This document shows positions 1 to 64,000 of a stretch of 64,000 nucleotides of DNA, piece by piece. Both the position numbers and the translations under genes were made by a program. The notes under the pieces were generated by a model that worked only from the letters and a program-made list of their open reading frames with translations, was not told the origin of the DNA and did no database searches. This DNA is from Escherichia phage FL08. The stretch lies in sequence record PP400785. The stretch is one strand, 5' to 3'. How positions within the stretch are numbered: position 1 is the first letter of the stretch; each line of letters starts with the position of its first letter.

Positions 1-615
1 GAAGTAGAAAAAAATAAAGAAGAAGCAGAAGAAAAAGCTGAGAAGAAAATCGCTGAGCAAGCTTCTAAATTCCTTGACCATCTTGCAAAAGAATGGCTCA
101 CTGAAAATAAATTAGCAGTAGATAAAGGTATCAAAGCCGAACTGTTTGAATCCATGCTTGGTGGATTGAAAGAGCTCTTCGTTGAACACAACGTTGTTGT
201 TCCAGAAGAATCAGTTGATGTTGTAGCTGAAATGGAAGAAGAACTGCAAGAACATAAAGAAGAATCAGCTCGTCTGTTCGAAGAACTCAATAAGCGTGAC
301 GCATATATCAATTATGTGCAGCGTGAAGTGGCATTGAGCGAAAGTACTAAAGATCTGACTGAGTCTCAAAAAGAAAAAGTCTCTGCTCTGGTCGAAGGTA
401 TGGATTATTCAGATGCATTCTCAAGTAAATTGAGTGCAATCGTAGAAATGGTGAAGAAATCTAATAAAGATGAAAGCACTATTACTGAGAGTATAAATAC
501 TCCTGATACTGAAGCAGCCGGGCTGAATTTCGTCACTGAAGCTGTAGAAGATAAATCTGCACAAGGTGCAGAAGATATTGTAAGTGTATATGCGAAAGTC
601 GCATCTCGTTTCTAA
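1..615 (+). CDS. 22: prohead core scaffold protein gp22, 3' portion (5' end outside window)
   Basis: Frame 1 is open from nt 1 to the stop at 613-615; Lys/Glu-rich acidic protein directly upstream of the major capsid gene, as in T4. Confidence 0.75.
   Translation, partial: EVEKNKEEAEEKAEKKIAEQASKFLDHLAKEWLTENKLAVDKGIKAELFESMLGGLKELFVEHNVVVPEESVDVVAEMEEELQEHKEESARLFEELNKRDAYINYVQREVALSESTKDLTESQKEKVSALVEGMDYSDAFSSKLSAIVEMVKKSNKDESTITESINTPDTEAAGLNFVTEAVEDKSAQGAEDIVSVYAKVASRF
492..499 (+). promoter_or_regulatory. late promoter (TATAAATA) upstream of gene 23
   Basis: Exact TATAAATA inside the gene 22 3' end, about 135 nt upstream of the gene 23 ATG. Confidence 0.55.
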
Positions 616-633
616 TTTTAAAGGTTAACACAA

Positions 634-2199
634 ATGACTATCAAAACTAAAGCTGAACTTTTGAACAAATGGAAGCCATTACTGGAAGGTGAAGGTTTAC
701 CGGAAATTGCTAATAGCAAACAAGCGATTATCGCTAAAATCTTTGAAAACCAGGAAAAAGATTTCCAGACAGCTCCGGAATATAAAGACGAAAAAATTGC
801 TCAGGCATTCGGTTCTTTCTTAACAGAAGCTGAAATCGGTGGTGACCACGGTTACAATGCTACCAACATCGCCGCAGGTCAGACTTCTGGCGCAGTAACT
901 CAGATTGGCCCAGCTGTTATGGGTATGGTACGTCGTGCTATTCCTAACCTGATTGCTTTCGATATTTGTGGTGTTCAGCCAATGAACAGCCCGACTGGCC
1001 AGGTATTCGCGCTGCGCGCAGTATATGGTAAAGATCCAATCGCTTCCGGCGCTAAAGAAGCATTCCACCCAATGTATGGTCCAGATGCAATGTTCTCTGG
1101 TCAGGGTGCTGCTAAGAAATTCGCTGCTTTGAAAGCAAGTGATACTCTTGAAGTCGGAACTATTTACACTCACTTCTTCCAGGAAACTGGTACAGTATAT
1201 CTGCAAGCTACAGCAGCTAAACAAATTGATTCAGGCGCATCTGACGCAGACAAATTAGATGCTGAAATTAAGAAACAAATGGAAGCTGGTGTACTGGTAG
1301 AAATCGCTGAAGGTATGGCTACTTCTATCGCTGAACTTCAGGAAGGTTTCAACGGTTCTACCGATAACCCATGGAATGAAATGGGCTTCCGTATCGATAA
1401 ACAAGTTATCGAAGCTAAATCTCGTCAGCTGAAAGCTGCTTACTCTATTGAATTAGCACAAGACCTTCGCGCTGTTCACGGTATGGATGCTGATGCTGAA
1501 CTGTCTGGTATTCTGGCTACCGAAATTATGCTGGAAATCAACCGCGAAGTTGTTGATTGGATTAACTACTCCGCTCAGGTTGGTAAATCTGGTATGACCC
1601 TGACTCCGGGTTCTAAAGCTGGTGTATTTGACTTCCAGGACCCAATCGATATTCGTGGTGCTCGCTGGGCAGGTGAATCCTTTAAAGCTCTGTTGTTCCA
1701 GATTGACAAAGAAGCAGTTGAAATTGCTCGTCAGACCGGTCGCGGCGAAGGTAACTTCATTATCGCTTCCCGTAACGTAGTTAACGTTCTGGCTTCAGTT
1801 GATACCGGCATTTCTTATGCTGCACAAGGTCTGGCTACTGGCTTTAACACTGATACTACCAAGTCAGTATTTGCTGGTGTTCTGGGTGGTAAATACCGTG
1901 TATATATCGACCAGTATGCTAAACAGGATTATTTCACCGTAGGTTATAAAGGTCCGAACGAAATGGATGCTGGTATTTACTATGCTCCATATGTAGCTCT
2001 GACTCCGCTGCGTGGTTCCGATCCGAAGAACTTCCAACCGGTAATGGGATTCAAAACTCGTTACGGTATCGGTATCAACCCATTTGCAGAATCCGCTGCA
2101 CAGGCTCCGGCTTCTCGCATCCAGAGCGGTATGCCTTCTATTCTGAATAGCCTTGGTAAAAACGCTTACTTTAGACGTGTATATGTTAAAGGTATCTAA
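634..2199 (+). CDS. 23: major capsid protein gp23 precursor
   Basis: 521 aa, same length as T4 gp23; N-terminal ...FLTEAE/IGGDHGYNA fits the prohead-protease L-x-E cleavage motif; ATG start. Confidence 0.95.
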   Translation: MTIKTKAELLNKWKPLLEGEGLPEIANSKQAIIAKIFENQEKDFQTAPEYKDEKIAQAFGSFLTEAEIGGDHGYNATNIAAGQTSGAVTQIGPAVMGMVRRAIPNLIAFDICGVQPMNSPTGQVFALRAVYGKDPIASGAKEAFHPMYGPDAMFSGQGAAKKFAALKASDTLEVGTIYTHFFQETGTVYLQATAAKQIDSGASDADKLDAEIKKQMEAGVLVEIAEGMATSIAELQEGFNGSTDNPWNEMGFRIDKQVIEAKSRQLKAAYSIELAQDLRAVHGMDADAELSGILATEIMLEINREVVDWINYSAQVGKSGMTLTPGSKAGVFDFQDPIDIRGARWAGESFKALLFQIDKEAVEIARQTGRGEGNFIIASRNVVNVLASVDTGISYAAQGLATGFNTDTTKSVFAGVLGGKYRVYIDQYAKQDYFTVGYKGPNEMDAGIYYAPYVALTPLRGSDPKNFQPVMGFKTRYGIGINPFAESAAQAPASRIQSGMPSILNSLGKNAYFRRVYVKGI

Positions 2200-2225
2200 T
2201 CTCTAACGATAGAAACACAATTTTA

Positions 2226-2250
2226 GGGAACCTTCGGGTTCCCTTTTTCT
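2226..2250 (+). terminator. rho-independent terminator after gene 23
   Basis: GGGAACC-UUCG-GGUUCCC hairpin followed by UUUUUCUAUUUU. Confidence 0.75.
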
Positions 2251-2920
2251 ATTTTATACGATAGCAATCAGGCATATCATCCGCATTTATCCAATTGCGA
2301 ATAGTTTTAGGACTAACTTTAAAATGCTCCGCTGCGTAATCAGGATTATCAAATTTAACGCCCTTTATACATATTGGAATAAATTTTTTAATACCGCCAA
2401 GTTTTTCAGAAATAGCTTTACGATGTGAAATCGATATAGGTTTATTTTTTCGTGGATGAACATGTGTTTTATAATATTCATTGCGCCCTTTAACTCGCTT
2501 CGCAATAGTTTCATCAGATTGCTTAACGCCTGTTTTTGCCTTTGATATTTTTCGTTTAGCTTCCACAGTCATTCCTTCTTTTGTTCGTATTGATAACATA
2601 TTACGATATGAAGGATCTTGCAAATGAACTATAACTGGATTTCCTCTGCCACCAATAGCAGCATTATAGGTATCAGTTCTCATAACGAATTCCTCATTGA
2701 CTAGTAAAGCTTCCATTTTATACATCTCCTCAGATGAGGAGAAAGAATAAAGAATTTCTTTTTTAAAGTTATGAATACCATATTTTTTGATGGACTTTTT
2801 GATGTTTACGCCAGAACCCATATAACCATCGTTTTCGTCAAGAGTAGCATGAGCTCCGATGTAAATTTTTCCATTGATGATATTAGTAATTTGATATATT
2901 AAATATTTCATTTTAAACAT
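2249..2920 (-). CDS. GIY-YIG homing endonuclease (seg-like), free-standing between genes 23 and 24
   Basis: N-terminal KYLIYQITNIINGKIYIGAH... is a GIY-YIG motif. The ORF track starts at 2950; an ATG at about 2911-2920 is more likely. Position matches T4 segD, which is an inference from gene order. Confidence 0.75.
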   Translation of the reverse strand: MFKMKYLIYQITNIINGKIYIGAHATLDENDGYMGSGVNIKKSIKKYGIHNFKKEILYSFSSSEEMYKMEALLVNEEFVMRTDTYNAAIGGRGNPVIVHLQDPSYRNMLSIRTKEGMTVEAKRKISKAKTGVKQSDETIAKRVKGRNEYYKTHVHPRKNKPISISHRKAISEKLGGIKKFIPICIKGVKFDNPDYAAEHFKVSPKTIRNWINADDMPDCYRIK

Positions 2921-2975
2921 CACTCCGTTTGTATATGAATATAATATCATATTACTTTGGTCTTGTAAATAACTT

Positions 2976-2983
2976 TATAAATA
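2976..2983 (+). promoter_or_regulatory. late promoter (TATAAATA) for gene 24
   Basis: Exact TATAAATA 28 nt upstream of the gene 24 ATG. Confidence 0.7.
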
Positions 2984-3010
2984 GTATTATATTTCAACAA
3001 GGAAAATACA

Positions 3011-4294
3011 ATGGCTAAAATCAACGAACTTCTGCGCGAATCAACCACAACGAATAGCAACTCAATCGGTCGCCCAAATCTCGTTGCTTTGACTCGCGCT
3101 ACCACTAAATTAATATATTCTGACATTGTAGCAACGCAAAGAACTAATCAACCTGTTGCTGCTTTTTATGGTATCAAATACCTTAACCCGGATAACGAAT
3201 TTACATTTAAAACTGGTGCTACTTACGCCGGCGAAGCTGGATATGTAGACCGAGAACAAATCACAGAATTAACAGAAGAGTCTAAATTAACTCTCAATAA
3301 GGGCGATTTATTCAAATATAATAATATCGTTTATAAAGTATTAGAAGATACACCATTTGCTGATATTGAAGAAAGCGATTTAGAATTAGCTCTTCAGATT
3401 GCAATTGTTCTTTTAAAGGTTCGTCTATTTTCTGACGCAGCGTCAACAAGCAAATTTGAAAGCTCTGATAGTGAAATTGCGGATGCTAGATTCCAGATTA
3501 ATAAATGGCAAACCGCAGTTAAATCTCGTAAACTTAAAACTGGTATCACAGTTGAATTAGCACAAGATTTAGAAGCAAATGGATTCGATGCTCCTAATTT
3601 CTTGGAAGATTTGCTTGCAACTGAAATGGCAGATGAAATCAATAAAGATATTCTGCAGTCTTTGATTACAGTGTCAAAACGCTATAAAGTTACAGGAATT
3701 ACTGATACTGGATTCATCGATTTGAGTTATGCATCTGCACCTGAAGCTGGTCGTTCATTATACCGAATGGTATGTGAAATGGTTTCGCATATCCAAAAAG
3801 AATCAACTTATACAGCAACGTTCTGTGTTGCTTCAGCTCGTGCTGCTGCGATTCTTGCTGCATCAGGTTGGTTAAAACATAAACCAGAAGATGATAAATA
3901 TCTTTCACAAAATGCCTATGGGTTCTTAGCTAATGGTTTACCGCTTTATTGCGATACTAACAGCCCATTAGATTATGTAATCGTTGGTGTAGTAGAAAAT
4001 ATCGGTGAAAAAGAAATTGTTGGATCAATTTTCTATGCTCCGTATACAGAAGGTCTTGACTTAGATGACCCTGAACATGTAGGTGCATTTAAAGTTGTTG
4101 TTGATCCAGAAAGCTTACAACCATCTATCGGTTTATTAGTTAGATATGCTTTATCAGCAAATCCTTATACCGTAGCAAAAGATGAAAAAGAAGCAAGAAT
4201 CATTGATGGTGGAGACATGGATAAAATGGCGGGTCGTTCAGATTTGTCTGTTTTATTAGGTGTTAAGCTACCAAAAATTATCATTGATGAATAA
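3011..4294 (+). CDS. 24: capsid vertex protein gp24 precursor
   Basis: 427 aa as in T4 gp24; N-terminal ...ELLRE/STT protease-site motif; TATAAATA late promoter 28 nt upstream. Confidence 0.93.
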   Translation: MAKINELLRESTTTNSNSIGRPNLVALTRATTKLIYSDIVATQRTNQPVAAFYGIKYLNPDNEFTFKTGATYAGEAGYVDREQITELTEESKLTLNKGDLFKYNNIVYKVLEDTPFADIEESDLELALQIAIVLLKVRLFSDAASTSKFESSDSEIADARFQINKWQTAVKSRKLKTGITVELAQDLEANGFDAPNFLEDLLATEMADEINKDILQSLITVSKRYKVTGITDTGFIDLSYASAPEAGRSLYRMVCEMVSHIQKESTYTATFCVASARAAAILAASGWLKHKPEDDKYLSQNAYGFLANGLPLYCDTNSPLDYVIVGVVENIGEKEIVGSIFYAPYTEGLDLDDPEHVGAFKVVVDPESLQPSIGLLVRYALSANPYTVAKDEKEARIIDGGDMDKMAGRSDLSVLLGVKLPKIIIDE

Positions 4295-4297
4295 AAC

Positions 4298-4322
4298 AAA
4301 GGGACCTTTCGGTCCCTTTTTA
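4298..4322. terminator. bidirectional terminator between gene 24 (+) and rnlB (-)
   Basis: aaaGGGACCtttcGGTCCCttttta: hairpin flanked by A-tract and T-tract. Confidence 0.7.
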
Positions 4323-4323
4323 T

Positions 4324-5328
4324 TTAGCTCACCAACTCAATCCAAGCTGGACGAAGTACATCTTGTACCATTTTAACTAATTCCTTTTTAATCAAAGAAG
4401 GATTATCTGCTTGAGTTAGAGTAATACCTTCACGAGAAGTTTCTTCCAAAATATCTTGAACAGTTAGCCCCATCACCTTTCCAAAATCCTTTGGACCAAT
4501 TTCGCCAATTTTAGAAATAACGTTATTTACTCGGTTCAGTGTAACGTAACAAGCTAAAATTCCCACCAATTTGTTATCAGCTTCTGATAATTCAACTTTA
4601 GCTTTAATAGGCTTATCAGACTTTTTCTTTTCACTAAATTTGGAATTCTTGCATTTAATTGCTACACGATTTCCATTACGAAGCCAAGAAGGATAACAAG
4701 GTTTCAATACATATCCTTCAGCGGTAAATACTTCGCCTTTTGCTTCGGCATTCCAAATGCATTTATTTGCATCAACTAATCCGGCATGGTCTACTGTAAA
4801 ATTATAATCTTGGACGACAGAATCTAAATCATTTGGCAATTTAATAAGCTCTTCAAATTTACCACGACCTAAAAGTGGAGCCATTTTAAATTTAAATGTA
4901 TTACAGAATGATTCCATCATATAATCGTCGACATAAGTCACATCACCACTTTCTGTAGTGACAATAATGTCAAATACATAAAAATCTTTATCGCCATAAT
5001 CAACATTCTTCTGAATGCCAGGTCCAGCGAATTCGCCAAAGACTTGATAAGATACAACCGCTGAGGTTTCCATAATATCTTGTACTGCTTTAATGGAATC
5101 AGCGTAATTCTTTAGAATAATTTCATACCCAAAGAAATCTTCAGCGGGAAGAATCGGTCCAGTACGTTTAGCGCAAGTTACTTTATCACGCTCAATAATC
5201 AATGAGAAATTTGTACCGTGAATCTTTTCACGAGCTACCCACTCCCCACCAGTCAATCCCAAGCTATAAAGTTTTTCAATAAATTTAGAGTTGTAATGAT
5301 TTTCAAGACTGCTATACTTTTTAAACAT
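4324..5328 (-). CDS. rnlB: RNA ligase 2
   Basis: 334 aa as in T4 Rnl2; nucleotidyltransferase lysine motif KIHGTN near the N-terminus; position between 24 and hoc. Confidence 0.85.
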
Positions 5329-5337
5329 AATTAATCC

Positions 5338-5616
5338 TCAAAATGTAATTTCTAACCAATCACCATCACGCTGATCACTATTGACTTTAAAGCTGAATCC
5401 TTCTTTTCTCAGCCAATCACCAATTTCTTCAGTAATCAATTTATCACGAGCAATACAATAATAATTAAAATGTGTTTTACCTTGTTCAGCTGCTTTATTA
5501 GCAAGTTCCGAAAAATCTTTAATAAAACACTCTAGCTTAAACTGTTTACTTTTAAGTGCTTTTTCGCGTAATTGATTAGCAAAAGATTCATTTTCATAAA
5601 GATCATACTGTTCCAT
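5338..5616 (-). CDS. hypothetical protein (24.2-like position)
   Basis: 92-aa ORF with ATG start, tightly packed between rnlB and the next ORF. Confidence 0.55.
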   Translation of the reverse strand: MEQYDLYENESFANQLREKALKSKQFKLECFIKDFSELANKAAEQGKTHFNYYCIARDKLITEEIGDWLRKEGFSFKVNSDQRDGDWLEITF

Positions 5617-5818
5617 TTTTCACCTTTTTATTGATATGTCTTTTTCTATAGACAACTTTTTCTCGAGTTTCAAACTTATTCTTAGCAGTCATAGCTCGAG
5701 CCCATAATACAGCCACTTCTTTCGCCTGTAAGTTTAATTCACGAGCAATTTCAATGAATGACTTTCCAGACTCATGAAGAGTAAACACCACAACCTCAGT
5801 TCTCATAATCAATCTCAT
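5603..5818 (-). CDS. hypothetical protein (24.3-like position)
   Basis: 71-aa ORF, ATG start, overlaps the downstream ORF by 14 nt. Confidence 0.5.
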   Translation of the reverse strand: MRLIMRTEVVVFTLHESGKSFIEIARELNLQAKEVAVLWARAMTAKNKFETREKVVYRKRHINKKVKNGTV

Positions 5819-5879
5819 GTTATCGAGTTGGTGCCATTATATACATCATTTTCTGAGTGTGTTTTGTGTGCTTTCAAAA

Positions 5880-5902
5880 TGAAGAAAGGGGGCCGAAGCC
5901 CC
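5880..5902 (-). terminator. terminator-like hairpin after hoc
   Basis: GGGGGCC-GAAG-CCCC on +, giving a UUCG-type loop on -, followed on the - strand by UUUCUUC. Confidence 0.5.
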
Positions 5903-5908
5903 TTATGA

Positions 5909-7039
5909 TTATGGATAGGTATAGATAATACCAGTTTCTAAAGCAGTTTTATGAATGATGTATCCATTACGTGATTCTTGGACATCAACTTCTGGATAGT
6001 CTTTCATCATCTTCTGAAGAGTGTAACGATGCAGGTAGTATTTACTATCTGGATCTTCAGTTTTCCAATCTTTACCTTCTTCAGTCATTTTTTGGATTTC
6101 ATCCATGACCCACCAACCGCACCAGATGTAAGCTGAGCTACGGTGTGGAAGAGGATGAACATAAGGTAATTCACCTTCTGGTTCTGGAGCAACTTTATCA
6201 GTCACTTGAACTTGACCTTCTGCCGTAATAGTTTTGCTATCATAATCAGCAGCAGTAACAGTCGCAGTAACTTCAATAGTTTGACTTCCAATAGATGAGG
6301 TATCAACGGTATATACATTAGTTGACCCTTCTACAGGAGAAGAATCTTTCTTCCATGAATACTCAATTTGCGCTTCTTCTGGAGCATCAGTAACATTAGC
6401 AGTAAATGTAGCCGAAGCATCTTGTTGAACGTTAATAGAAGGAGGAGTCAATGTAACCTGTGGATTCATTGTCTTCTTATTAACTGTTAATGATACTTCA
6501 TTAGAAGTAACTTCCTTTTCATTGTAATTTTCAGCAGTTACTTGGGCTACGCATTTAATTCTTTTTACTCCACTTGTAGTTGGAGTATAGCTAAATGTAG
6601 AGTTAGTTTCTCCACCAACTTGTGAATCATCTACATACCACTGATACGTAGCAGATGCACCTGGTGGCTGCGAAGCTAAAGCGGCAGTAAATTCAATAGC
6701 TGTTCCGATTACTCCAGCGTCAGGGCTATTAGGAGTTACAGCTAAGGTGGTCGTTTGTGTCTTATTTTGAACTGTGATAGTTGTAGTAGCTTCTGCTGTT
6801 TCAGCTTCAGCTTCTGGAACTGTATTTGTTGCAACTACTTTAATAGTCTTTTGACCGGCAGGTCCTTTTAATACATAACTAAAAGTTGCTTCAGCTCCAT
6901 CTTGTGGAACATCATCTACAGTCCAAGCATAGGTAATAGGTCCATCTCCAGTTTGACCACTGGGTGTAGCAGTAAACTGCTGAGTCTGATCTATAACTCC
7001 AGTAGGTGTTTTAGGAGTTATATCAACTGTAAAAGCCAT
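5909..7039 (-). CDS. hoc: highly immunogenic outer capsid protein Hoc
   Basis: 376 aa as in T4 Hoc; repeated Thr/Val-rich beta-type segments consistent with tandem Ig-like domains; ATG start. Confidence 0.85.
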   Translation of the reverse strand: MAFTVDITPKTPTGVIDQTQQFTATPSGQTGDGPITYAWTVDDVPQDGAEATFSYVLKGPAGQKTIKVVATNTVPEAEAETAEATTTITVQNKTQTTTLAVTPNSPDAGVIGTAIEFTAALASQPPGASATYQWYVDDSQVGGETNSTFSYTPTTSGVKRIKCVAQVTAENYNEKEVTSNEVSLTVNKKTMNPQVTLTPPSINVQQDASATFTANVTDAPEEAQIEYSWKKDSSPVEGSTNVYTVDTSSIGSQTIEVTATVTAADYDSKTITAEGQVQVTDKVAPEPEGELPYVHPLPHRSSAYIWCGWWVMDEIQKMTEEGKDWKTEDPDSKYYLHRYTLQKMMKDYPEVDVQESRNGYIIHKTALETGIIYTYP

Positions 7040-7048
7040 AAGTTATCC

Positions 7049-7729
7049 TTATTTTAATGTTACGAAAGAAGAATTGCGTGTTTCACGAATTAAAACTGAT
7101 CCGTCGCGGTTAATGTAATAAATTAAGCTAAATAAAGTTTGGTGTGCTGACGCATGTTCAAAACTAGTTGGGTGAGATTTCCAATCCGGAGTTTCAGCAA
7201 TCCATTGATAAATCCACCAAGGAACAGTACAGAATCCTGGATTTTTTCCAATCAGCTGAAGATTCGGACTAAAGTTTTCCGGAAGAGTAAATACAGACGG
7301 CTTTTCAGATTCAACAATCTCAGCTACAGCCTGTTCGAATTTTTCTTCAACAAAAGGAGTATCTTCAATCAAAACTGAGGTATTTTCAGGAATTTTATCC
7401 GTTTCTACTACTTCAATTTTAATGTCAGATTTAACCGGAGAATCAATCAGAAGTGCTGCTTCTGGATTGACTTCTTCATCGTCATATTTTAATCCCTCTG
7501 CGGCATCAGCAGCATCAATTAGGTCTTTAATAGATAACCCATCAGTCTCTGGCATAGGTTCACTAGCGAGCTTCTGGAGGGCTTCTTCAATATCAACAAC
7601 GATATTATCAAAAGATTTATTCTTTTTGACCTTTATACCAAACTGTTCAGCATATTCAGCTAATTTAGCTTTAGCTTCTTTGTTATCATCAAGAGCCTTC
7701 AGCTCTGCAATATAATCTTTATCTATCAT
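7049..7729 (-). CDS. inh: Inh, inhibitor of prohead protease
   Basis: 226 aa, adjacent to hoc as in T4; acidic protein; ATG start. Confidence 0.7.
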   Translation of the reverse strand: MIDKDYIAELKALDDNKEAKAKLAEYAEQFGIKVKKNKSFDNIVVDIEEALQKLASEPMPETDGLSIKDLIDAADAAEGLKYDDEEVNPEAALLIDSPVKSDIKIEVVETDKIPENTSVLIEDTPFVEEKFEQAVAEIVESEKPSVFTLPENFSPNLQLIGKNPGFCTVPWWIYQWIAETPDWKSHPTSFEHASAHQTLFSLIYYINRDGSVLIRETRNSSFVTLK

Positions 7730-7742
7730 AATATTTCCTCAG

Positions 7743-7750
7743 TATAAATA
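7743..7750 (+). promoter_or_regulatory. late promoter (TATAAATA) for uvsW
   Basis: Exact TATAAATA 30 nt upstream of the uvsW ATG. Confidence 0.7.
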
Positions 7751-7779
7751 TAGATATATTTATTACATGGTATTTAGAC

Positions 7780-9291
7780 ATGACTGACATTAAAGTACAT
7801 TTTTATGATTTTAGTCACGTGAGAATTGACTGTGAAGAAAGTACATTTCATGAACTCCGTGATTTCTTTAGCTTTGAAGCTGATGGGTATCGTTTTAATC
7901 CGAAATACAAATATGGCCACTGGGATGGACGAATCCGTCTTTTAGATTATAATCGTCTTCTTCCATTCGGCTTAGTCGGGCAAATTAAAAAGTTCTGTGA
8001 TAACTTTGGCTATAAAGCCTGGATTGACCCACAAATTAACGAAAAAGAAGAATTATCAAGAAAAGATTTTGATGAATGGCTTTCTAAATTAGAAATCTAT
8101 TCAGGAAATAAAAGAATTGAACCACACTGGTATCAAAAAGATGCAGTGTTCGAAGGATTAGTTAATCGTCGTAGAATTCTTAATCTTCCAACATCTGCAG
8201 GTAAATCTTTAATTCAAGCTTTGCTTGCGCGATATTATTTGGAAAATTATGAAGGTAAAATTCTTATCATTGTTCCAACAACTGCTTTAACAACTCAGAT
8301 GGCTGATGACTTCGTTGACTATCGTTTATTCAGTCATGCAATGATAAAGAAAATAGGTGGAGGAGCATCAAAAGATGATAAATATAAAAATGATGCACCA
8401 GTCGTTGTTGGTACATGGCAAACTGTAGTAAAACAACCGAAAGAATGGTTCTCACAGTTTGGAATGATGATGAATGATGAATGCCATCTTGCTACAGGAA
8501 AAAGTATTTCATCCATCATATCAGGTTTAAATAACTGCATGTTCAAATTCGGTTTGTCTGGTTCATTACGTGATGGCAAAGCTAATATCATGCAGTATGT
8601 TGGGATGTTTGGTGAAATATTTAAACCAGTAACGACTTCTAAATTAATGGAAGATGGACAAGTAACTGAGTTAAAAATTAATAGTATTTTTCTTCGCTAT
8701 CCCGATGAGTTCACTACTAAATTAAAGGGAAAAACTTACCAAGAAGAAATAAAAATTATTACTGGGCTCAGTAAAAGAAATAAATGGATCGCTAAATTAG
8801 CTATTAAGCTTGCGCAAAAAGATGAAAACGCTTTTGTCATGTTTAAACATGTATCGCATGGTAAAGCTATTTTTGATTTAATTAAAAATGAATACGATAA
8901 AGTTTATTACGTATCAGGGGAAGTTGATACCGAAACCCGCAATATAATGAAAACCTTAGCTGAAAATGGTAAAGGAATAATTATAGTAGCGAGTTATGGT
9001 GTATTTTCTACTGGTATTTCAGTTAAAAATCTGCATCATGTTGTTTTAGCGCACGGCGTTAAATCAAAAATCATTGTATTACAAACAATCGGTCGTGTAT
9101 TACGTAAGCATGGTTCTAAAACAATCGCAACGGTCTGGGACCTCATAGATGACGCGGGCGTAGTTTCTAAATCAAAAACATCTTCTAAAAAATACTCGCA
9201 TTTAAACTATCTTTTAAAACATGGACTTGATCGTATTCAGCGTTATGCTGATGAAAAGTTTAATTATGTGATGAAAGAGGTTAAACTTTGA
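7780..9291 (+). CDS. uvsW: UvsW ATP-dependent DNA/RNA helicase
   Basis: 503 aa; Walker A PTSAGKS and DECH box; late promoter 29 nt upstream; ATG start. Confidence 0.93.
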   Translation: MTDIKVHFYDFSHVRIDCEESTFHELRDFFSFEADGYRFNPKYKYGHWDGRIRLLDYNRLLPFGLVGQIKKFCDNFGYKAWIDPQINEKEELSRKDFDEWLSKLEIYSGNKRIEPHWYQKDAVFEGLVNRRRILNLPTSAGKSLIQALLARYYLENYEGKILIIVPTTALTTQMADDFVDYRLFSHAMIKKIGGGASKDDKYKNDAPVVVGTWQTVVKQPKEWFSQFGMMMNDECHLATGKSISSIISGLNNCMFKFGLSGSLRDGKANIMQYVGMFGEIFKPVTTSKLMEDGQVTELKINSIFLRYPDEFTTKLKGKTYQEEIKIITGLSKRNKWIAKLAIKLAQKDENAFVMFKHVSHGKAIFDLIKNEYDKVYYVSGEVDTETRNIMKTLAENGKGIIIVASYGVFSTGISVKNLHHVVLAHGVKSKIIVLQTIGRVLRKHGSKTIATVWDLIDDAGVVSKSKTSSKKYSHLNYLLKHGLDRIQRYADEKFNYVMKEVKL

Positions 9292-9980
9292 ATTATAAAT
9301 TAATATATGATAATTTAATTAATAGAGCCCAGAATCGGGCTCGCCTTAATGGATACACTGAAACACATCATATAATTCCTAGATGTATGGGTGGTACAAA
9401 TGATAAGTGTAATTTAGTAGAACTAACGGCTGAAGAACATTTTATAGCCCATAAACTTTTAGCTAAAATTCATCCAAACCATTACGGTATAATTAAAGCT
9501 GTTATATGTATGGGGATGAATTCAAATACTCATGAAAGACACGTCAATAAATCTTACGCATGGGAACGTCGTAAAATGGCAGAACTTCAATCCGGCGAAG
9601 GTAATCCATTTTACGGAAAACACCATACGGAAGAACATAAACAATATATGTCAAAACTCATGAAAAGTCGTCCAATTACATGGGGAAATAAAATTAGTAA
9701 AACTAAAAGAATGAACCCAACGAAATGGACTGAAGAAGCTAAAAGATTACATTCAATCAATCAATCGGGTAAAAATAACGGCATGTATGGAAGGAAACAT
9801 TCCGCTAAATCTATTCAGAAAATTAAAGATAACATGCCAGATAATTCAGGAGCTAATAACCCAGCTGCTAAACCTATAGAAGTAAATGGTGTTAAGTATA
9901 AATGTATGAAAGATGCTTCTAAAGCTACTGGATTATCAATGTACAAACTAAGAATACTTAGAAAAACAGTTAATTTATAA
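9288..9980 (+). CDS. HNH-family homing endonuclease (mob-like), TTG start overlapping the uvsW stop
   Basis: The first 60 aa (NYKLIYDNLINRAQNRARLNGYTETHHIIPRCMGG...ELTAEEHFIAHKLL) are clearly homologous to the HNH ORF at 36938..37579. The first in-frame ATG is only at codon 33, so the TTG at 9288 with AAGAGG 6 nt upstream is the likely start. Confidence 0.7.
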   Translation: MNYKLIYDNLINRAQNRARLNGYTETHHIIPRCMGGTNDKCNLVELTAEEHFIAHKLLAKIHPNHYGIIKAVICMGMNSNTHERHVNKSYAWERRKMAELQSGEGNPFYGKHHTEEHKQYMSKLMKSRPITWGNKISKTKRMNPTKWTEEAKRLHSINQSGKNNGMYGRKHSAKSIQKIKDNMPDNSGANNPAAKPIEVNGVKYKCMKDASKATGLSMYKLRILRKTVNL

Positions 9981-9996
9981 GGGCTTCGGCCCTTTG
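9981..9996 (+). terminator. UUCG-loop hairpin between the HNH gene and uvsW.1
   Basis: GGGC-UUCG-GCCC then UUUGG; short U-tract, so it may be an attenuator or processing/stability hairpin rather than a full terminator. Confidence 0.45.
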
Positions 9997-10005
9997 GAGA
10001 AAAAG

Positions 10006-10236
10006 ATGTTACTAGAATTTAAACAATTTCTTTATGAAGCTTCTATTGATGAATTTATGGGTAAAATTGCCTCTTGTCAAACATTAGAAGGTCTAGAAGA
10101 ACTTGAAGCTTATTACAAGAAAAGAGTTAAAGAAACTGAATTAAAAGATACTGATGACATCTCTGTGAGAGATGCTTTGGCAGGAAAAAGAGCTGAATTA
10201 GAAGATTCAGACGATGAAGTAGAAGAAAGCTTTTAA
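10006..10236 (+). CDS. uvsW.1: UvsW.1-like small acidic protein
   Basis: 76 aa from the ATG at 10006 (GGAG 6 nt upstream); the ORF track starts at a TTG at 9994. Position and size match T4 UvsW.1. Confidence 0.6.
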   Translation: MLLEFKQFLYEASIDEFMGKIASCQTLEGLEELEAYYKKRVKETELKDTDDISVRDALAGKRAELEDSDDEVEESF

Positions 10237-10291
10237 ATTAAAAAAGGCCCAACCAAAAAGGAAGGGCCAAAACTATAGACTAAAGGTCACA

Positions 10292-10459
10292 CTATAGCAA
10301 AAGTTGTGTTTCATTTAATTGTTCTTCCGAACTTTCTGAAACTGGTAGTTCTTTAATGTAATTATAACAAGGCCCAGGATGTACAGGACCTTTGTCTGTT
10401 TCAACAACCAATGCAGAATCGATTGGAGTTTTACAGACAACGCAAATCTTATCTGACAT
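10292..10459 (-). CDS. small Cys-containing protein (uvsY.-2 position)
   Basis: 55-aa ORF MSDKICVVCKTPIDSALVVETDKGPVHPGPCYNY... not in the ORF track (<60 aa); GAGGAG SD and a TATAAATA late promoter immediately upstream. Confidence 0.45.
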   Translation of the reverse strand: MSDKICVVCKTPIDSALVVETDKGPVHPGPCYNYIKELPVSESSEEQLNETQLLL

Positions 10460-10486
10460 GATTGTCTCCTCTAAATTATATATATC

Positions 10487-10494
10487 TATTTATA
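10487..10494 (-). promoter_or_regulatory. late promoter (TATAAATA) upstream of the small Cys ORF and uvsY region
   Basis: The - strand reads TATAAATA, 28 nt upstream of the ATG at 10459. Confidence 0.55.
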
Positions 10495-10714
10495 TAACTC
10501 TCATATGCATATCAATGCCCATATCTTTAGAATAAAAATATTCATCAAGATATCCGGCAAATTTTCCTTTAATATAAAGGACATCTTCACCGCACGGGTG
10601 GTCGGCCAGGATACGAATATCCTGACGCTTAAGATTATGCTTTTTCATTAAGAATTGAATTTCCGTTTCAAATTCTTCTTCATAATTAAAAGCATCATCA
10701 ATGCTATATCTCAT
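10490..10714 (-). CDS. hypothetical protein (uvsY.-1 position)
   Basis: 74-aa ORF, ATG start overlapping the uvsY stop. Confidence 0.55.
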   Translation of the reverse strand: MRYSIDDAFNYEEEFETEIQFLMKKHNLKRQDIRILADHPCGEDVLYIKGKFAGYLDEYFYSKDMGIDMHMRVI

Positions 10715-11127
10715 TATTTTCCAGCCTCAAATGCCCGCATGTCTTGAATATGCTTAATAGCAAATCCACGTGATTTAATAGCATCAAGAGCTCCGCTACA
10801 GAAATCTAATAAAATCCCCCAATACTGTAACGAGGTATCAACCTTTAAAACATCCTTATCAGCTGATAGAACTGTCTTCATTTCTGATTTCTCGTAACGA
10901 TCCATACTAAATTCATCACCATCTCCTCGTCCCGAGTAGTAGTCTAATTTAGCTTTAAGAGCAACTTTCTTTTGCGCGTCAATTCTAAGCATTTCCTTTT
11001 TAATACTTGAATGCTTATTAAGCCATTTACTATATAACATCACATTATTAGCTGCTTCATACTGTAATTTAGTCGAATCTATAAACACATCTTTCTTCAA
11101 TTCTTCTTGAAGATCTTCTAATTTCAT
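10714..11127 (-). CDS. uvsY: UvsY recombination mediator protein
   Basis: 137 aa as in T4 UvsY; MotA-box middle promoter upstream. Confidence 0.88.
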   Translation of the reverse strand: MKLEDLQEELKKDVFIDSTKLQYEAANNVMLYSKWLNKHSSIKKEMLRIDAQKKVALKAKLDYYSGRGDGDEFSMDRYEKSEMKTVLSADKDVLKVDTSLQYWGILLDFCSGALDAIKSRGFAIKHIQDMRAFEAGK

Positions 11128-11167
11128 ATTGTTCTCTATTCAATTGTTATTGGATGGACTTAGATTC

Positions 11168-11195
11168 ATTATACCACGTTTTAACGTGAAGCATT
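11168..11195 (-). promoter_or_regulatory. MotA-dependent middle promoter for uvsY
   Basis: The - strand reads aaTGCTTCA (MotA box), a 13-nt spacer, then TATAAT; about 40 nt upstream of the uvsY ATG. Confidence 0.65.
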
Positions 11196-11592
11196 ATACT
11201 CTGTTACTGGAAGCCAGTTGTAGTTTTATTTGCTCAATATCATCGGGGTTATCGATGACCGAAAAGCGTATTTCTACTATCAGAGTATAATCATCATAAA
11301 CTGGTATTACATTAACTGCTAATTTATCAATACGTGGCTCATAGTTTCTTACTGCGCTTTCGATATTACGCTCAACTGTGTCAGCAGTAAGAGGAGTCAT
11401 ATTTTCAAAAAGCTGGTCTGATAAATCACATCCAAATTCAGGGTCAAACGGTCTTGAACCTTTTCTTGTTGTAATAATTCCCAAAAGACTGTTTTTAATT
11501 GACCTTAATCCAAGTGATCTGGAAACATCTTTGTTCCAATCCATTTTCATTTCCGGGTCAATATCAGAATAAAGCTTATTAATATTTGCCAT
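11194..11592 (-). CDS. 25: baseplate wedge protein gp25
   Basis: 132 aa as in T4 gp25; in the 25-26-51-27-28-29-48-54 baseplate cluster. Confidence 0.85.
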   Translation of the reverse strand: MANINKLYSDIDPEMKMDWNKDVSRSLGLRSIKNSLLGIITTRKGSRPFDPEFGCDLSDQLFENMTPLTADTVERNIESAVRNYEPRIDKLAVNVIPVYDDYTLIVEIRFSVIDNPDDIEQIKLQLASSNRV

Positions 11593-12218
11593 TATAGTAA
11601 CTCAAAGAACTCTTTGAGGCCTCTTATTACATGAGCATGGGTTTTTCCACACTCTGGACATTTAATTGGAACAGCCAAATAAACGGTAGGCTTTAAAAGC
11701 ATATCTTTTATAGCTACAATATCTGACTCTGTGATGATAGAATATAAATCTTCCAGTTCTTTTTCATTTAAGTCTTCAACTGGAATGCTTTCCCCGTTAG
11801 CATGAATCGTTTCTATACATGATACTATCATGTGGGCTATATTTTTATCATCAAAAATTTTAGGGTATCGGAATTTAATTTTAATGTCACCCAGTGTATA
11901 CCAGAGGTCTTCTGGTGCATCTATTTGTGTATGTAATAGATTTATATGGGTTGGTATTTCAGTTCCACAGGTGCACTTCCAGGAGTTTTCGTGATTAACT
12001 TCACCGAGAGAATGTGCCCATAAATGAATCAACAATAGTTCTGATTCTTGGCGGTTTAAATCTTTTGCATTTGTGCAGTCTTTGATTAGCTTTTTAACAA
12101 TTACTTCTACGGAACCATTATTTTTGGCAGTAATAAGTTCTAGATATTCTTTAAGCGTGAATGCGCGACAATTGATTATTTTAGAACCAACTCTCACATC
12201 AAATTTGTATTCATACAT
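11592..12218 (-). CDS. 26: baseplate hub protein gp26
   Basis: 208 aa as in T4 gp26; divergent from gene 51 with a late promoter in the intergenic region. Confidence 0.8.
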
Positions 12219-12239
12219 ATTTAGCTCCTTTATTTATCA

Positions 12240-12251
12240 TATTTATAAATA
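12240..12251. promoter_or_regulatory. back-to-back late promoters in palindrome TATTTATAAATA (gene 26/25 leftward, gene 51 rightward)
   Basis: TATAAATA on + at 12244-12251 (18 nt before the gene 51 ATG) and on - at 12240-12247 (22 nt before the gene 26 ATG). Confidence 0.65.
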
Positions 12252-12268
12252 GAATAAAAGGAGCATCT

Positions 12269-13018
12269 ATGGCAAACATTATTCGTTGTAAATTACCAGA
12301 TGGTGTTCATCGTTTTAAACCATTTACGGTAGAAGATTATCGAGATTTTTTGTTAGTTCGAAACGATATAGAGCATCGGTCACCACAAGAACAAAAAGAA
12401 ATAATTACTGATTTAATTGATGATTATTTTGGAGACTATCCGAAGACTTGGCAACCATTTATATTTTTGCAGGTATTTGTAGGTTCAATAGGTAAAACTA
12501 AAGTACCAGTCACATTTGTATGTCCAAAATGTAAAAAAGAAAAGACAGTTCCATTTGAAATATATCAAAAAGAATTAAAGGAACCTATTTTTGATGTAGC
12601 TAATGTTAAAATTAAATTAAATTTTCCTTCTGAGTTTTATGAAAATAAAGCAAAGATGATTACTGAAAATATTCATTCTGTTCAAGTAGATGAAATATGG
12701 TATGATTGGAAGGAAATTAGCGAATCAAGTCAAATAGAACTTGTTGACGCCATCGAGATAGAAACATTAGAAAAAATTCTTGATTCAATGAATCCTATTA
12801 ATTTAACATTGCATATGTCCTGCTGTGATAAGTATGTAAAAAAATACACTGATATAGTAGATGTGTTTAAGCTATTAGTTAACCCAGATGAGATATTTAC
12901 TTTTTATCAAATTAATCACACACTCGTAAAAAGTAATTATAGCTTAAATTCAATAATGAAAATGATTCCTGCCGAGCGCGGATTCGTATTAAAACTGATT
13001 GAGAAGGATAAACAATAA
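12269..13018 (+). CDS. 51: baseplate hub assembly protein gp51
   Basis: 249 aa as in T4 gp51; Cys pairs CPKCKK...CCDKY; late promoter 18 nt upstream. Confidence 0.8.
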
Positions 13019-14190
13019 TGAGTATGTTGCAACGCCCTGGATATCCAAATCTCAGCGTTAAATTATTTGAGAGTTATGACGCTTGGAGTAATAATAGATT
13101 TGTTGAATTAGCTGCTACTATTACCACATTAACTATGCGGGATTCTCTTTATGGTCGAAATGAAGGAATGCTACAATTTTATGATTCTAAAAATATCCAT
13201 ACAAAAATGGATGGAAATGAAATAATTCAGATTTCTGTAGCTAATGCAAACGATATTAATAATGTTAAAACAAGAATTTATGGATGTAAGCATTTTTCTG
13301 TATCTGTAGATTCAAAAGGTGATAACATCATTGCTATTGAATTGGGAACTATTCATTCTATAGAAAATCTTAAATTTGGTAGACCATTTTTCCCTGATGC
13401 AGGTGAATCTATAAAAGAAATGCTTGGTGTCATTTATCAAGACCGCACATTATTAACTCCAGCAATAAATGCTATAAATGCTTATGTTCCTGATATTCCA
13501 TGGACTAGCACATTTGAAAACTATTTGTCATATGTAAGAGAAGTTGCTCTAGCGGTAGGAAGCGATAAGTTCGTATTTGTATGGCAAGACATCATGGGAG
13601 TTAACATGATGGACTATGATATGATGATAAATCAAGAACCATATCCAATGATTGTAGGTGAGCCAACTTTAATAGGTCAATTCGTCCAAGAATTGAAATA
13701 TCCATTAGCATATGATTTTGTTTGGTTGACTAAATCAAACCCGCATAAACGTGATCCAATGAAAAATGCTACTATCTATGCTCATTCATTTTTAGATTCT
13801 TCATTACCAATGATTACTACAGGAAAGGGTGAAAACTCTATTGTAGTGTCAAGGTCAGGTGCTTATTCTGAAATGACTTATAGAAATGGATATGAAGAAG
13901 CTATTCGTCTTCAGACTATGGCGCAATATGACGGCTATGCTAAATGTTCTACTGTCGGTAATTTTAACTTGACTCCTGGCGTTAAAATTATTTTTAATGA
14001 TAGTAAAAACCAATTTAAAACAGAATTTTACGTTGATGAAGTTATTCACGAATTATCAAATAATAATTCCGTAACTCATCTATATATGTTCACTAATGCA
14101 ACGAAACTGGAAACAATCGACCCAGTTAAGGTTAAAAATGAATTTAAAACTGATACTACCACTGAAGAAAGTAGTTCTTCCGATAAGTAA
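13018..14190 (+). CDS. 27: baseplate hub protein gp27
   Basis: 390 aa (T4 gp27 is about 391); ATGA-type overlap with the gene 51 stop. Confidence 0.88.
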
Positions 14191-14671
14191 TAAAGAAGTT
14201 TCTATTCCTAAGATGGGTCTTAAACATTATAACATTTTAAAAGATGTTAAAGGTCCTGATGAAAATTTAAAGCTTCTTATTGATTCTATTTGTCCAAATT
14301 TATCACCGGCAGAAGTTGATTTCGTTTCTATTCATTTATTGGAATTTAATGGAAAGATTAAATCTCGTAAAGAAATAGATGGCTATACTTATGACATTAA
14401 TGATGTTTATGTATGCCAAAGATTAGAATTTCAATACCAAGGAAATACATTTTATTTTAGACCTCCTGGAAAATTTGAACAATTTTTAACGGTGAGCGAT
14501 ATGTTATCTAAATGCTTGCTTAAGGTCAACGATGAAGTTAAAGAAATTAATTTTCTTGAGATGCCAGCATTCGTTTTAAAATGGGCAAATGATATTTTTA
14601 CAACTTTAGCAATTCCTGGCCCTAATGGTCCAATAACTGGAATTGGCAATATTATTGGATTATTTGAATGA
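14138..14671 (+). CDS. 28: baseplate hub distal protein gp28
   Basis: ATG at 14138 with AAGG SD gives 177 aa, the T4 gp28 length; the ORF track start at 14096 is probably too far upstream. Overlaps the gp27 3' end in another frame. Confidence 0.7.
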
Positions 14672-16440
14672 AAAAGCCACAAGAAATGCAAACGATGCGT
14701 AGAAAAGTTATTTCAGATAATAAACCAACACAGGAAGCGGCTAAATCCGCTTCCAATACTTTATCTGGACTTAATGACATTTCTACAAAATTGGATGATG
14801 CTCAAGCTGCTTCTGAATTAATAGCTCAAACCGTTGAAGAAAAATCGAATGAAATAATTGGAGCAATTGACAATGTAGAAAGCGCAGTGAGTGATACTAC
14901 TGCTGGTTCTGAGTTAATTGCTGAAACTGTCGAAATTGGCAATAATATTAATAAAGAAATCGGTGAATCGCTCGGAAGTAAATTAGATAAATTAACGAGT
15001 TTACTCGAGCAAAAAATCCAGACAGCCGGAATTCAACAAACAGGAACTAGTTTAGCTACGGTTGAAAGCGCTATTCCTGTTAAAGTTGTTGAGGACGATA
15101 CAGCTGAATCCGTGGGTCCTTTATTACCAGCTCCTGAAGCAGTTAATAATGATCCTGACGCTGATTTTTTCCCTGCCCCTCAACCAGTTGAACCTAAGCG
15201 AGAGTCACCGGAAGAAAAACAGAAAAAAGAAGCATTTAATTTAAAATTATCTCAAGCTTTAGATAAATTAACAAAGACTGTTGATTTTGGATTTAAAAAA
15301 TCCATTTCAATTACTGATAAAATATCAAGCATGCTATTTAAGTATACTGTCAGTGCTGCTATTGAAGCTGCTAAAATGGTTGCATTAATAATGGCTGTTG
15401 TTATTGGAATAGACCTACTGATGGTTCATTTTAAATATTGGTCAGATAAATTTTCAAAAGCCTGGGATTTGTTTAGCACTGATTTTAAAACTTTTTCAAG
15501 CGAAACCGGAACTTGGGGTCCTTTATTACAGAGCATCTTTGAATCTATTGATGAAATTAAAAAGTTCTGGGAAGCGGGAGATTGGGGCGGTTTGACGGTA
15601 GCTATTGTAGAAGGGCTTGGAAAGGTTCTTTATAATTTAGGAGAACTTATTCAGCTTGGAATGGCTAAATTATCAGCAGCAATTCTTCGAGTTATTCCTG
15701 GTATGAAAGATACTGCTGACGAAGTAGAAGGAAGAGCACTGGAAAATTTCCAAAATTCTACTGGAGCATCTCTCAATAAAGAAGACCAGGAAAAAGTTGC
15801 GAATTATCAAGATAAACGAATGAATGGAGACCTTGGTCCGATAGCAGAAGGACTAGACAAAATTGCGAACTGGAAAACTCGTGCATCTAACTGGATTCGT
15901 GGTGTTGATAATAAAGAAGCATTGACAACTGATGAAGAACGCGCAGCAGAAGAAGAAAAATTAAAGCAGCTTTCACCAGAAGAAAGAAAAAATGCTTTAA
16001 TGAAGGCTAATGAAGCCCGTGCCGCGATGATTCGTTTTGAAAAATATGCTGATTCAGCTGATATGAGTAAAGACTCAACGGTTAAATCAGTTGAAGCTGC
16101 CTATGAAGACCTTAAAAAACGAATGGATGACCCGGATTTAAATAATTCACCGGCAGTTAAAAAAGAACTTGCTGCTAGATTTTCTAAAATTGATGCTACT
16201 TATCAAGAGCTCAAGAAAAATCAGCCTAATGCCAAACCTCAAACTTCTGCTAAATCGCCAGAAGCAAAACAAGTCCAGGTAATAGAAAAGAACAAAGCAC
16301 AGCAAGCTCCTATTCAACAAGCATCTCCTTCAATCAATAATACTAATAATGTTATTAAGAAAAATACTGTCGTTCATAATATGACACCCGTAACGAGCAC
16401 GACTGCTCCTGGTGTATTTGATGCGACTGGAGTTAATTAA
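14668..16440 (+). CDS. 29: gp29 baseplate hub / tail-length determinator
   Basis: 590 aa as in T4 gp29; ATGA overlap with gene 28. Confidence 0.88.
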   Translation: MKKPQEMQTMRRKVISDNKPTQEAAKSASNTLSGLNDISTKLDDAQAASELIAQTVEEKSNEIIGAIDNVESAVSDTTAGSELIAETVEIGNNINKEIGESLGSKLDKLTSLLEQKIQTAGIQQTGTSLATVESAIPVKVVEDDTAESVGPLLPAPEAVNNDPDADFFPAPQPVEPKRESPEEKQKKEAFNLKLSQALDKLTKTVDFGFKKSISITDKISSMLFKYTVSAAIEAAKMVALIMAVVIGIDLLMVHFKYWSDKFSKAWDLFSTDFKTFSSETGTWGPLLQSIFESIDEIKKFWEAGDWGGLTVAIVEGLGKVLYNLGELIQLGMAKLSAAILRVIPGMKDTADEVEGRALENFQNSTGASLNKEDQEKVANYQDKRMNGDLGPIAEGLDKIANWKTRASNWIRGVDNKEALTTDEERAAEEEKLKQLSPEERKNALMKANEARAAMIRFEKYADSADMSKDSTVKSVEAAYEDLKKRMDDPDLNNSPAVKKELAARFSKIDATYQELKKNQPNAKPQTSAKSPEAKQVQVIEKNKAQQAPIQQASPSINNTNNVIKKNTVVHNMTPVTSTTAPGVFDATGVN

Positions 16441-16448
16441 GGAATAAT

Positions 16449-17543
16449 ATGGCAATTGTTAAAGAAATAACTGCTGATTTAATTAAAAAGTCCGGTGAGA
16501 AAATTTCAGCCGGACAGAGTACTAAATCAGAAGTAGCAACTAAAACATACACTGCCCAGTTTCCAACTGGGCGTGCTAGTGGTAATGACACTACAGGGGA
16601 CTTCCAGGTAACAGATCTATATAAGAATGGATTATTATTTACTGCATACAATATGTCATCTAGGGATTCTGGAAGTCTTAGAACGATGAGATCTAACTAC
16701 TCTTCTTCATCTTCGAGTATTTTACGTACAGCCAGAAACACTATCAGTAATACAGTATCAAAACTATCAAATGGACTAATATCAGATAATAATTCAGGAA
16801 CAATAAGTAAAGTTCCTGTTGCAAATATTCTTTTACCTAGATCTAAATCTGACGTCGATACGTCATCACATAGATTTAATGATGTTCAAGATAGTCTTAT
16901 TACAAAAGGTGGAGGTACTGCTACTGGTGTGCTAAGCAATATGGCTTCAACCGCAGTATTTGGAGCGCTGGAAAGTATAACACAAGGTATAATGGCTGAT
17001 AATAATGAACAGATTTATACGACAGCCAGAAGCATGTACGGCGGTGCTGAAAATAGAACTAAAGTGTTCACTTGGGATTTGACTCCGCGCTCAACAGAAG
17101 ATTTAATGGCTATTATTAATATCTATCAGTATTTTAACTATTTTTCTTACGGTGAAACTGGTAAATCTCAATATGCTGCTGAAATAAAAGGATATCTAGA
17201 TGAGTGGTACCGTTCTACTTTTATTGAGCCGTTAACTCCAGAAGATGCAGTTAAAAATAAGACGTTATTTGAGAAAATGACATCGAGTTTAACTAACGTT
17301 CTTGTAGTTTCAAACCCGACAATTTGGATGGTGAAAAACTTTGGTACAACATCTAAGTTTGATGGAAAAACGGAAATATTCGGTCCATGTCAAATCCAGA
17401 GTATCAGATTTGATAAAACACCTAATGGTAACTTTAACGGATTAGCTATTGCTCCAAATCTCCCTAGTACATTTACTCTCGAGATTACTATGAGAGAAAT
17501 TATCACGTTAAACCGTGCTTCTTTATATGCGGGGACTTTTTAA
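16449..17543 (+). CDS. 48: gp48 baseplate tail-tube cap
   Basis: 364 aa as in T4 gp48. Confidence 0.85.
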   Translation: MAIVKEITADLIKKSGEKISAGQSTKSEVATKTYTAQFPTGRASGNDTTGDFQVTDLYKNGLLFTAYNMSSRDSGSLRTMRSNYSSSSSSILRTARNTISNTVSKLSNGLISDNNSGTISKVPVANILLPRSKSDVDTSSHRFNDVQDSLITKGGGTATGVLSNMASTAVFGALESITQGIMADNNEQIYTTARSMYGGAENRTKVFTWDLTPRSTEDLMAIINIYQYFNYFSYGETGKSQYAAEIKGYLDEWYRSTFIEPLTPEDAVKNKTLFEKMTSSLTNVLVVSNPTIWMVKNFGTTSKFDGKTEIFGPCQIQSIRFDKTPNGNFNGLAIAPNLPSTFTLEITMREIITLNRASLYAGTF

Positions 17544-18508
17544 TGTATTCTTTAGAGGAATTTAATAATCAAGCAATAAACGCAGATTTCCAACGTAATA
17601 ATATGTTCAGCTGTGTTTTTGCTACAACTCCATCAACTAAAAGCTCTTCGTTGATAAGTTCAATTAGCAACTTTTCTTATAATAACTTGGGCCTAAATTC
17701 AGATTGGTTAGGATTAACTCAAGGCGATATTAATCAGGGAATTACTACGCTAATTACAGCTGGCACACAAAAACTGATAAGAAAATCAGGGGTTAGTAAA
17801 TATCTTATTGGTGCCATGAGTCAACGTACAGTTCAAAGTTTATTAGGCTCATTTACAGTTGGTACATATTTAATTGACTTCTTTAACATGGCATATAACT
17901 CATCTGGATTGATGATATACTCTGTAAAAATGCCAGAGAATAGATTATCCTATGAAACTGACTGGAACTATAATTCTCCTAATATTCGTATAACTGGGAG
18001 AGAATTAGACCCTTTGGTTATTTCATTCAGAATGGATTCAGAAGCTTGTAACTATCGTGCAATGCAAGACTGGGTTAACGCTGTTCAAGACCCAGTAACT
18101 GGATTGCGTGCTTTGCCGCAAGATGTCGAGGCTGATATTCAGGTTAATCTTCATTCTCGCAATGGATTACCACATACTGCGGTGATGTTCACTGGATGCA
18201 TTCCAGTGTCCGTAAGCGCTCCTGAGTTATCATATGATGGAGATAACCAAATAACTACATTTGATGTTACTTTTGCGTATAGAGTCATGCAGGCTGGAGC
18301 AGTTGATAGACAAGCTGCGCTTGAATGGCTTGAATCTGCTGCTATAAATGGTATTCAAAGCGTTCTCGGAAATAGTGGAGGTGTCACTGGACTATCTAAT
18401 TCGCTTTCACGACTTAGTAGATTAGGGGGAACTGCAGGAAGCATTTCAAATATTAACACTATGACAGGAATTGTCAATTCGCAAAGTAAAATATTAGGAG
18501 CAATATAA
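17543..18508 (+). CDS. 54: gp54 baseplate tail-tube initiator
   Basis: 321 aa (T4 about 320); followed by a UUCG-type terminator. Confidence 0.85.
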   Translation: MYSLEEFNNQAINADFQRNNMFSCVFATTPSTKSSSLISSISNFSYNNLGLNSDWLGLTQGDINQGITTLITAGTQKLIRKSGVSKYLIGAMSQRTVQSLLGSFTVGTYLIDFFNMAYNSSGLMIYSVKMPENRLSYETDWNYNSPNIRITGRELDPLVISFRMDSEACNYRAMQDWVNAVQDPVTGLRALPQDVEADIQVNLHSRNGLPHTAVMFTGCIPVSVSAPELSYDGDNQITTFDVTFAYRVMQAGAVDRQAALEWLESAAINGIQSVLGNSGGVTGLSNSLSRLSRLGGTAGSISNINTMTGIVNSQSKILGAI

Positions 18509-18513
18509 CAATG

Positions 18514-18540
18514 GGGACCTTTCGGTCCCCATATTTTTAT
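18514..18540 (+). terminator. rho-independent terminator after gene 54
   Basis: GGGGACC-UUUC-GGUCCCC followed by AUAUUUUUAUUU. Confidence 0.7.
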
Positions 18541-18827
18541 TTACGGAATGAAATGAAAGCAGCAACTGAAGCAACTAAACTGTCTTCAATATAAACTTCA
18601 ATTTTTACCGGAGCTTCTGACTCAAATTTACCTGTTACTACACCCTGAAAAATACTTTCAGTCTGTTCTGGCTTTGAAAAATTTTCAGAAGGAAAAATTC
18701 CGAACTTTTTATCTGTTCCAAAAATTTTGATAAATTCATCGTAAACTGCTTCATTAAAAGCATTATCAGCAGGAATAACGCCTTCAACTACAAGTTCTTG
18801 ACCTAAAAAGCGCAAAGAAGATTTCAT
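18537..18827 (-). CDS. hypothetical protein (alt.-3 position)
   Basis: 96-aa ORF, GAGGAA SD, preceded by an early promoter cassette. Confidence 0.5.
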   Translation of the reverse strand: MKSSLRFLGQELVVEGVIPADNAFNEAVYDEFIKIFGTDKKFGIFPSENFSKPEQTESIFQGVVTGKFESEAPVKIEVYIEDSLVASVAAFISFRK

Positions 18828-18834
18828 TTTGTGT

Positions 18835-18888
18835 TCCTCATGTTATGTCAGTAAGACTACTATAACACAACACGAGGGACTTGTAAAC
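18835..18888 (-). repeat. 54-bp promoter-leader cassette, copy 1 (copy 2 at 34091..34144)
   Basis: tcctcatgttatgtcagtaagaCtaCtataacacaacacgagggacttgtaaac; 52/54 identical to the copy upstream of alc. Confidence 0.8.
18859..18888 (-). promoter_or_regulatory. early promoter (GTTTAC-N18-TATAGT) for the ORF at 18537..18827
   Basis: The - strand reads GTTTAC aagtccctcgtgttgtgt TATAGT; part of a 54-bp cassette repeated at 34091..34144. Confidence 0.55.
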
Positions 18889-20945
18889 TACATCTTGAAC
18901 TTTTTAGACATTCCGTTGATGTTAACCAAAGAAGCTAAGATTTGAGAAACTTCGTTTTCCTCTTCTTTTGATTCTTCTACAAGGAATTGATTAAATCCAG
19001 CCATTGGACGAACTTCACCAGTTTCCATTAGATGGTCGCCATCATATACTGATTCTTCTAATTGTTCAGAAGGAGGAACGATTGTACCTTCGATTAGATA
19101 CTTGTTATAAGCAGTTTCTTTCATAAAGTAAGTACTTACTTTATTAATCTTCAGTAAAATTCCACGTGGTAGAATAACTTCAGCTTCTGACGGAAATCCT
19201 GATAAATGACCCGGAACGATAACTTTGATTCGCTCAGCTCCTTTAATTACCATACCCACGCTAGTTTCAGCATCTTCATTAGCATATGTAGAATGACTAC
19301 CCATATGCATCAAATCTTCTGCATCAACGGAACCTTCTCCTTCACCAGAAAATACTGCGCCGGAATCATCTAGAGCCATATAGTTTTTACCATGCTCACC
19401 GAAGATATTTGGTTTAAGCGATGTGGATACGAAGTTCTTGAAATAGAACATTTTATTTTCAATGTTATGACGCAAAGTTTTAAAGGTAACTTCTTGTCCA
19501 CGGTAAAGTGTAGTTCCTGGAGGAAGAACTGAACCTTTAGCGAATGCAGAATCAAGCGTCTCAATATGTTTAATAGCTCGTTCCATATATTCTTCACGGG
19601 TAGAATCTGGTTTACCCAAAAGGAACGAGTTCATTTCAACATATGAATCTGCACAATAATCTTCAATTACATCAGATTCAGCTTGAGTTAATCCTTTTGG
19701 AGTTACTTCAGTGCTTGCGTATTCATATGCCTGAGCAGCAGATTCATTAATCAATTTATAAATGCCATTCATGACAAATTGAATAATAGCTGTCTTTTCA
19801 TCTGGCGTAGCTTTAGAACCTTTAACCAAATCATTGATAATTTTCTTAATAACATCAAAGCTATTAGAAATATTAATATCAGCAAGATCGCTTAAAATTT
19901 TATCAGTCTTATAATCAAAGAATTCTTTATTCTTTAAATATTCTTGAGAACCTTGATATGTTATATCGCTCTGTAACTTGATAGATGGATCACGTAAACG
20001 TGCATGGGCTAATGCAATATGATTTCGGAAGCTTTCGAGTTCATAATCACTAGATTTAAAACGAGAAGCGCTTCTCATACCGCCTATAGCTCCTTTGCTG
20101 AAGTTTGAACCAATTTGAATAACGCCAGAGTTCATTGGTCCTTCTGCTTTATACACCGGAACTTTAGATTCAAACTCTTGATATTTCTTAGCAGCGAAGC
20201 TATCACCCTGAAGTGAAGCATCAACAGTAGAATATTGAGCTTGTGCTGCTAATCGACGACTAATTTTAGTTTTCTGAATAACAGCTTGGTCCGTGCGCTT
20301 ATCATTTTCTAAAGCAATAGAAGCAGCAACAGCAACAGCTTTAGGAACAGCATTACCTGTTTTAACATCTACATAAACATCACCAACCTTTGATTCAACT
20401 TTTGTGAATAACTCAGTTGAAATAGGAGGTACACCTGGAATGTCTTCTAAATTGGCATTTTTACGATAAACCATAATATATGCGTACTTTTTATCATAAT
20501 CCCAGATTTCCTTTAAAAGAACATATCGACCTGCTCCTTTAGTACGTACTAAACGGTCAGCAATAACTTGCATTTGACGAGCAGCGCCATTTGTTTTACT
20601 CTTTAGTACGCGGAATAAGCATGCATCAATTTTATACTGTTTCATTGTTTGAAGAGCAGTATCAAAAACAGCGTTAATGACGCCAATTGGATTTCCACCC
20701 AAGTTTCTAAGTTTAACCAGTGATAATTTCTCGTTGACACCTATCATTACGATATGCATCATTTTATCGCCCGGCTTAACGTTTTTATTTGTATCACCTC
20801 CAGAGGTGTATGTACAAAATCTAAATCCAGGAAGCACGCTTTCTTCGCCGGCTTGAATAGCAAAAATTTGAGGTATTTTATGCTTAGGATTTAAGTTAAC
20901 AACCGGCGCCGAAGCGCCGTCAAATAATTCTGTAATAAGTTCCAT
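18888..20945 (-). CDS. Alt-family ADP-ribosyltransferase paralog (distal copy)
   Basis: 685 aa; N-terminus MELITELFD... and first ~230 aa clearly homologous to the upstream alt ORF; C-terminal region has R (TLYRGQ), STS (FVSTSL) and E-x-E (SEAEV) ART-like motifs; translationally coupled (TAA-atc-ATG). Confidence 0.8.
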   Translation of the reverse strand: MELITELFDGASAPVVNLNPKHKIPQIFAIQAGEESVLPGFRFCTYTSGGDTNKNVKPGDKMMHIVMIGVNEKLSLVKLRNLGGNPIGVINAVFDTALQTMKQYKIDACLFRVLKSKTNGAARQMQVIADRLVRTKGAGRYVLLKEIWDYDKKYAYIMVYRKNANLEDIPGVPPISTELFTKVESKVGDVYVDVKTGNAVPKAVAVAASIALENDKRTDQAVIQKTKISRRLAAQAQYSTVDASLQGDSFAAKKYQEFESKVPVYKAEGPMNSGVIQIGSNFSKGAIGGMRSASRFKSSDYELESFRNHIALAHARLRDPSIKLQSDITYQGSQEYLKNKEFFDYKTDKILSDLADINISNSFDVIKKIINDLVKGSKATPDEKTAIIQFVMNGIYKLINESAAQAYEYASTEVTPKGLTQAESDVIEDYCADSYVEMNSFLLGKPDSTREEYMERAIKHIETLDSAFAKGSVLPPGTTLYRGQEVTFKTLRHNIENKMFYFKNFVSTSLKPNIFGEHGKNYMALDDSGAVFSGEGEGSVDAEDLMHMGSHSTYANEDAETSVGMVIKGAERIKVIVPGHLSGFPSEAEVILPRGILLKINKVSTYFMKETAYNKYLIEGTIVPPSEQLEESVYDGDHLMETGEVRPMAGFNQFLVEESKEEENEVSQILASLVNINGMSKKFKM

Positions 20946-20948
20946 GAT

Positions 20949-22997
20949 TTATCCTTGAACGAACTTGTAAGGCATGTTTGTAATATCTATGCAAGACGCA
21001 ATAATTCCAAGAGATGATTCTACTTTCTGTTTAACATTTGATGAAACAAATGATGCAAAGTCAACTCTATCTTCTATATCACCTGTCATTGTAACTACTT
21101 CGCCGGTTTCCATTAAACGGTCACCGTCATAAATTACTGATTCGGTGAGTTCTTCGGTGGTCATAACTTCAGCTTGAATAAGCTTGTTGTTAGTTTTGAC
21201 TGTTCCATCATTGTAAGATGCATCAGTTATTTTATTAACTTTGACCATTAATCCACGTGGCAAAATGACTTCCATTTCATTTGAAGGCGCTAAACTTCCA
21301 CCGGGTAAAACAACATTGACTTTATCAGCCCCAGTAATAACCCATCCAATTCCGACTAAATTATCGCTAGAATTAACAAGCCCTTCATCATTTTTATCGA
21401 TAGAAATGTTTAGACGCTTTTCATCTGGTAAAACACCAACAGCTGAATCAGTCATCCAAGTACCAAAAATGTTTGGATATAATGATGTTGATACAAAATT
21501 TCTAAAATAAAAAACTCGATTTTTTACCATTGCTTCGTATATTGAAGGTAACATTCGTTGTGAACGATACAAAGTAATACCTTTTGGTAATCGTTCACCA
21601 TTTTTAAAGGCTGAATCTAAATTATCAATAGCTTTTTCTATGTCAGATGCTGTCAAAATACTTGTACGCTCATCTGGATTATATAATCCCAAAAGAGCAT
21701 TATTTATGTCTACATATCCTGAACCTACGTATTCACGAATTCCGCGTTTTTGTGCTGGTGTGTATTTAGATGAATCTTTATTTTCGACTATAGGATGTAA
21801 TGACCATCCAGCTGTAAGAGCATATCCACGTAATTCTCTTCGAATAATCTTTGTTTTTATTGCATTCCAAGAATTTTGTACTAACTCATTTGCAGCATCT
21901 TGGTTTAAATGCGAATGTTTGTTAATATTTCTTTCAAACCAAGCACCTTTATATTTTTCTAAAGTATCATCGACGATAGAAGCAATAGTTTCTAAAGTTT
22001 TTATTGAAGTAATAGATTCTTTTCGTAATTTTTCTAAAGCTTTATTTTTTATTTCTGCATTAATAATGGATTCTTTATCTTCAGGAATTATAGAAGCTTC
22101 TCTGAATGCCATCCCAGCTGTAACACTGCTAAGAGCATTCTCTAGTGCAAATCCTGAAGTAGAAATTACCGTTAATTCATTAGAATCAGAAATTAAAGGC
22201 GCATCAGCGGGTTTATTTAATTCTGCTGCTGAAGCCTCAAATTTTTGAAACATCGGTGTTTCAAATCTAGAAGATTCCAATGACTGACTTTGTGCAATTG
22301 CTCTACGGGAAATTTTAACTTTAACGATTACAGCTTGGTCAGAACGTTTATCATTTTCTTGTGCAATAGATGCTGCAATTGCCTCATTTTTGGTTACTTG
22401 AGCTCCGGTATCTTTATTGATATAAACATCACCGACCTTCGATTCAACTTTAGTAAAGAGCTCGGTACTAATTTCCGGAACTCCTGGAATGTCTTCTAGT
22501 GATACATTTTTGCGATGTATAAGAATATATGCATACTTTTTATCATAATCCCAGAGTTCCTTAAGAAGGACGTATCTGCCACCTGAACGACTACGGATAA
22601 GTCTATCAGCAATAACTTGAATTTGTCGAGCTTGACCAGCGGTTTTAGACTTAAGAATACGAAGCATACAAGCATCAATTTTATACTGACGCATTGTTTG
22701 CATTGCAACAGTAAAAACTGAATTGATATAATTAATTGGGCTTGGACCAAGACCTTTTAATTTAGCAATTGAACCTTTAGCGGTTAATGTAAAAGGAACA
22801 ATATGCATCATTTTATCGCCCATTTTTAAATCGCGATTAGTATCACCTCCAGATGTATAGGTACATAAACGAAAGCCTGGTTGTTCAATTGCATCATCAA
22901 CATGAACTGAAAAAATTTGCGGTATTTTCTTCTTTGGATTTAAGTTTGTAATCGGAAGAGTAGTATCTTCGTCAAATAATTCTGTAATAAGTTCCAT
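20949..22997 (-). CDS. alt: Alt ADP-ribosyltransferase (packaged, proximal copy)
   Basis: 682 aa from the second ATG (GAGAGG SD), equal to the T4 Alt length; MELITE/ protease-site motif; R (LYRSQ), STS (FVSTSL), E-x-E (NEMEV); late promoter upstream. Confidence 0.82.
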   Translation of the reverse strand: MELITELFDEDTTLPITNLNPKKKIPQIFSVHVDDAIEQPGFRLCTYTSGGDTNRDLKMGDKMMHIVPFTLTAKGSIAKLKGLGPSPINYINSVFTVAMQTMRQYKIDACMLRILKSKTAGQARQIQVIADRLIRSRSGGRYVLLKELWDYDKKYAYILIHRKNVSLEDIPGVPEISTELFTKVESKVGDVYINKDTGAQVTKNEAIAASIAQENDKRSDQAVIVKVKISRRAIAQSQSLESSRFETPMFQKFEASAAELNKPADAPLISDSNELTVISTSGFALENALSSVTAGMAFREASIIPEDKESIINAEIKNKALEKLRKESITSIKTLETIASIVDDTLEKYKGAWFERNINKHSHLNQDAANELVQNSWNAIKTKIIRRELRGYALTAGWSLHPIVENKDSSKYTPAQKRGIREYVGSGYVDINNALLGLYNPDERTSILTASDIEKAIDNLDSAFKNGERLPKGITLYRSQRMLPSIYEAMVKNRVFYFRNFVSTSLYPNIFGTWMTDSAVGVLPDEKRLNISIDKNDEGLVNSSDNLVGIGWVITGADKVNVVLPGGSLAPSNEMEVILPRGLMVKVNKITDASYNDGTVKTNNKLIQAEVMTTEELTESVIYDGDRLMETGEVVTMTGDIEDRVDFASFVSSNVKQKVESSLGIIASCIDITNMPYKFVQG

Positions 22998-23020
22998 CAT
23001 AGCCTCTCTAGTGTTTATTC

Positions 23021-23028
23021 TATTTATA
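23021..23028 (-). promoter_or_regulatory. late promoter (TATAAATA) for alt
   Basis: The - strand reads TATAAATA about 20 nt upstream of the alt ATGs, just downstream of a terminator hairpin. Confidence 0.7.
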
Positions 23029-23033
23029 AAATT

Positions 23034-23051
23034 AAAGGCCCGAAGGCCTTT
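23034..23051 (-). terminator. terminator hairpin after the ligase operon, preceding the alt late promoter
   Basis: The - strand reads AAAGGCC-UUCG-GGCCUUU followed by AAUUUUAUAAAUA. Confidence 0.6.
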
Positions 23052-23238
23052 AGTAATCTAGTGGTAAGAGAGTACGATATATTTCAAACTTTGGTCCTTT
23101 TTCATAGGCATCAAATGTTTCTGTAAATTTATTATAAGCGTATGCATCTACAAATTCGAGAATGACTTGTGATACAGAAGTAGAAACATCTCCACCTTCT
23201 TTTTGAGCAATGACAATTGTTTCTAAGTAAGCTTTCAT
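23050..23238 (-). CDS. hypothetical protein
   Basis: 62-aa ORF coupled to the ligase stop (ATGA overlap). Confidence 0.45.
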   Translation of the reverse strand: MKAYLETIVIAQKEGGDVSTSVSQVILEFVDAYAYNKFTETFDAYEKGPKFEIYRTLLPLDY

Positions 23239-24698
23239 AAACCAGTTACCTCATGAAAATCACCAAATACATCCTCGAATGTATTAGCTTTAGTTTTATC
23301 TTCACGTAAACGAATCGCAATCGGAAGAAATAATTTAACGTAATCAGTGCGGCCATCAGATTTTAACCAACCGTTGCATTCGCACTCTAGAATTTTTCCA
23401 ATATAATAATTTTGGTTTTCCATAATGCGAGTACGGTCAAGTTCATGCGATTTTACACCGGCTTTATCTTTTAAGCCTGAACCAGCATTTACCTTAATTT
23501 TTCCACACTCTGATTCAAGAATAAATCCACCCGCTTTAGTAGGGTCTTTACGGTGAGGATAAATTCCTACAATTTTTAAATCAACATCAATTACTTCTTT
23601 AAATTTATAGAGATTTTTTGAACGAGCATTTTCCCACAATCCATCGGTATTTTTGAGAATAATACCTTCAAGACCTTGGTCAATATACTTTTTATAAATT
23701 ACCTTAGCTTCATCTAGGTTATTTACTACCTGGTTTTCAATTAAAATTACTTTATCATAACCTGATGTCATTTGTTCTAGTTTAGAAAAACGTACATCAT
23801 ATTTCAAACGAAATGCAGGAAGACCGTATATTTCTACCAACGGGACATAATCCCAGACCTGAAACTTCATGCATTGAGCTTCTTTTTCAGAAATGGTTCC
23901 CTTTAAAGATTTATTGGCGATGCCATTAGATGCAGTACGTGATTCAGCTACTTCGGCGAATTCTTTAGCTTTACTAATTTCAGGATAAGCATCAAAAAGA
24001 AAATCTAGGCCTTCTGACTCCTTTTCAACTTGCTCATGGTATACCAATTCGCCATCAATTAACACACCTTCTGGATGAATCTGGCGAGCTTCTGCAGTCA
24101 TTTTGATTAACTCTTCCTTAAGAAGATCTAATCCTAGATATTCATTACCAGCTCGCGATAAAAGACGAACATCATCTAATTCATCGCCTCGGACTTCAGC
24201 AAAACACCGAGCTCCATCTGCTTTTAATTGCGCAAAGGCTGGAAACTTGATATTCTTACTAATGCCTTTTTCATCATAAGAACTTGCCAGCATTTGAGGT
24301 TGTTCAGGAATTAAACCTGGCCAAACTTTGTTTGCAATAGATACTGAAGCACCGCATTCAAGGTCTCGCATCATCACTCGACGCAAAACTTCAACATCAT
24401 CCTTTTTACCATCAGTGATATATCCAGTTAATTCCTCAATTGCTGCATTTCCAGTCAATTTCCGAGTAGCTAACGTGAATTCAATGAAGTCAAGCATATC
24501 GGTAATGGTCAGCATTCCAAAACTCTGGGTAGCAATACCAGGTTTAGGCCATTTCTTAATATAATACTGTAACCCACGAGAATAAGTCAGACGATATACT
24601 CGTTTAAGCAATTCATTATCTTTATTCTTTTCAAGAATTGCTTGCTTCTGCTTAGTTGATCCAATAGATGCTATTTCATTCAGAATTTTAAGAATCAT
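23235..24698 (-). CDS. 30: DNA ligase gp30
   Basis: 487 aa as in T4 DNA ligase; adenylation motif KADGAR; N-terminal MILKILNEIASIGSTKQKQAILEKNK. Confidence 0.95.
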   Translation of the reverse strand: MILKILNEIASIGSTKQKQAILEKNKDNELLKRVYRLTYSRGLQYYIKKWPKPGIATQSFGMLTITDMLDFIEFTLATRKLTGNAAIEELTGYITDGKKDDVEVLRRVMMRDLECGASVSIANKVWPGLIPEQPQMLASSYDEKGISKNIKFPAFAQLKADGARCFAEVRGDELDDVRLLSRAGNEYLGLDLLKEELIKMTAEARQIHPEGVLIDGELVYHEQVEKESEGLDFLFDAYPEISKAKEFAEVAESRTASNGIANKSLKGTISEKEAQCMKFQVWDYVPLVEIYGLPAFRLKYDVRFSKLEQMTSGYDKVILIENQVVNNLDEAKVIYKKYIDQGLEGIILKNTDGLWENARSKNLYKFKEVIDVDLKIVGIYPHRKDPTKAGGFILESECGKIKVNAGSGLKDKAGVKSHELDRTRIMENQNYYIGKILECECNGWLKSDGRTDYVKLFLPIAIRLREDKTKANTFEDVFGDFHEVTGL

Positions 24699-24964
24699 TG
24701 TTCATCCTTCAGAGTTTGATTTACATCTCTATTATAAATCAATTCATCATTAAGCTCAGGCAAAGACTTATGATATGCCGTTCTAACTTTATTTCCTTGC
24801 ATCCAGTGCTTGACGTAAATGAAACCTTGCTCTACACATTTTTTAAAAATTCGTTCATCCTTTTGAGCACGGAACTCTGGATTACATCTAAAAAATTGAT
24901 TTACGTGACCGTAATCACGTGTAGTATTACCTTCATTTTCATAAATAGTATGAACAACAAACAT
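24695..24964 (-). CDS. hypothetical protein (30.1 position)
   Basis: 89-aa ORF, ATGA-coupled to ligase. Confidence 0.55.
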   Translation of the reverse strand: MFVVHTIYENEGNTTRDYGHVNQFFRCNPEFRAQKDERIFKKCVEQGFIYVKHWMQGNKVRTAYHKSLPELNDELIYNRDVNQTLKDEQ

Positions 24965-25803
24965 TAGAATGCTCCTTGAAAAATATTATCACCACTAGTA
25001 GGTCTATTATACAAATACTCTATGCCACCAGGTTTAATATAGTTCCATGTCTGAAACGGATGTGTCTGATATGGATGATATAGATGATTATAAGGATTAA
25101 CTCCAGGTGTTCTCCAGGTAGTATTCCAAGGAAAAGAATTGTTTTTAACCATCTTCTCAATTACATCTTTTATAGCTTTTTCACTATCAAAACTTTCTTT
25201 ATTTTCCTTTGGTGAAAAAAGCTTATTTTCTACATCATTCCATGTATAAACTCGCTGCGCAGTTTTTGGAATATTGTCACGCTCTCCTCGAGCCATCCAA
25301 TAAACAGGAACATTTAATATTTCACTCGCATGATCGCAGTGATGAGCGAGATCGTCAATATAACAAATCACGTTATATTTCTCTTTTGCCTTTTTGAACA
25401 GCTCTTCTTTTGAAGAATCATGACCACACATCATTACTTCTGAGAAGGCACCAGGAAAAAGAGCATTCAAATTAAATTGACGATTCAACAGAGCGTCAAT
25501 AGAATCACCCAATGCGGTAACAGCTACAAAATTATAATCTTCTTTTAATTTGTTAATCACACACAGGGCATCTTTATATGGAGACAAGTAACGAATAAAA
25601 TCTGAACGATTGTATTTTTCAATTAACTTGACGCCAAGTTCTTCATCACAATTAAAGAGTTTACCCGGAGAAATAAATTTCTCATCTTGGATCATTTTTA
25701 AAATATGTTCTAACGGAAGATTATATTTCTGGGCAAAATAAGGAAGGCCTGATTGCCAGCTTAAACAAACTCCATCAATATCAGTTAAAATAGTTGGCTT
25801 CAT
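24964..25803 (-). CDS. HAD-superfamily hydrolase-like protein (30.2 position)
   Basis: 279 aa; N-terminal TDIDGV matches the HAD motif I DxDx(T/V). Confidence 0.6.
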   Translation of the reverse strand: MKPTILTDIDGVCLSWQSGLPYFAQKYNLPLEHILKMIQDEKFISPGKLFNCDEELGVKLIEKYNRSDFIRYLSPYKDALCVINKLKEDYNFVAVTALGDSIDALLNRQFNLNALFPGAFSEVMMCGHDSSKEELFKKAKEKYNVICYIDDLAHHCDHASEILNVPVYWMARGERDNIPKTAQRVYTWNDVENKLFSPKENKESFDSEKAIKDVIEKMVKNNSFPWNTTWRTPGVNPYNHLYHPYQTHPFQTWNYIKPGGIEYLYNRPTSGDNIFQGAF

Positions 25804-26264
25804 AGAGAGTCTCTTAATAGGTTTAACACATCAATAAATTCAGCTTCGGTTAGTATTGTATCATCTTTTGTTAGACCACTAGCCATGCTGTGCTTCAAAA
25901 CTTTTCCTTTCGAGGCTTGTAATGCATCACGAAAGCCCCTGTTTTGGATCGCTGCTTCAAAATATGCATTTGTGTATAATTCTTTCCATGCTTCGGAATA
26001 TCTTGAAAATGGAACTCCAAGCCAGAAGAGGGTCCCACGGTCCTGAGCTCTAGCATAAGCTCGTCCAGCTTGTTGGGCGGCAAGCCCGGATAACCCAAAT
26101 ATACGTCTTTGCTGCTCAACATTTTTCACCTTGCATCCTTGGAGGAATCCTTCAAGACCTCCGAATTGAATACCATCCATGACGAAAGGCCATTGGGCGA
26201 AATTACTTAATGCGCATGATGGCCATCTAAAATTGCTTCTAATCTCTAACTCAGACATTTTCAA
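25800..26264 (-). CDS. NADAR/YbiA-like protein (30.3 position)
   Basis: 154 aa; ...LSNFAQWPFVMDGIQFGGLEGFLQGCK... resembles the YbiA/NADAR signature (SNF..DG..F..E..FQ..K). Confidence 0.55.
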   Translation of the reverse strand: MKMSELEIRSNFRWPSCALSNFAQWPFVMDGIQFGGLEGFLQGCKVKNVEQQRRIFGLSGLAAQQAGRAYARAQDRGTLFWLGVPFSRYSEAWKELYTNAYFEAAIQNRGFRDALQASKGKVLKHSMASGLTKDDTILTEAEFIDVLNLLRDSL

Positions 26265-26457
26265 TACTTATAATTTCAACATCAGCCCAATGACCATAGC
26301 AAGGAAGACGAAATTCAACTGGCCAGTTAGGGTCCTTTTCTAATATAATAGACTTAACTTGTGGTTCTTCATGTTCATCAGTATATGGATTTTTATCTGT
26401 TACTTTATATGTGACCTTAATGTATTGAATTCCAAAAATCTTATTAATTATATTCAT
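26251..26457 (-). CDS. hypothetical protein
   Basis: 68-aa ORF in the densely packed 30.x early block; start not verified. Confidence 0.45.
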   Translation of the reverse strand: MNIINKIFGIQYIKVTYKVTDKNPYTDEHEEPQVKSIILEKDPNWPVEFRLPCYGHWADVEIISIENV

Positions 26458-26651
26458 ACTAATTCCTTTAATCCGTAAATAGGAGACAATTCATCACCCA
26501 TACGAAGGTCTTCATTTCCATCTACCCAGGAAACAATATAAGCCTCTTTTATTTGAACACCACTCCATTTAAATGGAGGTAGAACCTTAGAAATTAATCC
26601 AGGTATACCAACTCCCTTTAATTCAACAGTTTGACCTAAAAAGAATTTCAT
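26454..26651 (-). CDS. hypothetical protein
   Basis: 65-aa ORF, overlapping neighbours. Confidence 0.45.
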   Translation of the reverse strand: MKFFLGQTVELKGVGIPGLISKVLPPFKWSGVQIKEAYIVSWVDGNEDLRMGDELSPIYGLKELV

Positions 26652-26938
26652 TAGAACCTCATCTGAAAACCATGCGATTTAACATTACCGCCGCCAATAT
26701 CAGAAATATTAATTTCACGCGCAATCGAAGGATCGATGTCAATTTCACGATTAAGTTTAGCGATAGCTAAAGTATCACGCCCATTTACAGTACGGAACTC
26801 TAAAGGACAAACCACATCAACGTAATTTTTAATTGATTCACTGGTAGGTTGCAAATGAGCAGGAAGGTCTTTGGGCGCCTTTGAGAAAACCACTTCACAG
26901 AAATTTTTACGGGTATCAAAATAAGTAGTCATAAACAT
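26651..26938 (-). CDS. hypothetical protein
   Basis: 95-aa ORF; GAGG SD; a UUCG hairpin lies immediately 5' in the mRNA. Confidence 0.5.
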   Translation of the reverse strand: MFMTTYFDTRKNFCEVVFSKAPKDLPAHLQPTSESIKNYVDVVCPLEFRTVNGRDTLAIAKLNREIDIDPSIAREINISDIGGGNVKSHGFQMRF

Positions 26939-26954
26939 AGTATTTTCCTCAGTA

Positions 26955-26968
26955 AGGGGCCGAAGCCC
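26955..26968 (-). other. UUCG-tetraloop hairpin in the 5' leader of the ORF at 26651..26938
   Basis: The - strand reads GGGGC-UUCG-GCCCC followed by UUACUGAGG(SD)...AUG; no U-tract, so it is more likely an RNA stability or processing element than a terminator. Confidence 0.45.
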
Positions 26969-26979
26969 CTCATTTTATT

Positions 26980-27345
26980 TTAAATATCAAATTCATTAAG
27001 AACTACATCAAAGATTGCTTCAAGATGCTCAGGTTTAGCTCTGTTACTCAGAATATGACGAATCCAAGTTTTAACCAAAAGCTTGCGATTATCACCATTC
27101 CAGCAAGGATGAGTCCCTAAATCGCGTTGACGAAAATCATCATCCAGAGCGATTTTAAAGTTGGAACCTTCCATTGTGATTGAAACCGTGATGCCATTTT
27201 CAAATCGCATATAAACGTAATTAGGAGTCATATACTGTTCAATTTCGCATACTGATCCATTTTGATGTTTCCAAAGGCAAATAGTATCAATAGAACCTGC
27301 AATACCATTAGAAACATATTTACGTTCAAAGTTGATGTAGTTCAT
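26980..27345 (-). CDS. hypothetical protein
   Basis: 121 aa from the ATG at 27345 (GGAG SD); the ORF track starts at a TTG at 27357; early promoter upstream. Confidence 0.5.
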   Translation of the reverse strand: MNYINFERKYVSNGIAGSIDTICLWKHQNGSVCEIEQYMTPNYVYMRFENGITVSITMEGSNFKIALDDDFRQRDLGTHPCWNGDNRKLLVKTWIRHILSNRAKPEHLEAIFDVVLNEFDI

Positions 27346-27381
27346 TTTATTCTCCAAGATGTTTAATTGCGGTACAGGTAT

Positions 27382-27410
27382 ATAATATCATATCCTGTAC
27401 CAAAGTAAAC
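27382..27410 (-). promoter_or_regulatory. early promoter (GTTTAC-N17-TATTAT) with flanking inverted repeat
   Basis: The - strand reads GTTTAC tttggtacaggatatga TATTAT; the -10 sits between the inverted repeat GGTACAGG/CCTGTACC. Confidence 0.5.
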
Positions 27411-27412
27411 AA

Positions 27413-27745
27413 TTATTTTACTACTTTCCAGTGTTGCATGTCAAGTTTACCGACTTTTTTCATCTTCTCAATTAAGCGTTCGGCACGTTGGCGAGCTGTA
27501 ACATAATGCCATTCGCCTAATTCATTTTGTTCAATTTTTCCAACGATTACTGTATTCAATTCATAAATCCAACCAGTAAAGAAATTATGAACTTGAATTG
27601 TAAAGGTGAAATCTGTTCCCATACCTTCTGTTGTTTCTACTTCAATAATATCACCTTCAACTGCCATTAAGAACCACATAGTTTCATCATATTTACCATT
27701 GAAGCATTTAGTTTTAACTGCAGCGTTCAGATTAATCGTTTTCAT
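27413..27745 (-). CDS. hypothetical protein
   Basis: 110-aa ORF. Confidence 0.5.
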   Translation of the reverse strand: MKTINLNAAVKTKCFNGKYDETMWFLMAVEGDIIEVETTEGMGTDFTFTIQVHNFFTGWIYELNTVIVGKIEQNELGEWHYVTARQRAERLIEKMKKVGKLDMQHWKVVK

Positions 27746-27821
27746 TTTATTCTCCTTTGTTTGTGTAAAATAATACTATCACAAAGGAACCATACTGTAA
27801 ACAACTTTGTGCAATCTTTGG

Positions 27822-27850
27822 AAAATAAAAAAGGACTCCCGAAGGAGTCC
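27822..27850 (-). terminator. rho-independent terminator after the basic small ORF
   Basis: The - strand reads GGACUCC-UUCG-GGAGUCC followed by UUUUUUAUUUU. Confidence 0.7.
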
Positions 27851-27855
27851 TCAAC

Positions 27856-28074
27856 TTATGCTTTCTGCTTACCAAAACGAGAAGCATCATCTCGAAGAAC
27901 CGCACGTGCTCGGCGCATGATCTTCTCAACAGTTTGATTGATACGAGAGTTCGACCCACGCTTGTAGCCAGCGCGTTTAGAATCACCAACTTTCTTTTCA
28001 ACTGCTTTCTTTGCTTTAACTTGTTTTGCCATTATAAATTCTCTTTTAAATGAAAATGCAGGACTTATTGGCAT
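27856..28074 (-). CDS. hypothetical small basic protein (30.9 position)
   Basis: 72-aa ORF, or 58 aa from the internal MAKQVKAKK...; very Lys/Arg-rich; no convincing SD for either start; terminator just downstream. Confidence 0.4.
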   Translation of the reverse strand: MPISPAFSFKREFIMAKQVKAKKAVEKKVGDSKRAGYKRGSNSRINQTVEKIMRRARAVLRDDASRFGKQKA

Positions 28075-28277
28075 TGCCTGCGCAAGCCCTCAAGGGGAAC
28101 ATAGGTTTTTGGGTATTTAACGACCAGGATAACCATAAACCCGTCATCATTCACATTCAAGAGGTACACCATAAAACTGCCGGGGTCTTAAAACTATAAT
28201 GATTCGCAAATCATTAATCAGACAGTTCGATGGCTCCTCGATTTTAGCTCACACTAAGGCAGTGAATCTCCAATAAA

Positions 28278-28526
28278 TTACTTCAATGTTACCACAAAGT
28301 GACGAACTGCTTTTCGCGCAGCAGAAGCCAGAGGCTTAGCATACTTAAGTTCATCTTTTTCCTGAAGCTCAGCAGCTAATGCAGTTTGAGCAGGATTCAA
28401 ATGTTTGAAATAACGCAGGATTTCAAGAGCTTCGGCTTCAACATCAATAGATGCGCCATAGTTTTCGTGACCATTATTCCATGCGTTTCGTTGCAGTTCA
28501 AGAGCGTGTTGTAATTGTTTAATCAT
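28278..28526 (-). CDS. rIII: rIII lysis-inhibition accessory protein
   Basis: 82 aa as in T4 RIII, immediately downstream of gene 31. Confidence 0.72.
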   Translation of the reverse strand: MIKQLQHALELQRNAWNNGHENYGASIDVEAEALEILRYFKHLNPAQTALAAELQEKDELKYAKPLASAARKAVRHFVVTLK

Positions 28527-28665
28527 TTAAAAATTCTCGTTAGAGATTAAAACTCGGTAGTCACGTTCTTCTGAATTTCATCTTCTTTCGACAGATCTCT
28601 CAGTTGTAGACTACCACGTAGAATTGTTCGGTTAACTTATTATTCCGACACCCAATTCATATTAT

Positions 28666-28673
28666 TATTTATA
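28666..28673 (-). promoter_or_regulatory. possible late promoter (TATAAATA) at the start of the rIII leader
   Basis: The - strand reads TATAAATA immediately after the gene 31 stop, about 140 nt upstream of rIII; could be a chance match in AT-rich DNA. Confidence 0.35.
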
Positions 28674-29009
28674 TCACTTATAAAGACACGGAATAGCTTT
28701 ATAGTGACAAGTAACGAATTTTTGTTTAATTTCTTTTGGCTGCTTAAGACCCAGAGCTACAAAAGGATGCGGAACATTTCGAATTTGACCAACTGGAAGA
28801 GAAGTCAAATCACCGACTTCGCAGAAACCTTCAGGAACATCAGGACCAACAGAGTGAACTACACACAGTTCAGGAACTTCACCTTGGACACGTTTACCAA
28901 TAATAAGTCCTGATTCTGTAACTTCTTCATCACCGGCTTGCGCAGGTTCAGAAACTAAAATAACATATTCACCGACAGCACGAATTGGTAGCTGTTGTAC
29001 TTCAGACAT
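28674..29009 (-). CDS. 31: gp31 co-chaperonin (GroES-like)
   Basis: 111 aa as in T4 gp31. Confidence 0.85.
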
Positions 29010-29065
29010 CGTTTTTCCTTTTTGTTAACAGATGAATTAATAATAACAAATAATTCTTAAAGCAT

Positions 29066-29374
29066 TTATTTACCAATAAATTGGAGTAAATGCTCAACTT
29101 TCATACCATTAACAGAAATCAATTTGTCAATAGAAAAACCTCGCCATGCACCGAGTTCAACATCAAATATCGGAATCATATCAGTAGATTCTTTCCGAGT
29201 AGATTCAGTCAATTTACCGGTTTGCATAGTTGGCATAAAGTCAGCATCACGAGTGCCTTTCATAGTACGAATAGTACCATCAGACTTTTCAAAAACCACG
29301 TTTGAAATACCCATGGACAATTTAGTTTTCAAAATTTCACGAATTGCTACTTTCTGTTCAGTTGTCAATTTCAT
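29066..29374 (-). CDS. hypothetical protein (31.1 position)
   Basis: 102-aa ORF. Confidence 0.5.
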   Translation of the reverse strand: MKLTTEQKVAIREILKTKLSMGISNVVFEKSDGTIRTMKGTRDADFMPTMQTGKLTESTRKESTDMIPIFDVELGAWRGFSIDKLISVNGMKVEHLLQFIGK

Positions 29375-29611
29375 TTATTTACCTATTACAGTTTTAATAT
29401 GGGTTGTTCCACGTTCTTTAAGAGTGGAAAGCAATTTTTGGCATTTTTCTAAATCAGATTTCCAACTATACGGTCTATCAATACAAACCCATTCTGACTT
29501 ATAATACTGCTTCCATTTAGAGAAAAAATATTTCTTATACTCTACAGCAAATGAAATGTTCTCGTTAGAATAAGAACTAATTGCTGTGAGCTGTACCAAA
29601 CGAAATTTCAT
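29375..29611 (-). CDS. hypothetical protein (31.2 position)
   Basis: 78-aa ORF. Confidence 0.5.
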   Translation of the reverse strand: MKFRLVQLTAISSYSNENISFAVEYKKYFFSKWKQYYKSEWVCIDRPYSWKSDLEKCQKLLSTLKERGTTHIKTVIGK

Positions 29612-30192
29612 TATTCACCACAGAATTCGTTGATATTTTCCCAATTTAACTTATTTAAGTTTTTCTTAGGAACATTAAACACTTCAATACCCGCATTTCG
29701 CAGAATATCATCCCAGCCAGGTTTATTTTTATCGTATGTTTCGCAATAAACCAACTTTTTAATTCCAGATTGAGCTATCGCTTTTGCACAATCTGGGCAA
29801 GGAGAAAGTGTTACATACATAGTAGCACCTTCAATTGAAGAACCATTTCGCGCAGCAAACAAAATCGCATTTAGTTCAGCATGAATTTCATTTTTAGACG
29901 ACCATTCAGAGTGAGCGCTACGGTGTTCTTTCGCCAAGACAAAGCGATCAGTTGAACCAAATGATACGCATTCAGGCTTATGGCCTTGAATGATAGTGTG
30001 TTTAGGCTTATTCAACAACCAACCTTGCTCAGCAGCATAATCACAACAGTTCACACCTCCTGCGGGTGAACCATTATATCCGGTAGAAATAATACGTCCA
30101 TTCTTTTCAATTACTGCTCCTACCTTCCAGGAGCAACATTTTGATTCTTGTGATACTAAATATGCAATTTGAAGTACTGTACTCGCTTTCAT
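29611..30192 (-). CDS. cd: dCMP deaminase
   Basis: 193 aa as in T4 Cd; zinc-binding deaminase motifs HAELNA and PCPDCAKAI. Confidence 0.93.
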   Translation of the reverse strand: MKASTVLQIAYLVSQESKCCSWKVGAVIEKNGRIISTGYNGSPAGGVNCCDYAAEQGWLLNKPKHTIIQGHKPECVSFGSTDRFVLAKEHRSAHSEWSSKNEIHAELNAILFAARNGSSIEGATMYVTLSPCPDCAKAIAQSGIKKLVYCETYDKNKPGWDDILRNAGIEVFNVPKKNLNKLNWENINEFCGE

Positions 30193-30527
30193 TTCATAAT
30201 CACCAGATAAGCAGATTTAGCAGTTTCAACACGATAAATTTCGTGACGAAGTTTAGTTATACTTTTAATAACAGAACTAATTATATTCTGCCCATCTTTA
30301 AAGCGGTTTTTCTTATCAATAAAAATTGCACCAGCCATCTTTTTGTGAAGCTCAACTGGATACTTCGTCACAATAATAGCATCATACACAGAAGGATGAA
30401 TACTATTCACTAGAGTGTCATTCATTAAAGTTATTCTAATGAACTGTGCTGTGTCAGAGTCAAGCGCTCTATGATCGCCAGTATCATTTTCAAGACAATT
30501 ATCAATTATATCAGTTAAATTCATCAT
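30189..30527 (-). CDS. hypothetical protein
   Basis: 112-aa ORF coupled to cd. Confidence 0.5.
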   Translation of the reverse strand: MMNLTDIIDNCLENDTGDHRALDSDTAQFIRITLMNDTLVNSIHPSVYDAIIVTKYPVELHKKMAGAIFIDKKNRFKDGQNIISSVIKSITKLRHEIYRVETAKSAYLVIMK

Positions 30528-30760
30528 AGTACGCCATACACCCTTTGTGCTTCAACTAATCCATCAAAATCCAATTTGAGATGTGTTATTTGGTCACCAT
30601 CACCTGGATTCACAATTACTAATACTGAACGAGGAGTTTCGGTAATAACACGAACCGATGTTTCAGGAAATCGTTCAGAAACCTTATTTACCAATTCCTG
30701 AGCAAATAGTTTAACTTTTTCTTGGAATTCTTTAACAGTAATTGGTTTTTCACTTAGCAT
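30524..30760 (-). CDS. hypothetical protein
   Basis: 78-aa ORF; early promoter upstream. Confidence 0.5.
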   Translation of the reverse strand: MLSEKPITVKEFQEKVKLFAQELVNKVSERFPETSVRVITETPRSVLVIVNPGDGDQITHLKLDFDGLVEAQRVYGVL

Positions 30761-30790
30761 TTCAATTTCCTCATTTGTTTTGGTAGAGCT

Positions 30791-30820
30791 ATAATATCAC
30801 AACTCTACCAAAAAGTAAAC
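30791..30820 (-). promoter_or_regulatory. early promoter (GTTTAC-N18-TATTAT) with flanking inverted repeat
   Basis: The - strand reads GTTTAC tttttggtagagttgtga TATTAT; inverted repeat GGTAGAG/CTCTACC flanks the -10; similar in sequence to 27382..27410. Confidence 0.5.
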
Positions 30821-30822
30821 TA

Positions 30823-31104
30823 TTAAATTGCCTTGAATTCTGATGTCTGTGATTCAAAGCGAATATCGCCTTTGATGACTAGCTCAGCATCAAGACCAAA
30901 TACGACAATGATATGCGCGGAACCCGGATACAGCGTAATTGCAATAGAATCCACCTGGTCTGGAAGCAAAGTATTCAATACATGAGTCACTTGAGCATGA
31001 ATTCGAAGCTCGGCTGCGTTATCAAGCTTTTCAAACATATTATTAGCGATAATTTGACTAAACACTACTTCTACGATTTTAGAATAAGTCGGAAACATAT
31101 TCAC
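30823..31104 (-). CDS. hypothetical protein
   Basis: 93-aa ORF. Confidence 0.5.
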   Translation of the reverse strand: MNMFPTYSKIVEVVFSQIIANNMFEKLDNAAELRIHAQVTHVLNTLLPDQVDSIAITLYPGSAHIIVVFGLDAELVIKGDIRFESQTSEFKAI

Positions 31105-31293
31105 CTCACATAATTTTCTTCAAGCCAATTAATAACATCCAACGCATTATCAAAAGTTGAACCATCTACTATTTCTTCTGTTTCATAATCAAGAATATCT
31201 AAGTCTACTCTTCCATCAACAATAGGCCATAAACAAAATAGATATTTCTTTTCTTTTTCAATTTTATCACAAAGTCGATAAATCTTTTCTATG

Positions 31294-31301
<8 letters not shown>
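31101..31301 (-). CDS. hypothetical protein
   Basis: 66-aa ORF. Confidence 0.45.
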
Positions 31302-32712
<1,411 letters not shown>

Positions 32713-32716
<4 letters not shown>

Positions 32717-32943
32717 TTATTTTTCTCAACTAATGATTGAATATAATCATGCAGATCTTTAGACGCCTTAGCCCAATTATTTTGATATTCATTTTTAAGA
32801 TTAGCACGTGATTGAGCTAATAAAACATCATTAGTTGGAGGTAAAGATTCTAACCGCTGAATCTGGCGTCCGTAAATCATTGCAGCCATCTCGGATTCAT
32901 AAATCAATCCTTTGAGATGTTCAAATTGATGCCATGAAATCAT
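32713..32943 (-). CDS. hypothetical protein
   Basis: 76-aa ORF. Confidence 0.5.
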
Positions 32944-33239
32944 TTACATTTATCCTCTTTTAACTCTTGACGATAATAACATATCATAGTTTTTTGATCA
33001 TGTACATATCGTTTTACATCATTAAGCCAAATACGAAATTCCTGGGAATCTTCAAATGGCATACCGACCCAAGCTTTACCATCAATAACTTTAACTTGCC
33101 AAGATAGTTTAGCTTCGTCATATGACTTTATTTGTACAGGCCAATTAGGATGAACTGTTTCTTTCTTTACTTCTAGAGGCTTTGTCGAACAACCAACTAG
33201 AAGACCAATAGATAATATTACTGCTGATAGTTTAATCAT
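32940..33239 (-). CDS. predicted outer-membrane lipoprotein, o-spanin candidate
   Basis: 99 aa; signal peptide with lipobox MIKLSAVILSIGLLVGC; adjacent to and overlapping the TM/coiled-coil ORF. Confidence 0.65.
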   Translation of the reverse strand: MIKLSAVILSIGLLVGCSTKPLEVKKETVHPNWPVQIKSYDEAKLSWQVKVIDGKAWVGMPFEDSQEFRIWLNDVKRYVHDQKTMICYYRQELKEDKCK

Positions 33240-33589
33240 TTAGAAAGGTCCTGGATGTCTTCTGCGAACTTGTTGAAGGAGTTGTTGATTTGTTTTTCAA
33301 CCAATCCTGGCTTACGAGCCACCACATCCGCCTTCTTTGCGTCTTTGCGCAGCTTTTCATTTTCACGCTCAATAGCAGCAATTGCCTCACGATTTTTATT
33401 ATTCATCGCGTCAATATAATTATACTGAATTCGCAAATTATTTAATGCTAAGGCGTTTTCATTGGCCGTTTTTGTAATTTCAGTAACTGATGTTTCTAAT
33501 CTTTCTACCTTATTTTTTAAAATAATAGATGTTCCGCCTAATGCTATTACAATTAATAGCAAACCTGCTGTAGTATTACTTAATTGCAT
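33236..33589 (-). CDS. predicted inner-membrane coiled-coil protein, i-spanin candidate
   Basis: 117 aa; N-terminal TM segment AGLLLIVIALGGTSIIL followed by a charged coiled-coil-like region. Confidence 0.65.
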   Translation of the reverse strand: MQLSNTTAGLLLIVIALGGTSIILKNKVERLETSVTEITKTANENALALNNLRIQYNYIDAMNNKNREAIAAIERENEKLRKDAKKADVVARKPGLVEKQINNSFNKFAEDIQDLSK

Positions 33590-34083
33590 AAAGTTTTAAT
33601 AACCTCTACAATATCATCTTGAGAAAGACCGTTAATTAAAATATGATGTTCAGCCGGAGATTTAGAAATTTTAAAGCATGCCTCAACATCTTCTGCCATA
33701 TCCGATGCACTACGATTTGGATTACTAATTCCAAGACGATGCTTTCCAGTCAAAGGATTAACGATGATATAGCATTTACAGCTATTGATATGAACATTGG
33801 GCTGAGTCTGATTAATGAACACTTCGCACTCATACTTAGCGAGTTGATTTTCTAAAAAGACTTTCATCTCTTCAACCGCATCAGGAAGCATATCGCGGGC
33901 TTGCTCAAGACGACGATTTCGATATTCTTTAATGGTAGTTTTCCGCTTGACTTGCTTAGCTAAATCTTTCTTAAGATCGGTGATATATCCAACTCGACGA
34001 TTTCCTTTGAATACAGAAATCCCATCTGTAGTATCACCGTATGCTTCAACGACCATCTCAGTAGTAATAAGCTGCAAATCCAT
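33580..34083 (-). CDS. alc: Alc, host transcription elongation inhibitor
   Basis: 167 aa as in T4 Alc, between the pseT block and rnlA. Confidence 0.78.
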   Translation of the reverse strand: MDLQLITTEMVVEAYGDTTDGISVFKGNRRVGYITDLKKDLAKQVKRKTTIKEYRNRRLEQARDMLPDAVEEMKVFLENQLAKYECEVFINQTQPNVHINSCKCYIIVNPLTGKHRLGISNPNRSASDMAEDVEACFKISKSPAEHHILINGLSQDDIVEVIKTLCN

Positions 34084-34090
34084 TATAAAG

Positions 34091-34144
34091 TCCTCATGTT
34101 ATGTCAGTAAGATTATTATAACACAACACGAGGGACTTGTAAAC
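34091..34144 (-). repeat. 54-bp promoter-leader cassette, copy 2 (copy 1 at 18835..18888)
   Basis: tcctcatgttatgtcagtaagaTtaTtataacacaacacgagggacttgtaaac. Confidence 0.8.
34115..34144 (-). promoter_or_regulatory. early promoter (GTTTAC-N18-TATAAT) for alc
   Basis: The - strand reads GTTTAC aagtccctcgtgttgtgt TATAAT, then a leader with GAGGA SD before the alc ATG. Confidence 0.6.
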
Positions 34145-34147
34145 AGC

Positions 34148-35735
<1,588 letters not shown>

Positions 35736-35757
35736 AATAAAATGGGCCTTGCGGCCC
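35736..35757 (-). terminator. GNRA-loop hairpin between nrdB and denA
   Basis: The - strand reads GGGCC-GCAA-GGCCC followed by AUUUUAUU and then the denA AUG. Confidence 0.5.
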
Positions 35758-35762
35758 ACTCC

Positions 35763-36941
35763 TTAAAAGTATTTTTTAAAACTCATCATAACTTTATCAT
35801 CAACATCATTATCAATCTGTGCAACAAGGTAAGATGACAGTTCTACTTCTTGTGGCGCGGATTGAACATTATCAGAATTAAGATATTCACGAATCCAAGG
35901 ATACGGATGTTTAACCGGAGCATCGGTAATTGGGCATGGAAGACCACACTGTTTCATACGAGATACAGTTAAGTAATCAATAAAGCTCCACATGCTATTT
36001 GTATTTAATCCAGGAACATCGCCGTCTTTAAATAAATGAACTGCCCAATCTTTTTCTTGGCGGTTAACTTCCATGAAAATATCAACTGCTTCTTGTTCAC
36101 ACTCTTGAGCAATTTTAACCCATTCATCGCCATCAGTACCAGATTGAAGTTGACGAATAATATATTGGGTGCCTTTAAGGTGAAGCTGTTCATCGCGTGC
36201 AATGAACTTCATAATCTTGGCATTACCTTCCATGATTTCCATGTTTTTATGGAAGTTAAAGGTACATGCGAAAGATACATAAAAACGAATAGCTTCCAAT
36301 GCGTTGATTACATGCAAACAGAGGTAAAGAGATTTCATTAGCTCATGCTTCCAATATGTCTCATGCTCAATAGCATCTTCAATAACGTCTTCGTCTGCAT
36401 TAATTTCTTTTTGGTATTCGATATCAGCTTTAGCGTTTTCCCAATAACGAGTTTTAATCAGAACATCATCATAATAACGTCCAATGGATTCAGCACGTTT
36501 CATAATAGCTTCATCTAATACAATCTCATCAAATACCTTCGATGGATCAGTATAAAGATTTCGCATGATATGTGTATATGAACGGCTGTGAATAGTTTCA
36601 CTAAAAGTCCATGTAGCAACCCATGTATCAAGACTCGGGTCTGAAATTAATGACATAAGTACAGCAGATGGCGCACGACCCTGAATGCTATCCAAAAGTG
36701 ATTGATACTTCAGGTTATTAGTAAAAATATTTTGCTGATACTGAGGAAGCTTATTAAACTGTGCAGCATCCATCATTAAGTTTACTTCTTCAGGACGCCA
36801 AAAAAATGATAAAGATTTCTCAATAAGTTCTTCAAATACTCTATGTCGTTGAATATCATATCGAGCTAAACCCAATCCAGAACCAAAAAACATCGGCTCA
36901 GTCAAAATATTAACAGGGGATGTATTAAAAACTGTACTCAT
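35763..36941 (-). CDS. nrdB: ribonucleotide reductase small subunit, uninterrupted
   Basis: 392-aa continuous ORF, so no group I intron as in T4 nrdB. Confidence 0.92.
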   Translation of the reverse strand: MSTVFNTSPVNILTEPMFFGSGLGLARYDIQRHRVFEELIEKSLSFFWRPEEVNLMMDAAQFNKLPQYQQNIFTNNLKYQSLLDSIQGRAPSAVLMSLISDPSLDTWVATWTFSETIHSRSYTHIMRNLYTDPSKVFDEIVLDEAIMKRAESIGRYYDDVLIKTRYWENAKADIEYQKEINADEDVIEDAIEHETYWKHELMKSLYLCLHVINALEAIRFYVSFACTFNFHKNMEIMEGNAKIMKFIARDEQLHLKGTQYIIRQLQSGTDGDEWVKIAQECEQEAVDIFMEVNRQEKDWAVHLFKDGDVPGLNTNSMWSFIDYLTVSRMKQCGLPCPITDAPVKHPYPWIREYLNSDNVQSAPQEVELSSYLVAQIDNDVDDKVMMSFKKYF

Positions 36942-37579
36942 TTAGAATCCTTAAATTTACATTTATCATAATGCCATCTTAAAGCATTGCCTTTATTAAC
37001 TTTCTTGCCACAATGCGGACAAGGCGGATACTCTGTACCTTGCTTAGTTCTCAAAGAAATCAAATCACGGGTTTCTTTAGTATGAGGAACATCTCTTGTC
37101 GGAGAGATTGTACCATACATCGGATTAAGCACGCCGACTTTAGCAGCAGCTATATTCTTTTTAGCTTCTTCGGTTTTAGGTTTTCTCATGCGAGCTAAAT
37201 GCTCTTTGGTAAATTTCCTTCCTTTAAGGGCTCTACTTATCTTTTCTCTGGTTTCCATAGAAACTTCACGTCCTGTAGCAGCTTCAGATAAACGTCGTCT
37301 ACCTAATTCGTACAGTTGAGAAGAAATTTTATATGAGCGATTTTTACCAGTCAAGCACATTAAACCAAAAGCTTTCTTTAATCCTGGAGTGTCATATATT
37401 TTACATAAAAGCCAATGAGCTATAAAATGCTCTCTACCTGTTAATTCAACTAAATTTTCCTTATCATCAGAACCTCCCATACATTTAGGGATTATATGAT
37501 GTGTCTCTTTATATTCTAGTAAAGATTCCCGAGCCTGAGCTCGGGAAATTAGGTCGTTATAGATTTTTTGATAATTCAT
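36938..37579 (-). CDS. mobE: HNH homing endonuclease inserted between nrdA and nrdB
   Basis: 213 aa; HNH region ...THHIIPKCMGGSDDKENLVELTGREHFIAH; ATG overlaps the nrdA stop and its stop overlaps the nrdB ATG; same position as T4 mobE. Confidence 0.75.
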   Translation of the reverse strand: MNYQKIYNDLISRAQARESLLEYKETHHIIPKCMGGSDDKENLVELTGREHFIAHWLLCKIYDTPGLKKAFGLMCLTGKNRSYKISSQLYELGRRRLSEAATGREVSMETREKISRALKGRKFTKEHLARMRKPKTEEAKKNIAAAKVGVLNPMYGTISPTRDVPHTKETRDLISLRTKQGTEYPPCPHCGKKVNKGNALRWHYDKCKFKDSK

Positions 37580-39843
37580 TACAATTTACATGCTGCGCAA
37601 TCATCGGCTTTTGGAGTTTCTATTTCATAATCATCAGTACCAGAACCATCGCGGGTATTATGATAATAGAAATTTTTTCCGCCAAAATACCAAAAATACA
37701 AAAGGTCATCAATCATTATTGACATTGGAACCTTGCCTTTAGGGAAGATTTGGGGGTCATAGTATGTATTCGCCGAAGCTGATTGACAAACCCATTTCAG
37801 CATAATAGCTACCTGCGTAAGATAAGGTTTATTACCTTTCTTAGCTAATTTCCATGTATAGTCGTAAAGGTCTATGTTATGCTCAATATTGGGCACGACC
37901 TGATTAAAGGAGCCCTCTTTTGATTCTTTAACAGAGACTGGTCCACGTGGAGGCTCGATACCGTTTGTACTGTTAGAAACTTGGGAAGATGACTCACATG
38001 GCATAAGTGCTGATAATGTGCTATTACGGATGCCAAAGAGCTTAAGGTCTTCCCGCAGCGACGACCAGTCACAAACGTATTTTGGAGCTGCGATTTGGTC
38101 AATCTTTTTATTGTACCAGTCGATAGGTAATTCGCCTCGAGACCAACGAGTGTCTGAATAATATTCGCAAGGTCCTTTTTCTTTGGCGAGCTTAATGGAT
38201 GCTTTAATGAGTCCATACTGTAATCTCTCAAATAGTTCATGTGTTAAATCGTTAGCATCTTCATAAGAAGCAAAGTTACTTGCCAGCCAAGCTGCATAGT
38301 TGGTAACACCTACGCCAAGGTTTCGACGCTTTTTAGCTTTTTCTGCTTCAGGAACTGGATATCCTTGATAATCCAAAAGATTATCAAGAGCACGAACTTG
38401 AACTTCTGCCAATTCATTAATTTTATCTTGGTCTTGCCAGTCAAAATTATCTAGTACGAATGCAGAGAGAGTACACAATCCAATTTCAGCATCAGGACTG
38501 TTCACATCATTTGTTGGAATAGCAATTTCACAGCACAAGTTACTCTGACGAATAGGTGCCTTTTCACGAATAAACGGAGTATAGTTATTCGTATTATCAA
38601 TGAACTGCACATAAATCCTTGCTGTTCCTGAACGTTCAGTCATGAGCAATTCAAATAGTTCACGGGCTTTAATACGCTTTTTACGAATATTAGGGTCTTT
38701 TTCTGCTGCTTCGTATAATTCACGGAAACGGTCTTGGTCTTTAAAATAAGAATAATAAAGCTCGCCACCCATTTCATGCGGACTGAACAAAGTAATGTAA
38801 TCGTTCTTTCCGAATCGTTCCATCATCAAATCATTCAGCTGAACACCATAATCCATATGACGAATGCGGTTTTCTTCTACGCCTTTGTTATTTTTCAAAA
38901 CGAGAAGATTTTCAACTTCCAAATGCCAAATAGGATAATAAGCAGTAGCAGCGCCGCCACGAATTCCACCCTGTGAGCATGATTTAACTGCAGTCTGAAA
39001 ATGTTTCCAAAAAGGAATAACACCAGTATGACGTACTTCACCCATGCCAATCTTAGAACCTTCGGCACGAATCATACCAACATTAATACCAATTCCAGCG
39101 CGTTTAGAGATATATTCAACAATTGAAGCGGAAGCCTTATTGATAGACTTCAATGAATCACCTGCCTCAATAACAACACATGAACTAAACTGTCGAGTCG
39201 GAGTACGACAACCAGCCATAATAGGAGTTGGCAATGAAATCTGTCGAGTAGATACTGCTTCATAAAAACGGATAACATGTTTTAATCTATCAACAGATTC
39301 ATCTTGATGCAGTGCCATTCCAATAGTCATAAATGCAAACTGCGGAGTTTCATAAATTTGACCGGTGGTTTTATCTTTGACTAGATATTTTTCTTTTAAT
39401 TGCATCGCTCCGGAATAAGTAAATTCCATATCCCGCTCGTGCTTAATTTTTGATTCTAAAAATGTAATTTCTTCCGCAGAATATTTTGACAATAATTCAG
39501 GGTCATATTTCCCTTCATTTACGCAATAAGAAATATGGTCAATAAATGAACGCGGTTCATACTGCCCGTAAACATGCTTACGAAGAGCAAACATTAAACA
39601 GCGTGCAGCTACATATTGATAATCAGGCTCTTCAACCGAAATAGAATTCGCAGCAGCCTTAATGACAATAGTCTGAATATCATCAGTTGTCATTCCATCA
39701 CGGAGATAAGATTTAATATTTTCATATAATTCATAAGGATCTACTGATGTTCCTTCAGCTGCCCAAGATAAAACTTTAATAATTTTTTGTGGGTCGAAGC
39801 TCTGAGAAACACCACTACTTTTGATAACATTAATTAATTGCAT
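37579..39843 (-). CDS. nrdA: ribonucleotide reductase large subunit
   Basis: 754 aa as in T4 NrdA; N-terminal ATP-cone and C-terminal Cys pair (CAACKL). Confidence 0.95.
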   Translation of the reverse strand: MQLINVIKSSGVSQSFDPQKIIKVLSWAAEGTSVDPYELYENIKSYLRDGMTTDDIQTIVIKAAANSISVEEPDYQYVAARCLMFALRKHVYGQYEPRSFIDHISYCVNEGKYDPELLSKYSAEEITFLESKIKHERDMEFTYSGAMQLKEKYLVKDKTTGQIYETPQFAFMTIGMALHQDESVDRLKHVIRFYEAVSTRQISLPTPIMAGCRTPTRQFSSCVVIEAGDSLKSINKASASIVEYISKRAGIGINVGMIRAEGSKIGMGEVRHTGVIPFWKHFQTAVKSCSQGGIRGGAATAYYPIWHLEVENLLVLKNNKGVEENRIRHMDYGVQLNDLMMERFGKNDYITLFSPHEMGGELYYSYFKDQDRFRELYEAAEKDPNIRKKRIKARELFELLMTERSGTARIYVQFIDNTNNYTPFIREKAPIRQSNLCCEIAIPTNDVNSPDAEIGLCTLSAFVLDNFDWQDQDKINELAEVQVRALDNLLDYQGYPVPEAEKAKKRRNLGVGVTNYAAWLASNFASYEDANDLTHELFERLQYGLIKASIKLAKEKGPCEYYSDTRWSRGELPIDWYNKKIDQIAAPKYVCDWSSLREDLKLFGIRNSTLSALMPCESSSQVSNSTNGIEPPRGPVSVKESKEGSFNQVVPNIEHNIDLYDYTWKLAKKGNKPYLTQVAIMLKWVCQSASANTYYDPQIFPKGKVPMSIMIDDLLYFWYFGGKNFYYHNTRDGSGTDDYEIETPKADDCAACKL

Positions 39844-40160
39844 AAGTCCTCAACTTGAAAATCGTCTTTAAACACTCGGTTAACTATATGAGCTATTATA
39901 TCACCATGACACGGCTTTGGTTTACATGTGCATCCTAGCCTCATTCCACGTAAAGGCTCTAAATGTGCTTTAGTTATTTCTCCGGATTTAATTCGACGTA
40001 TAAAATCTTTTTTGAATAATTCAATGGCAGCCTCCCGGCTGCCAGCATCTTTACCGACGTAATTTCCCCAAAATGTACCGCGGTGAATATTAACATCAAA
40101 GTCGGATTTGTATTTATTCACTACCCGGCATAGACGGCCCACGCTGGAATAATTCGTCAT
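39834..40160 (-). CDS. hypothetical protein (nrdA.1 position)
   Basis: 108-aa ORF. Confidence 0.5.
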
Positions 40161-40377
40161 ATTGTTTTTCCGTTAAAACAGTAATATCGTAGTAACAGTC
40201 AGAAGAAGTTTTAACTGTGGAAATTTTATTATCAAAATACTCACGAGTCATTTTATGAGTATAGTATTTTTTACCATAAATGGTAATAGGCTGTTCTGGT
40301 CCTGGAACTTCTAACTCGCTTGGGTTAGGAAGTGTAAAAAGAACAACGCCAGAAGTATCTTTAAATCGTAAAATCAT
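40114..40377 (-). CDS. hypothetical protein (nrdA.2 position)
   Basis: 87-aa ORF. Confidence 0.45.
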
Positions 40378-41234
40378 ATTGCCATTTTCCCTTTAATTGC
40401 TGGATGCGATTCATAATTTTCAAGGATAAAATCTTTCGGTTTCATGTATTCAGTTAACCAGTAAAGCTGTGTTTCGGTGTCACAATTTCCAAACTCTATA
40501 GGCCAATCAATTTTAAGTTCACATAGTTCTTTAGGCTCACGACGTAAAATTTCTTTACATTGCTCAGTATGATTCATATAGATGTGAGTATTACCACCAG
40601 AAAATATCAAATCTCCTGGGATAAGATTACACATCTTAGCCACAATATGCGTCAAGGCAGCGTACGAGGCAATGTTGAATGGCAAGCCCAAGAAAACATC
40701 TACACTTCTTTGGTACCATTGTAAATCAAGATAACCATTACGCACATTAAACTGATAGAACATATGACAGGGCGGTAATGCCATTTGATTGATTTCAGCT
40801 GGATTCCATGCTGAAACGATTTGACGTCGATCAGTTGGTAATTTTTTAATACGATCAATAGTTTCAACTAATTGATCCACACCACCGAAATCACGCCATT
40901 GTTTACCGTATATAGGACCAAGTTCACCACTATGATATCCTAGGTCTTTAGCCTGGTTTTCATAGTTATCGTCCCAAATAGTTTTACCTTGAATAAGACT
41001 ACCATGAGTGCGAAGACGTAAATCATTAACATTGGTAGAACCGGAAATAAACCATAAAAGCTCAGCAATGCATGCATTCCAGGCGAGCTTCTTAGTTGTT
41101 ACTGCAGGAAAACCTTTAGTTAAATCCCAACGCAATTTAGTACCGAACAAAGCAATTGTTCCTGTGCCTGTTCGGTCATCGGTTTCATAACCATTTTCAA
41201 AAATGTCTTTAATTAAATCTTGGTATTGTTTCAT
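40374..41234 (-). CDS. td: thymidylate synthase, uninterrupted
   Basis: 286 aa continuous, the length of the spliced T4 Td; catalytic-Cys region [11 protein letters not shown]; no intron. Confidence 0.95.
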
Positions 41235-41278
41235 TTAGTACCTTATATAAATTATAATACATTTTATGAAGCTAATAA

Positions 41279-41626
41279 TTAATACGGTTTAGCATCAAAT
41301 TTTCTCTCAATTTCAGGCGTGAAATATAATTCTTTACCGCGTTTGGAAAAGCGACCAATAATATGATAATTATTCTCATCAAACGTGATATTACCAATAT
41401 CCATAGCTTTCAACCAAATATCGATATTTCTATCCAGCTTTATGTCAAAATTCCAATACGGAGAACTATTACCGAAAATACTGCAAGCGGATTCAGTGAA
41501 ACAGCTACTATAAATCTTGTCTTTAGGAACTACTAATTGATAGACACCTTTAATAAACTGAGGACCCTGCCACTTTGGCTGTTTCGCGTCTTTTTCTAAT
41601 AGAATAGGGTAATAATTAAAATTCAT
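41279..41626 (-). CDS. hypothetical protein encoded on an insertion between td and frd
   Basis: 115 aa from the ATG at 41626 (the ORF track starts at GTG 41638); no recognisable motif; sits where frd and td overlap in T4. Confidence 0.5.
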   Translation of the reverse strand: MNFNYYPILLEKDAKQPKWQGPQFIKGVYQLVVPKDKIYSSCFTESACSIFGNSSPYWNFDIKLDRNIDIWLKAMDIGNITFDENNYHIIGRFSKRGKELYFTPEIERKFDAKPY

Positions 41627-41646
41627 ATTTTCCGCCACGCGTTATT

Positions 41647-42473
<827 letters not shown>

Positions 42474-42484
42474 ATCATCTCCAA

Positions 42485-42817
42485 TTAAAAAGGATCAGGA
42501 ACGTATCCGCTAGCTTTAATCATTTTAATTAACGTTAACATTCCTTTGTTAACTGCTCGTGAGATTTCATCAAAAGCTTCAGGATTAAAAAGTTCTAACA
42601 CGCCCTTCTGAACTTTTAATTTACAGCCAACAATTTCTTCATCGCCTATAGTAAATTCATTACCACCAATTCCTCCGAAAAACTTAATTACACCAGTTAA
42701 CTGTCTTCCACGAGAATATGGGTCGTGTGATAAATTAATATGAGTCACCCCGGGTACAGTTTTAAATTGGCAGCGAATGTTTACTTGGGAAATTCCAGTT
42801 ACATGAATATCAGACAT
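42485..42817 (-). CDS. hypothetical protein (frd.2 position)
   Basis: 110-aa ORF. Confidence 0.5.
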   Translation of the reverse strand: MSDIHVTGISQVNIRCQFKTVPGVTHINLSHDPYSRGRQLTGVIKFFGGIGGNEFTIGDEEIVGCKLKVQKGVLELFNPEAFDEISRAVNKGMLTLIKMIKASGYVPDPF

Positions 42818-42827
42818 AATATTTTCC

Positions 42828-43070
42828 TCAAACAGACTTTTTCACAATTTTCCAATCAGCTTTAAACTGTTCAACGTCAGAATGGTAAATCCAGAATCCT
42901 GCGCTTTCTCCGTCTTCATAAAGAGGACATCCATCGCATTCATCTTCCCATCCCATATCACGTAAAAGATGTTCAGCTTTTTCAACAAGTTCAGAATCTT
43001 TACCGATGATATTAAAATACCATTTACCTCTAACTTCCGAATCTTTGATGCTCTGACGTTGTAATCTCAT
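42828..43070 (-). CDS. hypothetical protein (frd.3 position)
   Basis: 80-aa ORF. Confidence 0.5.
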   Translation of the reverse strand: MRLQRQSIKDSEVRGKWYFNIIGKDSELVEKAEHLLRDMGWEDECDGCPLYEDGESAGFWIYHSDVEQFKADWKIVKKSV

Positions 43071-43125
43071 TTTATTCTCCTCAAGTTGATAAGGCTATAG
43101 TATCATTACCATAGCCCGTTGTAAA

Positions 43126-43512
43126 CTACTTTTTGAAAGTTTTTCGCAAAAGTTCAATGATTTCATCTACATTGTTTTCGTCAACAATGCAGTGAATTTT
43201 TGTTACGCCAGAAACTATACCTTCATTAGCGGATTGAGGCTTTTCTAAAGTTACCTCAGTAAAGTATTTGAATTCTTCAGAGTAAATCTCAAAATACGTC
43301 TCAAGTGGGCCACCCGCCATGTATTCAGTGCCATCTTCCATAGTTACACGTACCACACATTCACCAGCACAATCATCACTTTCCATTTCATCTACAACAA
43401 AACTAGGTCCGTGCTTCTCTATTAAATTTAGCATCATCACATTGCAACGGCACTCGTTAGCAAAGTCATTTTTAAATAAAGGGTTAATGATATAAGTTTT
43501 TCCAACTTCCAT
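43126..43512 (-). CDS. hypothetical acidic protein
   Basis: 128-aa ORF. Confidence 0.5.
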   Translation of the reverse strand: MEVGKTYIINPLFKNDFANECRCNVMMLNLIEKHGPSFVVDEMESDDCAGECVVRVTMEDGTEYMAGGPLETYFEIYSEEFKYFTEVTLEKPQSANEGIVSGVTKIHCIVDENNVDEIIELLRKTFKK

Positions 43513-43558
43513 TTTGATTTCCTCATTTTAACGGGGCTATCAAATAGCCCCTTGATAA

Positions 43559-43789
43559 TTATTGCTCAATCAGTCCCATGTAAAATTCTGCGTCTTCAGA
43601 ATCCATGCCATCACAATATTCATTAGCCATAAAGCGGGTAAGGTCTTCAAGAGGACCTTCAATGACAATAGAAAAATTGCAATAATTGGGATCATCATGA
43701 ATACTTGTGATACTAAGTTCAGGATAACGATTACGAATAATCTCTTCAATATATTCAAAATCAACGATGTCAATATCAACTTTAGCCAT
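43559..43789 (-). CDS. hypothetical acidic protein
   Basis: 76 aa from the ATG at 43789 (AAAGAGG SD); the ORF track start at 43915 runs through the upstream promoter/terminator and is unlikely. Confidence 0.5.
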
Positions 43790-43832
43790 ATTATTTTCCT
43801 CTTTAATCATCAGCAGTATTGCCGATAGTTGT

Positions 43833-43862
43833 ATAGTACCATGGAAGGACAAGAATGTAAAC
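43833..43862 (-). promoter_or_regulatory. early promoter (GGTTTAC-N18-TACTAT) downstream of the gene 32 terminator
   Basis: The - strand reads ...tttcacaaaacGGTTTACa...ggtaCTATACAACTATC; shares extended sequence with the motA promoter. Confidence 0.5.
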
Positions 43863-43883
43863 CGTTTTGTGAAAAAAATTTTT

Positions 43884-43913
43884 GAAATAAAAAAGGGGAC
43901 CTCTAGGGTCCCC
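43884..43913 (-). terminator. rho-independent terminator after gene 32
   Basis: The - strand reads GGGGACC-CUAGA-GGUCCCC followed by UUUUUUAUUUCAAAAAUUUUUUU. Confidence 0.8.
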
Positions 43914-43935
43914 AATTAATTAGTAATATAATCTA

Positions 43936-44841
43936 TTAAAGGTCATTCAAAAGGTCATCTAGGTCCGTGTCATCAGCACTAGATGAACTGCCAGAGCTTG
44001 AGCTCATAAAATCATCTTCAGTTTTTGTATTGAAGTCATCAACATTGAATGCATCCAAATCATCAGCAACTTTATCAGCTTTCTTAGCAGCAGTTGCAGC
44101 AGCACCGCCCATCACAGCAGTTCCCATAACTTGACCGAATTTAGTGCTCAGTTCTTCAAACGATTTGAATTTATCTTTAGAAGTCATTTCAGAAAGGTCA
44201 ACCATTTGTTCGAACAGTTCTTTCTGGAAAGATTCATCGTCAATGTTTGGAATCGCAGATTGATTCAGGAATTTAGATTCGTCGTAGTTACTAAATCCAG
44301 AAACCTGTTTAACTTTCAGTACAAAGTTAGCACCTTCCCACGGACAAGTTACATCAACCGGAGTTTCACCCATTTCAACATCAACCGCAATCATCGCGTT
44401 GATTTTATCCCAGATTTTCTTACCGAAACGATATTTAAATACTTTACCTTCGTTTTCTGGAGCAGCTGGGTCTTTTACAACAAGAATATTAGCCCAGTAA
44501 GAAGTTTTACGTTTAACAAGACTGTACTCTTTATTGTCAGTGTTGTACAGATCATTTTTACTGATGTACTGACATACTGGACAAGAATCGTAATCACCAT
44601 GGGTAGATGAACATGTTTCAATATACCATTTACCATTTTTCTTGAAACCGTGATTTACAAGAATTGCGAATGGTGCTTGTTCATCATTTTTAGACGGAAG
44701 AAAACGAATTACTGCTTGACCGTTACCCGCATTATCGAGTTTCAGTTTCCACTCGCCTTTATCTTCAGAAGAAAAACCTTTATTGCCATTCAGTTTAGCC
44801 ATTTGTGCAGCAAGTTCAGCAGTAGATTTACGTTTAAACAT
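43936..44841 (-). CDS. 32: gp32 single-stranded DNA-binding protein
   Basis: 301 aa; [24 protein letters not shown]-terminus; zinc ligands [15 protein letters not shown]; acidic C-terminus [12 protein letters not shown]; translational operator in the 5' leader. Confidence 0.95.
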
Positions 44842-44930
44842 TTTATTTCCTTTTTAATTTAATTTAATTAACAGTTGGTGCTATGACACTTTACCTCATA
44901 GCTGGCATAATTCGCAATACTCTGGGTCTT
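44842..44930 (-). promoter_or_regulatory. gene 32 translational operator (pseudoknot plus unstructured A/U-rich leader)
   Basis: Leader reads ...GCCAGCUAUGAGGUAAAGUGUCAUAGCACCAACUGUUAAUUAAAUUAAAUUAAAAAGGAAAUAAA-AUG, matching the T4 gene 32 autoregulatory element as I remember it. Confidence 0.8.
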
Positions 44931-45528
44931 CGAGAGGTATCCAACCTGAGTTGAAATACTTTACCATCGATTTAGCAGTTGTATCAGTTATATTTATATT
45001 ACCTTTAACTCTTCGCCATCCAGGAGTTTTACCGTACAGATTAGAGGATAATAATAACACATAATTCTCGTAAGCAATATGAGATAATTTCCAAGACTCT
45101 ATATTAGCTCGTGATGTTTTCCAAGGTCTAAAATCGTCACGGTTCATATAATTAGCCAATCTCATATGCTCTCTAACTTCCGGGTCTTTGGCTGGATGAG
45201 TTTCACCACTCACACCAAATCCACCACCAGCATATACCAGATTAAAATAGTCTGGATTATCTCTGGCATTTACTTCAAGTTGGTATTTTCGTTCTGCTTC
45301 AATAACATCCAAGTCATCATCAATTTGAATTATTTTAACGCTCGGTTTTTGAAGCATTAGCGCATTCAAAAATCTTTTTTGTTTACATGAGCTCCAGTAT
45401 TCCTTTCCGGAAGAGTCATATATTATTCCGTTCTCAAATGAGCAATTTAATTTACTACCGATATAATAGTATGGCGGAGTCTTATTTTTGACACGGTCTT
45501 CAAATGTAAACCAATATACTATATTCAT
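44896..45528 (-). CDS. GIY-YIG homing endonuclease (seg-like) between genes 59 and 32
   Basis: 210 aa; N-terminal IVYWFTFE...YYYIGSK GIY-YIG-type motif; position matches T4 segG. Confidence 0.72.
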   Translation of the reverse strand: MNIVYWFTFEDRVKNKTPPYYYIGSKLNCSFENGIIYDSSGKEYWSSCKQKRFLNALMLQKPSVKIIQIDDDLDVIEAERKYQLEVNARDNPDYFNLVYAGGGFGVSGETHPAKDPEVREHMRLANYMNRDDFRPWKTSRANIESWKLSHIAYENYVLLLSSNLYGKTPGWRRVKGNINITDTTAKSMVKYFNSGWIPLEDPEYCELCQL

Positions 45529-45529
45529 A

Positions 45530-46183
45530 TCAATACTTGCAAGATTTCACAGTTTCAATGAAAACACTTTTAGCTTTCTGTGAATCAATATTTAAAATTT
45601 TTCTATAAGCCTTTAACTTTATAGAATAATTGTTCCAAACTAAATTATCAGTTTGTTCATCATGTTTATCAATTATATTTAAAAACGAATCAAGCAAGAT
45701 AAACGTCTCAAACGAAATTATGTTCGATTGCAGAAGTTTAAAAATATAACTTGACTGAACCTTTGGATTATATTCAAAGATTTCTTTAAAAGCAGAAACT
45801 TCAACTTTTTTACTAAAATAATAAATGTTGCGAATATCTTCTTCAAACTTAAATTTAATTTGCTTTAAGCGTCCGATATATTCACGATAAAACACAAGTG
45901 CATCAGCGTCAGAGATGTCACCAATCCAAGCATCTTGGTTAGCAACCAAATTGCTTATAAAGATTAAAGCAAGTTCCTTTAATTTATATTTTTCTGATAA
46001 CTTCTGGAAAAAATACTTATCCCTTCGCTTTTGATAAGCGGCATCAGACACCCGCATGCACCAATTATACTTAATAACATCATACTTTCCATTCATATGC
46101 TGTTTTATCATTAAGTATAATTTATAAACTGATTTACCATCAATGTATCTTTCACCACCAGCAGGCATGCGGAGTTTAATCAT
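45530..46183 (-). CDS. 59: gp59 helicase loader
   Basis: 217 aa as in T4 gp59. Confidence 0.88.
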   Translation of the reverse strand: MIKLRMPAGGERYIDGKSVYKLYLMIKQHMNGKYDVIKYNWCMRVSDAAYQKRRDKYFFQKLSEKYKLKELALIFISNLVANQDAWIGDISDADALVFYREYIGRLKQIKFKFEEDIRNIYYFSKKVEVSAFKEIFEYNPKVQSSYIFKLLQSNIISFETFILLDSFLNIIDKHDEQTDNLVWNNYSIKLKAYRKILNIDSQKAKSVFIETVKSCKY

Positions 46184-46518
46184 AGCAGAAAATCTAATGT
46201 ATTAGTTTTTTCACAACGAACAACAGAAGGACGTAAAAGATTTTCGTCAATAGCTTCTGACTGAATTTTTTCAATTATACCCGAAGGAATAAATTTAGCA
46301 AATTGAGTTTCAGGAATAGAGTTTTCTTCCAAGAATGCTGTCGTAGCTTCAAGATAACTCATTCCAAACTCTTCTACCATTTTTTCAATAATAAATCCAT
46401 TTTCTTGACGATCAAGAAGCTTTGCTATTTCATCCTTTTCTTTTTTGATTGAAAGTTCTTTTTCTGAAAGACCGGTCTCATCGACCGGACGAATATCATT
46501 TAGAGAAAACTGTGTCAT
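46180..46518 (-). CDS. 33: gp33 late transcription co-activator
   Basis: 112 aa from the ATG at 46518; the ORF track gives 115 aa from 46527. Confidence 0.72.
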   Translation of the reverse strand: MTQFSLNDIRPVDETGLSEKELSIKKEKDEIAKLLDRQENGFIIEKMVEEFGMSYLEATTAFLEENSIPETQFAKFIPSGIIEKIQSEAIDENLLRPSVVRCEKTNTLDFLL

Positions 46519-46765
46519 AAAGTTCAACTACCTCTTCAGTTTCAGCTTCAAACACATCACGGTTATCTTTATGATACAAAGCTAACAGACGATTAAACAT
46601 CTTGCCATCAACACCAAGTTCATCTTTGGCACGAATTCGAATATCTTTAATCAGTTCATTATAACCGGAAATTTTCAGTTTATGATCAGATGCTTCTTTA
46701 ATAAATTTAGCCAAGTCTTCGCCATGGATAGCTTCATCAAATTCAACCATTTCTTTTTTAGCCAT
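46496..46765 (-). CDS. dsbA: DsbA double-stranded DNA-binding protein (late transcription)
   Basis: 89 aa as in T4 DsbA; between rnh and 33. Confidence 0.72.
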   Translation of the reverse strand: MAKKEMVEFDEAIHGEDLAKFIKEASDHKLKISGYNELIKDIRIRAKDELGVDGKMFNRLLALYHKDNRDVFEAETEEVVELYDTVFSK

Positions 46766-46773
46766 TATTCACC

Positions 46774-47691
46774 TCAAAATTCATTAATGCTATTAGTTAA
46801 TTTAGAAAGACCCGCTTTTACAAAATATGAATAAATTTTGCCACGCGGTGGTAATTTATATGAATTATAGTAATTCACAATGTTTGAAGCAATATTATCA
46901 GGAATATAATCAAAATCAATTAGAACTAAATTTTCTTTATAACGATTATATTCAGATTCTGTGAGAAGCACCTTAGCTTGCTCACGGTCATTAGCAATAG
47001 CTTCAACGATTGAAGTTTTCATTGAAGGAGTTCGTTCACCTTCAACTTTGGTAAACCAAAAGTCAGATCGTACTTTAACTGAAGCAACGTTATCCTTTTT
47101 GTCGCCTTTAAGGATTTTAGTCATGCAATCAATTTCAGCAGAACCGCTTTTAATTTTAACCCATTTCTTATGCATCGGTGACCATTGCTTAACATTTGGG
47201 TATTTGTGAAGCTGTGTAAAGTCACCATCCGATGAAATGATTAAAATCTTATGTCCTTCTAAAGAGAACTTTTTAACAAGAACAGCAATATGGTCATCTG
47301 CTTCATACTTATCAATATCCATAACAATGTATGGCATATAAGCTTTCAATTCATCTATAACTTTATGGCTGGATTCAAAATAACCTTCCCAGTCCCAAGT
47401 AGATTCTTCTCGTGCTTTTCCACGGTTTTTCTTGTAATAATACGCAAAATCACGACGCCAGTATCCAGATTTCGCGTTATCAATACACAGTACAATTTTA
47501 GTGTATCCAAGCGTTTTTGCTTTTTTGACATTAAACTTAATTGAGTTCAATATCAAATGACGAACCATTGATAAATTAATTTTTTCTTTATCTGGGAAGT
47601 TTACCAAAGCAGTTGAAAGCGCAATTTGACTAAAGTCAATAAAGCAAATTCCTTCTTTGTAGTCTTCATCCAGCATCATTTCTAAATCCAT
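46774..47691 (-). CDS. rnh: RNase H (5'-3' exonuclease / flap endonuclease)
   Basis: 305 aa from the ATG at 47691 (MDLEMMLDEDYKEG...); acidic active-site residues; early promoter upstream. Confidence 0.88.
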   Translation of the reverse strand: MDLEMMLDEDYKEGICFIDFSQIALSTALVNFPDKEKINLSMVRHLILNSIKFNVKKAKTLGYTKIVLCIDNAKSGYWRRDFAYYYKKNRGKAREESTWDWEGYFESSHKVIDELKAYMPYIVMDIDKYEADDHIAVLVKKFSLEGHKILIISSDGDFTQLHKYPNVKQWSPMHKKWVKIKSGSAEIDCMTKILKGDKKDNVASVKVRSDFWFTKVEGERTPSMKTSIVEAIANDREQAKVLLTESEYNRYKENLVLIDFDYIPDNIASNIVNYYNSYKLPPRGKIYSYFVKAGLSKLTNSINEF

Positions 47692-47720
47692 ATGAACCTC
47701 GTTCAATTAGTGAGATTTCT

Positions 47721-47750
47721 ATTATATACCATCCAAATCTTAAAGTAAAC
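47721..47750 (-). promoter_or_regulatory. early promoter (GTTTAC-N18-TATAAT) for rnh
   Basis: The - strand reads GTTTAC tttaagatttggatggta TATAAT, about 30 nt upstream of the rnh ATG. Confidence 0.6.
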
Positions 47751-47753
47751 AAG

Positions 47754-47761
47754 TATAAATA
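47754..47761 (+). promoter_or_regulatory. late promoter (TATAAATA) for gene 34
   Basis: Exact TATAAATA 35 nt upstream of the gene 34 ATG; divergent from the rnh early promoter. Confidence 0.7.
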
Positions 47762-47795
47762 CTTATTATTGAAAACACAATAGGAGCCCGGGAGA

Positions 47796-50700
47796 ATGGC
47801 CGAGATTAAAAGAAAGTTCAGAGCAGAAGATGGTCTGGACGCAGGTGGTGATAAAATAATCAACGTAGCTTTAGCTGATCGTGCCGTAGGAACTGACGGC
47901 GTTAACGTTGATTACTTAATTCAAGAAAACACAGTTCAACAATATGATCCAACTCGTGGATATTTAAAAGATTTTGTAATCATTTATGATAACCGCTTTT
48001 GGGCTGCTATAAATGATATTCCAAAACCAGCAGGAGCTTTTAATAGCGTACGATGGAGAGCGTTACGTACTGATGCAAACTGGACAACTGTTTCATCAGG
48101 ACCTTATCAATTAAAGTCAGGCGAATCAATTTCAGTTGATACTACAGCTGGTAATGACATTACATTTACTTTACCATCTACCCCAATTGACGGTGATACT
48201 ATCGTTCTCCAAGATATTGGAGGAAAACCTGGAGTTAACCAAGTTTTAATTACAGCTCCGGTACAAAGCATTGTAAATTTTAGAGGTCAGCAAGTACGTT
48301 CAGTACTAATGACTCATCCAAAATCACAGATAGTTTTAATTTTTAGTAATCGTCTGTGGCAAATGTATGTCGCTGATTATAGTAGAGAAGCTGTAGTTGT
48401 AACGCCTGCGAGTCTCTATCAGGCGCAATCAAACGATTTTATCGTGCGCAGATTTACTTCAGCCGCGGCGATTAATATTAAACTTCCGAGATTTGCTAAT
48501 CATGGCGATATTATTAATTTCGTTGATTTGGATAAATTAAATCCTCTTTATCACACAATTGTTACTACATATGATGAAACAACTTCAGTACAAGAAGTTG
48601 GAACTCATTCCATTGAAGGCCGTACATCGATTGACGGTTTCTTGATGTTTGATGATAATGAGAAATTGTGGAGATTGTTTGACGGGGATAGTAAAGCACG
48701 TTTACGCATTATAACAACTAATTCTAATATTCGTCCAAATGAAGAAGTCATGGTATTTGGCGCGAATAATGGAACAACCCAGACAATTGAACTTCAGCTT
48801 CCGACTAATATTTCTGTTGGTGATACTGTTAAAATTTCCATGAATTACATGAGAAAAGGACAAACAGTTAAAATCAAAGCTGCTGATGAAGATAAAATTG
48901 CTTCTTCAGTTCAATTGTTGCAATTCCCAAAACGCTCAGAATATCCGCCTGAAGCTGAATGGGTAACAGTTCAAGAATTAGTTTTTAACGGTGAAACTAA
49001 TTATGTTCCAGTTTTGGAGCTTGCTTATATAGAAGATTCTGATGGAAAATACTGGGTTGTACAACAAAACGTTCCAACTGTAGAAAGAGTAGATTCTTTA
49101 AATGATTCTACTAGAGCAAGATTAGGCGTAATTGCTTTAGCTACACAAGCTCAAGCTAATGCTGATTTAGAAAATTCTCCGCAAAAAGAATTGGCAATTA
49201 CTCCAGAAACGTTAGCTAATCGTACTGCTACAGAAACTCGTAGAGGTATCGCAAGAATAGCAACTACTGCTCAAGTTAACCAGGATACTACATTCTCTTT
49301 TGCTGATGATATTATCATCACTCCTAAAAAGCTGAATGAAAGAACAGCTACTGAAACTCGCAGAGGTGTTGCTGAAATTGCTACGCAGCAAGAAACTAAT
49401 GCAGGAACCGATGATACTACAATCATCACTCCTAAAAAGCTTCAAGCTCGTCAAGGTTCTGAATCATTATCTGGTATTGTAACCTTTGTATCTACTGCAG
49501 GTGCTACTCCAGCTTCTAGCCGTGAATTAAATGGTACGAATGTTTATAATAAAAACACTAATAATTTAGTTGTTTCACCTAAAGCTTTGGATCAGTATAA
49601 AGCTACTCCAACGCAACAAGGCGCAGTAATTTTAGCAGTTGAAAGTGAAGTAATTGCTGGACAAAGCCAAGAAGGATGGGCAAATGCGGTTGTAACGCCA
49701 GAAACGTTACATAAAAAGACATCAACTGATGGAAGAATTGGTTTAATTGAAATTGCTACGCAAAGTGAAGTTAATACAGGAACTGACTATACTCGTGCAG
49801 TCACTCCTAAAACTTTAAATGACCGTAGAGCAACTGAAAGTTTAAGTGGTATAGCTGAAATTGCTACGCAAGTTGAATTCGACGCAGGCGTCGACGATAC
49901 TCGTATCTCTACACCATTAAAAATTAAAACCAGATTTAATAGTACTGATCGTACTTCTGTTGTTGCTCTATCTGGATTAGTTGAATCAGGAACTCTCTGG
50001 GACCATTATACCCTTAATATTCTTGAAGCAAATGAGACACAGCGTGGTACACTTCGTGTAGCTACACAAGTTGAAGCTGCTGCAGGAACATTAGATAATG
50101 TTTTAATAACTCCTAAAAAGCTTTTAGGTACTAAATCTACCGAATCGCAAGAAGGTGTTATTAAAGTTGCAACTCAGTCTGAAACTGTGACTGGAACGTC
50201 AGCAAATACTGCTGTATCTCCAAAAAATTTAAAATGGATTGTGCAGAGTGAACCAACTTGGGCAGCAACTACTCTGATAAGAGGGTTTGTTAAAACTTCT
50301 TCTGGTTCATTAACGTTTGTTGGTAATGATACGGTAGGTTCAACACAGCCATTAGAATCATATGAGAAAAATGGTTATGCAGTATCACCATATGAATTAA
50401 ATCGCGTATTAGCAAATTATTTGCCATTAAAAGCAAAAGCTGTAGATAGTAATTTATTAGATGGTCTAGATTCGCTCCAGTTCATTCGTAGGGACATTGC
50501 ACAAACAGTTAATGGTTCACTAACCTTAACCCAACAAACGAATCTGAGTGCCCCTCTTGTATCATCTAGTACTGCTACATTCGGTGGATCAGTTTCAGCA
50601 AATAGTACATTAACTATTTCTAATACTGGAACGGCAACTCGTCTGATTTTTGAGAAAGGACCTCAAACTGGAACAAACCCAGCTCAAACGATGACAGTCA

Positions 50701-51665
50701 GAGTGTGGGGAAATCAGTTTAGTGGGGAATCAGACACAACACGTTCTACCGTATTTGAAGTTAGTGATGAAACGTCTAGTCATTTTTATTCTCAGCGTAA
50801 TAAAGCTGGAAATATAACATTTAATATCAACGGTACAGTAACACCGATAAATGTTAATGCTTCAGGAACATTGAATGCAAATGGTGTAGCAACATTTGGT
50901 AATTCAGTCACTGCAACTGGTGAAATTATTTCTCGAAGCGCAAATGCTTTCCGTGCTATTAACGGAAATTATGGTTTCATTGTTCGCAATGATGGGTCAG
51001 TAACGAATTTTATGCTTACTGCATCGGGTGATCAAACTGGCGGATTTAATGGATTGCGTCCTTTAGCTATTAATAATGCATCTGGCCAAGTAACGATTGG
51101 TGAAAGCTTAATCATTGCAAAAGGTGCTACTATAAGTTCGGGTGGTTTGACTGTTAACTCGAGAATTCGTTCTCAGGGTACTAAAACCTCTGATTTATAT
51201 ACCCGTGCGCCAACATCTGATACAGTAGGATTCTGGTCAATCGATATTAATGATTCAGCCACTTATAACCAGTTCCCGGGTTATTTTAAAATGGTTGAAA
51301 AAACTAATGAAGTGACTGGACTTCCATACTTAGAACGTGGTGAAGAAGTTAAATCTCCTGGTACATTGACTCAGTTTGGTAACACACTTGATTCACTTTA
51401 CCAAGATTGGATTACTTATCCAACGACTCCAGAAGCGCGCACCACTCGCTGGACCCGCACATGGCAGAAAACCAAAAACTCTTGGTCAAGTTTTGTTCAG
51501 GTATTTGACGGAGGTAACCCTCCTCAGCCATCTGATATCGGTGCTTTACCATCTGATAATGCTATAATGGGGAATCTTACTATTCGTGATTTCTTACGAA
51601 TTGGTAATGTTCGCATTATTCCTGACCCAGTGAATAAAACTGTTAAATTTGAATGGGTTGAATAA
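47796..51665 (+). CDS. 34: gp34 long tail fibre proximal subunit
   Basis: 1289 aa as in T4 gp34; internal ~40-aa tail-fibre repeats (ITPETLANRTATETRRGIARIAT..., ITPKKLNERTATETRRGVAEIAT...); late promoter upstream. Confidence 0.95.
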   Translation: MAEIKRKFRAEDGLDAGGDKIINVALADRAVGTDGVNVDYLIQENTVQQYDPTRGYLKDFVIIYDNRFWAAINDIPKPAGAFNSVRWRALRTDANWTTVSSGPYQLKSGESISVDTTAGNDITFTLPSTPIDGDTIVLQDIGGKPGVNQVLITAPVQSIVNFRGQQVRSVLMTHPKSQIVLIFSNRLWQMYVADYSREAVVVTPASLYQAQSNDFIVRRFTSAAAINIKLPRFANHGDIINFVDLDKLNPLYHTIVTTYDETTSVQEVGTHSIEGRTSIDGFLMFDDNEKLWRLFDGDSKARLRIITTNSNIRPNEEVMVFGANNGTTQTIELQLPTNISVGDTVKISMNYMRKGQTVKIKAADEDKIASSVQLLQFPKRSEYPPEAEWVTVQELVFNGETNYVPVLELAYIEDSDGKYWVVQQNVPTVERVDSLNDSTRARLGVIALATQAQANADLENSPQKELAITPETLANRTATETRRGIARIATTAQVNQDTTFSFADDIIITPKKLNERTATETRRGVAEIATQQETNAGTDDTTIITPKKLQARQGSESLSGIVTFVSTAGATPASSRELNGTNVYNKNTNNLVVSPKALDQYKATPTQQGAVILAVESEVIAGQSQEGWANAVVTPETLHKKTSTDGRIGLIEIATQSEVNTGTDYTRAVTPKTLNDRRATESLSGIAEIATQVEFDAGVDDTRISTPLKIKTRFNSTDRTSVVALSGLVESGTLWDHYTLNILEANETQRGTLRVATQVEAAAGTLDNVLITPKKLLGTKSTESQEGVIKVATQSETVTGTSANTAVSPKNLKWIVQSEPTWAATTLIRGFVKTSSGSLTFVGNDTVGSTQPLESYEKNGYAVSPYELNRVLANYLPLKAKAVDSNLLDGLDSLQFIRRDIAQTVNGSLTLTQQTNLSAPLVSSSTATFGGSVSANSTLTISNTGTATRLIFEKGPQTGTNPAQTMTVRVWGNQFSGESDTTRSTVFEVSDETSSHFYSQRNKAGNITFNINGTVTPINVNASGTLNANGVATFGNSVTATGEIISRSANAFRAINGNYGFIVRNDGSVTNFMLTASGDQTGGFNGLRPLAINNASGQVTIGESLIIAKGATISSGGLTVNSRIRSQGTKTSDLYTRAPTSDTVGFWSIDINDSATYNQFPGYFKMVEKTNEVTGLPYLERGEEVKSPGTLTQFGNTLDSLYQDWITYPTTPEARTTRWTRTWQKTKNSWSSFVQVFDGGNPPQPSDIGALPSDNAIMGNLTIRDFLRIGNVRIIPDPVNKTVKFEWVE

Positions 51666-51673
51666 GAGGTATT

Positions 51674-52792
51674 ATGGAAAAATTTATGGCAGAGTTTGGA
51701 CAAGGATATGTCCAAACGCCATTTTTATCGGAAAGTAATTCAGTAAGATACAAAATAAGTATAGCGGGTTCTTGCCCGCTTTCTACTGCAGAAGGACCAT
51801 ATGTTAAATTTCAGGATAATCCTATCGGAAGTCAAACATTTAGTGCAGGTCTTCATTTAAGAGTTTTTGACCCTTCTACAGGAGCATTAGTTGATAGTAA
51901 GTCATATGCTTTTTCTGCTTCAAATAATACTACATCAGCTGCTTTTGTCAGTTTCATGAATTCTTTGTCAAACAATAGACTTGTTGCTATATTAACTAGC
52001 GGAAAGGTTAATTTTCCTCCTGAGGTAGTGTCTTGGCTAAGAGCCGCGGGAACGTCTGCCTTTCCATCTGATTCTATATTGTCAAGATTTGACGTATCAT
52101 ATGCTGCTTTTTATACTTCTTCTAAAAGAGCTATTGCATTAGAGCATGTTAAACTAAGTAATAGAAAAAGCACAGATGATTATCAAACTATTTTAGATGT
52201 TGTATTTGACAGTTTAGAAGACGTCGGAGCTACGGGATTTCCTAAAAGAACGTATGAAAGCGTTGAGCAATTTATGTCAGCGGTTGGTGGAACTAATAAC
52301 GAAATTGCACGTTTACCAACTTCATCCGCGATAAGTAAACTCTCTGATTATAATTTAATTCCTGGCGATGTTCTTTATCTTAAAGCACAGCTATATGCTG
52401 ATGCCGATTTACTTGCGCTTGGAACTACAAATATATCTATCCGTTTTTATGATGAATCGAATGGATATATTTCTTCAACACATGCTGAGTTTACTGGTCA
52501 AGCTGGGTCATGGGAATTAAAGGAAGACTATGTAGTTGTTCCTGAAAATGCGGTAGGATTTACGATATATGCACAAAGAACTGCCCAAGCAGGTCAAGGA
52601 GGCATGAGGAATTTAAGTTTTTCTGAAGTATCAAGAAATGGCGGAATTTCAAAACCTGCTGAATTTGGCGTCAATGGTATTCGCGTTAATTATATCTGCG
52701 AATCTGCTTCACCTCCAGATATAATGGTACTTCCTACACAAGCATCGTCTAAAACTGGTAAAGTGTTTGGACAAGAATTTAGAGAAGTTTAA
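51674..52792 (+). CDS. 35: gp35 long tail fibre hinge
   Basis: 372 aa as in T4 gp35; AAGAGG SD. Confidence 0.88.
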   Translation: MEKFMAEFGQGYVQTPFLSESNSVRYKISIAGSCPLSTAEGPYVKFQDNPIGSQTFSAGLHLRVFDPSTGALVDSKSYAFSASNNTTSAAFVSFMNSLSNNRLVAILTSGKVNFPPEVVSWLRAAGTSAFPSDSILSRFDVSYAAFYTSSKRAIALEHVKLSNRKSTDDYQTILDVVFDSLEDVGATGFPKRTYESVEQFMSAVGGTNNEIARLPTSSAISKLSDYNLIPGDVLYLKAQLYADADLLALGTTNISIRFYDESNGYISSTHAEFTGQAGSWELKEDYVVVPENAVGFTIYAQRTAQAGQGGMRNLSFSEVSRNGGISKPAEFGVNGIRVNYICESASPPDIMVLPTQASSKTGKVFGQEFREV

Positions 52793-52797
52793 ATTGA

Positions 52798-52822
52798 GGG
52801 AGCCTTCGGGTTCCCTTTTTCT
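52798..52822 (+). terminator. rho-independent terminator after gene 35
   Basis: GGGAGCC-UUCG-GGUUCCC followed by UUUUUCUUU. Confidence 0.75.
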
Positions 52823-52823
52823 T

Positions 52824-52831
52824 TATAAATA
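52824..52831 (+). promoter_or_regulatory. late promoter (TATAAATA) for gene 36
   Basis: Exact TATAAATA 24 nt upstream of the gene 36 ATG, directly after the gene 35 terminator. Confidence 0.7.
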
Positions 52832-52854
52832 CTATTAAAATAAAGGGGCATACA

Positions 52855-53511
52855 ATGGCTGATTTAAAAGTAGGTTCAACAACTGGAGGCTCTGTCATTT
52901 GGCATCAAGGAAATTTTCCATTGAATCCAGCCGGTGACGATGTACTCTATAAATCATTTAAAATATATTCAGAATACAATAAACCACAAGCTGCAGATAA
53001 CGATTTCGTTTCTAAAGCTAATGGTGGTACTTATTTAAATAAAGTAATTTTTAATAAAGGAATGACTGTTCCTGGCGCAGGGTCAGGCGATAATGGTATT
53101 TTTGCTGGTCCTGGTGATAGTGCCACGTATGATACTACAAATATGGATATTGTTTCGTGGTATGGTATTGGTTTTAAATCATCACAAGGAACAGCAGGTA
53201 GAACTGTAGTAATTAACACACGAAATGGAGATATTAGCTCAAAGGGCGTAATTGAAGCATCACAAATCCGTGTAACTTCGTTATCACCAGTAAATAATTA
53301 TGACCTTACGCGGAAAGATTATGTTGATGGAGCAATAAATATTGTTACAGCAAACGCAAACTCTAGGGTATTACGCTCTGGAGACACTATGACAGGAAAT
53401 TTAACTGCGCCAAACCTTTTTTCACAGAATCCTGCATCTCAACCCTCACATGTTCCACGATTTGACCAAATTGTTATTAAGGATTCTGTTCAAGATTTCG
53501 GCTATTATTAA
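52855..53511 (+). CDS. 36: gp36 long tail fibre distal connector
   Basis: 218 aa (T4 221); own TATAAATA late promoter. Confidence 0.88.
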   Translation: MADLKVGSTTGGSVIWHQGNFPLNPAGDDVLYKSFKIYSEYNKPQAADNDFVSKANGGTYLNKVIFNKGMTVPGAGSGDNGIFAGPGDSATYDTTNMDIVSWYGIGFKSSQGTAGRTVVINTRNGDISSKGVIEASQIRVTSLSPVNNYDLTRKDYVDGAINIVTANANSRVLRSGDTMTGNLTAPNLFSQNPASQPSHVPRFDQIVIKDSVQDFGYY

Positions 53512-53519
53512 GAGGACTT

Positions 53520-56500
53520 ATGGCTACTTTAAAACAAATACAATTTAAAAGAAGCAAAACTGCAGGAGCACGTCCTGCCGCTTCAGTATTAGCCGAAGGT
53601 GAATTGGCTATAAACTTAAAAGACCGTGTACTTTTTACTAAAGATGACCAAGGAAATATTATTGATCTGGGATTTGCTAAAGGCGGTAGTATTGACGGGA
53701 ATGTTATTCATACAGGCAATTATAACCAAACTGGCGATTATACTTTAAATGGCGTCTTCACTCAGACTGGTAATTTTAATTTAACCGGTACTGCTCGAGT
53801 AACTCGTGATATTATTGCCGCTGGGCAGATTATGACTGAAGGCGGTGAACTTATTACAAAAAGTTCAGGTACAGCACATGTTCGTTTTTTCGATGGCAAT
53901 AGTCGCGAACGTGGAATCATTTATGCCCCGGCTAATGATGGTTTAACTACACAAGTACTTAATATCAGGGTTCAAGACTACGCCGCTGGTGATGAAAATA
54001 CCTACGCGTTTTCAGGTACTGGTCTTTTCACAGCTCCAGAAGTTTCTGCGTGGAAATCTATTTCGTCTCCACAAATTCTGACCGACAAAGTTATTACAAA
54101 CGGGAAGAAGGCAGAAGATTATGATATCTATTCATTGGCAAATAACACCCCATTATCTGAAAGCACTACTGCTATTAATCATCTTCGTGTCATGCGTAAT
54201 GCAGTCGGTTCTGGTATTTTCCATGAAGTTAAAGACAATGATGGGATAACTTGGTATGCAGGTGATGGACTTGACGCCTATCTTTGGTCGTTTACTTGGT
54301 CAGGTGGATTGAAAGCGGGACATTCTATTTCTGTAGGCACCCCAGGCGGCCCCAAAGGATACTCTGAATTAGGGACTGCTTCAATTTCTCTTGGCGATAA
54401 TGATACCGGATTAAAATGGTATCAAGATGGTTATTTCTATGTAGTAAACAATGGTACGAGAACTTTCCTTTATAGTCCTGAATCAACCGTAAGCCTTAGA
54501 AAATTTGTAGCTGGATATTCTACTAACGGAACCGATTTAACTACTCCTCCAACTGAAAACTATGCTCTCGCTACTGTCGTGACATATCACGATAATAACG
54601 CGTTTGGAGATGGTCAGACTCTTTTAGGATATTACCAAGGCGGTAATTATCATCACTATTTCCGTGGTAAAGGTACTACAAACATTAATACTCACGGCGG
54701 TTTGTTAGTTACTCCTGGTAATATTGACGTTATTGGTGGTTCTGTTAATATCGATGGTAGAAATAATAATTCAACTTTAATGTTTAAAGGCTATACCATG
54801 GGTCAAAGCTCCGTTGATAACATGTATATAGCTGTTTGGGGAAATACTTTTACTAATCCAAGTGAAGGTACCCGTAAAAATGTCATGGAAATTTCTGATG
54901 ATATTGGATGGATGCATTATATTCAACGAACAACTGCAGGTAAAGTCGAATCGGTTCTAAACGGCACCCAGATTGTTAATGAAAACTTGACCGTAGTAAA
55001 AAATGCTACATTTGGTGGTACAATCAGCGCAGCAGGTGAAATTTCATCTGGGGCTGTGAATGCGCTTCGTATTTGGAACGCAGATTATGGAGCTATTTTT
55101 AGACGTTCAGAAGGTAGTCTTCATATTATTCCAACTGCTTATGGTGAAGGTAAACATGGTGATATCGGCCCACTTCGCCCGTTTAGTATGGCTTTAGATA
55201 CTGGTAAAGTTACTATTCCAGATTTACAATCAAGTTACAATACGTTCGCAGCAAACGGCTATATTAAATTTACTGGTCACGGTGCGGGCGCTGGCGGTTA
55301 TGATATTCAATATGTTCAAGCGGCTCCTATTTTCCAGGAAATCGATGATGATGCTGTAAGCAAATATTATCCTATTGTTAAACAGAAGTTTTTAAATGGT
55401 AAAGCCGTTTGGTCTTTAGGTACTGAAATTAATTCAGGTACATTCGTTATTCATCATCTGAAAGAAGATGGTTCACAAGGCCATACGTCTCGTTTTAATC
55501 AAGACGGTACTGTTAACTTCCCAGATAACGTTGCTGTCGGCGGCGGTGAAGCTACTATTGCTCGTAATGGTAACATCTGGTCTGATATCTGGAAAACGTT
55601 TACTTCAGCAGGCGACGTAACTAATATTCGCGATGCTATTGCTACTCGCGTTGCCAAAGAAGGCGACACGATGACCGGGCGCTTAACTCTTAATGCAAAC
55701 TCTGATGCCATCGTTATTAACAGCACCGCAACCGAATCTGGCTATTTGAAAGGACAAAAAGCCGGCGTTGATAACTGGTATGTAGGTAATGGTGGGACTG
55801 ATAATGCTATATCGTTTTATAGTTTCCGAACTAATTCAGGCATATATGTTAATAATGGTGGTGATATTGCTTTAAACCCGGAAGGGTCTGCCACTTTTAA
55901 TTTTAATAGGGATCGAATTTATATAAATGGGTCAGTCTGGGCCGCACACCAGGCTGGCGATTGGGGAAATCAATGGCGCCAGGAAGCTCCTGTATTTGTG
56001 GATTTTGGTAATGTCGGTAATGATAGTTATTATCCTATTATTAAAGGAAAATCTGGTATTACTAATGAAGGTTATATATCTGGTGTAGATTTTGGTATGC
56101 GCCGTATCACTAATACATGGGCACAAGGTATTATTCGTGTAGGCAACCAGGAAGGCGATTCTGACCCACAAGCGATCTATGAATTCCACCACAATGGAGT
56201 TCTGTATGCTCCTAATATGGTTAAAACTGGGGCAAGACTATCAGCTGGCGGTGGTGACCCGGTGTGGACTGGACCATGTCTTGTTATTGGTGATAATGAT
56301 ACCGGATTAGTTCATGGTGGTGATGGGCGAATTAACATGGTTGCAAATGGAGTGCATATTGCTTCGTGGTCAGCTGCTTATCAGATCCATGAAGGTCTTT
56401 GGGATTCAACTGGTGCTTTATGGACTGAAACAGGAAGAGCTATTATTTCTTATGGGCATTTAGTCCAACAAAGTGATGCCTATTCCACATATGTCCGCGA

Positions 56501-56849
56501 TGTTTATGTTCGTTCTGATATTCGTGTTAAAAAAGACCTTGTTAAATTTGAAAATGCTTCTGAGAAGCTTTCTAAAATTAACGGTTACACTTATATGCAG
56601 AAACGTGGAACAGATGAAGAAGGTAATCAGAAATGGGAACCTAACGCTGGTTTGATAGCTCAAGAAGTTCAAGCTATTTTACCAGAATTAGTTGAAGGTG
56701 ACCCGGATGGTGAAGCTTTACTTCGTTTGAACTATAACGGTGTAATTGGTTTAAATACAGCTGCAATCAATGAGCATACTGCAGAAATTGCGGAACTTAA
56801 ATCAGAAATTGAAGAACTTAAAGCATTAGTTAAATCATTGTTAAAATAA
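53520..56849 (+). CDS. 37: gp37 long tail fibre distal subunit with C-terminal chaperone-like domain
   Basis: 1109 aa; N-terminus [16 protein letters not shown]; last ~110 aa (SDIRVKKDL...INGYTYMQK...[16 protein letters not shown]...coiled coil) resemble an intramolecular-chaperone/autoproteolysis domain. Confidence 0.9.
56514..56849 (+). other. gp37 C-terminal intramolecular-chaperone (peptidase S74-like) domain
   Basis: Motif S-D-I-R-V-K-K (Ser with Lys five residues later) followed by GYTYMQK and [13 protein letters not shown] and a terminal coiled coil. Confidence 0.6.
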
Positions 56850-56854
56850 TAAGA

Positions 56855-56868
56855 GGGGCTTCGGCCCC
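56855..56868 (+). other. UUCG-tetraloop hairpin between genes 37 and 38
   Basis: GGGGC-UUCG-GCCCC followed directly by the gp38 SD (UUGGAGG); no U-tract. Confidence 0.5.
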
Positions 56869-56880
56869 TTGGAGGTTTAT

Positions 56881-57672
56881 ATGGCAGTAACAGGACCGTG
56901 GGTAGGATCGTCTGCAGTAGTTAATACAGGACAAAATTGGATGGGTGGTGCCGCGCAGAGATTGAGAATGGGAATTCCGTTTTGGATGAGTAATATGATA
57001 GGTCGATCTGTTGAAATAATTCACACGCTTGGAGCAGACCATAACTTCAATGGTCAATGGTTCCGAGATAGATGTTTTGAGGCAGGTAGTGCACCTATAG
57101 TGTTTAATATTACTGGAGATTTAGTATCATATTCTAGAGATGTTCCTTTATTCTTCATGTACGGAGATACACCAAATGAATATGTTCAGTTAAATATTAT
57201 TGGCGCTCATATGTGGGGTAGAGGTGGACAAGGTGGATGGACTCATTCCGGTGGAGATGGTAATGGACAACAAGGCGGGCATTGTATTCAAAACGACATT
57301 GGTGGACGATTAAGAATTAACAATGGTGGAGTAATCTGTGGTGGCGGAGGCGGTGGTGGCGGCATTGCTTACCGTGTTCACTCAGGGGCAAACTGGAAAG
57401 ATATTGGTGGTGGCGGCGGAAGACCATTTGGCCCAGGTGGTGGCGGTGGTTACTCAGGTGGCGCAGCTTCATACGTCGCCCCAGGAGGTGGTTACCAATA
57501 CGGAAATGCTCACTCTGGCCAGGGCGGCGATGCCGGAGGAAATGGACAAAATGCCTGGTCTGATGGTGGTAAAGTTCTAAAGGTTGGTGCAGGAGGAGCA
57601 GCAGGTTATGCTGTCATAGGATCTGCTCCAACTTGGCAAAATGTTGGAGTAATATATGGTCCAAGAGTATAA
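56881..57672 (+). CDS. 38: gp38 T2-type receptor-binding adhesin with glycine-rich motifs
   Basis: 263 aa from the ATG at 56881 (GGAGG SD); poly-Gly blocks ([40 protein letters not shown]) separating variable segments; unlike the T4 gp38 chaperone. Confidence 0.85.
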
Positions 57673-57703
57673 TTTTGAATAAATACCCCTAAAAGGAGGG
57701 TCT

Positions 57704-58360
57704 ATGGCAGCACCTAGAATATCATTTTCGCCCTCTGATATTCTATTTGGTGTTCTAGATCGCTTGTTCAAAGATAACGCTACCGGGAAAGTTCTTGCTT
57801 CCCGGGTAGCTGTCGTAATTCTTTTGTTTATGATGGCGATTGTTTGGTATAGGGGAGATAGTTTCTTTGAGTACTATAAGCAATCAAAGTATGAAACATA
57901 CAGTGAAATTATTGAAAAGGAAAGAAATGCACGCTTTGAATCTGTCGCCCTGGAACAACTCCAGATAGTTCACATATCATCTGAGGCAGACTTTAGTGCG
58001 GTGTATTCTTTCCGCCCTAAAAACTTAAACTATTTTGTTGATATTATAGCATATGAAGGAAAATTACCTTCAACAATAAGTGAAAAATCACTTGGAGGAT
58101 ATCCTGTTGATAAAACTATGGATGAATATACAGTTCATTTAAATGGACGTCATTATTATTCCGACTCAAAATTTGCTTTTTTACCAACTAAAAAGCCTAC
58201 TCCCGAAATAAACTACATGTACAGTTGTCCATATTTTAATTTGGATAATATCTATGCTGGAACGATAACCATGTACTGGTATAGAAATGATCATATAAGT
58301 AATGACCGCCTTGAATCAATATGTGCTCAGGCGGCCAGAATATTAGGAAGGGCTAAATAA
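57704..58360 (+). CDS. t: holin T
   Basis: 218 aa as in T4 T; single N-terminal TM segment (VAVVILLFMMAIVWY) and a large C-terminal domain; AAGGAGGG SD. Confidence 0.93.
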   Translation: MAAPRISFSPSDILFGVLDRLFKDNATGKVLASRVAVVILLFMMAIVWYRGDSFFEYYKQSKYETYSEIIEKERNARFESVALEQLQIVHISSEADFSAVYSFRPKNLNYFVDIIAYEGKLPSTISEKSLGGYPVDKTMDEYTVHLNGRHYYSDSKFAFLPTKKPTPEINYMYSCPYFNLDNIYAGTITMYWYRNDHISNDRLESICAQAARILGRAK

Positions 58361-58633
58361 TTATTTGTTCGTATACATTTCTAGATATCGATATACACCC
58401 TCAAAACCCTCGTTGAATTCATCGATGAGGGTTTTCTTATCTTCTTGAGTTAATTCAGAAACAATTTTACGAAATGAATTCTGATTTAACTTTCTACCTT
58501 CATGCGTTACTCCAATCTCATTAAGAAATGCAATAAAATTAGCACGATTCTCAACAATATCTTCTCTGGAAAATTTAATCAAAATAGATGCAACAGTAAT
58601 AATTTCACGAACTGTATCAATGTTTTTATTCAT
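58361..58633 (-). CDS. asiA: AsiA anti-sigma-70 factor
   Basis: 90 aa; MNKNIDTVREIITVASILIKFSREDIVENRANFIAFLNEIGVTHEGRKLNQNSF... recognised as AsiA. Confidence 0.93.
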   Translation of the reverse strand: MNKNIDTVREIITVASILIKFSREDIVENRANFIAFLNEIGVTHEGRKLNQNSFRKIVSELTQEDKKTLIDEFNEGFEGVYRYLEMYTNK

Positions 58634-58645
58634 TAACTATACCAC

Positions 58646-58798
58646 TCAATTAGTTGACTTTGTTATAATATCATCAGACGCTTGATTTGTAAACTGGTCT
58701 GTGTTATTTTCTTCAAAAATTTTTTCTACGAATTCCTTGAACGACTCGCGTTCCTGAGCTACATTATGCTCGATTACCTTTTCAAGATTATGACTCAT
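58646..58798 (-). CDS. small hypothetical protein
   Basis: 50-aa ORF (MSHNLEKVIEHNVAQERESFKEF...) with an ATGA overlap on the arn stop; below the ORF-track length cutoff. Confidence 0.4.
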   Translation of the reverse strand: MSHNLEKVIEHNVAQERESFKEFVEKIFEENNTDQFTNQASDDIITKSTN

Positions 58799-59073
58799 TC
58801 GAAATAATCTTCAATTTCGTAATCATGGACATAAATCATTATAGTTTTTAATACATCATCAATACTTTTTCCTGGAGCTGGAATTACGTAAAAATATCCT
58901 GCTTTTGAGAGGTCTTTATAAGTTCCAATCAAGAAATCATTATTCTCAAGATGTAACTCTTCAACTAATTCATTGACAATTGAATGGTATAGGTTTGGTA
59001 GAAACTTATATAGCTTTTCTAGAATATCAATTTTGATTGTGTATTGAACCACGGACTGAGAATCAATAATCAT
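58795..59073 (-). CDS. arn: Arn anti-restriction nuclease (McrBC inhibitor)
   Basis: 92 aa as in T4 Arn; MIIDSQSVVQYTIKIDILEKLYKF... Confidence 0.85.
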   Translation of the reverse strand: MIIDSQSVVQYTIKIDILEKLYKFLPNLYHSIVNELVEELHLENNDFLIGTYKDLSKAGYFYVIPAPGKSIDDVLKTIMIYVHDYEIEDYFE

Positions 59074-59150
59074 AGACCTTCCCCTTATGTTTCTGTTTGC
59101 GATTAGATTCTTTAAACGCTTTCTTCTTATCCTTATGGACAGAAGCTTTA

Positions 59151-59375
59151 TTAAAATTGTGTTTTGCGACTAAATTGTTCATAGTGCTGAATTACCTCTC
59201 TCAAACACTTGCATGTGAATGAAAACTTTTTAGCTACACCACATTCAAATATATGTTCTCTTAAATCGCGTGTATCAGTATATCCCATCTCAACAATAAA
59301 ATGCCGTATTAGATTTTTATCTTTATCATTGAGAGAATTAAAATAATCAGATTTTGAATTAATTTCCCTGGCCAA
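59151..59375 (-). CDS. hypothetical protein
   Basis: 74-aa ORF between arn and motA. Confidence 0.45.
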   Translation of the reverse strand: MAREINSKSDYFNSLNDKDKNLIRHFIVEMGYTDTRDLREHIFECGVAKKFSFTCKCLREVIQHYEQFSRKTQF

Positions 59376-59655
59376 ATTGAATCACCTTCAGTTGACGTTT
59401 TAACTCTTTTATCATCTCTTCGTTCATCGCAATATAAAGATCGCGTAAAGCAGGTTTTAGCATTCCATTTACCGGAGAACTAAATGGGCATACATAATCT
59501 TTTCCTACGAGCTTTTTGGTGAATTCCATATCACAGAACTTAAATCCCGGCTCATTGGTATAAATTCCCCAATTAGTTGACATCATTTTATTAGCATATT
59601 CCAGTGCCTGGATTTGATTCATAATTCCATCAATTTGAAACTTTTTAATATTCAT
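59359..59655 (-). CDS. hypothetical protein
   Basis: 98-aa ORF. Confidence 0.5.
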   Translation of the reverse strand: MNIKKFQIDGIMNQIQALEYANKMMSTNWGIYTNEPGFKFCDMEFTKKLVGKDYVCPFSSPVNGMLKPALRDLYIAMNEEMIKELKRQLKVIQFGQGN

Positions 59656-60116
59656 TAGTAAAGGTCCTCAGAGTAAAGTTCTTTTTCACTACCACCACGT
59701 TCAATACGTACTTGTCCGGCATAAGTTGCAATAATCATTGCTTCTTCACGTGTCCAATAATTACTATATTGGTCAATAAATCCTTGGTCATCATCACAAA
59801 CTTGTTGAGTAACTAATTGAGGTTTAACTACATCTAAAACTTCTGCCATATCTTTAGAATAATGACGAGCACCTGGAATAATAAGAGTTCGTCCATCTTT
59901 TAATTTAAAACGATTAGCTGCACAGACAATTCGTCGTTGATACTTTTGGTTTTCATCCCAATATGCAGTCTGCCAACAGATTTCAGGAACTTCTTTCAGA
60001 ATATCTTCTTCTGTGCATTTATAACCATGCGCTTTAAATTTTTCAACAAGACTTTCTGGAGTCTCACGAGATAAAGGAACATTCAGCATTTTTAAACGAT
60101 TGATAAATGAGTTCAT
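59655..60116 (-). CDS. hypothetical protein
   Basis: 153-aa ORF. Confidence 0.5.
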
Positions 60117-60442
60117 TTAAACCATCCTTTAATACGCTGCCACAAAGTTTTCTGTTGAGCTTTGTTGACACCAATTGAGCGAATAACTGGTTGAGATTCC
60201 TGGAATTCTTTATAATCAGCAAGGTAAATTTCGTAAGCTGCATCCGTAAATGAACTTATCGCTGCCATAAAATTATTGCGAATACCTACTGGAGCATCTT
60301 TACTTTCACGAATAATCATGTATTTACCAGTCTTAATCTTTACGATAGTTCCAAGATAAGCTCCATGGTACCAAATATCCCAACCCTCTTGAGTGGGTTC
60401 TGCGCAACGACGAAGTTCATTAACAATTTCTAACTTGTTCAT
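60113..60442 (-). CDS. hypothetical protein
   Basis: 109-aa ORF. Confidence 0.5.
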
Positions 60443-60452
60443 TATTTATTCC

Positions 60453-61088
60453 TCACAGTTCAGATGCTACAGTGATTACTGCTTCAATGTTTTCTGCCGA
60501 GCGTTTAATGTCAAGATACACATTACCGTTTTTAGCGATTTTACATGACATTCCGATATCAGTAAATTTCTGAATATGGTGTTCCATCATTTTGTATCCA
60601 AAAATTCGCATATTTCCATTGTTGTTAATTTCAAAATTACGAATTCCGTGAGTGCGTTTTTCTAAAATAGCGAGATAGTTACTGCGATAAGTTTCAACCT
60701 TTTTAAGAACAAATCCATTTTCATCTAAAAGTTTTAACATGAGGTCTTTATCTTCTTCCATATCAGAAGTAATCTCACGAGCTTTACGAGTTGCTCGTTT
60801 TTTCAGCAGTTCCGGAGCATTTTCTTGTGCGTATAAAGTTGCTGCATTTGAAATAATATCCTGAGCTTCACCAGTAATGATTAATCCATCACCAGATTTC
60901 TCCACCAGGCCTTTTTTAATCAATACCCCAATATTACTATTAACTACTGCGTTACCTAAATCTGGATGCACCTCACGAACTTCTGCAGCTGTAATGAAAT
61001 CTTTCTTAGCAATAGTAATTAAAATCGCAGCAGTTTTTTCATTCAGAACATCGTTAGAAGCTTTGATGATGTAAGTTACTTTAGACAT
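60453..61088 (-). CDS. motA: MotA middle-transcription activator
   Basis: 211 aa as in T4 MotA; early promoter upstream. Confidence 0.92.
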   Translation of the reverse strand: MSKVTYIIKASNDVLNEKTAAILITIAKKDFITAAEVREVHPDLGNAVVNSNIGVLIKKGLVEKSGDGLIITGEAQDIISNAATLYAQENAPELLKKRATRKAREITSDMEEDKDLMLKLLDENGFVLKKVETYRSNYLAILEKRTHGIRNFEINNNGNMRIFGYKMMEHHIQKFTDIGMSCKIAKNGNVYLDIKRSAENIEAVITVASEL

Positions 61089-61129
61089 TTTCTAATCTCC
61101 GTAATTCTGTATCAGTAGTTGATAGTTGT

Positions 61130-61159
61130 ATAGTACCACAGTATGCTTTGGTTGTAAAC
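61130..61159 (-). promoter_or_regulatory. early promoter (GGTTTAC-N18-TACTAT) for motA
   Basis: The - strand reads ...tttcacaaaacGGTTTACa...ggtaCTATACAACTATC upstream of motA. Confidence 0.55.
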
Positions 61160-61177
61160 CGTTTTGTGAAAAAATTT

Positions 61178-61209
61178 TTAAAATAAAAAGGGAGAGCCGA
61201 GGCTCTCCC
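61178..61209 (-). terminator. rho-independent terminator after the gene 52 operon
   Basis: The - strand reads GGGAGAGCC-UC-GGCUCUCCC followed by UUUUUAUUUUAAAAAUUUUUU. Confidence 0.75.
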
Positions 61210-61214
61210 TAAAA

Positions 61215-61364
61215 TTACTGCATGACTGTGATAACTGTCATGATAACACGTTGAATTCCGAACGCAAGAAGACCTCCTGCTACGGCTGGAACAACGCCTA
61301 AACCCGCCAGTAAAATGCTACCAGATACTAATGCAGCGCTTGTAATACCTATGAATGGACTCAT
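61215..61364 (-). CDS. small hydrophobic membrane protein
   Basis: 49-aa ORF MSPFIGITSAALVSGSILLAGLGVVPAVAGGLLAFGIQRVIMTVITVMQ, ATGA-coupled to the gene 52 stop; not in the ORF track. Confidence 0.45.
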   Translation of the reverse strand: MSPFIGITSAALVSGSILLAGLGVVPAVAGGLLAFGIQRVIMTVITVMQ

Positions 61365-62689
61365 TTGATTTCCTCTAAATCTTTAGTGTATTCAGTAACT
61401 ACATCAGTAGTTTTCCAATATTCGTTTTCTTCTTTTTTAGCTTTAGCTTCTTCAGCAAGTTTCTTCGCTTCATCGGAAGTCATATGAAAAATATTCATTC
61501 CAACTAGTTTATCAACATAAGAAGAATACATATCGATTTTCGAAAGTTCTTCGGTCAGTTCTTTACGAGTTTTACCCTGTACAACAATTTCACCTGAAAT
61601 TACTTTCTTAATGAAATGTGCCTTGGCAAAGGCTAAACGAAATGCTGATTCAGTTTCTTTAATTTTGTTATCAATTCGTTTTTGGACATAAGTTTTACGA
61701 ACTTCAACGAAGTCTTTAATTAAATCGACTACGTTATCGTAAACTTGTAGTTTTCCTTTCTCATTAATAACCGTAATATTCTGAGAACGACGCTCAATCA
61801 ACCCGAAGTCTTTCATAATTTTTGCATGGCGTTCTTCTTCGTTATCGCTCAAAGAGTATTCTTTGCGGAATTTAACTTTGAAGCCAAAACCATGCTCACC
61901 GCAAGCATCATCCCATGTAATGAAGCCTTTATCTTCAAGTGGGTCTAAGATTTTACTCACATAAGTTTCACGATCATACTTATATGGAATCTCAGTGATA
62001 TGCATTTGAGTTCGTGAAGTAAACTTATATGTTCCACGAATTTCATACTGCCCATCAATTTCAACAACTTCACCACGAAATTCTGGGAATTCTACCTTCG
62101 GTTTAGTTACTTTCTTTCCTTGAAGAGCTTGCAGTACAGCTTTCTTAATAGAAGAAACACTATGAGGAAGAATGTAAGTTGCATAACCAGTTGCAATACC
62201 GGAAACGCCATTAAGAAGAACAGTAGGAATAATAGGCAAATAGAAAGCAGGCGGAATGTGTTCTTTATCTTGATGTACTGGAGCATATTCAGTATCTTTA
62301 TATACGTTATAGAAATTTTTACTTACACGAGCAAAAATATAACGACTTGCTGCTGCTTTTTGAACGGTACGAGAACCAAAGTTTCCTTGACCATCTAACA
62401 GAGGAAAGTTATTATTCCAAGTATTAGCCATCAAAGCGCCTGCGTCTTGTGCAGAGTTTTCGCCATGGTGATATCCAAGGTCCGCTACACCACCTGCAAT
62501 AGAAGCGAGTTTGTGAAACTTATCTTTATTTCCTCGTGCCAAATCAAGAGCTCGAGCAATAACAAATCGTTGAACTGGCTTAAATCCATCAATCATATTT
62601 GGAATGGCACGATTTTCAACCGTGTACATAGCATAAGCCAATGCTTCATTATCAATGATACTTTTTAAATCGCGATTATTCAGTTGCAT
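61361..62689 (-). CDS. 52: gp52 topoisomerase II medium subunit
   Basis: 442 aa as in T4 gp52; N-terminal ...AIPNMIDGFKPVQRFV. Confidence 0.93.
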   Translation of the reverse strand: MQLNNRDLKSIIDNEALAYAMYTVENRAIPNMIDGFKPVQRFVIARALDLARGNKDKFHKLASIAGGVADLGYHHGENSAQDAGALMANTWNNNFPLLDGQGNFGSRTVQKAAASRYIFARVSKNFYNVYKDTEYAPVHQDKEHIPPAFYLPIIPTVLLNGVSGIATGYATYILPHSVSSIKKAVLQALQGKKVTKPKVEFPEFRGEVVEIDGQYEIRGTYKFTSRTQMHITEIPYKYDRETYVSKILDPLEDKGFITWDDACGEHGFGFKVKFRKEYSLSDNEEERHAKIMKDFGLIERRSQNITVINEKGKLQVYDNVVDLIKDFVEVRKTYVQKRIDNKIKETESAFRLAFAKAHFIKKVISGEIVVQGKTRKELTEELSKIDMYSSYVDKLVGMNIFHMTSDEAKKLAEEAKAKKEENEYWKTTDVVTEYTKDLEEIK

Positions 62690-62693
62690 AAAT

Positions 62694-62834
62694 TTACCAT
62701 ACTAGTGAATGTAGTGCCATAATAACATCAGAAATGAAAAGCACGACTTGAATTAATCCGAACATTACTCCATAATATAGTGCTACCAATAAAGCAGCAA
62801 GGGCTAATGAATAGCCCAAGATTTTCTTAATCAT
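62694..62834 (-). CDS. small hydrophobic membrane protein
   Basis: 46-aa ORF MIKKILGYSLALAALLVALYYGVMFGLIQVVLFISDVIMALHSLVW; not in the ORF track. Confidence 0.4.
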   Translation of the reverse strand: MIKKILGYSLALAALLVALYYGVMFGLIQVVLFISDVIMALHSLVW

Positions 62835-62982
62835 TAGATAACAACACAAATGTTAAATATGCACACATACCCTGGGCTAAAGCTTGTGAAAACACACTGC
62901 TAGCATCGATACAGATAGTTAAAACACATGCTACTATCCAACAAATAAATGAAATAACTCCTAATAATTTTGCGATATTCAT
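62827..62982 (-). CDS. ac: small membrane protein, Ac (acridine sensitivity) candidate
   Basis: 51-aa hydrophobic ORF MNIAKLLGVISFICWIVACVLTICIDASSVFSQALAQGMCAYLTFVLLSND; size and position between 52 and stp as for T4 ac. Confidence 0.55.
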   Translation of the reverse strand: MNIAKLLGVISFICWIVACVLTICIDASSVFSQALAQGMCAYLTFVLLSND

Positions 62983-62989
62983 ATTTTCC

Positions 62990-63070
62990 TCACTGGCGTC
63001 CGAAGACGCCTTTAGTTTTAAGATTATTACGATAGAACTGCATCACATGTTCGTTATGGAAATTACTCAT
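62990..63070 (-). CDS. stp: Stp peptide (suppressor of three-prime phosphatase)
   Basis: 26-aa ORF translating exactly to [26 protein letters not shown]; ATG overlaps the ndd stop by one base. Confidence 0.85.
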
Positions 63071-63528
63071 TAATATGCCTGCAAAACAAATTTAAAGTTA
63101 TCAGCCAACATACGGTTCATTTCTTCAAGTGTTTGATACTCAGAATGATGATTACGAGTAAACGCTAAAGCTAACTGTCCTTTTCCAAATCCCGTCGTCA
63201 GAGGTTTCATCTTAGAAGCAGGCAGATAAAATACTGTGTATGGAACATTGTTATTTGCAATAGTACGTGCAAGCTGAGACCGACGTTGACGAATATGACT
63301 TAGAACTGCACTGAATCCTTGCTTAGAACGCTGATTACCTACATAAAATCGTGCTGACACACATGGATTACTAAATGGACGACCATCTAATTTACTTACT
63401 AAAAAGTAAAATCCAGGTTTAGATAAAATATCTTTATGCGGAGTTCCCAAAAACCACTCACCACCCTTGATTGTACCAATAACAGTAGCGCCTGCATTAT
63501 TCAGATCAGTAACAGTCATGTATTTCAT
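63070..63528 (-). CDS. ndd: Ndd nucleoid disruption protein
   Basis: 152 aa from the ATG at 63528 ([18 protein letters not shown]...; GAGG SD); the ORF track start at 63582 is upstream. Confidence 0.85.
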
Positions 63529-63586
63529 ATTAATTTCCTCTAAATTATTTTCTACTCCAAGGCCGCATGAATACGCAGCCATTAAA

Positions 63587-63802
63587 TTAATCGTCGCAGT
63601 CGACGCTCAATTCCCAAAACTCTTCTACTGTATAAGTTTCAGTATCATTTTCAATACAGAAACGTTCATTACTATTATTTGCTAAAGTAGCATTAACTGT
63701 CGGTTTCTCGCTAGTGCTCTTAAGAGGTGAAATACGAATTAACTGATCACCGTTATCTAAACAGAAAATTTCACCAACTTTTACATCTTTAAAACTTTTC
63801 AT
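63587..63802 (-). CDS. hypothetical protein (ndd.1 position)
   Basis: 71-aa ORF, GAGGTG SD. Confidence 0.5.
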
Positions 63803-63810
63803 AATTCACC

Positions 63811-63921
63811 TCAAGGAGTATAAAATCCAAATGCAGTTGTTGACCATCCCATCCAATATGGGAAATTTGCACCAATGTAAAACATGAGAATATAAAACCA
63901 ACCACTCAGCAAATTCATCAT
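63811..63921 (-). CDS. small hydrophobic protein
   Basis: 36-aa ORF MMNLLSGWFYILMFYIGANFPYWMGWSTTAFGFYTP; not in the ORF track. Confidence 0.35.
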   Translation of the reverse strand: MMNLLSGWFYILMFYIGANFPYWMGWSTTAFGFYTP

Positions 63922-64000
63922 TTTACACCATTCCAAATTGTTTCAACCACAGATTTTAAACCATTTTGATGAATATCCATTCCGACTACCGCCATCAAAT
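63918..64000 (-). CDS. hypothetical protein, 3' end only (5' end outside window)
   Basis: Open frame entering from the window edge, ending ...IWNGVK with the stop overlapping the next ATG. Confidence 0.3.
   Translation of the reverse strand, partial: LMAVVGMDIHQNGLKSVVETIWNGVK

Follow-up and report, generated by a model that had tools for sequence, protein, structure and literature searches.

In T4, the gene of the GIY-YIG endonuclease SegE lies between inh and uvsW, and its target is uvsW. For I-TevI and for mobE of Aeh1, hairpins sequester the ribosome-binding site. T4 MobE is a free-standing HNH homing endonuclease encoded between nrdA and nrdB (Wilson & Edgell 2009, PMC2790892; PMC2988022). 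The T4 mobE gene is promoterless, its start overlaps the nrdA stop, and the enzyme nicks the neighbouring gene of T2 (PMC2988022, PMC2790892). The gene described here, at the other end of uvsW, is essentially an ordinary and already known one, which fits the well-described pattern of the T-even free-standing homing endonucleases.

The window analysed is a stretch of 64,000 nt of Escherichia phage FL08 (record PP400785), read as a single strand, 5' to 3'. Sequence analysis confirmed the ORF at 9288-9980 as a real and intact piece of selfish DNA, a free-standing HNH homing endonuclease gene of predicted activity, located between uvsW and uvsW.1 in the following arrangement:

7049-7729, minus strand: inh; the next gene is uvsW, at 7780
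7743-7750, plus strand: T4-type late promoter consensus TATAAATA found by pattern search, 30 nt upstream of uvsW
7780-9291, plus strand: uvsW helicase gene, 503 aa; its stop codon TGA (9289-9291) overlaps the endonuclease start
9288-9980, plus strand: HNH mob-like free-standing homing endonuclease gene, 230 aa, 693-nt CDS, TTG start; activity predicted
9981-9992, plus strand: hairpin GGGCTTCGGCCC with a UUCG loop, which follows the endonuclease stop here and the uvsW stop in T4
10006-10236, plus strand: uvsW.1, 76 aa, ATG start, with GGAG at 9996-9999

The endonuclease frame is not disrupted, and the catalytic and DNA-binding parts are all present. It had been proposed that segE is missing from this phage and that T4 carries no endonuclease at the 3' side of uvsW, and both statements hold: uvsW directly follows inh with no ORF in the gap, where T4, T6 and LH2 have a 618-nt ORF, and genome comparison finds no endonuclease ORF 3' of uvsW in T4. 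The downstream flank, on the uvsW.1 side, is 98-100% identical to T4. The sense of novelty conveyed by the earlier note was, on the other hand, misplaced, this gene being already annotated, TTG start included, in T6 and many public genomes. It is recorded as a homing endonuclease in T6 (NC_054907, 110699..111391; MH550421, T6ORF179), in Yersinia phage PST under the names 'mobD' and 'MobE', in ACG-C40 as 'MobE', in HY03 and in others, and the copies of all these phages, as well as those of SYGD1 and KFS-EC3, share the 693-nt CDS and the TTG start overlapping uvsW, with protein identities of about 98-99.6% among those compared and no substantive difference. T6 has segE upstream of uvsW, whereas the FL08 window does not. 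Among about 500 Tequatrovirus records, 48 carry the gene (about 10%), and no paper on an endonuclease gene at the uvsW/uvsW.1 junction was found in the literature.

The 230-aa protein is modular. An HNH nuclease occupies its N-terminal part, NUMOD3 repeats form a linker, and a helix-turn-helix domain like that of I-TevI lies at the C-terminus; the coding segments are:

9360-9452, plus strand: HNH catalytic motif, residues 25-55 (E-T-H-H...N42...H51...H55)
9567-9842, plus strand: NUMOD3 repeats or extended linker, with the best Pfam stretch at residues 94-122
9864-9971, plus strand: predicted C-terminal helix-turn-helix DNA-binding module, I-TevI-like

The HNH, mob-type identity assigned earlier is borne out by the NUMOD3 match (7.6e-14; 51.8 bits against a cut-off of 20.4 bits), by PHROG 655 'homing endonuclease' (3.9e-60) and by the invariance of the HNH residues H28, N42, H51 and H55 in 80 homologues, H27 being also present. 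An AF2 model (pLDDT 88.6) predicts a beta-beta-alpha arrangement, with strands at residues 25-28 and 43-46 followed by a helix at residues 48-61; taken with the sequence, it agrees with the H-N-H catalytic motif of the HNH (beta-beta-alpha-Me) superfamily, in which a His general base lies on the first strand, an Asn ahead of the second and a metal-binding His on the next helix. The Pfam HNH score, 16.2 bits, is below the gathering cut-off of 21.4, and the HNH matches in whole-model fold searches were weak. Towards the C-terminus, a second repeat (GxxNxMYGxxHS, residues ~157-185) aligns to I-TevI, residues 157-216 match the I-TevI DNA-binding domain by sequence (PDB 1i3j, E 0.006), Foldseek returns the same domain (prob 1.00, E 0.053), and the match to PF20987 (I-TevI_DNA-bd) is weak (E 0.029). 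Similarity in sequence and predicted fold to I-TevI 130C thus points to a DNA-binding domain of the I-TevI type, composed of a NUMOD3 linker and a helix-turn-helix. The likeness to I-TevI (PDB 1i3j/1t2t) covers the C-terminal 60-70 residues, by sequence and fold, and the NUMOD3-type linker repeats; the catalytic domain of I-TevI is, however, GIY-YIG and the enzyme is intron-encoded, while the FL08 protein is HNH and is not intron-encoded.

Paralogy with the ORF at 36938..37579, between nrdA and nrdB, had been claimed on the basis of the first ~60 residues, and indeed 41 of these 60 are identical, as counted from the BLASTP alignment (E 4e-32, 38% identity over 183 aa); the mobE-family alignment suggested as a check gave a tblastn match to the T4 mobE region with 42% identity. 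Homology and domain layout thereby place the protein, as a prediction, among the T-even 'mob' free-standing HNH homing endonucleases. The protein of the mobE position has a Cys-rich C-terminus in place of the I-TevI-like C-terminal domain. The strong N-terminal similarity and a 'RAQxR' hairpin common to both genes raised the idea of a recent gene conversion, which was rejected, as the first 180 nt are 63-80% identical, a level not above that to orthologues of other genera. With T4 MobE the FL08 enzyme shares the N-terminal HNH motif and NUMOD3 repeats, the organisation as a promoterless cassette behind a host gene with a start overlapping the upstream stop codon, and a GC-rich hairpin in the 5' coding region, placed alike in the two genes. 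It differs in its location at uvsW/uvsW.1, with another presumed target and a predicted activity, in its UUG start where mobE has AUG, in belonging to the late uvsW unit and not to the nrdA transcription unit, and in a hairpin without a U tract.

Comparison of the uvsW 3' flank with genomes lacking the ORF, as had been suggested, mapped the insertion to the last codons of uvsW. The empty sites are clean in T4, LH2, L015 and L016. Three features describe the junctions:

9120-9287, plus strand: divergent uvsW 3' tract, ~170 nt and ~24% divergent, a candidate co-converted or cleavage-immune segment
9271-9291, plus strand: recoded upstream copy of the uvsW tail, ATGAAAGAGGTTAAACTTTGA (MKEVKL*), which holds AAGAGG and the TTGA overlap
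9963-9980, plus strand: ancestral uvsW 3' end and stop, AAAACAGTTAATTTATAA (KTVNL*), forming the final 18 nt of the endonuclease ORF

The T4 counterpart of the uvsW tail is ATGAAAACAGTTAATTTATAA (MKTVNL*). The endonuclease ORF hence takes its end and its stop codon from the ancestral uvsW tail, while the recoded copy closes uvsW and contains both the Shine-Dalgarno sequence and the TTG; in TH40 and SP18 a 22-nt direct repeat flanks the gene. Orthologues at this junction were found in Tequatrovirus, Dhakavirus, Gaprivervirus, one Klebsiella phage and one Morganella phage. Tentatively, and with slightly less confidence than would be needed to favour it, the lineage may be a specialist of the uvsW/uvsW.1 junction in at least five Tevenvirinae lineages, inserting by duplication of the last ~18-22 nt of uvsW. 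The recoded upstream copy would then finish uvsW and become the Shine-Dalgarno sequence and UUG or AUG start of the endonuclease, and the downstream copy would provide the end of the endonuclease ORF, with the former uvsW stop as its stop codon, so that the original context of uvsW.1 would be preserved. The outcome would be a seamless chain of translationally coupled genes, in which the flanking repeat would permit precise excision and the adjoining divergent uvsW tract would mark the target of the enzyme.

Homing endonuclease insertions within host coding sequence, those of MobA with gene 60 and of Aeh1 mobE, were reportedly treated by Bonocora et al. 2011 and Friedrich et al. 2007. As in the cassette of T4 MobA and the gene 60 bypass, and in Aeh1 mobE within nrdA, an endonuclease gene lies within the coding sequence of a host gene; sequence carried by the cassette keeps that gene functional and alters the neighbouring sequence (PMC2988022). 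In FL08, by contrast, the insertion touches only the last 5-6 uvsW codons, which are duplicated and recoded, the host gene is not split in two, and translational bypass is absent. The idea that an insertion once split a UvsW-HRDC helicase into uvsW and uvsW.1, leaving a 'genes-in-pieces' scar, found no support and no fused form: a phmmer search with UvsW.1 against 1.84 billion representatives gave 26 matches without any helicase-UvsW.1 fusion; the longer matches either joined UvsW.1 to a cytidylyltransferase-like region or were noise.

Between 9120 and 9273, uvsW differs from T4 at 23.4% of positions, against a background of 1.8% (P 1.6e-29), and is as divergent as its counterpart of another genus. 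The allele is near-invariant in 9 genomes that carry the gene (HEG+) and different in 4 that do not (HEG-). Exactly 48 records have a tract at least 95% identical, the same number as carry the gene; four partial recombinants exist, LH2 among them, and outside these and the 48 HEG+ records none exceeds ~80% identity, so that no donor lineage emerged. One-sided divergence is also seen in the sole Dhakavirus pair compared (PSD2002 and IME281). The tight linkage of tract and gene is a candidate signature of co-conversion or immunity. A divergent tract is not a universal requirement, since the uvsW 3' ends of HEG+ and HEG- Gaprivervirus phages are 96% identical; the consensus 'VKPKS..KKKYVHLN' is kept in HEG+ genomes of other genera and lost from the Tequatrovirus HEG+ allele, and the tract may be no determinant of immunity at all, just foreign DNA that came in together with the gene. 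T4 SegE offers a parallel as a second free-standing endonuclease tied to uvsW, whose insertion site is adjoined by a divergent uvsW patch (7780-7900), but it is of the GIY-YIG family, its gene lies at the other end of uvsW, and the window does not contain it.

The location of the endonuclease behind a late gene, put forward in the earlier note, agrees with the promoter search: the sole late-promoter consensus on this strand upstream of the endonuclease gene precedes uvsW, and no further plus-strand TATAAATA was found by pattern search between 7750 and 9288. A promoter of its own was rejected on this ground and because sigma-70-like matches numbered 10, against 14 expected from shuffles. Within the coding region lies one further element:

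9325-9342, plus strand: GC-rich hairpin GAGCCCagaaucGGGCUC, codons 13-19, z -3.0

Its position is homologous to that of the internal hairpin of the mobE-position gene. An internal terminator, as in T4 mobE, was considered and is left doubtful, because the hairpin has no plus-strand U tract and the scan flags the minus strand only. The region 9270-9310 folds only weakly (-1.9 kcal/mol, z -0.15), and a hairpin masking the ribosome-binding site, of the kind known from I-TevI and Aeh1 mobE, was rejected on this ground.

The TTG start claimed to overlap the uvsW stop is seen in the sequence as TTGA, with TTG at 9288-9290. The AAGAGG said to precede it is present, at 9275-9280, but the spacer is 7 nt and not 6; in the same way, the first ATG is late as described, but it is codon 34, inside the HNH motif, and not codon 33. 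An earlier start is excluded by an in-frame TAA at 9282-9284, two codons upstream, and no GTG or TTG occurs between codon 1 and codon 34; the UUG at the uvsW UGA, with AAGAGG ahead, is the only possible full-length start, and initiation there would yield the N-terminal peptide MNYKLIYDNLINR. TTG and AAGAGG are invariant in 9/9 Tequatrovirus copies. The internal ATG had been named as the alternative should the N-terminal residues not be conserved with mob-family proteins; they are conserved across an alignment of 80 homologues, and M1, Y3, Y7 and L10 are invariant among orthologues. In four other lineages the orthologues at the junction begin at the homologous stop-overlapping codon, with the same 4-nt uvsW overlap, ATG being used in Roth16 and Rgz1 and TTG in PSD2002 and TH40. 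The conserved N-terminus, the catalytic His upstream of the ATG and the usage of the overlapping codon in orthologues support TTG as the predicted translation start, and it is plausible that a weak start and translational coupling to uvsW keep expression low.

Two other ways of translating the ORF can be set against this start. Initiation at codon 34 would give a 197-aa protein and leave 33 upstream codons untranslated; it would use a canonical start codon, and RefSeq annotates the SP18 orthologue as a CDS of 600 nt that begins at the internal ATG. Codons 1-33, however, specify a conserved N-terminus (MNY..IY..L) together with H27 and H28, the first histidines of the HNH motif, and only three of these codons vary (7 and 26 synonymous, 22 E/G), two orthologues carry ATG exactly at the position of the TTG, and the internal ATG sits within a C-M-G-G motif with no purine-rich Shine-Dalgarno sequence seen by inspection just 5' of it. 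We consider this start very improbable, and the SP18 annotation is flagged as truncated. As the ORF overlaps the uvsW stop and is offset by -1 from the uvsW frame, a -1 shift of ribosomes finishing uvsW might produce a UvsW-endonuclease fusion. Yet the in-frame TAA leaves just two codons where a shift is possible, GTT AAA CTT TGA, read in the uvsW frame, holds no slippery heptamer of the X XXY YYZ type, and the ATG starts and Shine-Dalgarno sequences of orthologues point to independent initiation; with a likelihood close to nil, the fusion was discarded on these grounds.

The gene might also be defunct or domesticated, no longer mobile, and kept by linkage or by a service to the phage, such as excluding markers of co-infecting relatives or acting in DNA metabolism beside UvsW. 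The copies are highly similar, and the pN/pS of ~0.05, at pS up to 0.15 in 9 Tequatrovirus copies (27 synonymous and 9 nonsynonymous variable codons; an IMG/VR pattern scan for a population sample gave 4 loci only), which indicates purifying selection on the protein, would fit a role beneficial to the host as well. Patchy presence is likewise compatible with vertical inheritance and recombination, and T4 I-TevIII is a precedent of a defunct endonuclease that persists (PMC2790892). Against this stand the catalytic residues and DNA-binding modules, all intact; the one-sided divergent tract in two genera, a classic signature of homing and co-conversion; the orthologues at the same junction in five lineages, which suggest repeated site-specific invasion; and a degenerate remnant in UFV-AREG1, expected under a cycle of gain and decay. 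Loss of mobility is therefore judged improbable, if less so than the alternative modes of translation. The free-standing, gene-end location, with presence/absence polymorphism among close relatives, is, in sequence comparison, as expected of the T-even 'mob' free-standing endonucleases. We regard it as probable that this is a selectively maintained HNH gene of the mob kind, expressed late via uvsW at a low level from UUG, and homing into HEG- phages. It would be co-transcribed late with uvsW and translated through termination-reinitiation at the UUG; the enzyme would nick or cut the uvsW 3' end or the uvsW/uvsW.1 junction of HEG- phages in mixed infection, and through recombinational repair the recipient would acquire the gene along with the divergent uvsW tract linked to it, which would resist cleavage, a case of intronless homing.

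As a discovery the gene is minor, because both it and its TTG start are already in GenBank/RefSeq for T6 and dozens of relatives. Its value is modest and lies in an uncharacterised Mob-type enzyme with HEG+ and HEG- partners (T6-type and T4) and a candidate target in the last ~170 nt of uvsW. With such clear partners and so narrow a candidate target, the gene would lend itself readily to mapping a new nicking specificity of the HNH type, to testing UUG-dependent translational coupling as a way to throttle a nuclease, and to following how SegE and the uvsW/uvsW.1 endonuclease may compete for the two ends of uvsW.

The window is a segment of a T-even (Tequatrovirus) genome, in which positions 8800-10400 are 99.3% identical to phage T6 and positions 7100-12400 are 98-100% identical to T4, two short patches excepted. 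The genes surrounding the HNH homing endonuclease ORF are arranged as follows:

5909-7039, minus strand, hoc
7049-7729, minus strand, inh
7780-9291, plus strand, uvsW
9288-9980, plus strand, the endonuclease ORF, 230 codons
10006-10236, plus strand, uvsW.1
after uvsW.1, minus strand, uvsY.-2, uvsY.-1, uvsY, 25 and 26

For uvsW.1, two starts are in use: TTG 9994 (80 aa) in the RefSeq annotation of T6 and in a mechanical ORF list, and ATG 10006 (76 aa) in the PST, HY03 and T4 records. The ATG, preceded by GGAG at a distance of 6 nt, is the more likely start.

The endonuclease gene is already annotated and is not new. An identical CDS of 693 nt, beginning at the same codon, is annotated in T6 (NC_054907, 110699..111391, 'homing endonuclease'; MH550421, T6ORF179), in Yersinia phage PST ('mobD', with the note 'MobE'), and in ACG-C40 ('MobE'), HY03, SYGD1 and KFS-EC3; 48 of about 500 Tequatrovirus records carry it. 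Literature searches found no paper characterising the gene, and a 2010 review of T4 mobile elements does not list a uvsW/uvsW.1 endonuclease because T4 lacks it.

The protein is assigned, from its domain matches, invariant residues, structural model and similarity to MobE, to the free-standing, modular HNH homing endonucleases of the Mob type, with a predicted layout of HNH domain, NUMOD3 repeats and helix-turn-helix domain. Pfam detects two NUMOD3 repeats (7.6e-14), an HNH match below threshold and a weak match to the I-TevI DNA-binding domain; PHROG 655 'homing endonuclease' matches at 3.9e-60, and the NCBIfam 'group I intron endonuclease' model gives a sub-threshold match across the linker and C-terminal region. 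The C-terminal 60 residues resemble the I-TevI DNA-binding domain (PDB 1i3j) both in sequence (E 0.006) and in fold (Foldseek probability 1.0, E 0.053). The residues that are invariant in an 80-sequence alignment (Y3, H28, P31, G36, N42, L46, H51, H55 and L58) lie, in an AlphaFold model of mean pLDDT 88.6, on a beta-beta-alpha unit (strands 25-28 and 43-46, helix 48-61) that has the predicted arrangement of an HNH motif. The proposed paralogy with the HNH gene between nrdA and nrdB of the same window (the mobE-position gene) is borne out, with 38% identity (E 4e-32) and 41 of the first 60 residues identical by count; in T4, the best tblastn match is the mobE region. Recent gene conversion with this paralogue was considered and is unsupported.

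The TTG at 9288-9290 overlaps the uvsW stop codon TGA (9289-9291), as described in the earlier note, and a TAA in the ORF frame at 9282-9284 precludes any start further upstream. The description was correct but for two off-by-one details: AAGAGG (9275-9280) lies just upstream of the TTG, with a spacer of 7 nt instead of 6, and the first ATG, the next canonical start, is indeed far inside the ORF, at codon 34 instead of 33. The stretch preceding this ATG is conserved in the 80-sequence alignment and contains both the N-terminal pattern MNY..IY..L and the catalytic H27/H28. Four other lineages have an orthologue, 54-70% identical, at this uvsW|uvsW.1 junction too; they are represented by Klebsiella phage Roth16, Escherichia phage PSD2002 (Dhakavirus), TH40 and SP18 (Gaprivervirus) and Morganella phage Rgz1. 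In each of them the gene begins at the homologous codon, with a 4-nt overlap with the uvsW TGA; this codon is TTG in PSD2002, TH40 and SP18, and ATG in the other two phages. The nine Tequatrovirus copies compared are all 693 nt long, with invariant TTG and AAGAGG and a pN/pS close to 0.05 (pS up to 0.15); within the first 33 codons, two of the three variable codons are synonymous. Comparative sequence evidence thus supports the TTG well as the start. Translation from the internal ATG is what RefSeq has for the orthologue of Shigella phage SP18 (NC_014595, 618-1313), a CDS of 600 nt (714-1313); this is most likely an error, since such a start would remove half of the HNH motif, and the complete SP18 ORF, with a TTG overlapping uvsW, encodes the whole motif. 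The public SP18 annotation is probably truncated.

Comparison of the uvsW 3' flank with genomes lacking the ORF, proposed in the earlier note, defines the insertion. In T4, Escherichia phage LH2 and two IMG/VR contigs, the empty-site uvsW ends in ...ATGAAAACAGTTAATTTATAA, and the hairpin GGGCTTCGGCCC comes next. Over its final 18 nt (9963-9980, KTVNL*), the endonuclease ORF consists of exactly this ancestral end, ATGAAAACAGTTAATTTATAA, read in the frame of uvsW, and the hairpin again comes directly after it; the uvsW tail of the window is a recoded copy, ATGAAAGAGGTTAAACTTTGA (KEVKL*), whose changes give rise to AAGAGG and the TTGA overlap. Two further genera share the design. In Gaprivervirus TH40 and SP18, a 22-nt direct repeat (21/22 identical, 692 nt apart) brackets the gene, and VR7 has an empty site with a single repeat copy; in Dhakavirus, the PSD2002 ORF finishes with the very sequence that forms the uvsW tail in IME281, and the PSD2002 copy upstream of the gene is recoded to AAAGAGG...TTTGA. 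The reused end and its recoded copy, recurring across genera, place the element inside the last uvsW codons, where it takes the host stop codon and provides uvsW with a substitute tail.

Escherichia phage UFV-AREG1 has a 146-aa remnant (UniRef A0A173GAE0) that matches the central part of the endonuclease at 85% identity, is missing the front half of the HNH motif and ends in unrelated sequence. It is a decayed copy, in line with the cycle of gain, decay and loss that homing endonuclease genes are expected to pass through. The UFV-AREG1 genome paper gives UvsW as CDS 184 and CDS 186, so that the remnant should be CDS 185. That the endonuclease created the uvsW/uvsW.1 split is unsupported, a fused UvsW-UvsW.1 protein being absent among 1.84 billion representatives searched. 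The UvsW.1 domain (PF11637) is thought to accompany the UvsW helicase; it is N-terminal in the metagenomic proteins P0142-P0146 (287-295 aa), the remainder of which has a weak cytidylyltransferase-like fold match, an unexpected partner for such a domain.

The only late-promoter consensus upstream of the ORF on its strand, TATAAATA (7743-7750), lies 30 nt before uvsW; a pattern search found none on the plus strand between 7750 and the ORF, and sigma-70-like matches are not commoner than in shuffled sequence, so that a promoter of its own is unsupported. A hairpin sequestering the initiation region was not found either (-1.9 kcal/mol, z -0.15), and a -1 frameshift fusion with UvsW was also rejected. 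With no promoter consensus of its own and an open initiation region, the gene is most likely co-transcribed with the late gene uvsW and would then be expressed at a low level by termination-reinitiation at the UUG. Such an arrangement has been proposed for T4 mobE, where the AUG and the stop of nrdA overlap in UAAUGA; seven of the 12 free-standing endonuclease genes of T4, mobE included, are listed as promoterless cassettes, and the GUG of mobA is noted as the only non-AUG start in the whole free-standing set (PMC2988022). A stable hairpin (9325-9342, z -3.0) has no U tract; its position corresponds, by homology, to that of the hairpin within the mobE-position gene. In T4, the mobE hairpin acts as a partial terminator (PMC2790892). 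The mobE-position gene itself (36938-37579, minus strand, 213 aa) begins with an ATG that overlaps the stop of nrdA in UAAUGA, and at codons ~13-20 it has a GC-rich hairpin of 9 bp followed by UCUUUA, in agreement with the published T4 internal terminator. The neighbouring nrdB (35763-36941) is one unbroken 392-aa ORF and thus has neither intron nor I-TevIII.

Immediately upstream of the insertion, mismatches to T4 reach 23.4% in 9120-9273, against a background of 1.8% (P 1.6e-29), and the downstream flank is essentially T4-identical. All nine gene-carrying genomes examined share an almost invariant allele of this uvsW tract, from which all four examined genomes lacking the gene differ. Exactly 48 database records, the number that carry the gene, are at least 95% identical over 168 nt of the tract; four records, the LH2 class, are at 90-95%, and the rest at about 80% or below. 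LH2 (OQ378934), which lacks the gene, has the carrier type at the equivalent of 9126-9170 and the T4 type at 9222-9273, and is a partial recombinant; it may be a short-tract convertant, resistant without having gained the gene. Within a genus, the uvsW tails of carriers and non-carriers are as different (74-75%) as between genera. The one-sided pattern also occurs in Dhakavirus and is absent from Gaprivervirus (96% identity). The divergent tract is the footprint expected of intronless homing, in which cleavage-resistant neighbouring sequence would be co-converted; it could also be foreign DNA brought in with the gene. The best guess for the target is a site within the final ~170 nt of uvsW, or at the junction, in phages lacking the gene.

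At the other end of uvsW, segE is absent, as had been noted: window positions 7730-7900 hold no such gene and uvsW (7780) directly follows inh (7049-7729), where T4, T6 and LH2 have a 618-nt endonuclease ORF. Divergence from T4 reaches 24.8% over the opening ~120 nt of uvsW (P 1e-25), which looks like a SegE-target or co-conversion patch, and the window UvsW has one additional N-terminal residue. With the segE site upstream and the endonuclease ORF downstream, uvsW has an independent site of endonuclease insertion at either end, and both are occupied in T6. Taken together, the original observation was real and its interpretation correct, and the gene is an ordinary, already annotated T-even Mob-type endonuclease; the anatomy of the insertion and the divergent tract linked to it are useful descriptive additions that make an experimental test straightforward and leave its category unchanged.

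Follow-up and report, generated by a model that had tools for sequence, protein, structure and literature searches.

Organization of the alt locus

The window (the whole 64 000 nt stretch of DNA analysed here) matches Escherichia phage vB_EcoM_G4498, a Tequatrovirus, with 100% identity. It contains the alt locus of this T4-like coliphage, in which two tandem genes, altB and alt, lie between gene 30/alt.1 and alt.-3/gene 54, with the same synteny as in T4 (Table 1). The two minus-strand ORFs have the coordinates given in an earlier sequence-only reading of this DNA; an in-frame ATG 3 bases upstream of the proximal start gives an alternative protein of 683 aa.

Table 1. Sequence features of the alt locus, in window coordinates
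Feature	Position	Strand	Remarks
Terminator-like hairpin TAAAGGCCTTCGGGCCTTTA + T-run	23033..23052	-	annotated terminator in NC_054918
T4-type late promoter core TATAAATA	23021..23028	-	consensus match
Proximal gene, T4 alt ortholog ('A1' allele)	20949..22997	-	682 aa, 75.8 kDa
Proximal N-propeptide, residues 1-6	22980-22997	-	
Proximal N-domain, residues 7-238	22284-22979	-	Pfam PF26846
Proximal helical middle + ART domain, residues 239-619	21141-22283	-	
Proximal catalytic R478	21564-21566	-	
Proximal S-T-S 503-505	21483-21491	-	
Proximal E-M-E 574-576	21270-21278	-	
Proximal gp21 site L-T-E619	21141-21149	-	
Proximal C-propeptide, residues 620-682	20952-21140	-	
Proximal YDGDRLMETGEV, residues 623-634	21096-21131	-	inside C-propeptide
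Intergenic junction	20943..20956	-	AAGGA, TAA, ATC spacer, ATG
Distal Shine-Dalgarno AAGGA	20952-20956	-	within last proximal codons
Proximal stop TAA	20949-20951	-	followed by ATC spacer
Distal ATG	20943-20945	-	
Distal gene altB	18888..20945	-	685 aa, 76.0 kDa
AltB N-propeptide, residues 1-6	20928-20945	-	
AltB N-domain, residues 7-238	20232-20927	-	
AltB helical middle, residues 239-415	19701-20231	-	
AltB ART domain, residues 416-631	19053-19700	-	
AltB catalytic R482	19500-19502	-	
AltB S-T-S 507-509	19419-19427	-	
AltB hypervariable acidic insert, residues 518-554	19284-19394	-	
AltB E-A-E 587-589	19179-19187	-	F584 in ARTT turn 1
AltB predicted gp21 site L-E-E631	19053-19061	-	
AltB C-propeptide, residues 632-685	18891-19052	-	
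AltB YDGDHLMETGEV, residues 634-645	19011-19046	-	inside C-propeptide
Segment with the 1,699-bp deletion of T4	18899..20606	-	9-bp microhomology bounds CTAAAGAGT (20598-20606), CTAAAAAGT (18899-18907)
Sigma-70/T4-early-like promoter TTTACA-17-TG-TATAGT	18859..18887	-	consensus match only
alt.-3 (DUF5498, 96 aa)	18537..18827	-	T4 annotation; same-strand downstream neighbour
Bidirectional terminator hairpin, alt.-3/gene 54 gap	18511..18532	both	annotated terminator in NC_054918

A single late promoter for both genes had been proposed, and we found nothing to change in this: between 18.8 and 23.1 kb TATAAATA has one exact minus-strand match, 21–24 nt 5′ of the proximal start; every late-promoter-like site within the genes has a mismatch, and no terminator-like hairpin was found between alt and altB. 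T4 Alt is known to be expressed late and packaged (PMC5512222); given this and the consensus match, the core probably works as a late promoter. The hairpin 5′ of it, directly 3′ of alt.1, would divide the alt unit from the gene 30/alt.1 unit. The late transcript would run on through alt.-3; in T4, Alt.-3 with C-terminal extensions escapes the CmdTAC defence (PMC11618068). The first minus-strand terminator-like site past the late promoter, bar one weak intragenic match, is the bidirectional hairpin ahead of gene 54. The sigma-70-like match stands right after the altB stop, ahead of alt.-3; the region has 19 matches of this kind versus 19.6 expected from shuffles, i.e. no excess.

The two ORFs are separated by 3 nt (TAA-ATC-ATG, read at 20943-20951), as had been reported; the same spacing is present in T2, T6, SHBML-50-1, L015 and the altB remnant of T4, and the spacing in Salmonella phage KM16 is 35 nt. 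A gap of 3 nt would permit re-initiation at the distal start but does not by itself show the genes to be translationally coupled, as they had been described. For its own initiation altB has an AAGGA Shine-Dalgarno free of structure, and the 100 nt around its start fold no better than shuffles (z-score +1.07), so that coupling via RNA structure was dropped as positive evidence.

Comparison of Alt and AltB

The proximal protein is identical to T4 Alt (gpAlt, NP_049811) at 672 of 682 residues (98.5%), and its gene is the ortholog of T4 alt. The pairwise alignment proposed in the sequence-only reading was also run: BLASTP aligned Alt and AltB over the full length with 41% identity (E 1e-157), a similarity far beyond chance, and AltB is a full-length paralog of Alt. 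Both proteins have the same four-part layout: an N-propeptide of 6 residues, the PF26846 N-domain, a helical linker with the ART domain, and an acidic tail. Residues 1-6 are identical (6/6), and the common start MELITELFD with its I-x-E is as first described; identity is 67% in the N-domain (7-238), 23% in the middle (239-415), 37% in the ART domain (416-625) and 43% in the C-terminal tail (632-685). The picture of ∼230 aa of homology followed by divergence is thus right for the N-domain, but weaker homology persists to the C-terminus.

With a gathering score of 23.4, Pfam PF03496 (ADPrib_exo_Tox) matched the proximal Alt with 125 bits and AltB with 71.9 bits, which puts AltB above the threshold for an R-S-E mono-ART; no NCBIfam model matches either protein. 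The catalytic order Arg, S-T-S, (Q/E)-x-E is present in both, where the earlier reading had seen it, and the motifs indicate an ART domain of the C3/VIP2-like R-S-E type, with the acidic tail coming after the L-x-E motif. Across 15-16 family members the catalytic Arg, the two Ser and the two Glu never change; the centre of S-T-S can be T, A or S. AF2 models of medium confidence (pLDDT about 72, shallow alignments of 15-16 sequences) have the secondary-structure elements of Alt and AltB in the same order and predict that the NAD-binding ART fold of AltB, on which the sequence-only reading had staked its proposal, is intact. Precomputed Pfam matches on AltB orthologs and relatives place a PF26846 domain in AltB; among 1.84 billion representative proteins this N-domain is nearly confined to the Alt architecture. 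No GNAT match to the N-domain was found in Pfam even at E up to 10, which leaves only fold-level similarity.

For eight phages the dN/dS of altB was 0.017-0.053 (dS up to 0.26) in every segment, including the ART domain. AltB is intact and, by motif, catalytically complete, and it is under strong purifying selection; the possibility of the distal copy being a pseudogene was ruled out by dN/dS and motif conservation.

Over the middle and ART domain together, identity is only 25% between A (proximal) and B (AltB) lineages, compared with 35-66% among B proteins of different genera. Five positions ahead of the catalytic Glu, B proteins carry an aromatic residue (GFPSEAE), at the place of F209 in ARTT turn 1 of C3bot; A proteins have none there (APSNEME). 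A hypervariable insert lies between S-T-S and ARTT; both this insert and ARTT turn 1 differ systematically between the two lineages. As judged from these alignments, the parts likely to serve delivery (N-domain, both cleavage sites, C-propeptide) are conserved; the putative 'warhead' is not, its helical middle, post-S-T-S insert and ARTT turn 1 being different.

Distribution of altB and its remnant in T4

A scan of IMG/VR gave only 5 loci; annotated GenBank records were used instead. Warhead-specific probes identified B in 401 phage records (the 685-codon altB ORF is intact in 401 records), A1 in 174 and A2 in 338. Roughly three quarters of the Tequatroviruses with sequenced genomes carry altB, among them T2 and T6 (both A2+B). 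The proximal slot alternates between A1 and A2, and B stays constant. The tandem A+B pair with the same synteny was also seen in Salmonella phage KM16 and in one metagenomic contig.

The T4 counterpart of the distal copy, about which the sequence-only reading was uncertain, is alt.-1 plus alt.-2 (NP_049810, NP_049809). altB aligns with them over ∼350 nt at its start and ∼20 nt at its end, with about 93% identity; T4 is without the 1,699 bp between the CTAAAGAGT and CTAAAAAGT repeats, which reduces altB to alt.-1/alt.-2. The same deletion junction and the same 1-nt frameshift are present in T4, L006 and L007. T4 has lost AltB by a single 1.7-kb deletion, and alt.-1/alt.-2 are the remnant; PHROG 23015 matches AltB at residues 1-56, PHROG 15247 at residues 62-117.

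Processing and packaging

T4 Alt, for which NAD+-dependent ADP-ribosyl transfer to protein is established, including that to RNA polymerase alpha Arg265 ('alteration') (PMC2988021), is present in about 40 copies per head (PMC9026906) and is cleaved at ITE-6 and LTE-619 (PMC5694885). By motif AltB has both gp21 sites, MELITE being identical in Alt and AltB and L-E-E631 standing at the C-terminal position, where (L/I/M)-x-E followed by S or A was found in 15/15 sequences. Conservation of the processing sites makes packaging of AltB likelier. The common YDGDxLMETGEV had been noticed near the C-terminus of both proteins and is indeed there; its place, however, is just past the C-terminal gp21 site, outside the catalytic domain, and by alignment it belongs to the propeptide removed from T4 Alt.

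The virion proteome of a Klebsiella T4-like phage lists only one ART. In that of Yersinia phage fD1 (PMC8309999) a ligase and helicases are listed as particle-associated; non-structural proteins thus seem to contaminate these data, which would not be decisive for the packaging of AltB.

Proposed function and alternatives

We consider it probable that the locus carries two anciently duplicated genes of virion-delivered mono-ARTs, made late, packaged, cleaved and injected, with AltB targets most likely different from those of Alt. Both genes would be transcribed as one late mRNA from TATAAATA; Alt and AltB would enter the prohead core, and the gp21 protease would trim both at I-T-E6 and at the C-terminal L-x-E, to about 68 and 69 kDa. 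Ejected with the DNA, both would carry out NAD+-dependent ADP-ribosylation of host arginines before any phage gene expression, AltB on a target set other than that of Alt (RNA polymerase alpha Arg265 and others). As the delivery parts are kept and the warhead is divergent, AltB most likely modifies other targets than Alt, a judgement made by analogy with C3-like toxins and from sequence divergence; the differences in the ARTT loop and post-STS insert make different targets plausible.

One could argue that AltB is a redundant second copy, packaged, injected and acting on essentially the targets of Alt, thus adding dosage or robustness only. The two proteins do have the same architecture, catalytic motifs and E-x-E signature, the last denoting arginine specificity. 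T4 lacks AltB and still grows well, and its alt mutants are viable; any role would therefore be non-essential in laboratory hosts. Moreover, Alt and ModA already overlap on alpha Arg265 in T4 (PMC2988021). We nevertheless think redundancy unlikely, with identity of only 25% over the middle and ART domain, with lineage-specific differences in ARTT turn 1 and in the insert after S-T-S, and with A1 and A2 swapping at the proximal position next to a constant B; also, purifying selection has maintained both A and B in several genera, which would be unusual if the two were purely redundant.

Less probable still is a late-made AltB that stays unpackaged and acts in the producing cell, e.g. on host or phage proteins. 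Its gene is second in the operon, and ModA and ModB are T4-family ARTs acting without packaging (PMC5512222), but AltB keeps the 6-residue propeptide of Alt, the L-x-E site, the C-propeptide and an N-domain (67% identical) seen almost only in the Alt architecture, and it retains both sites that are cleaved in packaged T4 Alt. A decaying or catalytically dead duplicate, or a structural core protein only, would agree with the deleted and frameshifted remnant in T4, L006 and L007; with the ORF intact in 401 records, dN/dS of 0.02-0.05 including the ART domain, invariant R482, S507, S509, E587 and E589, and an ART fold predicted to be intact, we regard it as very improbable.

With two virion-delivered enzymes as the preferred reading, the more specific proposal that AltB is a second such ART with a target set unlike that of Alt, possibly in counter-defence or in translation/metabolism, is tentative, and we see it as possible rather than probable. 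If true, alt would be an arms-race locus in which a conserved scaffold (propeptides and N-domain) carries exchangeable warheads, of types A1, A2, B and further ones in other genera, and the work done on T4 over decades would have overlooked one of the first proteins injected by most T-even phages, as T4 had deleted AltB. Alt is the textbook case of an enzyme injected together with phage DNA; if AltB is injected too, two different ARTs would be delivered in the first seconds of infection by T2, by T6 and by some three quarters of the Tequatroviruses sequenced, with T4, the model phage of the field, as the exception. The reading of early host take-over, of ADP-ribosylome data and of T-even differences on defence systems would be affected, and the proposed scaffold-plus-warhead layout would help to engineer protein delivery by phage heads.

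Comparison with known systems

The tandem alt pair is already known as a genomic feature, annotated and conserved, hence ordinary in itself. In RefSeq both genes are annotated as 'Alt-like RNA polymerase ADP-ribosyltransferase' ('Alt-like ... (x2)'), as in hundreds of genomes; of the sequence-only reading's own reservation, that both copies might be annotated genes of identical function, the first half applies, while identical function is not established. Paralogous duplications adjoining alt were remarked in 2006 (44RR ORF187c/188c, RB49 ORF183c; PMC1524935), and two alt genes are annotated in AR1 (AR1_201/202); the pairs in 44RR, RB49, AR1, RB32, T2 and T6 are the same phenomenon, a paralog beside alt. 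No named or characterised second Alt and no functional study of AltB were found in the literature, which yielded the 2006 duplication note and general Alt reviews only. To the earlier accounts of tandem alt genes we add analyses of selection, processing sites, ARTT and distribution. In the T4 record alt.-1/alt.-2 are put down to an ancient duplication of the beginning of alt; our alignment makes them, instead, what is left of a full-length gene after the deletion and the frameshift.

AltB is like T4 Alt in architecture, synteny and late-promoter context, in its ITE propeptide, C-terminal L-x-E and R-S-E/E-x-E active site; it differs in sequence (41% identity overall, 25% over the middle and ART), in the aromatic residue of ARTT turn 1 and in the post-STS insert. 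ModA and ModB of T4 fall into the Alt/VIP2 R-S-E clade too and likewise modify the host (PMC5512222), but they are early proteins of about 200 aa, without N-domain or propeptides, and are not packaged. The R-S-E mono-ART toxins C3, VIP2, iota and Vis (PF03496) are without the phage extras, i.e. the PF26846 N-domain, the helical linker and the two protease-removed propeptides; they rely on secretion or on the B-component of a binary toxin, whereas the Alt type is delivered by the phage head.

Tandem alt genes and their surroundings

The proximal gene is the ortholog of T4 alt (672 of 682 residues identical to T4 Alt); the distal gene, altB, encodes its paralog. Both products open with MELITELFD and score above Pfam's cutoff for the PF03496 family (ADP-ribosyltransferase exoenzyme). 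BLASTP aligned the two over full length with 41% identity (E 1e-157); by segment, we saw 6/6 identical residues at positions 1-6, 67% identity over 7-238, 23% over 239-415, 37% in the ART domain and 43% in the C-terminal tail. The junction reads TAA-ATC-ATG, with an AAGGA Shine-Dalgarno (SD) sequence within the final codons of alt. What the sequence-only reading had observed of the pair was thus borne out in every element, such as the ORFs, the shared N-terminus, the 3-nt gap and the ART character.

The 4.8-kb region was 100% identical to that of vB_EcoM_G4498 (an Escherichia phage of the genus Tequatrovirus), where both genes carry the RefSeq label 'Alt-like RNA polymerase ADP-ribosyltransferase'. 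The gene order, ligase (30), alt.1, alt, altB, alt.-3, then 54 and 48 on the opposite strand, is likewise that of T4.

An in-frame ATG directly 5′ of the annotated alt start would give a product beginning MMELITE. The second ATG is favoured by the spacing of the GAGG SD (5 nt versus 2 nt) and by the published 'ITE-6' numbering; the name of a catalytic mutant in the literature, 'E577A', appears to follow the 683-aa form. The product of alt.1 matched PF24647 'Phage_blade' (E 2e-29), its naming in public records being inconsistent (siderophore-interacting protein, ssDNA-binding protein). Escape mutations of T4 against CmdTAC, an mRNA-ADP-ribosylating defence system, are C-terminal extensions of Alt.-3 (PMC11618068); thus a gene of ART-related conflict adjoins the phage's own ARTs.

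Features of the alt locus and of compared loci
Feature	Sequence	Coordinates	Strand	Remark
alt (proximal ORF)	window	20949..22997/23000	-	682/683 aa
Alternative alt start	window	22998-23000		in-frame ATG
altB (distal ORF)	window	18888..20945	-	685 aa
AltB insert, residues 518-554	window	19284-19394		between S-T-S motif and ARTT loop
alt.1	window	23050-23238		62 aa, between ligase and alt
alt.-3 (DUF5498)	window	18537-18827		downstream neighbour of altB
Predicted late promoter, TATAAATA	window	23021-23028	-	exact consensus
Terminator hairpin	window	23033-23052		just upstream of TATAAATA
Bidirectional terminator hairpin	window	18511-18532		next convincing terminator after late promoter
Promoter-like site	window	18859-18887		TTTACA-17-TG-TATAGT, T4-early-like; directly after altB stop, in front of alt.-3
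Microhomology CTAAAGAGT	window	20598-20606		9 bp
Microhomology CTAAAAAGT	window	18899-18907		9 bp
altB remnant	T4 (L002)	5034-5454
altB remnant	contig L006	6097-6560
altB remnant	contig L007	6052-6520
A2 allele of alt	SHBML-50-1 (L008)	4501-6594		compare window 20949-22997
A2 allele of alt	T2 (L016)	7798-9891
A2 allele of alt	T6 (L017)	10359-12452
Proximal alt	Salmonella phage KM16 (L013)	2872-4965

T4 alt.-1 and alt.-2 as remnants of altB

It had been left uncertain whether the distal copy corresponds to a named T4 ORF; we found that it is the intact form of alt.-1/alt.-2. Only 421 nt separate alt from alt.-3 in T4; they hold the annotated genes alt.-1 (61 aa) and alt.-2 (67 aa), which according to the T4 record reflect 'a duplication of the first part of gene alt'. 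The initial ~350 nt of altB matched this interval at ~93% identity, interrupted by a 1-nt deletion; past this stretch the alignment skipped to the final ~20 nt of altB plus its 3′ flank. The junction falls between the microhomologies CTAAAGAGT and CTAAAAAGT, so 1,699 bp are missing in T4; in addition, PHROG families based on such fragments (alt.-1-like and alt.-2-like) hit AltB at residues 1-56 and 62-117. The T4 genes derive from full-length altB through the 1,699-bp deletion and a 1-nt frameshift, an origin that the GenBank note understates. Identical frameshift and junction were present in two unrelated contigs (L006 and L007), and the deletion allele occurs beside either proximal allele; the remnants represent one ancestral deletion allele, spread by recombination into differing proximal-allele backgrounds.

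Integrity of AltB and of its N-domain

In alignments of 15-16 diverse relatives, R482 (the catalytic Arg), S507/S509 and E587/E589 of AltB were invariant, as was the following ILPRG. The altB genes of eight phages had dN/dS of 0.017-0.053 at synonymous divergence up to 0.26, similarly low across the N-domain, middle, ART domain and C-terminal tail. Because the catalytic motifs are invariant and dN/dS is low, AltB is judged likely to be functional.

The N-domain of both proteins is Pfam PF26846 'Tevenvirinae_ADPRT'. Among 1.84 billion representative proteins, searched exhaustively with phmmer, only 69 clusters contained it; nearly all measure 600-712 aa and have it N-terminally, and 8 of the 10 that were scanned also bear a C-terminal PF03496 domain (in one of the eight, a truncated protein, below the Pfam threshold). 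Being nearly confined to PF03496-bearing proteins, the N-domain is a dedicated companion of the Alt-type ART, which is consistent with a role in delivery or core assembly. Three distant N-domain matches (P0183, 485 aa; P0184, 541 aa; P0185, 221 aa; E 7e-8 to 8e-7) had no PF03496 domain in Pfam scans at E up to 10; these could be N-domain scaffolds with a different effector, or with none.

Expression, processing and packaging

A single late promoter consensus lies ahead of the pair, as had been proposed: TATAAATA has a sole exact match on the minus strand within 18.8-23.1 kb. A scan of the region found neither terminator nor exact late promoter between alt and altB, and their co-transcription is likely. 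Strict translational coupling, also proposed, is possible but unsupported: an SD of its own precedes the distal start, and the RNA around it is no more stably folded than shuffles (z +1.07). The spacing of the two genes in KM16 is 35 nt.

Mass spectrometry of T4 heads showed that the prohead protease gp21 cuts Alt at ITE-6 and LTE-619 (PMC5694885; reviewed in PMC9026906), the latter cut removing 63 C-terminal residues to leave a mature protein of 68.2 kDa (PMC5694885). The proximal protein retains both sites, and its residues 7-619 compute to 68.2 kDa. AltB shares MELITE exactly, and in alignment with the C-terminal site it has L-E-E631 and then Ser; (L/I/M)-x-E-(S/A) occupies this position in 15 of 15 relatives. 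The predicted mature AltB comprises residues 7-631 (69.1 kDa, computed). The case for AltB packaging, earlier made from the N-terminal motif, is thereby stronger, and AltB would be packaged like Alt.

The shared YDGD(H/R)LMETGEV, earlier listed with the ART motifs, is indeed present in both proteins, but it begins two to three residues past the C-terminal gp21 site and so would belong to the acidic propeptide (pI about 4.2-4.6) rather than to the enzyme. Invariance of its Y, D, G, D, E, G and E among relatives suggests that the motif serves in targeting, tethering or auto-inhibition, a question already raised for the Alt propeptide (PMC5694885).

Divergence of Alt and AltB

Both paralogs carry E-x-E, the mark of arginine specificity in this toxin family. 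Known substrates of T4 Alt are RNA polymerase alpha (Arg265) and other proteins (PMC2988021). The paralogs differ most at three places: the helical middle (23% identity), the insert between S-T-S and the ARTT loop, and ARTT turn 1. The insert, in AltB and in the stretch of the proximal protein aligned with it, is long, mostly acidic and modelled with pLDDT <50, and it differs in length and sequence in every lineage; P0012, one of the relatives, adds another acidic stretch of ~22 residues. At ARTT turn 1, the residue five places ahead of the catalytic Glu is aromatic in AltB and its relatives (GFPSEAE, YYMGEAE, EYPEEAE), as is F209 in C3, but not in Alt-type proteins (APSNEME, PQSQEME).

One could suppose that Alt and AltB are simply redundant, or, as the sequence-only reading had considered, already-annotated conserved genes of identical function. 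Annotated in RefSeq they are, but over the middle and ART region AltB is only 25-29% identical to any A-type (proximal-type) protein, versus 35-66% to B-type (AltB-type) proteins of other genera. Since a tandem A+B pair in the same synteny is also found in KM16 and a metagenomic contig, the duplication predates the split of Tequatrovirus from these relatives, with both lineages kept. Such retention after an ancient duplication argues against simple redundancy; distinct targets of Alt and AltB are the more plausible reading.

Polymorphism and probable exchange at the locus

Within Tequatrovirus the proximal gene comes in two allelic forms: the T4-type A1, of 682-684 aa, and A2, of 697 aa, which T2, T6, SHBML-50-1 and others carry. 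One A1/A2 pair was 100% identical over residues 1-240 and 88-100% beyond ~585, with only 15-68% between, as if the warhead, i.e. the helical middle and ART domain, had been swapped as a cassette. Warhead-specific probes, each about 1 kb long, matched 174 (A1), 338 (A2) and 401 (B) of 50,697 phage records; AltB thus occurs in some three quarters of Tequatrovirus genomes, which makes it the best conserved of the three. We saw four combinations: A1+B (window, AR1), A2+B (T2, T6), A1+remnant (T4) and A2+remnant (L006).

Three AltB orthologs (P0003, P0005, P0006; 89-95% identity) were A-type over the first ~55 to ~215 residues and B-type afterwards, which suggests gene conversion between the tandem N-domains. 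Such conversion may explain why A and B N-domains within one genome (67% identity) are as similar as B-type N-domains across genera (66%). These comparisons suggest catalytic cassettes that can be exchanged on a conserved scaffold for delivery. The proximal Alt of KM16 was only 23-29% identical in its middle and ART region to every other A- or B-type protein, suggesting more warhead types in other Tevenvirinae genera.

Relation to known alt genes

The earlier interpretation was largely reasonable and is partly supported; packaging of AltB and distinct targets are what we infer. In the literature we found no experimental work on a second Alt paralog. The pair carries a worthwhile, easily testable question, for which T2 and T6 are ready experimental systems.

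The pair itself is already known and annotated, an ordinary pair of paralogs: duplications adjoining alt were reported in 2006 (T4 alt.-1/alt.-2, RB49 ORF183c, 44RR ORF187c/188c; PMC1524935), two alt genes are annotated in GenBank for AR1, of which the distal is 'best matched' to RB32, and RefSeq, Pfam and PHROG 802 cover both proteins. Alt has been placed in the Alt/VIP2 R-S-E clade, with its baseplate-gene context and packaging noted (PMC5512222, PMC9503650). To this our analysis makes modest additions: the origin of alt.-1/alt.-2 by deletion, the conservation of the C-terminal processing site, the placing of the YDGD motif in the propeptide, the dN/dS data for altB, the ARTT difference and the distribution of A1, A2 and B.

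What the first reader, a model, noticed from the sequence alone, without database searches (positions are those of the whole stretch)
24964..26264. HAD-like hydrolase and NADAR/YbiA-like protein encoded directly upstream of DNA ligase
The 279-aa ORF carries a DIDGV HAD motif (nucleotidase/phosphatase-like). The 154-aa ORF carries an SNF...DG...FQ..K pattern typical of NADAR/YbiA domains, a family recently implicated in removing ADP-ribose from DNA bases. Placing a possible DNA de-ADP-ribosylase in the same early transcription unit as DNA ligase and next to the alt ART genes suggests a DNA- or nucleotide-repair counter-defence role, e.g. against DarT-type toxins. This is a functional hypothesis, not a demonstrated activity.
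Basis: inference. Interest (0 to 1): 0.5.

Follow-up and report, generated by a model that had tools for sequence, protein, structure and literature searches.

The report
Known anti-DarT NADAR plus HAD phosphatase
These are T4 genes 30.3 and 30.2: the first is AdfN, an enzyme already shown to strip toxic ADP-ribose from phage DNA and so defeat the bacterial DarTG1 defence, and the second is an uncharacterised nucleotidase-like HAD phosphatase, so the finding is correct but mostly already published.

Summary
The window is a Tequatrovirus (T4-like) genome. Both ORFs are real, lie on the minus strand, and belong to a start/stop-overlapping run 30.4-30.3-30.2-30.1-30 (DNA ligase).

The 154-aa ORF is more likely 152 aa, starting at the ATG at 26258. 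It is gp30.3 (Pfam PF08010), 97.4% identical to T4 gp30.3 and full length. It keeps E36, K43 and the phage-type His123. Its model matches only the three solved NADAR structures.

T4 gp30.3 is already published as AdfN. It is a guanine-specific DNA ADP-ribosylglycohydrolase that T4 and T2 need to plate on DarTG1 hosts. It is inactive against thymine or DarT2 (PMC11825919, PMC11125620).

The 279-aa ORF is gp30.2. It has a complete HAD phosphatase core (D8/D10, T96, K132, D150/D151) with a helical C1 cap, and is nearest to 5'(3')-deoxyribonucleotidases. It also carries a disordered aromatic C-terminal tail. I found no literature on its function, and nothing ties it to ADP-ribose.

Gene 30.2 sits upstream of ligase in 72 of 73 orthologous loci, but the whole block is syntenic. 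The one open angle is that AdfN needs an unidentified T-even factor. gp30.2 is an untested candidate.

The parts
25800..26258 (-). Gene 30.3 = adfN (anti-DarT factor NADAR), 152 aa from the ATG at 26258. The ORF listing extends it to a TTG at 26264 (154 aa). Catalytic codons: E36 at 26153-26151, K43 at 26132-26130, phage-type His123 at 25892-25890. The C-terminal helix (residues 138-151) is intact.
   Evidence: Pfam PF08010 Phage_30_3, E 6e-69. 97.4% identity to T4 gp30.3 with 4 substitutions. Invariant E36/K43/H123. AF2 pLDDT 81. Foldseek top 3 are the NADAR structures 2b3w/8bau/8bat. hhalign against E. coli YbiA gives prob 86%, E 5.5e-6. Function from PMC11825919 and PMC11125620.
25219..25803 (-). 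Gene 30.2, residues 1-195: HAD phosphatase core with a helical C1 cap (cap about residues 16-86). Motif I is D8-x-D10 (codons 25782-25780 and 25776-25774). Motif II is T96, motif III is K132, motif IV is D150-D151. W16, R108 and N111 are also conserved.
24964..25218 (-). Gene 30.2, residues 196-279 plus stop: a fast-evolving, mostly disordered W/Y/P-rich tail. It ends in a conserved short motif, GIEYLYNRPT (about residues 260-269).
   Evidence: pLDDT below 50 for residues 226-260 and 270-279. 6 of the 9 differences from T4 lie in the tail. The motif is found in 14 of 57 long homologues, and related LRAYY/LRATF endings occur in others.
24695..24964 (-). Gene 30.1, 89 aa, DUF3045. It sits between 30.2 and ligase. 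Its start overlaps the 30.2 stop (TAATG) and its stop overlaps the ligase start (ATGA).
   Evidence: Pfam PF11243, E 1.7e-61. Junctions read.
23235..24698 (-). Gene 30, ATP-dependent DNA ligase, 487 aa.
   Evidence: Pfam PF01068, E 2e-32. 99% identical to T4.
26251..26457 (-). Gene 30.4, 68 aa, unknown function. Its stop overlaps the start of 30.3.
   Evidence: phrog_2042. Junction read.
27415..27444 (-). Best sigma-70-like promoter match upstream of the 30.x run (TTGACA-18-TAAAAT, 11 of 12). It is a candidate early promoter for the unit.
   Evidence: This is a consensus match only, and the number of such sites in the region equals the shuffled expectation.
23033..23052 (-). Terminator-like hairpin followed by a T-run just after the small gene downstream of ligase. 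No such site was predicted on this strand between about 27831 and here other than a weak 5-pair stem at 26691-26674.
18888..23000 (-). Two tandem Alt-like ADP-ribosyltransferase genes (685 and 683 aa, 41% identical), downstream of ligase.
   Evidence: Pfam PF03496 on both. BLASTP comparison. The second copy is common in Tequatrovirus records.

Best explanation
This segment holds genes 30.3 and 30.2 of a T4-like phage.

Gene 30.3 is adfN. It encodes a small stand-alone NADAR-fold N-glycosidase made early in infection. The host DarT1 toxin attaches ADP-ribose to guanine bases of phage DNA, and AdfN cuts it off again. Replication in DarTG1-carrying bacteria is thereby restored. The activity was shown for the T4 protein, and it is inferred here from 97.4% identity, intact catalytic residues and an intact C-terminal helix.

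Gene 30.2 is translationally coupled to 30.3. It encodes a Mg-dependent HAD-superfamily phosphomonoesterase of the capped C1, small-substrate type. Its nearest relatives are 5'(3')-deoxyribonucleotidases. It most likely dephosphorylates a nucleoside monophosphate. This is inference only, and the substrate is unknown. Its disordered aromatic tail may tether it to another protein.

Confidence for AdfN identity and mechanism is about 0.95. Confidence that gp30.2 is a catalytically competent HAD phosphatase is about 0.85. Confidence that its substrate is a (deoxy)nucleoside monophosphate is about 0.45.
For: AdfN:
- Pfam Phage_30_3, E 6e-69.
- 148 of 152 residues identical to T4 gp30.3, with the same C-terminus.
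- E36, Q40, K43 and H123 are invariant in homologues down to 40% identity.
- The AF2 model has pLDDT 81. Its only credible PDB matches are YbiA, Phytophthora NADAR and Geobacter DarG1-type NADAR (prob 1.00/0.99/0.96). The next hit has prob 0.04.
- hhalign to E. coli YbiA gives E 5.5e-6 and aligns E36 and K43 with the YbiA E..FQ..K motif.
- Published genetics and biochemistry for T4 AdfN: deleting adfN from T4 or T2 abolishes plating on DarTG1; ectopic AdfN rescues RB69; E36A and K43A are impaired; purified protein removes ADP-ribose from DNA; there is no effect on DarTG2.

gp30.2:
- All four HAD motifs are invariant or nearly so across 43 and 142 homologues.
- The core model has pLDDT above 90, with helices between motifs I and II forming a C1 cap.
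- Foldseek returns 110 PDB hits at E<=1e-3, all HAD among those shown. The best target-normalised TM scores are for deoxyribonucleotidase-like proteins: 3bwv 0.71, 4yih 0.68.
- The profile's top PDB hit is mouse cdN. DvDGvlvkWqSgL aligns to NMDGVLADFESGL.
- NT5C is the most frequent specific Pfam family among remote relatives, 43 of 142.
Against: AdfN:
- Nothing in the sequence argues against it.
- The protein here was not assayed, and it has four substitutions relative to T4: A67S, E89P, R107K, M125I.

gp30.2:
- The protein itself hits no Pfam or NCBIfam model.
- The PDB profile hit to cdN is sub-significant (E 0.06).
- It shows no relationship to the one characterised phage dNMP phosphatase, T5 Dmp (hhalign prob 2%).
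- I found no publication on its function.
Confidence: 0.85

Rival explanations
1. gp30.2 is the unidentified T-even-specific factor that AdfN from T4 needs for full activity. It would stabilise or localise the NADAR, perhaps through its disordered tail.
For: Both published studies found that AdfN from T4 fails to neutralise DarT1 in uninfected cells. It also only weakly rescues T5 and Bas25. The authors propose an unknown T-even protein. 30.3 and 30.2 share an ATGA stop/start overlap here and in all Tequatrovirus and Mosigvirus loci examined. RB69-type phages, which are rescued by ectopic AdfN, carry 30.2.
Against: In about half of the T4-like loci that have 30.2 next to ligase, no 30.3 lies within 6 kb. 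In several genomes the two genes are about 60 kb apart. Some phages have the His-type NADAR abutting ligase with no 30.2 at that locus (L026, L027). Any of the roughly 100 other conserved T-even proteins fits the genetic data equally well. No interaction prediction could be run.
Confidence: 0.08
2. gp30.2 is a DNA-end 3'-phosphatase, a PNKP-like 'healing' enzyme that prepares nicks for the adjacent DNA ligase.
Against: The model has a roughly 70-residue helical C1 cap between motifs I and II. From established knowledge of HAD enzymes, those acting on macromolecular ends (PNKP, FCP/SCP, MDP-1) are capless. The Pnkp match is to the shared Rossmannoid core only (126-131 aligned residues, against 155-180 for capped enzymes). 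The whole alt-ligase-30.x-gp31-cd block is syntenic, so adjacency is weak evidence.
Confidence: 0.08
3. gp30.2 acts on a non-nucleotide or NAD-related small phosphoester, for example NMN/NaMN, ribose-5-phosphate from ADP-ribose breakdown, or a sugar phosphate. It would not act on dNMPs.
For: Fold searches rank generic subfamily-IA HAD phosphatases of many specificities as highly as nucleotidases. The gene sits among NAD-consuming or ADP-ribose-handling genes (two alt genes and adfN).
Against: The only sequence-level links are to NT5C-type nucleotidases. The aromatic residue W16 aligns with the base-stacking Phe of cdN. That this Phe stacks on the base is recalled knowledge, not tested here.
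Confidence: 0.2
4. gp30.3 in this phage works mainly on soluble ADP-ribose derivatives or riboflavin-type intermediates, like housekeeping YbiA, and not on DNA.
For: A 2022 comparative-genomics paper proposed, before the experiments, that phage NADARs prefer low-molecular-weight ADPr derivatives. The best single structural match is YbiA.
Against: Direct in vitro removal of ADP-ribose from DNA, and the DarTG1 plating phenotype of T4 and T2 adfN deletions, were shown for a 97.4%-identical protein.
Confidence: 0.04

Closest known systems
T4 AdfN (gp30.3), anti-DarT factor NADAR (Johannesman et al., Nat Commun 2025, PMC11825919; in vitro activity in Toxins 2024, PMC11125620)
   Same: Orthologue: 148 of 152 residues identical. 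Same genomic position between 30.4 and 30.2. Same catalytic E36 and K43, same His123 in the last strand, and a full-length C-terminal helix.
   Different: Four substitutions (A67S, E89P, R107K, M125I), none at a conserved catalytic position. This allele has not been assayed.
DarG1-type NADAR antitoxins (e.g. Geobacter lovleyi NADAR, PDB 8bat) and Phytophthora NADAR (8bau)
   Same: Same fold (Foldseek prob 0.96-0.99) and the same reaction, guanine-ADP-ribose N-glycosidic cleavage (literature).
   Different: The phage protein lacks the N-terminal extension of DarG1. It has His where DarT1-linked NADARs have Asp. It is not linked to a DarT gene. The T4 version cannot act as an antitoxin in uninfected cells.
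E. coli YbiA (PDB 2b3w), housekeeping NADAR N-glycosidase
   Same: Best structural match (TM 0.63, E 6e-4). hhalign E 5.5e-6, with the SNF..DG..E..FQ..K motif aligned.
   Different: 19% identity. Glu instead of His in the last strand. Different biological role (riboflavin-intermediate damage control, LexA-regulated operon; literature).
Mammalian cytosolic and mitochondrial 5'(3')-deoxyribonucleotidases (cdN/mdN; Pfam NT5C) and the bacterial deoxyribonucleotidase-like protein 3bwv
   Same: HAD core with a four-helix C1 cap. A DxDGV motif followed by an aromatic residue and SGL. Among the best structural matches. Remote relatives of gp30.2 are Pfam NT5C members.
   Different: Only 15-20% identity. 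gp30.2 itself does not reach any Pfam threshold. It has an extra 85-residue disordered tail. Substrate untested.
Phage T5 Dmp, deoxynucleoside-5'-monophosphatase
   Same: The only phage dNMP phosphatase I know to be biochemically defined. It also has a DxDGT motif near its N-terminus. It is a possible functional analogue.
   Different: No detectable homology beyond motif I (hhalign prob 2%). It is a pre-early gene in the T5 terminal repeat.

Membership tests
NADAR superfamily, phage gp30.3/AdfN clade | [quoted passage not shown] | tested here: met
   AF2 model pLDDT 81, pTM 0.78. The only PDB matches with prob above 0.9 are the three NADAR structures.
NADAR superfamily, phage gp30.3/AdfN clade | Catalytic Glu and Lys in the E-x-x-x-Q-x-x-K helix (T4 E36, K43) | tested here: met
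   E36, Q40 and K43 are present and invariant in alignment A1. They align with YbiA SEHYFQAQK. Mutational importance comes from PMC11825919.
NADAR superfamily, phage gp30.3/AdfN clade | Histidine in the last beta-strand, replacing the Glu/Asp of other NADARs | tested here: met
   H123 is invariant and lies in predicted strand 120-123. The criterion is taken from PMC11125620 and PMC11825919.
NADAR superfamily, phage gp30.3/AdfN clade | Intact C-terminal helix (lost in the inactive RB69 allele) | tested here: met
   The ORF runs to ...LTEAEFIDVLNLLRDSL, identical to T4. Helix 138-151 is present in the model.
NADAR superfamily, phage gp30.3/AdfN clade | Sequence-profile membership (Pfam PF08010 Phage_30_3) | tested here: met
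   E 6.3e-69, 230 bits against a cutoff of 36, covering the full model.
NADAR superfamily, phage gp30.3/AdfN clade | Guanine-ADP-ribose DNA glycohydrolase activity and DarTG1 counter-defence | not testable with these tools
   Shown for the T4 orthologue only.
HAD (haloacid dehalogenase-like) phosphatase superfamily | Four catalytic motifs: I DxD, II S/T, III K, IV DD/ExxxD | tested here: met
   D8, D10 and K132 are invariant and T96, D150 and D151 nearly so in A2. D8, D10, K132 and D151 are at least 90% conserved across 142 remote relatives.
HAD (haloacid dehalogenase-like) phosphatase superfamily | Rossmannoid HAD core fold | tested here: met
5'(3')-deoxyribonucleotidase family (Pfam NT5C, PF06941) | Match to the family profile above its gathering score | tested here: not met
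   gp30.2 has no Pfam hit at E<=1. Only remote relatives reach NT5C (43 of 142, best E 4e-10). It is therefore filed as NT5C-like, not as a member.
5'(3')-deoxyribonucleotidase family (Pfam NT5C, PF06941) | Helical C1 cap and an aromatic residue eight positions after the nucleophile that contacts the nucleotide | tested here: inconclusive
   The C1 cap is present. W16 aligns with Phe of mouse cdN in a sub-significant alignment (E 0.06). The role of that Phe is recalled knowledge.
5'(3')-deoxyribonucleotidase family (Pfam NT5C, PF06941) | dNMP phosphohydrolase activity | not testable with these tools
PNKP-type polynucleotide 3'-phosphatases | Capless (C0) HAD domain that admits a polynucleotide end | tested here: not met

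The most novel reading that the evidence does not exclude
gp30.2 is translationally coupled to adfN and carries a disordered tail with a conserved terminal motif. It could be the missing T-even-specific potentiating factor of AdfN. More broadly, it could be a nucleotide-pool enzyme that co-operates with AdfN and ligase in clearing ADP-ribosylation damage. Either would explain why AdfN from T4 fails outside T-even infections.
Probability: 0.08. Interest if true: 0.55.

Novelty: already known. Interest (0 to 1): 0.2.

Why it matters
The main point, a phage NADAR that reverses DarT1 DNA ADP-ribosylation, was published in 2024-2025, so this locus adds only another intact allele.

Two things remain useful. 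First, gp30.2 is a very widespread T4-superfamily HAD phosphatase: about 1,450 phage records and about 1,400 clusters at 50% identity. It has no assigned function, and a substrate panel would settle that cheaply. Second, the published puzzle of the unknown T-even factor needed by AdfN can be tested directly, starting with the genes that are translationally coupled to adfN.

Tried and rejected
1. Single-sequence searches of both proteins against PDB sequences found nothing meaningful. Profile searches gave only sub-significant but correct top hits.

2. NCBIfam and PADLOC have no model for either protein. In particular there was no hit to any PADLOC defence-protein model.

3. Literature searches for gp30.2 or gene 30.2 found no relevant paper. 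Two earlier searches failed on term length, as did one in-paper term search.

4. I tested whether T5 Dmp is a homologue of gp30.2. It is not detectably so.

5. I tested whether 30.2-ligase adjacency is special. It is the most conserved pairing: 43 of 43 and 12 of 13 in the two divergent bins. But gp31, cd and alt are also retained within 6 kb in most loci, so I do not treat adjacency as evidence of functional coupling.

6. I checked for HAD-ligase fusions where the tblastn ranges overlap (L068, L076 and others). The two genes are in different frames, so they are not fused (arithmetic on coordinates).

7. The nested ORF 30.3' was rejected as coding.

Full report
**What is there**

The window is part of a Tequatrovirus genome. 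The 1.9-kb stretch around the finding is 97% identical to many Escherichia, Shigella and Yersinia T4-like phages.

The minus strand carries an uninterrupted run of genes:
- two alt-like ADP-ribosyltransferases, 18888-20945 and 20949-23000. Both match PF03496 and they are 41% identical to each other.
- a 62-aa gene.
- gene 30, ATP-dependent DNA ligase, 23235-24698 (PF01068).
- gene 30.1, 24695-24964 (DUF3045).
- gene 30.2, 24964-25803 (279 aa).
- gene 30.3, 25800-26264 or 25800-26258.
- genes 30.4 to 30.8 further upstream, then gp31 (Cpn10) and dCMP deaminase.

The junctions 30.4/30.3, 30.3/30.2 (ATGA), 30.2/30.1 (TAATG) and 30.1/30 (ATGA) all overlap. This is the usual sign of translational coupling.

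A consensus scan places the best promoter-like site on this strand at 27444-27415. It places terminator-like hairpins at 27852-27831 and 23052-23033. That fits one transcription unit from the 30.x genes through ligase. The scan is no better than shuffled sequence in overall count, so this is only 'consistent with'.

**Checking the observation**

The coordinates and both motifs are correct. DIDGV is residues 8-12 of the 279-aa ORF. The smaller ORF contains SNF, DG and EGFLQGCK.

The 154-aa length comes from a TTG. The ATG two codons downstream (26258) gives 152 aa. That matches the length of close homologues and the residue numbering used for T4 in the literature (E36, K43). I take 26258 as the start.

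Selection acts on the 30.3 frame. Of 23 nucleotide differences from T4, 17 are third-position, and only 4 amino acids change.

**Gene 30.3 is AdfN**

Sequence and structure evidence obtained here:
- The protein matches Pfam PF08010 (Phage_30_3) end to end at E 6e-69.
- It is 97.4% identical to T4 gp30.3, with the same C-terminus.
- In an alignment reaching 40% identity, E36, Q40, K43 and H123 are invariant.
- An AlphaFold2 model (pLDDT 81, pTM 0.78) was searched against the PDB with Foldseek. The only credible matches were E. coli YbiA (2b3w), Phytophthora NADAR with ADP-ribose (8bau) and Geobacter NADAR (8bat). Their probabilities were 1.00, 0.99 and 0.96. The fourth hit had probability 0.04.
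- A profile of the family aligns to E. coli YbiA with hhalign E 5.5e-6. This puts E36 and K43 on the YbiA E..FQ..K motif.

The function is already published:
- Schuller-group work (Toxins 2024, PMC11125620) showed that T4 gp30.3 hydrolyses ADP-ribose from guanosine in DNA but not from thymidine. It also showed that the protein cannot rescue DarT1 toxicity in cells.
- Johannesman et al. (Nat Commun 2025, PMC11825919) mapped DarTG1 resistance of T-even phages to gene 30.3 and renamed it adfN.
- They showed that T4 and T2 adfN deletions cannot plaque on DarTG1 hosts, and that ectopic AdfN rescues RB69.
- They showed that E36A, K43A and a C-terminal truncation are impaired, and that the purified protein de-ADP-ribosylates DNA.
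- They showed that it has no effect on DarTG2.
- RB69 is sensitive because a frameshift removes the last 15 residues. The allele in this window is full length.

**Gene 30.2 is a capped HAD phosphatase, nearest to deoxyribonucleotidases**

- The protein has no Pfam or NCBIfam hit of its own. It belongs to PHROG 420, of unknown function.
- Across 43 homologues down to 35% identity, D8, D10 and K132 are invariant. T96, D150 and D151 are nearly so. This is the complete HAD phosphotransferase motif set, including the second Asp that distinguishes phosphatases from dehalogenases (the significance of the second Asp is established HAD knowledge).
- The AF2 model is very confident for residues 1-195 (pLDDT 90-98). 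It shows about six helices inserted between motifs I and II, which is a C1 cap. Residues 226-260 and 270-279 are disordered.
- Foldseek against the PDB gives 110 hits at E<=1e-3, and the 50 listed are all HAD. The best target-normalised TM scores and lowest rmsd are for deoxyribonucleotidase-like proteins: 3bwv at 0.71, human cdN 4yih at 0.68, and mdN.
- At the sequence level, the family profile's top PDB hit is mouse cytosolic 5'(3')-deoxyribonucleotidase. It aligns DGVlvkWqSGL with DGVLADFESGL, but only at E 0.06.
- An exhaustive HMM search found 1,395 cluster representatives at E<=1e-3. Of 142 relatives scanned, 43 match Pfam NT5C. This is the commonest specific family, followed by generic HAD models.
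- The one biochemically defined phage dNMP phosphatase I know, T5 Dmp, is not detectably related.

I therefore call gp30.2 an NT5C-like HAD phosphomonoesterase whose most likely substrate is a nucleoside monophosphate. The substrate is an inference. I found no experimental literature. Some GenBank records already annotate it as a 5'-nucleotidase.

**Are 30.2, 30.3 and ligase functionally linked?**

I fetched 31 loci around NADAR homologues and 78 around 30.2 homologues from IMG/VR, and located the neighbouring genes by tblastn.
- Gene 30.2 lies just upstream of ligase in 72 of 73 orthologous loci with enough flank, usually within 600 bp. This holds even where ligase identity has dropped to 35-40%.
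- A 30.3 homologue lies within about 1.3 kb upstream of 30.2 in only 36 of those 72 loci.
- In Klebsiella and Enterobacter T4-likes the two genes are tens of kilobases apart.
- In two loci (L026, L027) the NADAR directly abuts ligase with no 30.2.
- The background synteny is also high. gp31, cd and alt are retained within 6 kb in most of the same loci.

So the HAD-ligase pairing is the tightest in the block, but it cannot be taken as strong evidence of coupled function. The NADAR is a more mobile passenger. The C1 cap argues against gp30.2 being a PNKP-like DNA-end phosphatase.

**The remaining open question**

Both experimental papers report that AdfN from T4 works only in the context of a T-even infection. 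The Nat Commun authors propose an unidentified T-even protein that stabilises or localises it.

gp30.2 is translationally coupled to adfN in Tequatrovirus and Mosigvirus, and it is present in RB69-type phages. It carries a fast-evolving disordered tail that ends in a conserved short motif: GIEYLxxQPT in 14 of 57 long homologues, with related LRAYY/LRATF endings in others. That makes it one reasonable candidate.

The evidence is circumstantial, and the frequent separation of the two genes counts against it. I put this at about 8%.

**Verdict**

The HAD gene is an ordinary-looking, uncharacterised, nucleotidase-like enzyme. Interest is low.

Noticed in passing
window 25895-26122 (-): A 75-aa ORF nested in another frame inside 30.3. 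I recall T4 annotating it as 30.3'. Between this phage and T4 it has 13 amino-acid changes in 75 residues, because the nucleotide differences fall on its codon positions 2 and 3. The same differences are mostly silent in 30.3. It looks like a non-coding by-product of the 30.3 frame.
   Followed up: yes
window 24964-25218 (-), residues 196-279 of gp30.2: A disordered W/Y/P-rich tail that evolves faster than the core (6 of the 9 differences from T4). It ends in a conserved short motif, GIEYLYNRPT. Other homologues end in LRAYY, LKAYY or LRATF. This pattern of a hydrophobic residue, two other residues, then two aromatics resembles clamp- or partner-binding peptides. I have not tested that.
   Followed up: partly
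L014 (IMGVR_UViG_2974741249_000001), about 5990-6342: A Mosigvirus-like genome whose adfN has an in-frame deletion. It joins MSELEIRS directly to IKVKNHEQQ, removing the SNF/DG/E36/K43 segment. It is a second natural loss-of-function allele besides the RB69 frameshift, and I would predict this phage to be DarTG1-sensitive.
   Followed up: partly
window 18888-20945 and 20949-23000 (-): Two tandem Alt-like ADP-ribosyltransferase genes, 41% identical over the full length. About 400 phage records match the second copy at 95% identity or more, and the listed examples (RB10, RB68, D5505) have two matching places each, so this is a known variant arrangement.
   Followed up: partly
L026, L027; L033-L110: Gene 30.2 is glued to the 5' side of DNA ligase in 72 of 73 orthologous T4-superfamily loci, in some with a 2-nt gap or a 40-nt overlap. 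The NADAR gene is there in only half. In L026 and L027 the NADAR occupies the slot next to ligase with no 30.2.
   Followed up: partly
proteins P0173 (591 aa), P0229 (660 aa), P0125 (430 aa), P0162 (365 aa): Remote relatives of gp30.2 occur fused to long N- or C-terminal regions that have no Pfam match. By eye, P0162's extension contains a DFTNGRHR stretch reminiscent of ParB-like nucleases. This is unverified.
   Followed up: no
literature, PMC11125620 methods: The Toxins 2024 paper lists its 'T4 phage NADAR (gp30.3)' construct as residues 1-208. T4 and this window encode 152 aa (154 from the TTG). PHROG 652 also has a 296-position profile, with the NADAR part at positions 126-272. Some family members therefore carry an N-terminal extension. 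The exact protein assayed in that paper should be checked.
   Followed up: no
window 26258 vs 26264 (-): The mechanical ORF call starts 30.3 at a TTG. The ATG two codons later fits the homologue lengths and the published residue numbering. The ATG overlaps the 30.4 stop region (ATGTCTGA).
   Followed up: yes

Follow-up and report, generated by a model that had tools for sequence, protein, structure and literature searches.

Evidence for a conserved structured RNA in the untranslated spacer between rIII and gene 30.9 of T4-like phages

The spacer between rIII and gene 30.9 of a Tequatrovirus (T4-like phage) is very probably a conserved structured RNA. It encodes no protein, its gene strand carries conserved and covarying structures, and these modules cover nearly its whole length. 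The initial annotation had read this DNA in three ways: as a structured RNA element, as a regulatory leader, or as a decayed gene. The first is well supported by the predicted fold of one domain (A), by covariation in that domain, in a pseudoknot (module B) and in a hairpin (T), and by retention of the spacer across phage genera. The second is plausible, and we infer it from the position of the spacer and from a helix that would occlude the 30.9 Shine-Dalgarno sequence. The third fares poorly, as frameshifting indels are tolerated, base pairing is kept, and no open reading frame (ORF) is conserved. The best explanation overall, which we regard as evenly poised, is that the spacer is a structured untranslated mRNA segment acting in cis on 30.9 and rIII, a function that we infer in its entirety. 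Its structure bears on post-transcriptional control of the 31-rIII-30.9 unit, and a pseudoknot found in at least eight phage genera or groups beside a very basic protein offers a cheap and concrete handle on gene 30.9. RNA databases would gain one or more families from the spacer modules.

The window, that is, the whole 64,000-nucleotide stretch of DNA analysed, comes from a Tequatrovirus and in this region is 100% identical to Escherichia phage AugustSocin. The minus strand carries every part of the locus at 27746-28277, and all features described below lie on that strand unless stated. The upstream neighbour of the spacer is rIII (28278..28526), which forms one transcription unit with 30.9. 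This roughly 0.5 kb had been described as lacking a convincing gene; that holds for 28033-28277, but not for 27856-28032, which is gene 30.9, nor for 27746-27855, which contains routine signals. These are a strong intrinsic terminator 3' of 30.9 (27831..27852; a 9-bp stem and UUCG loop, then UUUUUAUUUU) and a sigma-70/T4-early-type promoter-like site upstream of 30.8 (27773..27801; TTTACA-17-TAGTAT, with TG), both from a consensus scan, and the 30.8 ribosome-binding site, read from the sequence as a Shine-Dalgarno GGAG (27752..27755) before the ATG at 27745-27743. The 30.8 product matches Pfam PF06019 (Phage_30_8; E = 2.4e-58). In Yersinia phage fPS-65 a 'predicted early promoter' is annotated at the position homologous to the promoter-like site, and a terminator at the end of 30.9 is annotated both there and in PhAPEC2. 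The non-coding stretch claimed between rIII and the next gene is present, but its extent, given as 28075-28277, needed correction: because the true start of 30.9 is the ATG at 28032, the gap runs from 28033 to 28277 and measures 245 nt rather than 203. The GC-richness reported for 28075-28277 was borne out (42.4% GC against 36.0% for the whole window, the 93rd percentile of 203-nt windows). T4 has one of the most closely studied genomes, yet its equivalent gap of 244 nt is without annotation in the reference record and has no Rfam family.

The basic ORF at 27856..28074, which the initial annotation had doubted, is the conserved T4 gene 30.9. Its product is 98% identical to T4 30.9 (NP_049823) and matches phrog_1427 (E = 3.5e-31), and the gene sits directly between rIII on its upstream side and 30.8 on its downstream side, with a terminator after it; neighbours and terminator are as in T4. 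It is present in about 1000 phage records, with homologues in 66 clusters, T4-like phages throughout. Homology in the gp30.9 family extends over the full 58 aa, with a core of SKRAGYKR-SN-RI and 14 invariant alignment columns. The gene occupies 27856..28032 (58 aa plus stop), and this 58-aa form is correct because its MAKQ start is conserved and upstream extensions are not. The 72-aa form starting from 28074 is thus unsupported, its N-terminal extension not being conserved among relatives, and where records give a 72-aa or 97-aa product this is an artefact of annotation or of sequence version. An older T4 entry has a 97-aa '11.1 kDa protein' that reads through part of the spacer, and UniProt names 30.9 'Uncharacterized 11.1 kDa protein in Gp30-rIII intergenic region'. 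Nor is a Shine-Dalgarno sequence missing, as had been supposed: it is weak but conserved in position, being GAG 8 nt upstream here and GGAAG in relatives. The net charge of gp30.9 is about +14 (counted by hand), and AlphaFold2 predicts a single helix at residues 29-51 and a basic N-terminus that is unstructured and of low confidence. The protein has no relatives in PDB, NCBIfam or Pfam. With its basic character and its predicted unstructured tail and one helix, it looks like a nucleic-acid binder.

The spacer itself contains no convincing ORF, as had been noted. In close relatives, frameshifting indels break a 49-aa plus-strand ORF and the 34/35-aa ORFs of the minus strand, and none of these matches anything in PHROG or Pfam; on these grounds neither the plus-strand ORF (ar1_216 in phage AR1) nor the sense ORFs that begin at AUGAUG were accepted as genes. 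Indels in the spacer keep base pairing and not the reading frame. The consensus scan of 28033-28277 called neither terminator nor promoter, the gene strand of the spacer has no T4 late or middle promoter and no MotA box, and its best sigma-70 matches reach only 8 of 12 positions. As the gap contains no promoter, transcription of 30.9 must start further upstream and read through; rIII has been reported to be under early, middle and late promoters (PMC9409239). No second copy of the spacer or of its modules was found within the 64-kb window, and a repeated cassette was discarded as an explanation.

Two of the structured elements lie in the rIII-proximal part of the spacer. Hairpin T (28249..28265; UCAC-UGCCUUAGU-GUGA) is preceded by GGAG (28271-28268), the second and third pairs of its stem covary across genera (CG 13 / UA 2 / AU 1 and GC 9 / AU 6, respectively), and its loop is conserved as UACC(U/A)(U/A)AGU. 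Domain A (28161..28239; GAGG...CCUC) spans 79 nt as an extended stem-loop in which four helices stack, with a minimum free energy of -23.1 kcal/mol (z = -3.28) that none of 200 shuffles equalled. RNAalifold gave 25 pairs in this domain, with compensatory changes in 5, and the domain is assigned to the gene strand because its invariant G-U pairs are possible there only. The perfect 8-bp hairpin singled out earlier (UAAUGAUU-UGCG-AAUCAUUA, 28197-28216) does exist and forms the tip of domain A. By itself it is unremarkable, with 27 such hairpins in the window (nested ones included) against about 10 in shuffles; it is conservation with compensatory changes that gives it its meaning.

Module B (28096..28152), supported by a covariance model and pair counts, is an H-type pseudoknot: 28145-28140 and 28128-28122 form stem S1, GGUU (28134-28131) and AACC (28107-28104) form stem S2, and the conserved linker GUUAAAUA occupies 28121-28114. 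Its covariance model (R1) has a single match in the window (58.7 bits, E = 6e-12), and the module was found in 54 of 56 distinct spacers, spanning at least eight genera or groups. Pairs 9-31 (UA 19 / AU 18 / GC 1), 10-30 (CG 26 / GC 9 / UA 3) and 20-51 (GC 29 / AU 9) show no violations. Pairing is kept in 80.7% of cells against 69.7% when shuffled, and the covariation score is 0.321 against 0.154 shuffled and 0.02-0.14 in slid controls (0 of 500 shuffles as high for either measure), a shuffle control that overstates significance because we built the alignment ourselves knowing the expected pairing and because the sequences share ancestry. S2 measures just 4 bp in the window and the T4 subgroup; Klebsiella phage VPA32 is among the relatives in which it is long. 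Module B alone folds no better than shuffles (z = 0.08). An extension of S1 by U-G/A-U/G-U/U-A into the conserved flanks is predicted by RNAfold but not supported by variation in relatives. Module B is kept where the rIII and 30.9 proteins have diverged to ~50-76% identity, and in some lineages it lies up to ~300 nt from the 30.9 start. Because it always occurs alongside both genes, it is not assignable to either one. A function as a stimulator of rIII read-through or frameshifting was rejected, as its distance to the rIII stop ranges from ~4 nt to ~290 nt. Module B was not annotated in any record examined and has no Rfam match. A search of viral contigs with the DNA pattern GGTTATC-N5-7-GTTAAATA was too unspecific, returning 120 stretches with real module B in T4-like phages only.

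Hairpin H (28087..28097; CCCCUUGAGGG, then a conserved CUUGCG) is conserved across genera and stands after module B in T4-type phages and before it in other lineages. Hairpin C (28058..28081) consists of GCAGG-CAAUGCCAAUAAGU-CCUGC followed by a U-rich tail, AUUUUCAUUU. Covarying changes turn its stem into CUGG/CCAG in Salmonella and other relatives, and its 14-nt loop is conserved. In each of the 43 distinct upstream regions examined, a stable hairpin stands 5' of the 30.9 ribosome-binding site, even where the sequence is unrelated. Downstream of hairpin C, both the minimum-free-energy and the centroid folds predict a helix (28038..28057) between AUUUUC (28057-28052) and GAGAAU (28043-28038), the latter including the 30.9 Shine-Dalgarno. 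Analogous helices pairing with this site occur in relatives as CUCC/GGA(A)G and, in one lineage, CCUC/GAGG.

The comparison covered 56 distinct loci from Tequatro-, Mosig-, Dhaka-, Gelderland-, Karam-, Kanagawa- and Marfavirus phages and further relatives. In all but one of these the rIII-30.9 spacer measures 120-416 nt, and at least eight genera or groups have it in this place. At one distant 30.9 homologue (L036) the spacer measures only 9 nt, so a 30.9-like gene can do without the RNA. The spacer accompanies canonical 30.9, and in distant T4-like phages without this gene none follows rIII. Module order varies by lineage, with H before or after B and T before A or after B, and this variation in order and distance would suit loosely grouped, independent elements no less than one leader. 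Relatives carry a further 135-nt structured element at the locus, with a GNRA loop and a pseudoknot. A tRNA-like reading of that element was dropped by eye, its T-arm being without pairing. The locus looks like a place where phages exchange structured RNA domains.

Comparative alignment and a covariance-model search had both been suggested as checks by the initial annotation. The alignment showed structures conserved with compensatory changes in A, B and T, while Rfam 15 scans of the window region, of narrow windows and of relatives yielded no real family for any module. The best matches in the spacer are at chance level (DUF2815 RNA, 14.5 bits against a gathering score of 41.2), as are those of C/D-box snoRNA models, which arise through AUGAUGA. 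The DUF2815-RNA match falls on hairpin C and was treated as chance, being absent in the relative most similar by eye, and a match to Atu_C8 (31.4 bits against a gathering score of 50) concerns the 30.9 terminator only. Literature searches, which did not cover a 2003 paper on rIII/30.9 expression, returned no description of the spacer or its RNA structure.

These features suggest how the spacer might act. A sense-strand mRNA would span 31, rIII and 30.9 and end at the terminator at 27831-27852, with the spacer as an untranslated part that serves in cis both rIII, as its 3' untranslated region, and 30.9, as its 5' leader. From 5' to 3' the spacer would fold into T, A, B, H and C, after which the pyrimidine-rich tail of C would pair with the 30.9 Shine-Dalgarno. 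Occlusion of that site would set the level of 30.9 translation, and the structure may also shield the flanking mRNA segments from decay. A role as a cis-acting leader for 30.9 expression or stability, deduced in this way, falls just short of an even chance. The pseudoknot and the conserved single-stranded nucleotides could together form a protein binding site, for which the basic gp30.9 would be the most economical partner, and binding of gp30.9 to its own leader would amount to autogenous control, as with T4 gp32 or ribosomal protein S15. Such autoregulation through the spacer, suggested by analogy, is rather unlikely.

Instead of acting in cis, the spacer or part of it might be a stable non-coding RNA that works in trans, as a protein sponge, a host-defence decoy or a base-pairing small RNA, either excised from the polycistronic transcript or transcribed separately from a weak internal promoter. 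Several domains and many conserved unpaired nucleotides would suit an RNA of this kind, as would the swapping of structured modules at the locus, the 135-nt element among them. The GGAG motifs at 28271-28268 and 28238-28235 could, given the specificity of RegB (PMC9409239), be cleavage sites for that enzyme, and a weak CTGATT-17-TATAGT inside domain A and the U-rich tail after hairpin C also speak for it. However, the gene strand has no convincing promoter, the scan did not call hairpin C, whose loop is 14 nt long, as a terminator, and the element is single-copy, and we consider action in trans improbable.

It is quite unlikely that the spacer is ordinary punctuation, in the form of a leaky terminator or attenuator of the 31-rIII unit and a promoter for 30.9, with no special RNA role. 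Seen as an intrinsic terminator, hairpin C would have a 5-bp stem, its 14-nt loop and the tail AUUUUCAU just 5' of the 30.9 ribosome-binding site, and in 23 of 43 distinct sequences the corresponding hairpin has a U-rich tail (at least 4 U in 8) after it. Weak sigma-70-like matches are present at 28221 and 28160, and promoter/stem-loop cassettes are reportedly shuffled in T4-type genomes. Against this stand the consensus scan, which did not call hairpin C or any promoter, and the gene strand, on which neither a MotA box nor a late-promoter motif occurs. Transcription signals would, moreover, leave unexplained the covarying pseudoknot B, the 79-nt domain A, hairpin T and the conserved loops.

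Something of a long shot, too, is the proposal that the spacer represents a new class of functional RNA, with a pseudoknot module that has a pistol folding core and is self-cleaving, binds a small molecule or forms a ribonucleoprotein with gp30.9; it would be one member of a family of exchangeable structured domains at the locus, the 135-nt element being another. It is very unlikely that module B, with H or C, is a divergent pistol-like ribozyme or a pseudoknot riboswitch for 30.9. Pistol ribozymes are associated with phages (PMC4604425), and module B has three features in common with the env25 pistol (CGUGG-UUAGGG-CCACG-UUAAAUA-...-CCCUAA; PMC6101554): a short hairpin, pairing of its loop with a downstream strand into a pseudoknot whose stems S1 and S2 covary, and a UUAAAUA directly 3' of the hairpin. 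This last segment is identical to env25 positions 17-23 (J1-2, with its conserved AAA), and in pistol the AAA docks in the P1 minor groove (PMC6101554). Pistol, however, is recognised by helices P2 and P3 and a strictly 2-nt (G-U) junction, the cleavage site (PMC4604425), and its partner strand is the P2-P3 junction, of which module B has no counterpart. Neither the helices nor the G-U junction were found in any lineage, with no conserved complementary segments in the 38 variants inspected, and UUAAAUA is separated from the pseudoknot strand by 5-6 nt here, compared with 10 nt in pistol. For a riboswitch, the conserved unpaired nucleotides, downstream hairpin and Shine-Dalgarno helix are reminiscent of an aptamer joined to an expression platform, but no ligand candidate is known. 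The pistol covariance model (RF02679), presumably included in Rfam 15, found nothing even at E <= 10 in 28025-28175 (151 nt), in 27300-28700, or in a related locus (L024, 1740-1885; 146 nt).

A decayed gene or mobile element remnant, conserved through recent common descent only, is extremely improbable: spacer lengths from 9 to 416 nt, modules gained or lost between close relatives and the overlap with the older 97-aa T4 entry would suit it, but module B is retained across genera despite protein divergence, substitutions are compensatory, no ORF or protein homology is left in any relative, and the covariation already largely refutes it.

The structured mRNA segment that we favour can be set beside known systems. 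The promoter-early stem-loop (PeSL) cassettes of Arbiol, Comeau and Krisch, reportedly described in 2010, are said to be shuffled in the hyperplastic regions of T4-type genomes, many per genome, each with a strong sigma-70-like early promoter and a terminator stem-loop. The spacer modules are likewise small, intergenic and shuffled, gained and lost between related T4-type genomes; unlike PeSL cassettes, they are single-copy in 64 kb, with promoter matches of 8 of 12 only and none from the scan. The T4 gene 32 leader contains an autoregulatory pseudoknot, and E. coli mRNAs for ribosomal proteins have pseudoknot operators, that of rpsO (S15) being an example. The 30.9 leader has no sequence similarity to either, its pseudoknot is ~300 nt from the start codon in some lineages, and it has the extra domains A, T, H and C. 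Like both, it has an H-type pseudoknot in an untranslated leader, tens of nt upstream of the start, and a small or basic product that may bind nucleic acid, and by analogy control would fall at the ribosome-binding site. The preconditions seen here for an operator of the gp32/S15 type are a leader pseudoknot, a predicted Shine-Dalgarno-occluding helix and a very basic product.

The initial annotation found no convincing gene in 27746-28277, an observation that is real and needs re-scoping: it holds for 28033-28277, and fails for 27856-28032, where the basic open reading frame (ORF) is identifiable from its sequence as gene 30.9. Doubt over this ORF is unfounded, as it matches phrog_1427 (E = 3.5e-31) and has homologues in 998 phage records (tblastn). 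Nor does it lack a Shine-Dalgarno sequence; a purine-rich one lies at constant spacing (GAG in the window, GGAAG in most relatives). Because the N-terminus is MAKQ or MSK throughout the relatives and the in-frame upstream extensions are mutually unrelated (MPISPAFSFKREFI, MYFSKMEDDK, MRLTAPPCISPKWKTK), the start is the ATG at 28032 (58 aa), not 28074. All 66 gp30.9 clusters among 5.8 billion proteins come from T4-like phages of Enterobacterales, and no relatives were found in Pfam, NCBIfam or PDB. In an AlphaFold2 model (mean pLDDT 67.6), the basic N-terminal half is unstructured and of low confidence, and one helix is predicted at residues 29-51. The 97-aa '11.1 kDa protein in Gp30-rIII intergenic region' of UniProt is a spacer ORF fused to 30.9, apparently produced by an older sequence version. 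Many GenBank/UniRef records name the homologue '1,4-alpha-glucan (glycogen) branching enzyme, GH-13-type', and one calls it 'baseplate wedge component and tail pin'; since the protein is 58 aa and basic, these are evidently propagated annotation errors.

All genes of the region lie on the minus strand, in the order gene 31 (28674-29009), rIII (28278-28526), 30.9 and 30.8 (27413-27745; Pfam Phage_30_8, E = 2.4e-58). Over window positions 27400-28600, identity is 100% with Escherichia phage AugustSocin and 95-99% with hundreds of Tequatrovirus genomes. The layout is shared by the T4 reference record, where 244 bases without annotation separate rIII (130785-131033) from the 58-aa 30.9 (130364-130540). 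Downstream of 30.9, 27746-27855 holds ordinary signals, all on the minus strand. A consensus scan placed a strong intrinsic terminator immediately downstream of the gene (27852-27831; 9-bp stem, UUCG loop, U run), also annotated there in PhAPEC2 and fPS-65, and a promoter-like site ahead of 30.8 (TTTACA-17-TAGTAT, 27801-27773), labelled 'predicted early promoter' in the fPS-65 record. The Shine-Dalgarno GGAG of 30.8, read from the sequence, is at 27755-27752.

The real gap is the 245 nt of 28033-28277, which are non-coding. The GC-rich stretch described there was confirmed (42.4% in 28075-28277 vs 36.0% for the window, 93rd percentile). Loci with rIII and 30.9 from IMG/VR and from annotated phage genomes, the latter covering seven named genera plus other groups, yielded 56 distinct spacers. 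These range from 9 to 416 nt and align as short modules whose order and presence differ by lineage; the spacer is thus a conserved but mosaic feature of this locus. Distant T4-like phages with rIII and without 30.9 have no spacer, the next gene overlapping rIII or beginning within 0-9 nt. No conserved ORF was found in the spacer across the relatives compared: a 49-aa plus-strand ORF (ar1_216 in phage AR1) is shortened by frameshifts to 24-26 aa in Mosigvirus/Dhakavirus relatives, with the DNA conserved, and the frame of sense-strand ORFs shifts among relatives.

That the spacer is a structured RNA is well supported by covariation in three of its modules, T, A and B, all, like H and C, on the minus strand. 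The most widespread is module B (28152-28096), found in 54 of the 56 spacers. Its first stem, S1, has 6 bp and one bulge, and S2 forms between the S1 loop and a strand lying some 15 nt further downstream, the stems being joined by a conserved A-rich linker, GUUAAAUAUCC(A/G)AAA; this topology is an H-type pseudoknot. Across 38 distinct sequences, aligned with the A-run placed by hand, 80.7% of cells pair, vs 69.7% in column shuffles (0/500), a control that is generous because the sequences share ancestry. The covariation score was 0.321 vs 0.154 shuffled (0/500), and 0.02-0.14 with partners displaced by 1-3 columns. No violation occurs at three of the covarying pairs (UA 19/AU 18/GC 1; CG 26/GC 9/UA 3; GC 29/AU 9). 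Karamvirus, Klebsiella and Enterobacter phages have an S2 of 7-9 bp (e.g. GAAAGUU/AACUUUC, UUGUGAG/CUCACAA, UUAGUAGUU/AACUACUAA), and in the subgroup of T4 and the window it is down to 4 bp, GGUU/AACC. Module B alone is thermodynamically not unusual (folding z = 0.08), and its core G-U vs A-C counts (5 vs 5) do not fix the strand. Its covariance model has a single match in the 64 kb (58.7 bits, E = 6e-12). The conserved 5' flank, (G)UAUGAUGA (28146-28152), is the same as a C-box (RUGAUGA), which accounts for weak, chance-level matches to archaeal/eukaryotic C/D-box snoRNAs; no D-box partner was found.

Domain A (28239-28161), whose tip is the 8-bp hairpin of the initial annotation, folds alone at -23.1 kcal/mol (z = -3.28; 0/200 shuffles as good). 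RNAalifold recovered the same structure from 13 distinct relatives: four stacked helices with 25 pairs, of which 5 show compensatory changes. The tip hairpin carries two of the five (in Dhakavirus, U-A becomes C-G and A-U becomes U-G). The domain also includes two G-U pairs that never vary and a U-G pair that is frequent; these are possible on the gene strand only, and the folded species is therefore the sense RNA. The domain is confined to Tequatro-, Mosig- and Dhakavirus-like phages. Hairpin T (28265-28249) has a 4-bp stem, whose middle pairs covary between genera (CG 13/UA 2/AU 1; GC 9/AU 6/AC 1), and a conserved loop, UACC(U/A)(U/A)AGU. Hairpin H (CCCCUUGAGGG + CUUGCG, 28097-28087), conserved in sequence, lies 3' of B in T4-type phages; elsewhere it precedes B, immediately following the rIII stop codon. 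Hairpin C (28081-28058) retains its 14-nt loop, and relatives have CUGG/CCAG in place of the CAGG/CCUG stem.

The proposal of a decayed gene is not supported. Relatives are separated by single-base indels that would destroy any reading frame, while those in module B keep pairing (GACG-GG...CCUGGUC vs GACGAGG...CCU-GUC), and spacer ORFs are not conserved.

Further modules occur at this locus. A GC-rich element some 135 nt long (CGGCAAGUGCAUGC...GCUAACGGUGUGCAACAGAUAAGAG), absent from the window and T4, occupies the spacer of many relatives, including fPS-65 (Yersinia), VR5 and Klebsiella/Enterobacter T4-like phages (L014 1850-1984; also loci L015, L017, L021, L023, L025-L033, L039, L056, L057, L063, L205-L207, L211, L213, L219), and close relatives differ in having or lacking it. 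RNAalifold gave 39 pairs, 13 with compensatory changes, among them those of a covarying hairpin with a GAAA loop at its tip. An upstream CGAUGG complements and covaries with a hairpin loop CCAUCG, likely forming a pseudoknot; no Rfam family matches the element. Another module, a hairpin some 45 nt long (..GCGUCAG(A/C)AAAAGGUUA(U/G)CUGUCUAAG..), lies between A and B in some loci (L005, L007, L010-L013, L016, L018, L020) and just before the 30.9 ribosome-binding site in others (L022, L212, L030, L042). Its varying position and covarying inner stem (CAGA/UCUG vs CAGC/GCUG) suggest that structured RNA modules are shuffled here. In IMG/VR contigs L043 and L044 (about 1297-1620), rIII is matched over its C-terminal half only (residues 43-82), with modules A, B and C upstream of the match and partly overlapping it, suggesting a locus that was rearranged, duplicated or wrongly assembled.

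All lineages have a stable hairpin, often of unrelated sequence, 12-37 nt ahead of the 30.9 start (median -13.3 kcal/mol over 43 distinct sequences, about half with a U-rich 3' tail). The tail can pair with the 30.9 Shine-Dalgarno: AUUUUC/GAGAAU in the window, in both minimum-free-energy and centroid folds. Most relatives have CUCC/GGA(A)G, and one lineage, with a GAGG Shine-Dalgarno, has CCUC/GAGG. The consensus scan found no promoter-like or terminator-like site in 28033-28277, and a targeted search of its gene strand found no TATAAATA or MotA-box promoter and only two sigma-70 matches, both 8/12. The rIII promoters are reported as early, middle and late (PMC9409239). Given a spacer without a clear promoter, 30.9 is most simply reached by read-through from them, and the terminator downstream of 30.9 closes the transcription unit. 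The plus strand carries, at the 30.9 start, TATAAATT (28033-28040), a 7/8 match to the T4 late-promoter motif TATAAATA. Were this site active, late antisense transcripts would run over the spacer and rIII; it is not conserved beyond the T4-type subgroup. Two GGAG motifs, the recognition sequence of the RegB endoribonuclease, lie on the minus strand at 28268-28271 (7 nt past the rIII stop codon, just upstream of T) and 28235-28238 (within the basal helix of A). The first is GGUG or AGUG in other genera, which means that RegB cleavage does not provide a conserved explanation.

Covariance-model comparison with Rfam 15 did not place the spacer in a known family, none of the modules reaching a meaningful score. 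Module B is similar to the 5' half of pistol ribozymes in having a hairpin, the identical UUAAAUA directly 3' of it and loop-to-downstream pairing. In the env25 pistol (CGUGG-UUAGGG-CCACG-UUAAAUA-GUUGC-UUAAG-CCCUAA-G...), the AAA of UUAAAUA docks in the P1 minor groove (PMC6101554). Pistol ribozymes are defined by helices P2 and P3 and a 2-nt G-U cleavage junction (PMC4604425). Module B lacks these features and the pistol covariance model gives no match to it, so it is not a pistol ribozyme. An A-rich strand across the stem 1 minor groove is common in H-type pseudoknots, and the shared core may therefore be convergent. The nearest functional analogues of the spacer are the leader pseudoknots of T4 gene 32 and E. 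coli rpsO, which are operators for autogenous control. By analogy, autogenous control of 30.9 through its leader pseudoknot would rank first among mechanisms, given the position of the spacer, the helix that would occlude the Shine-Dalgarno and the extreme basicity of gp30.9.
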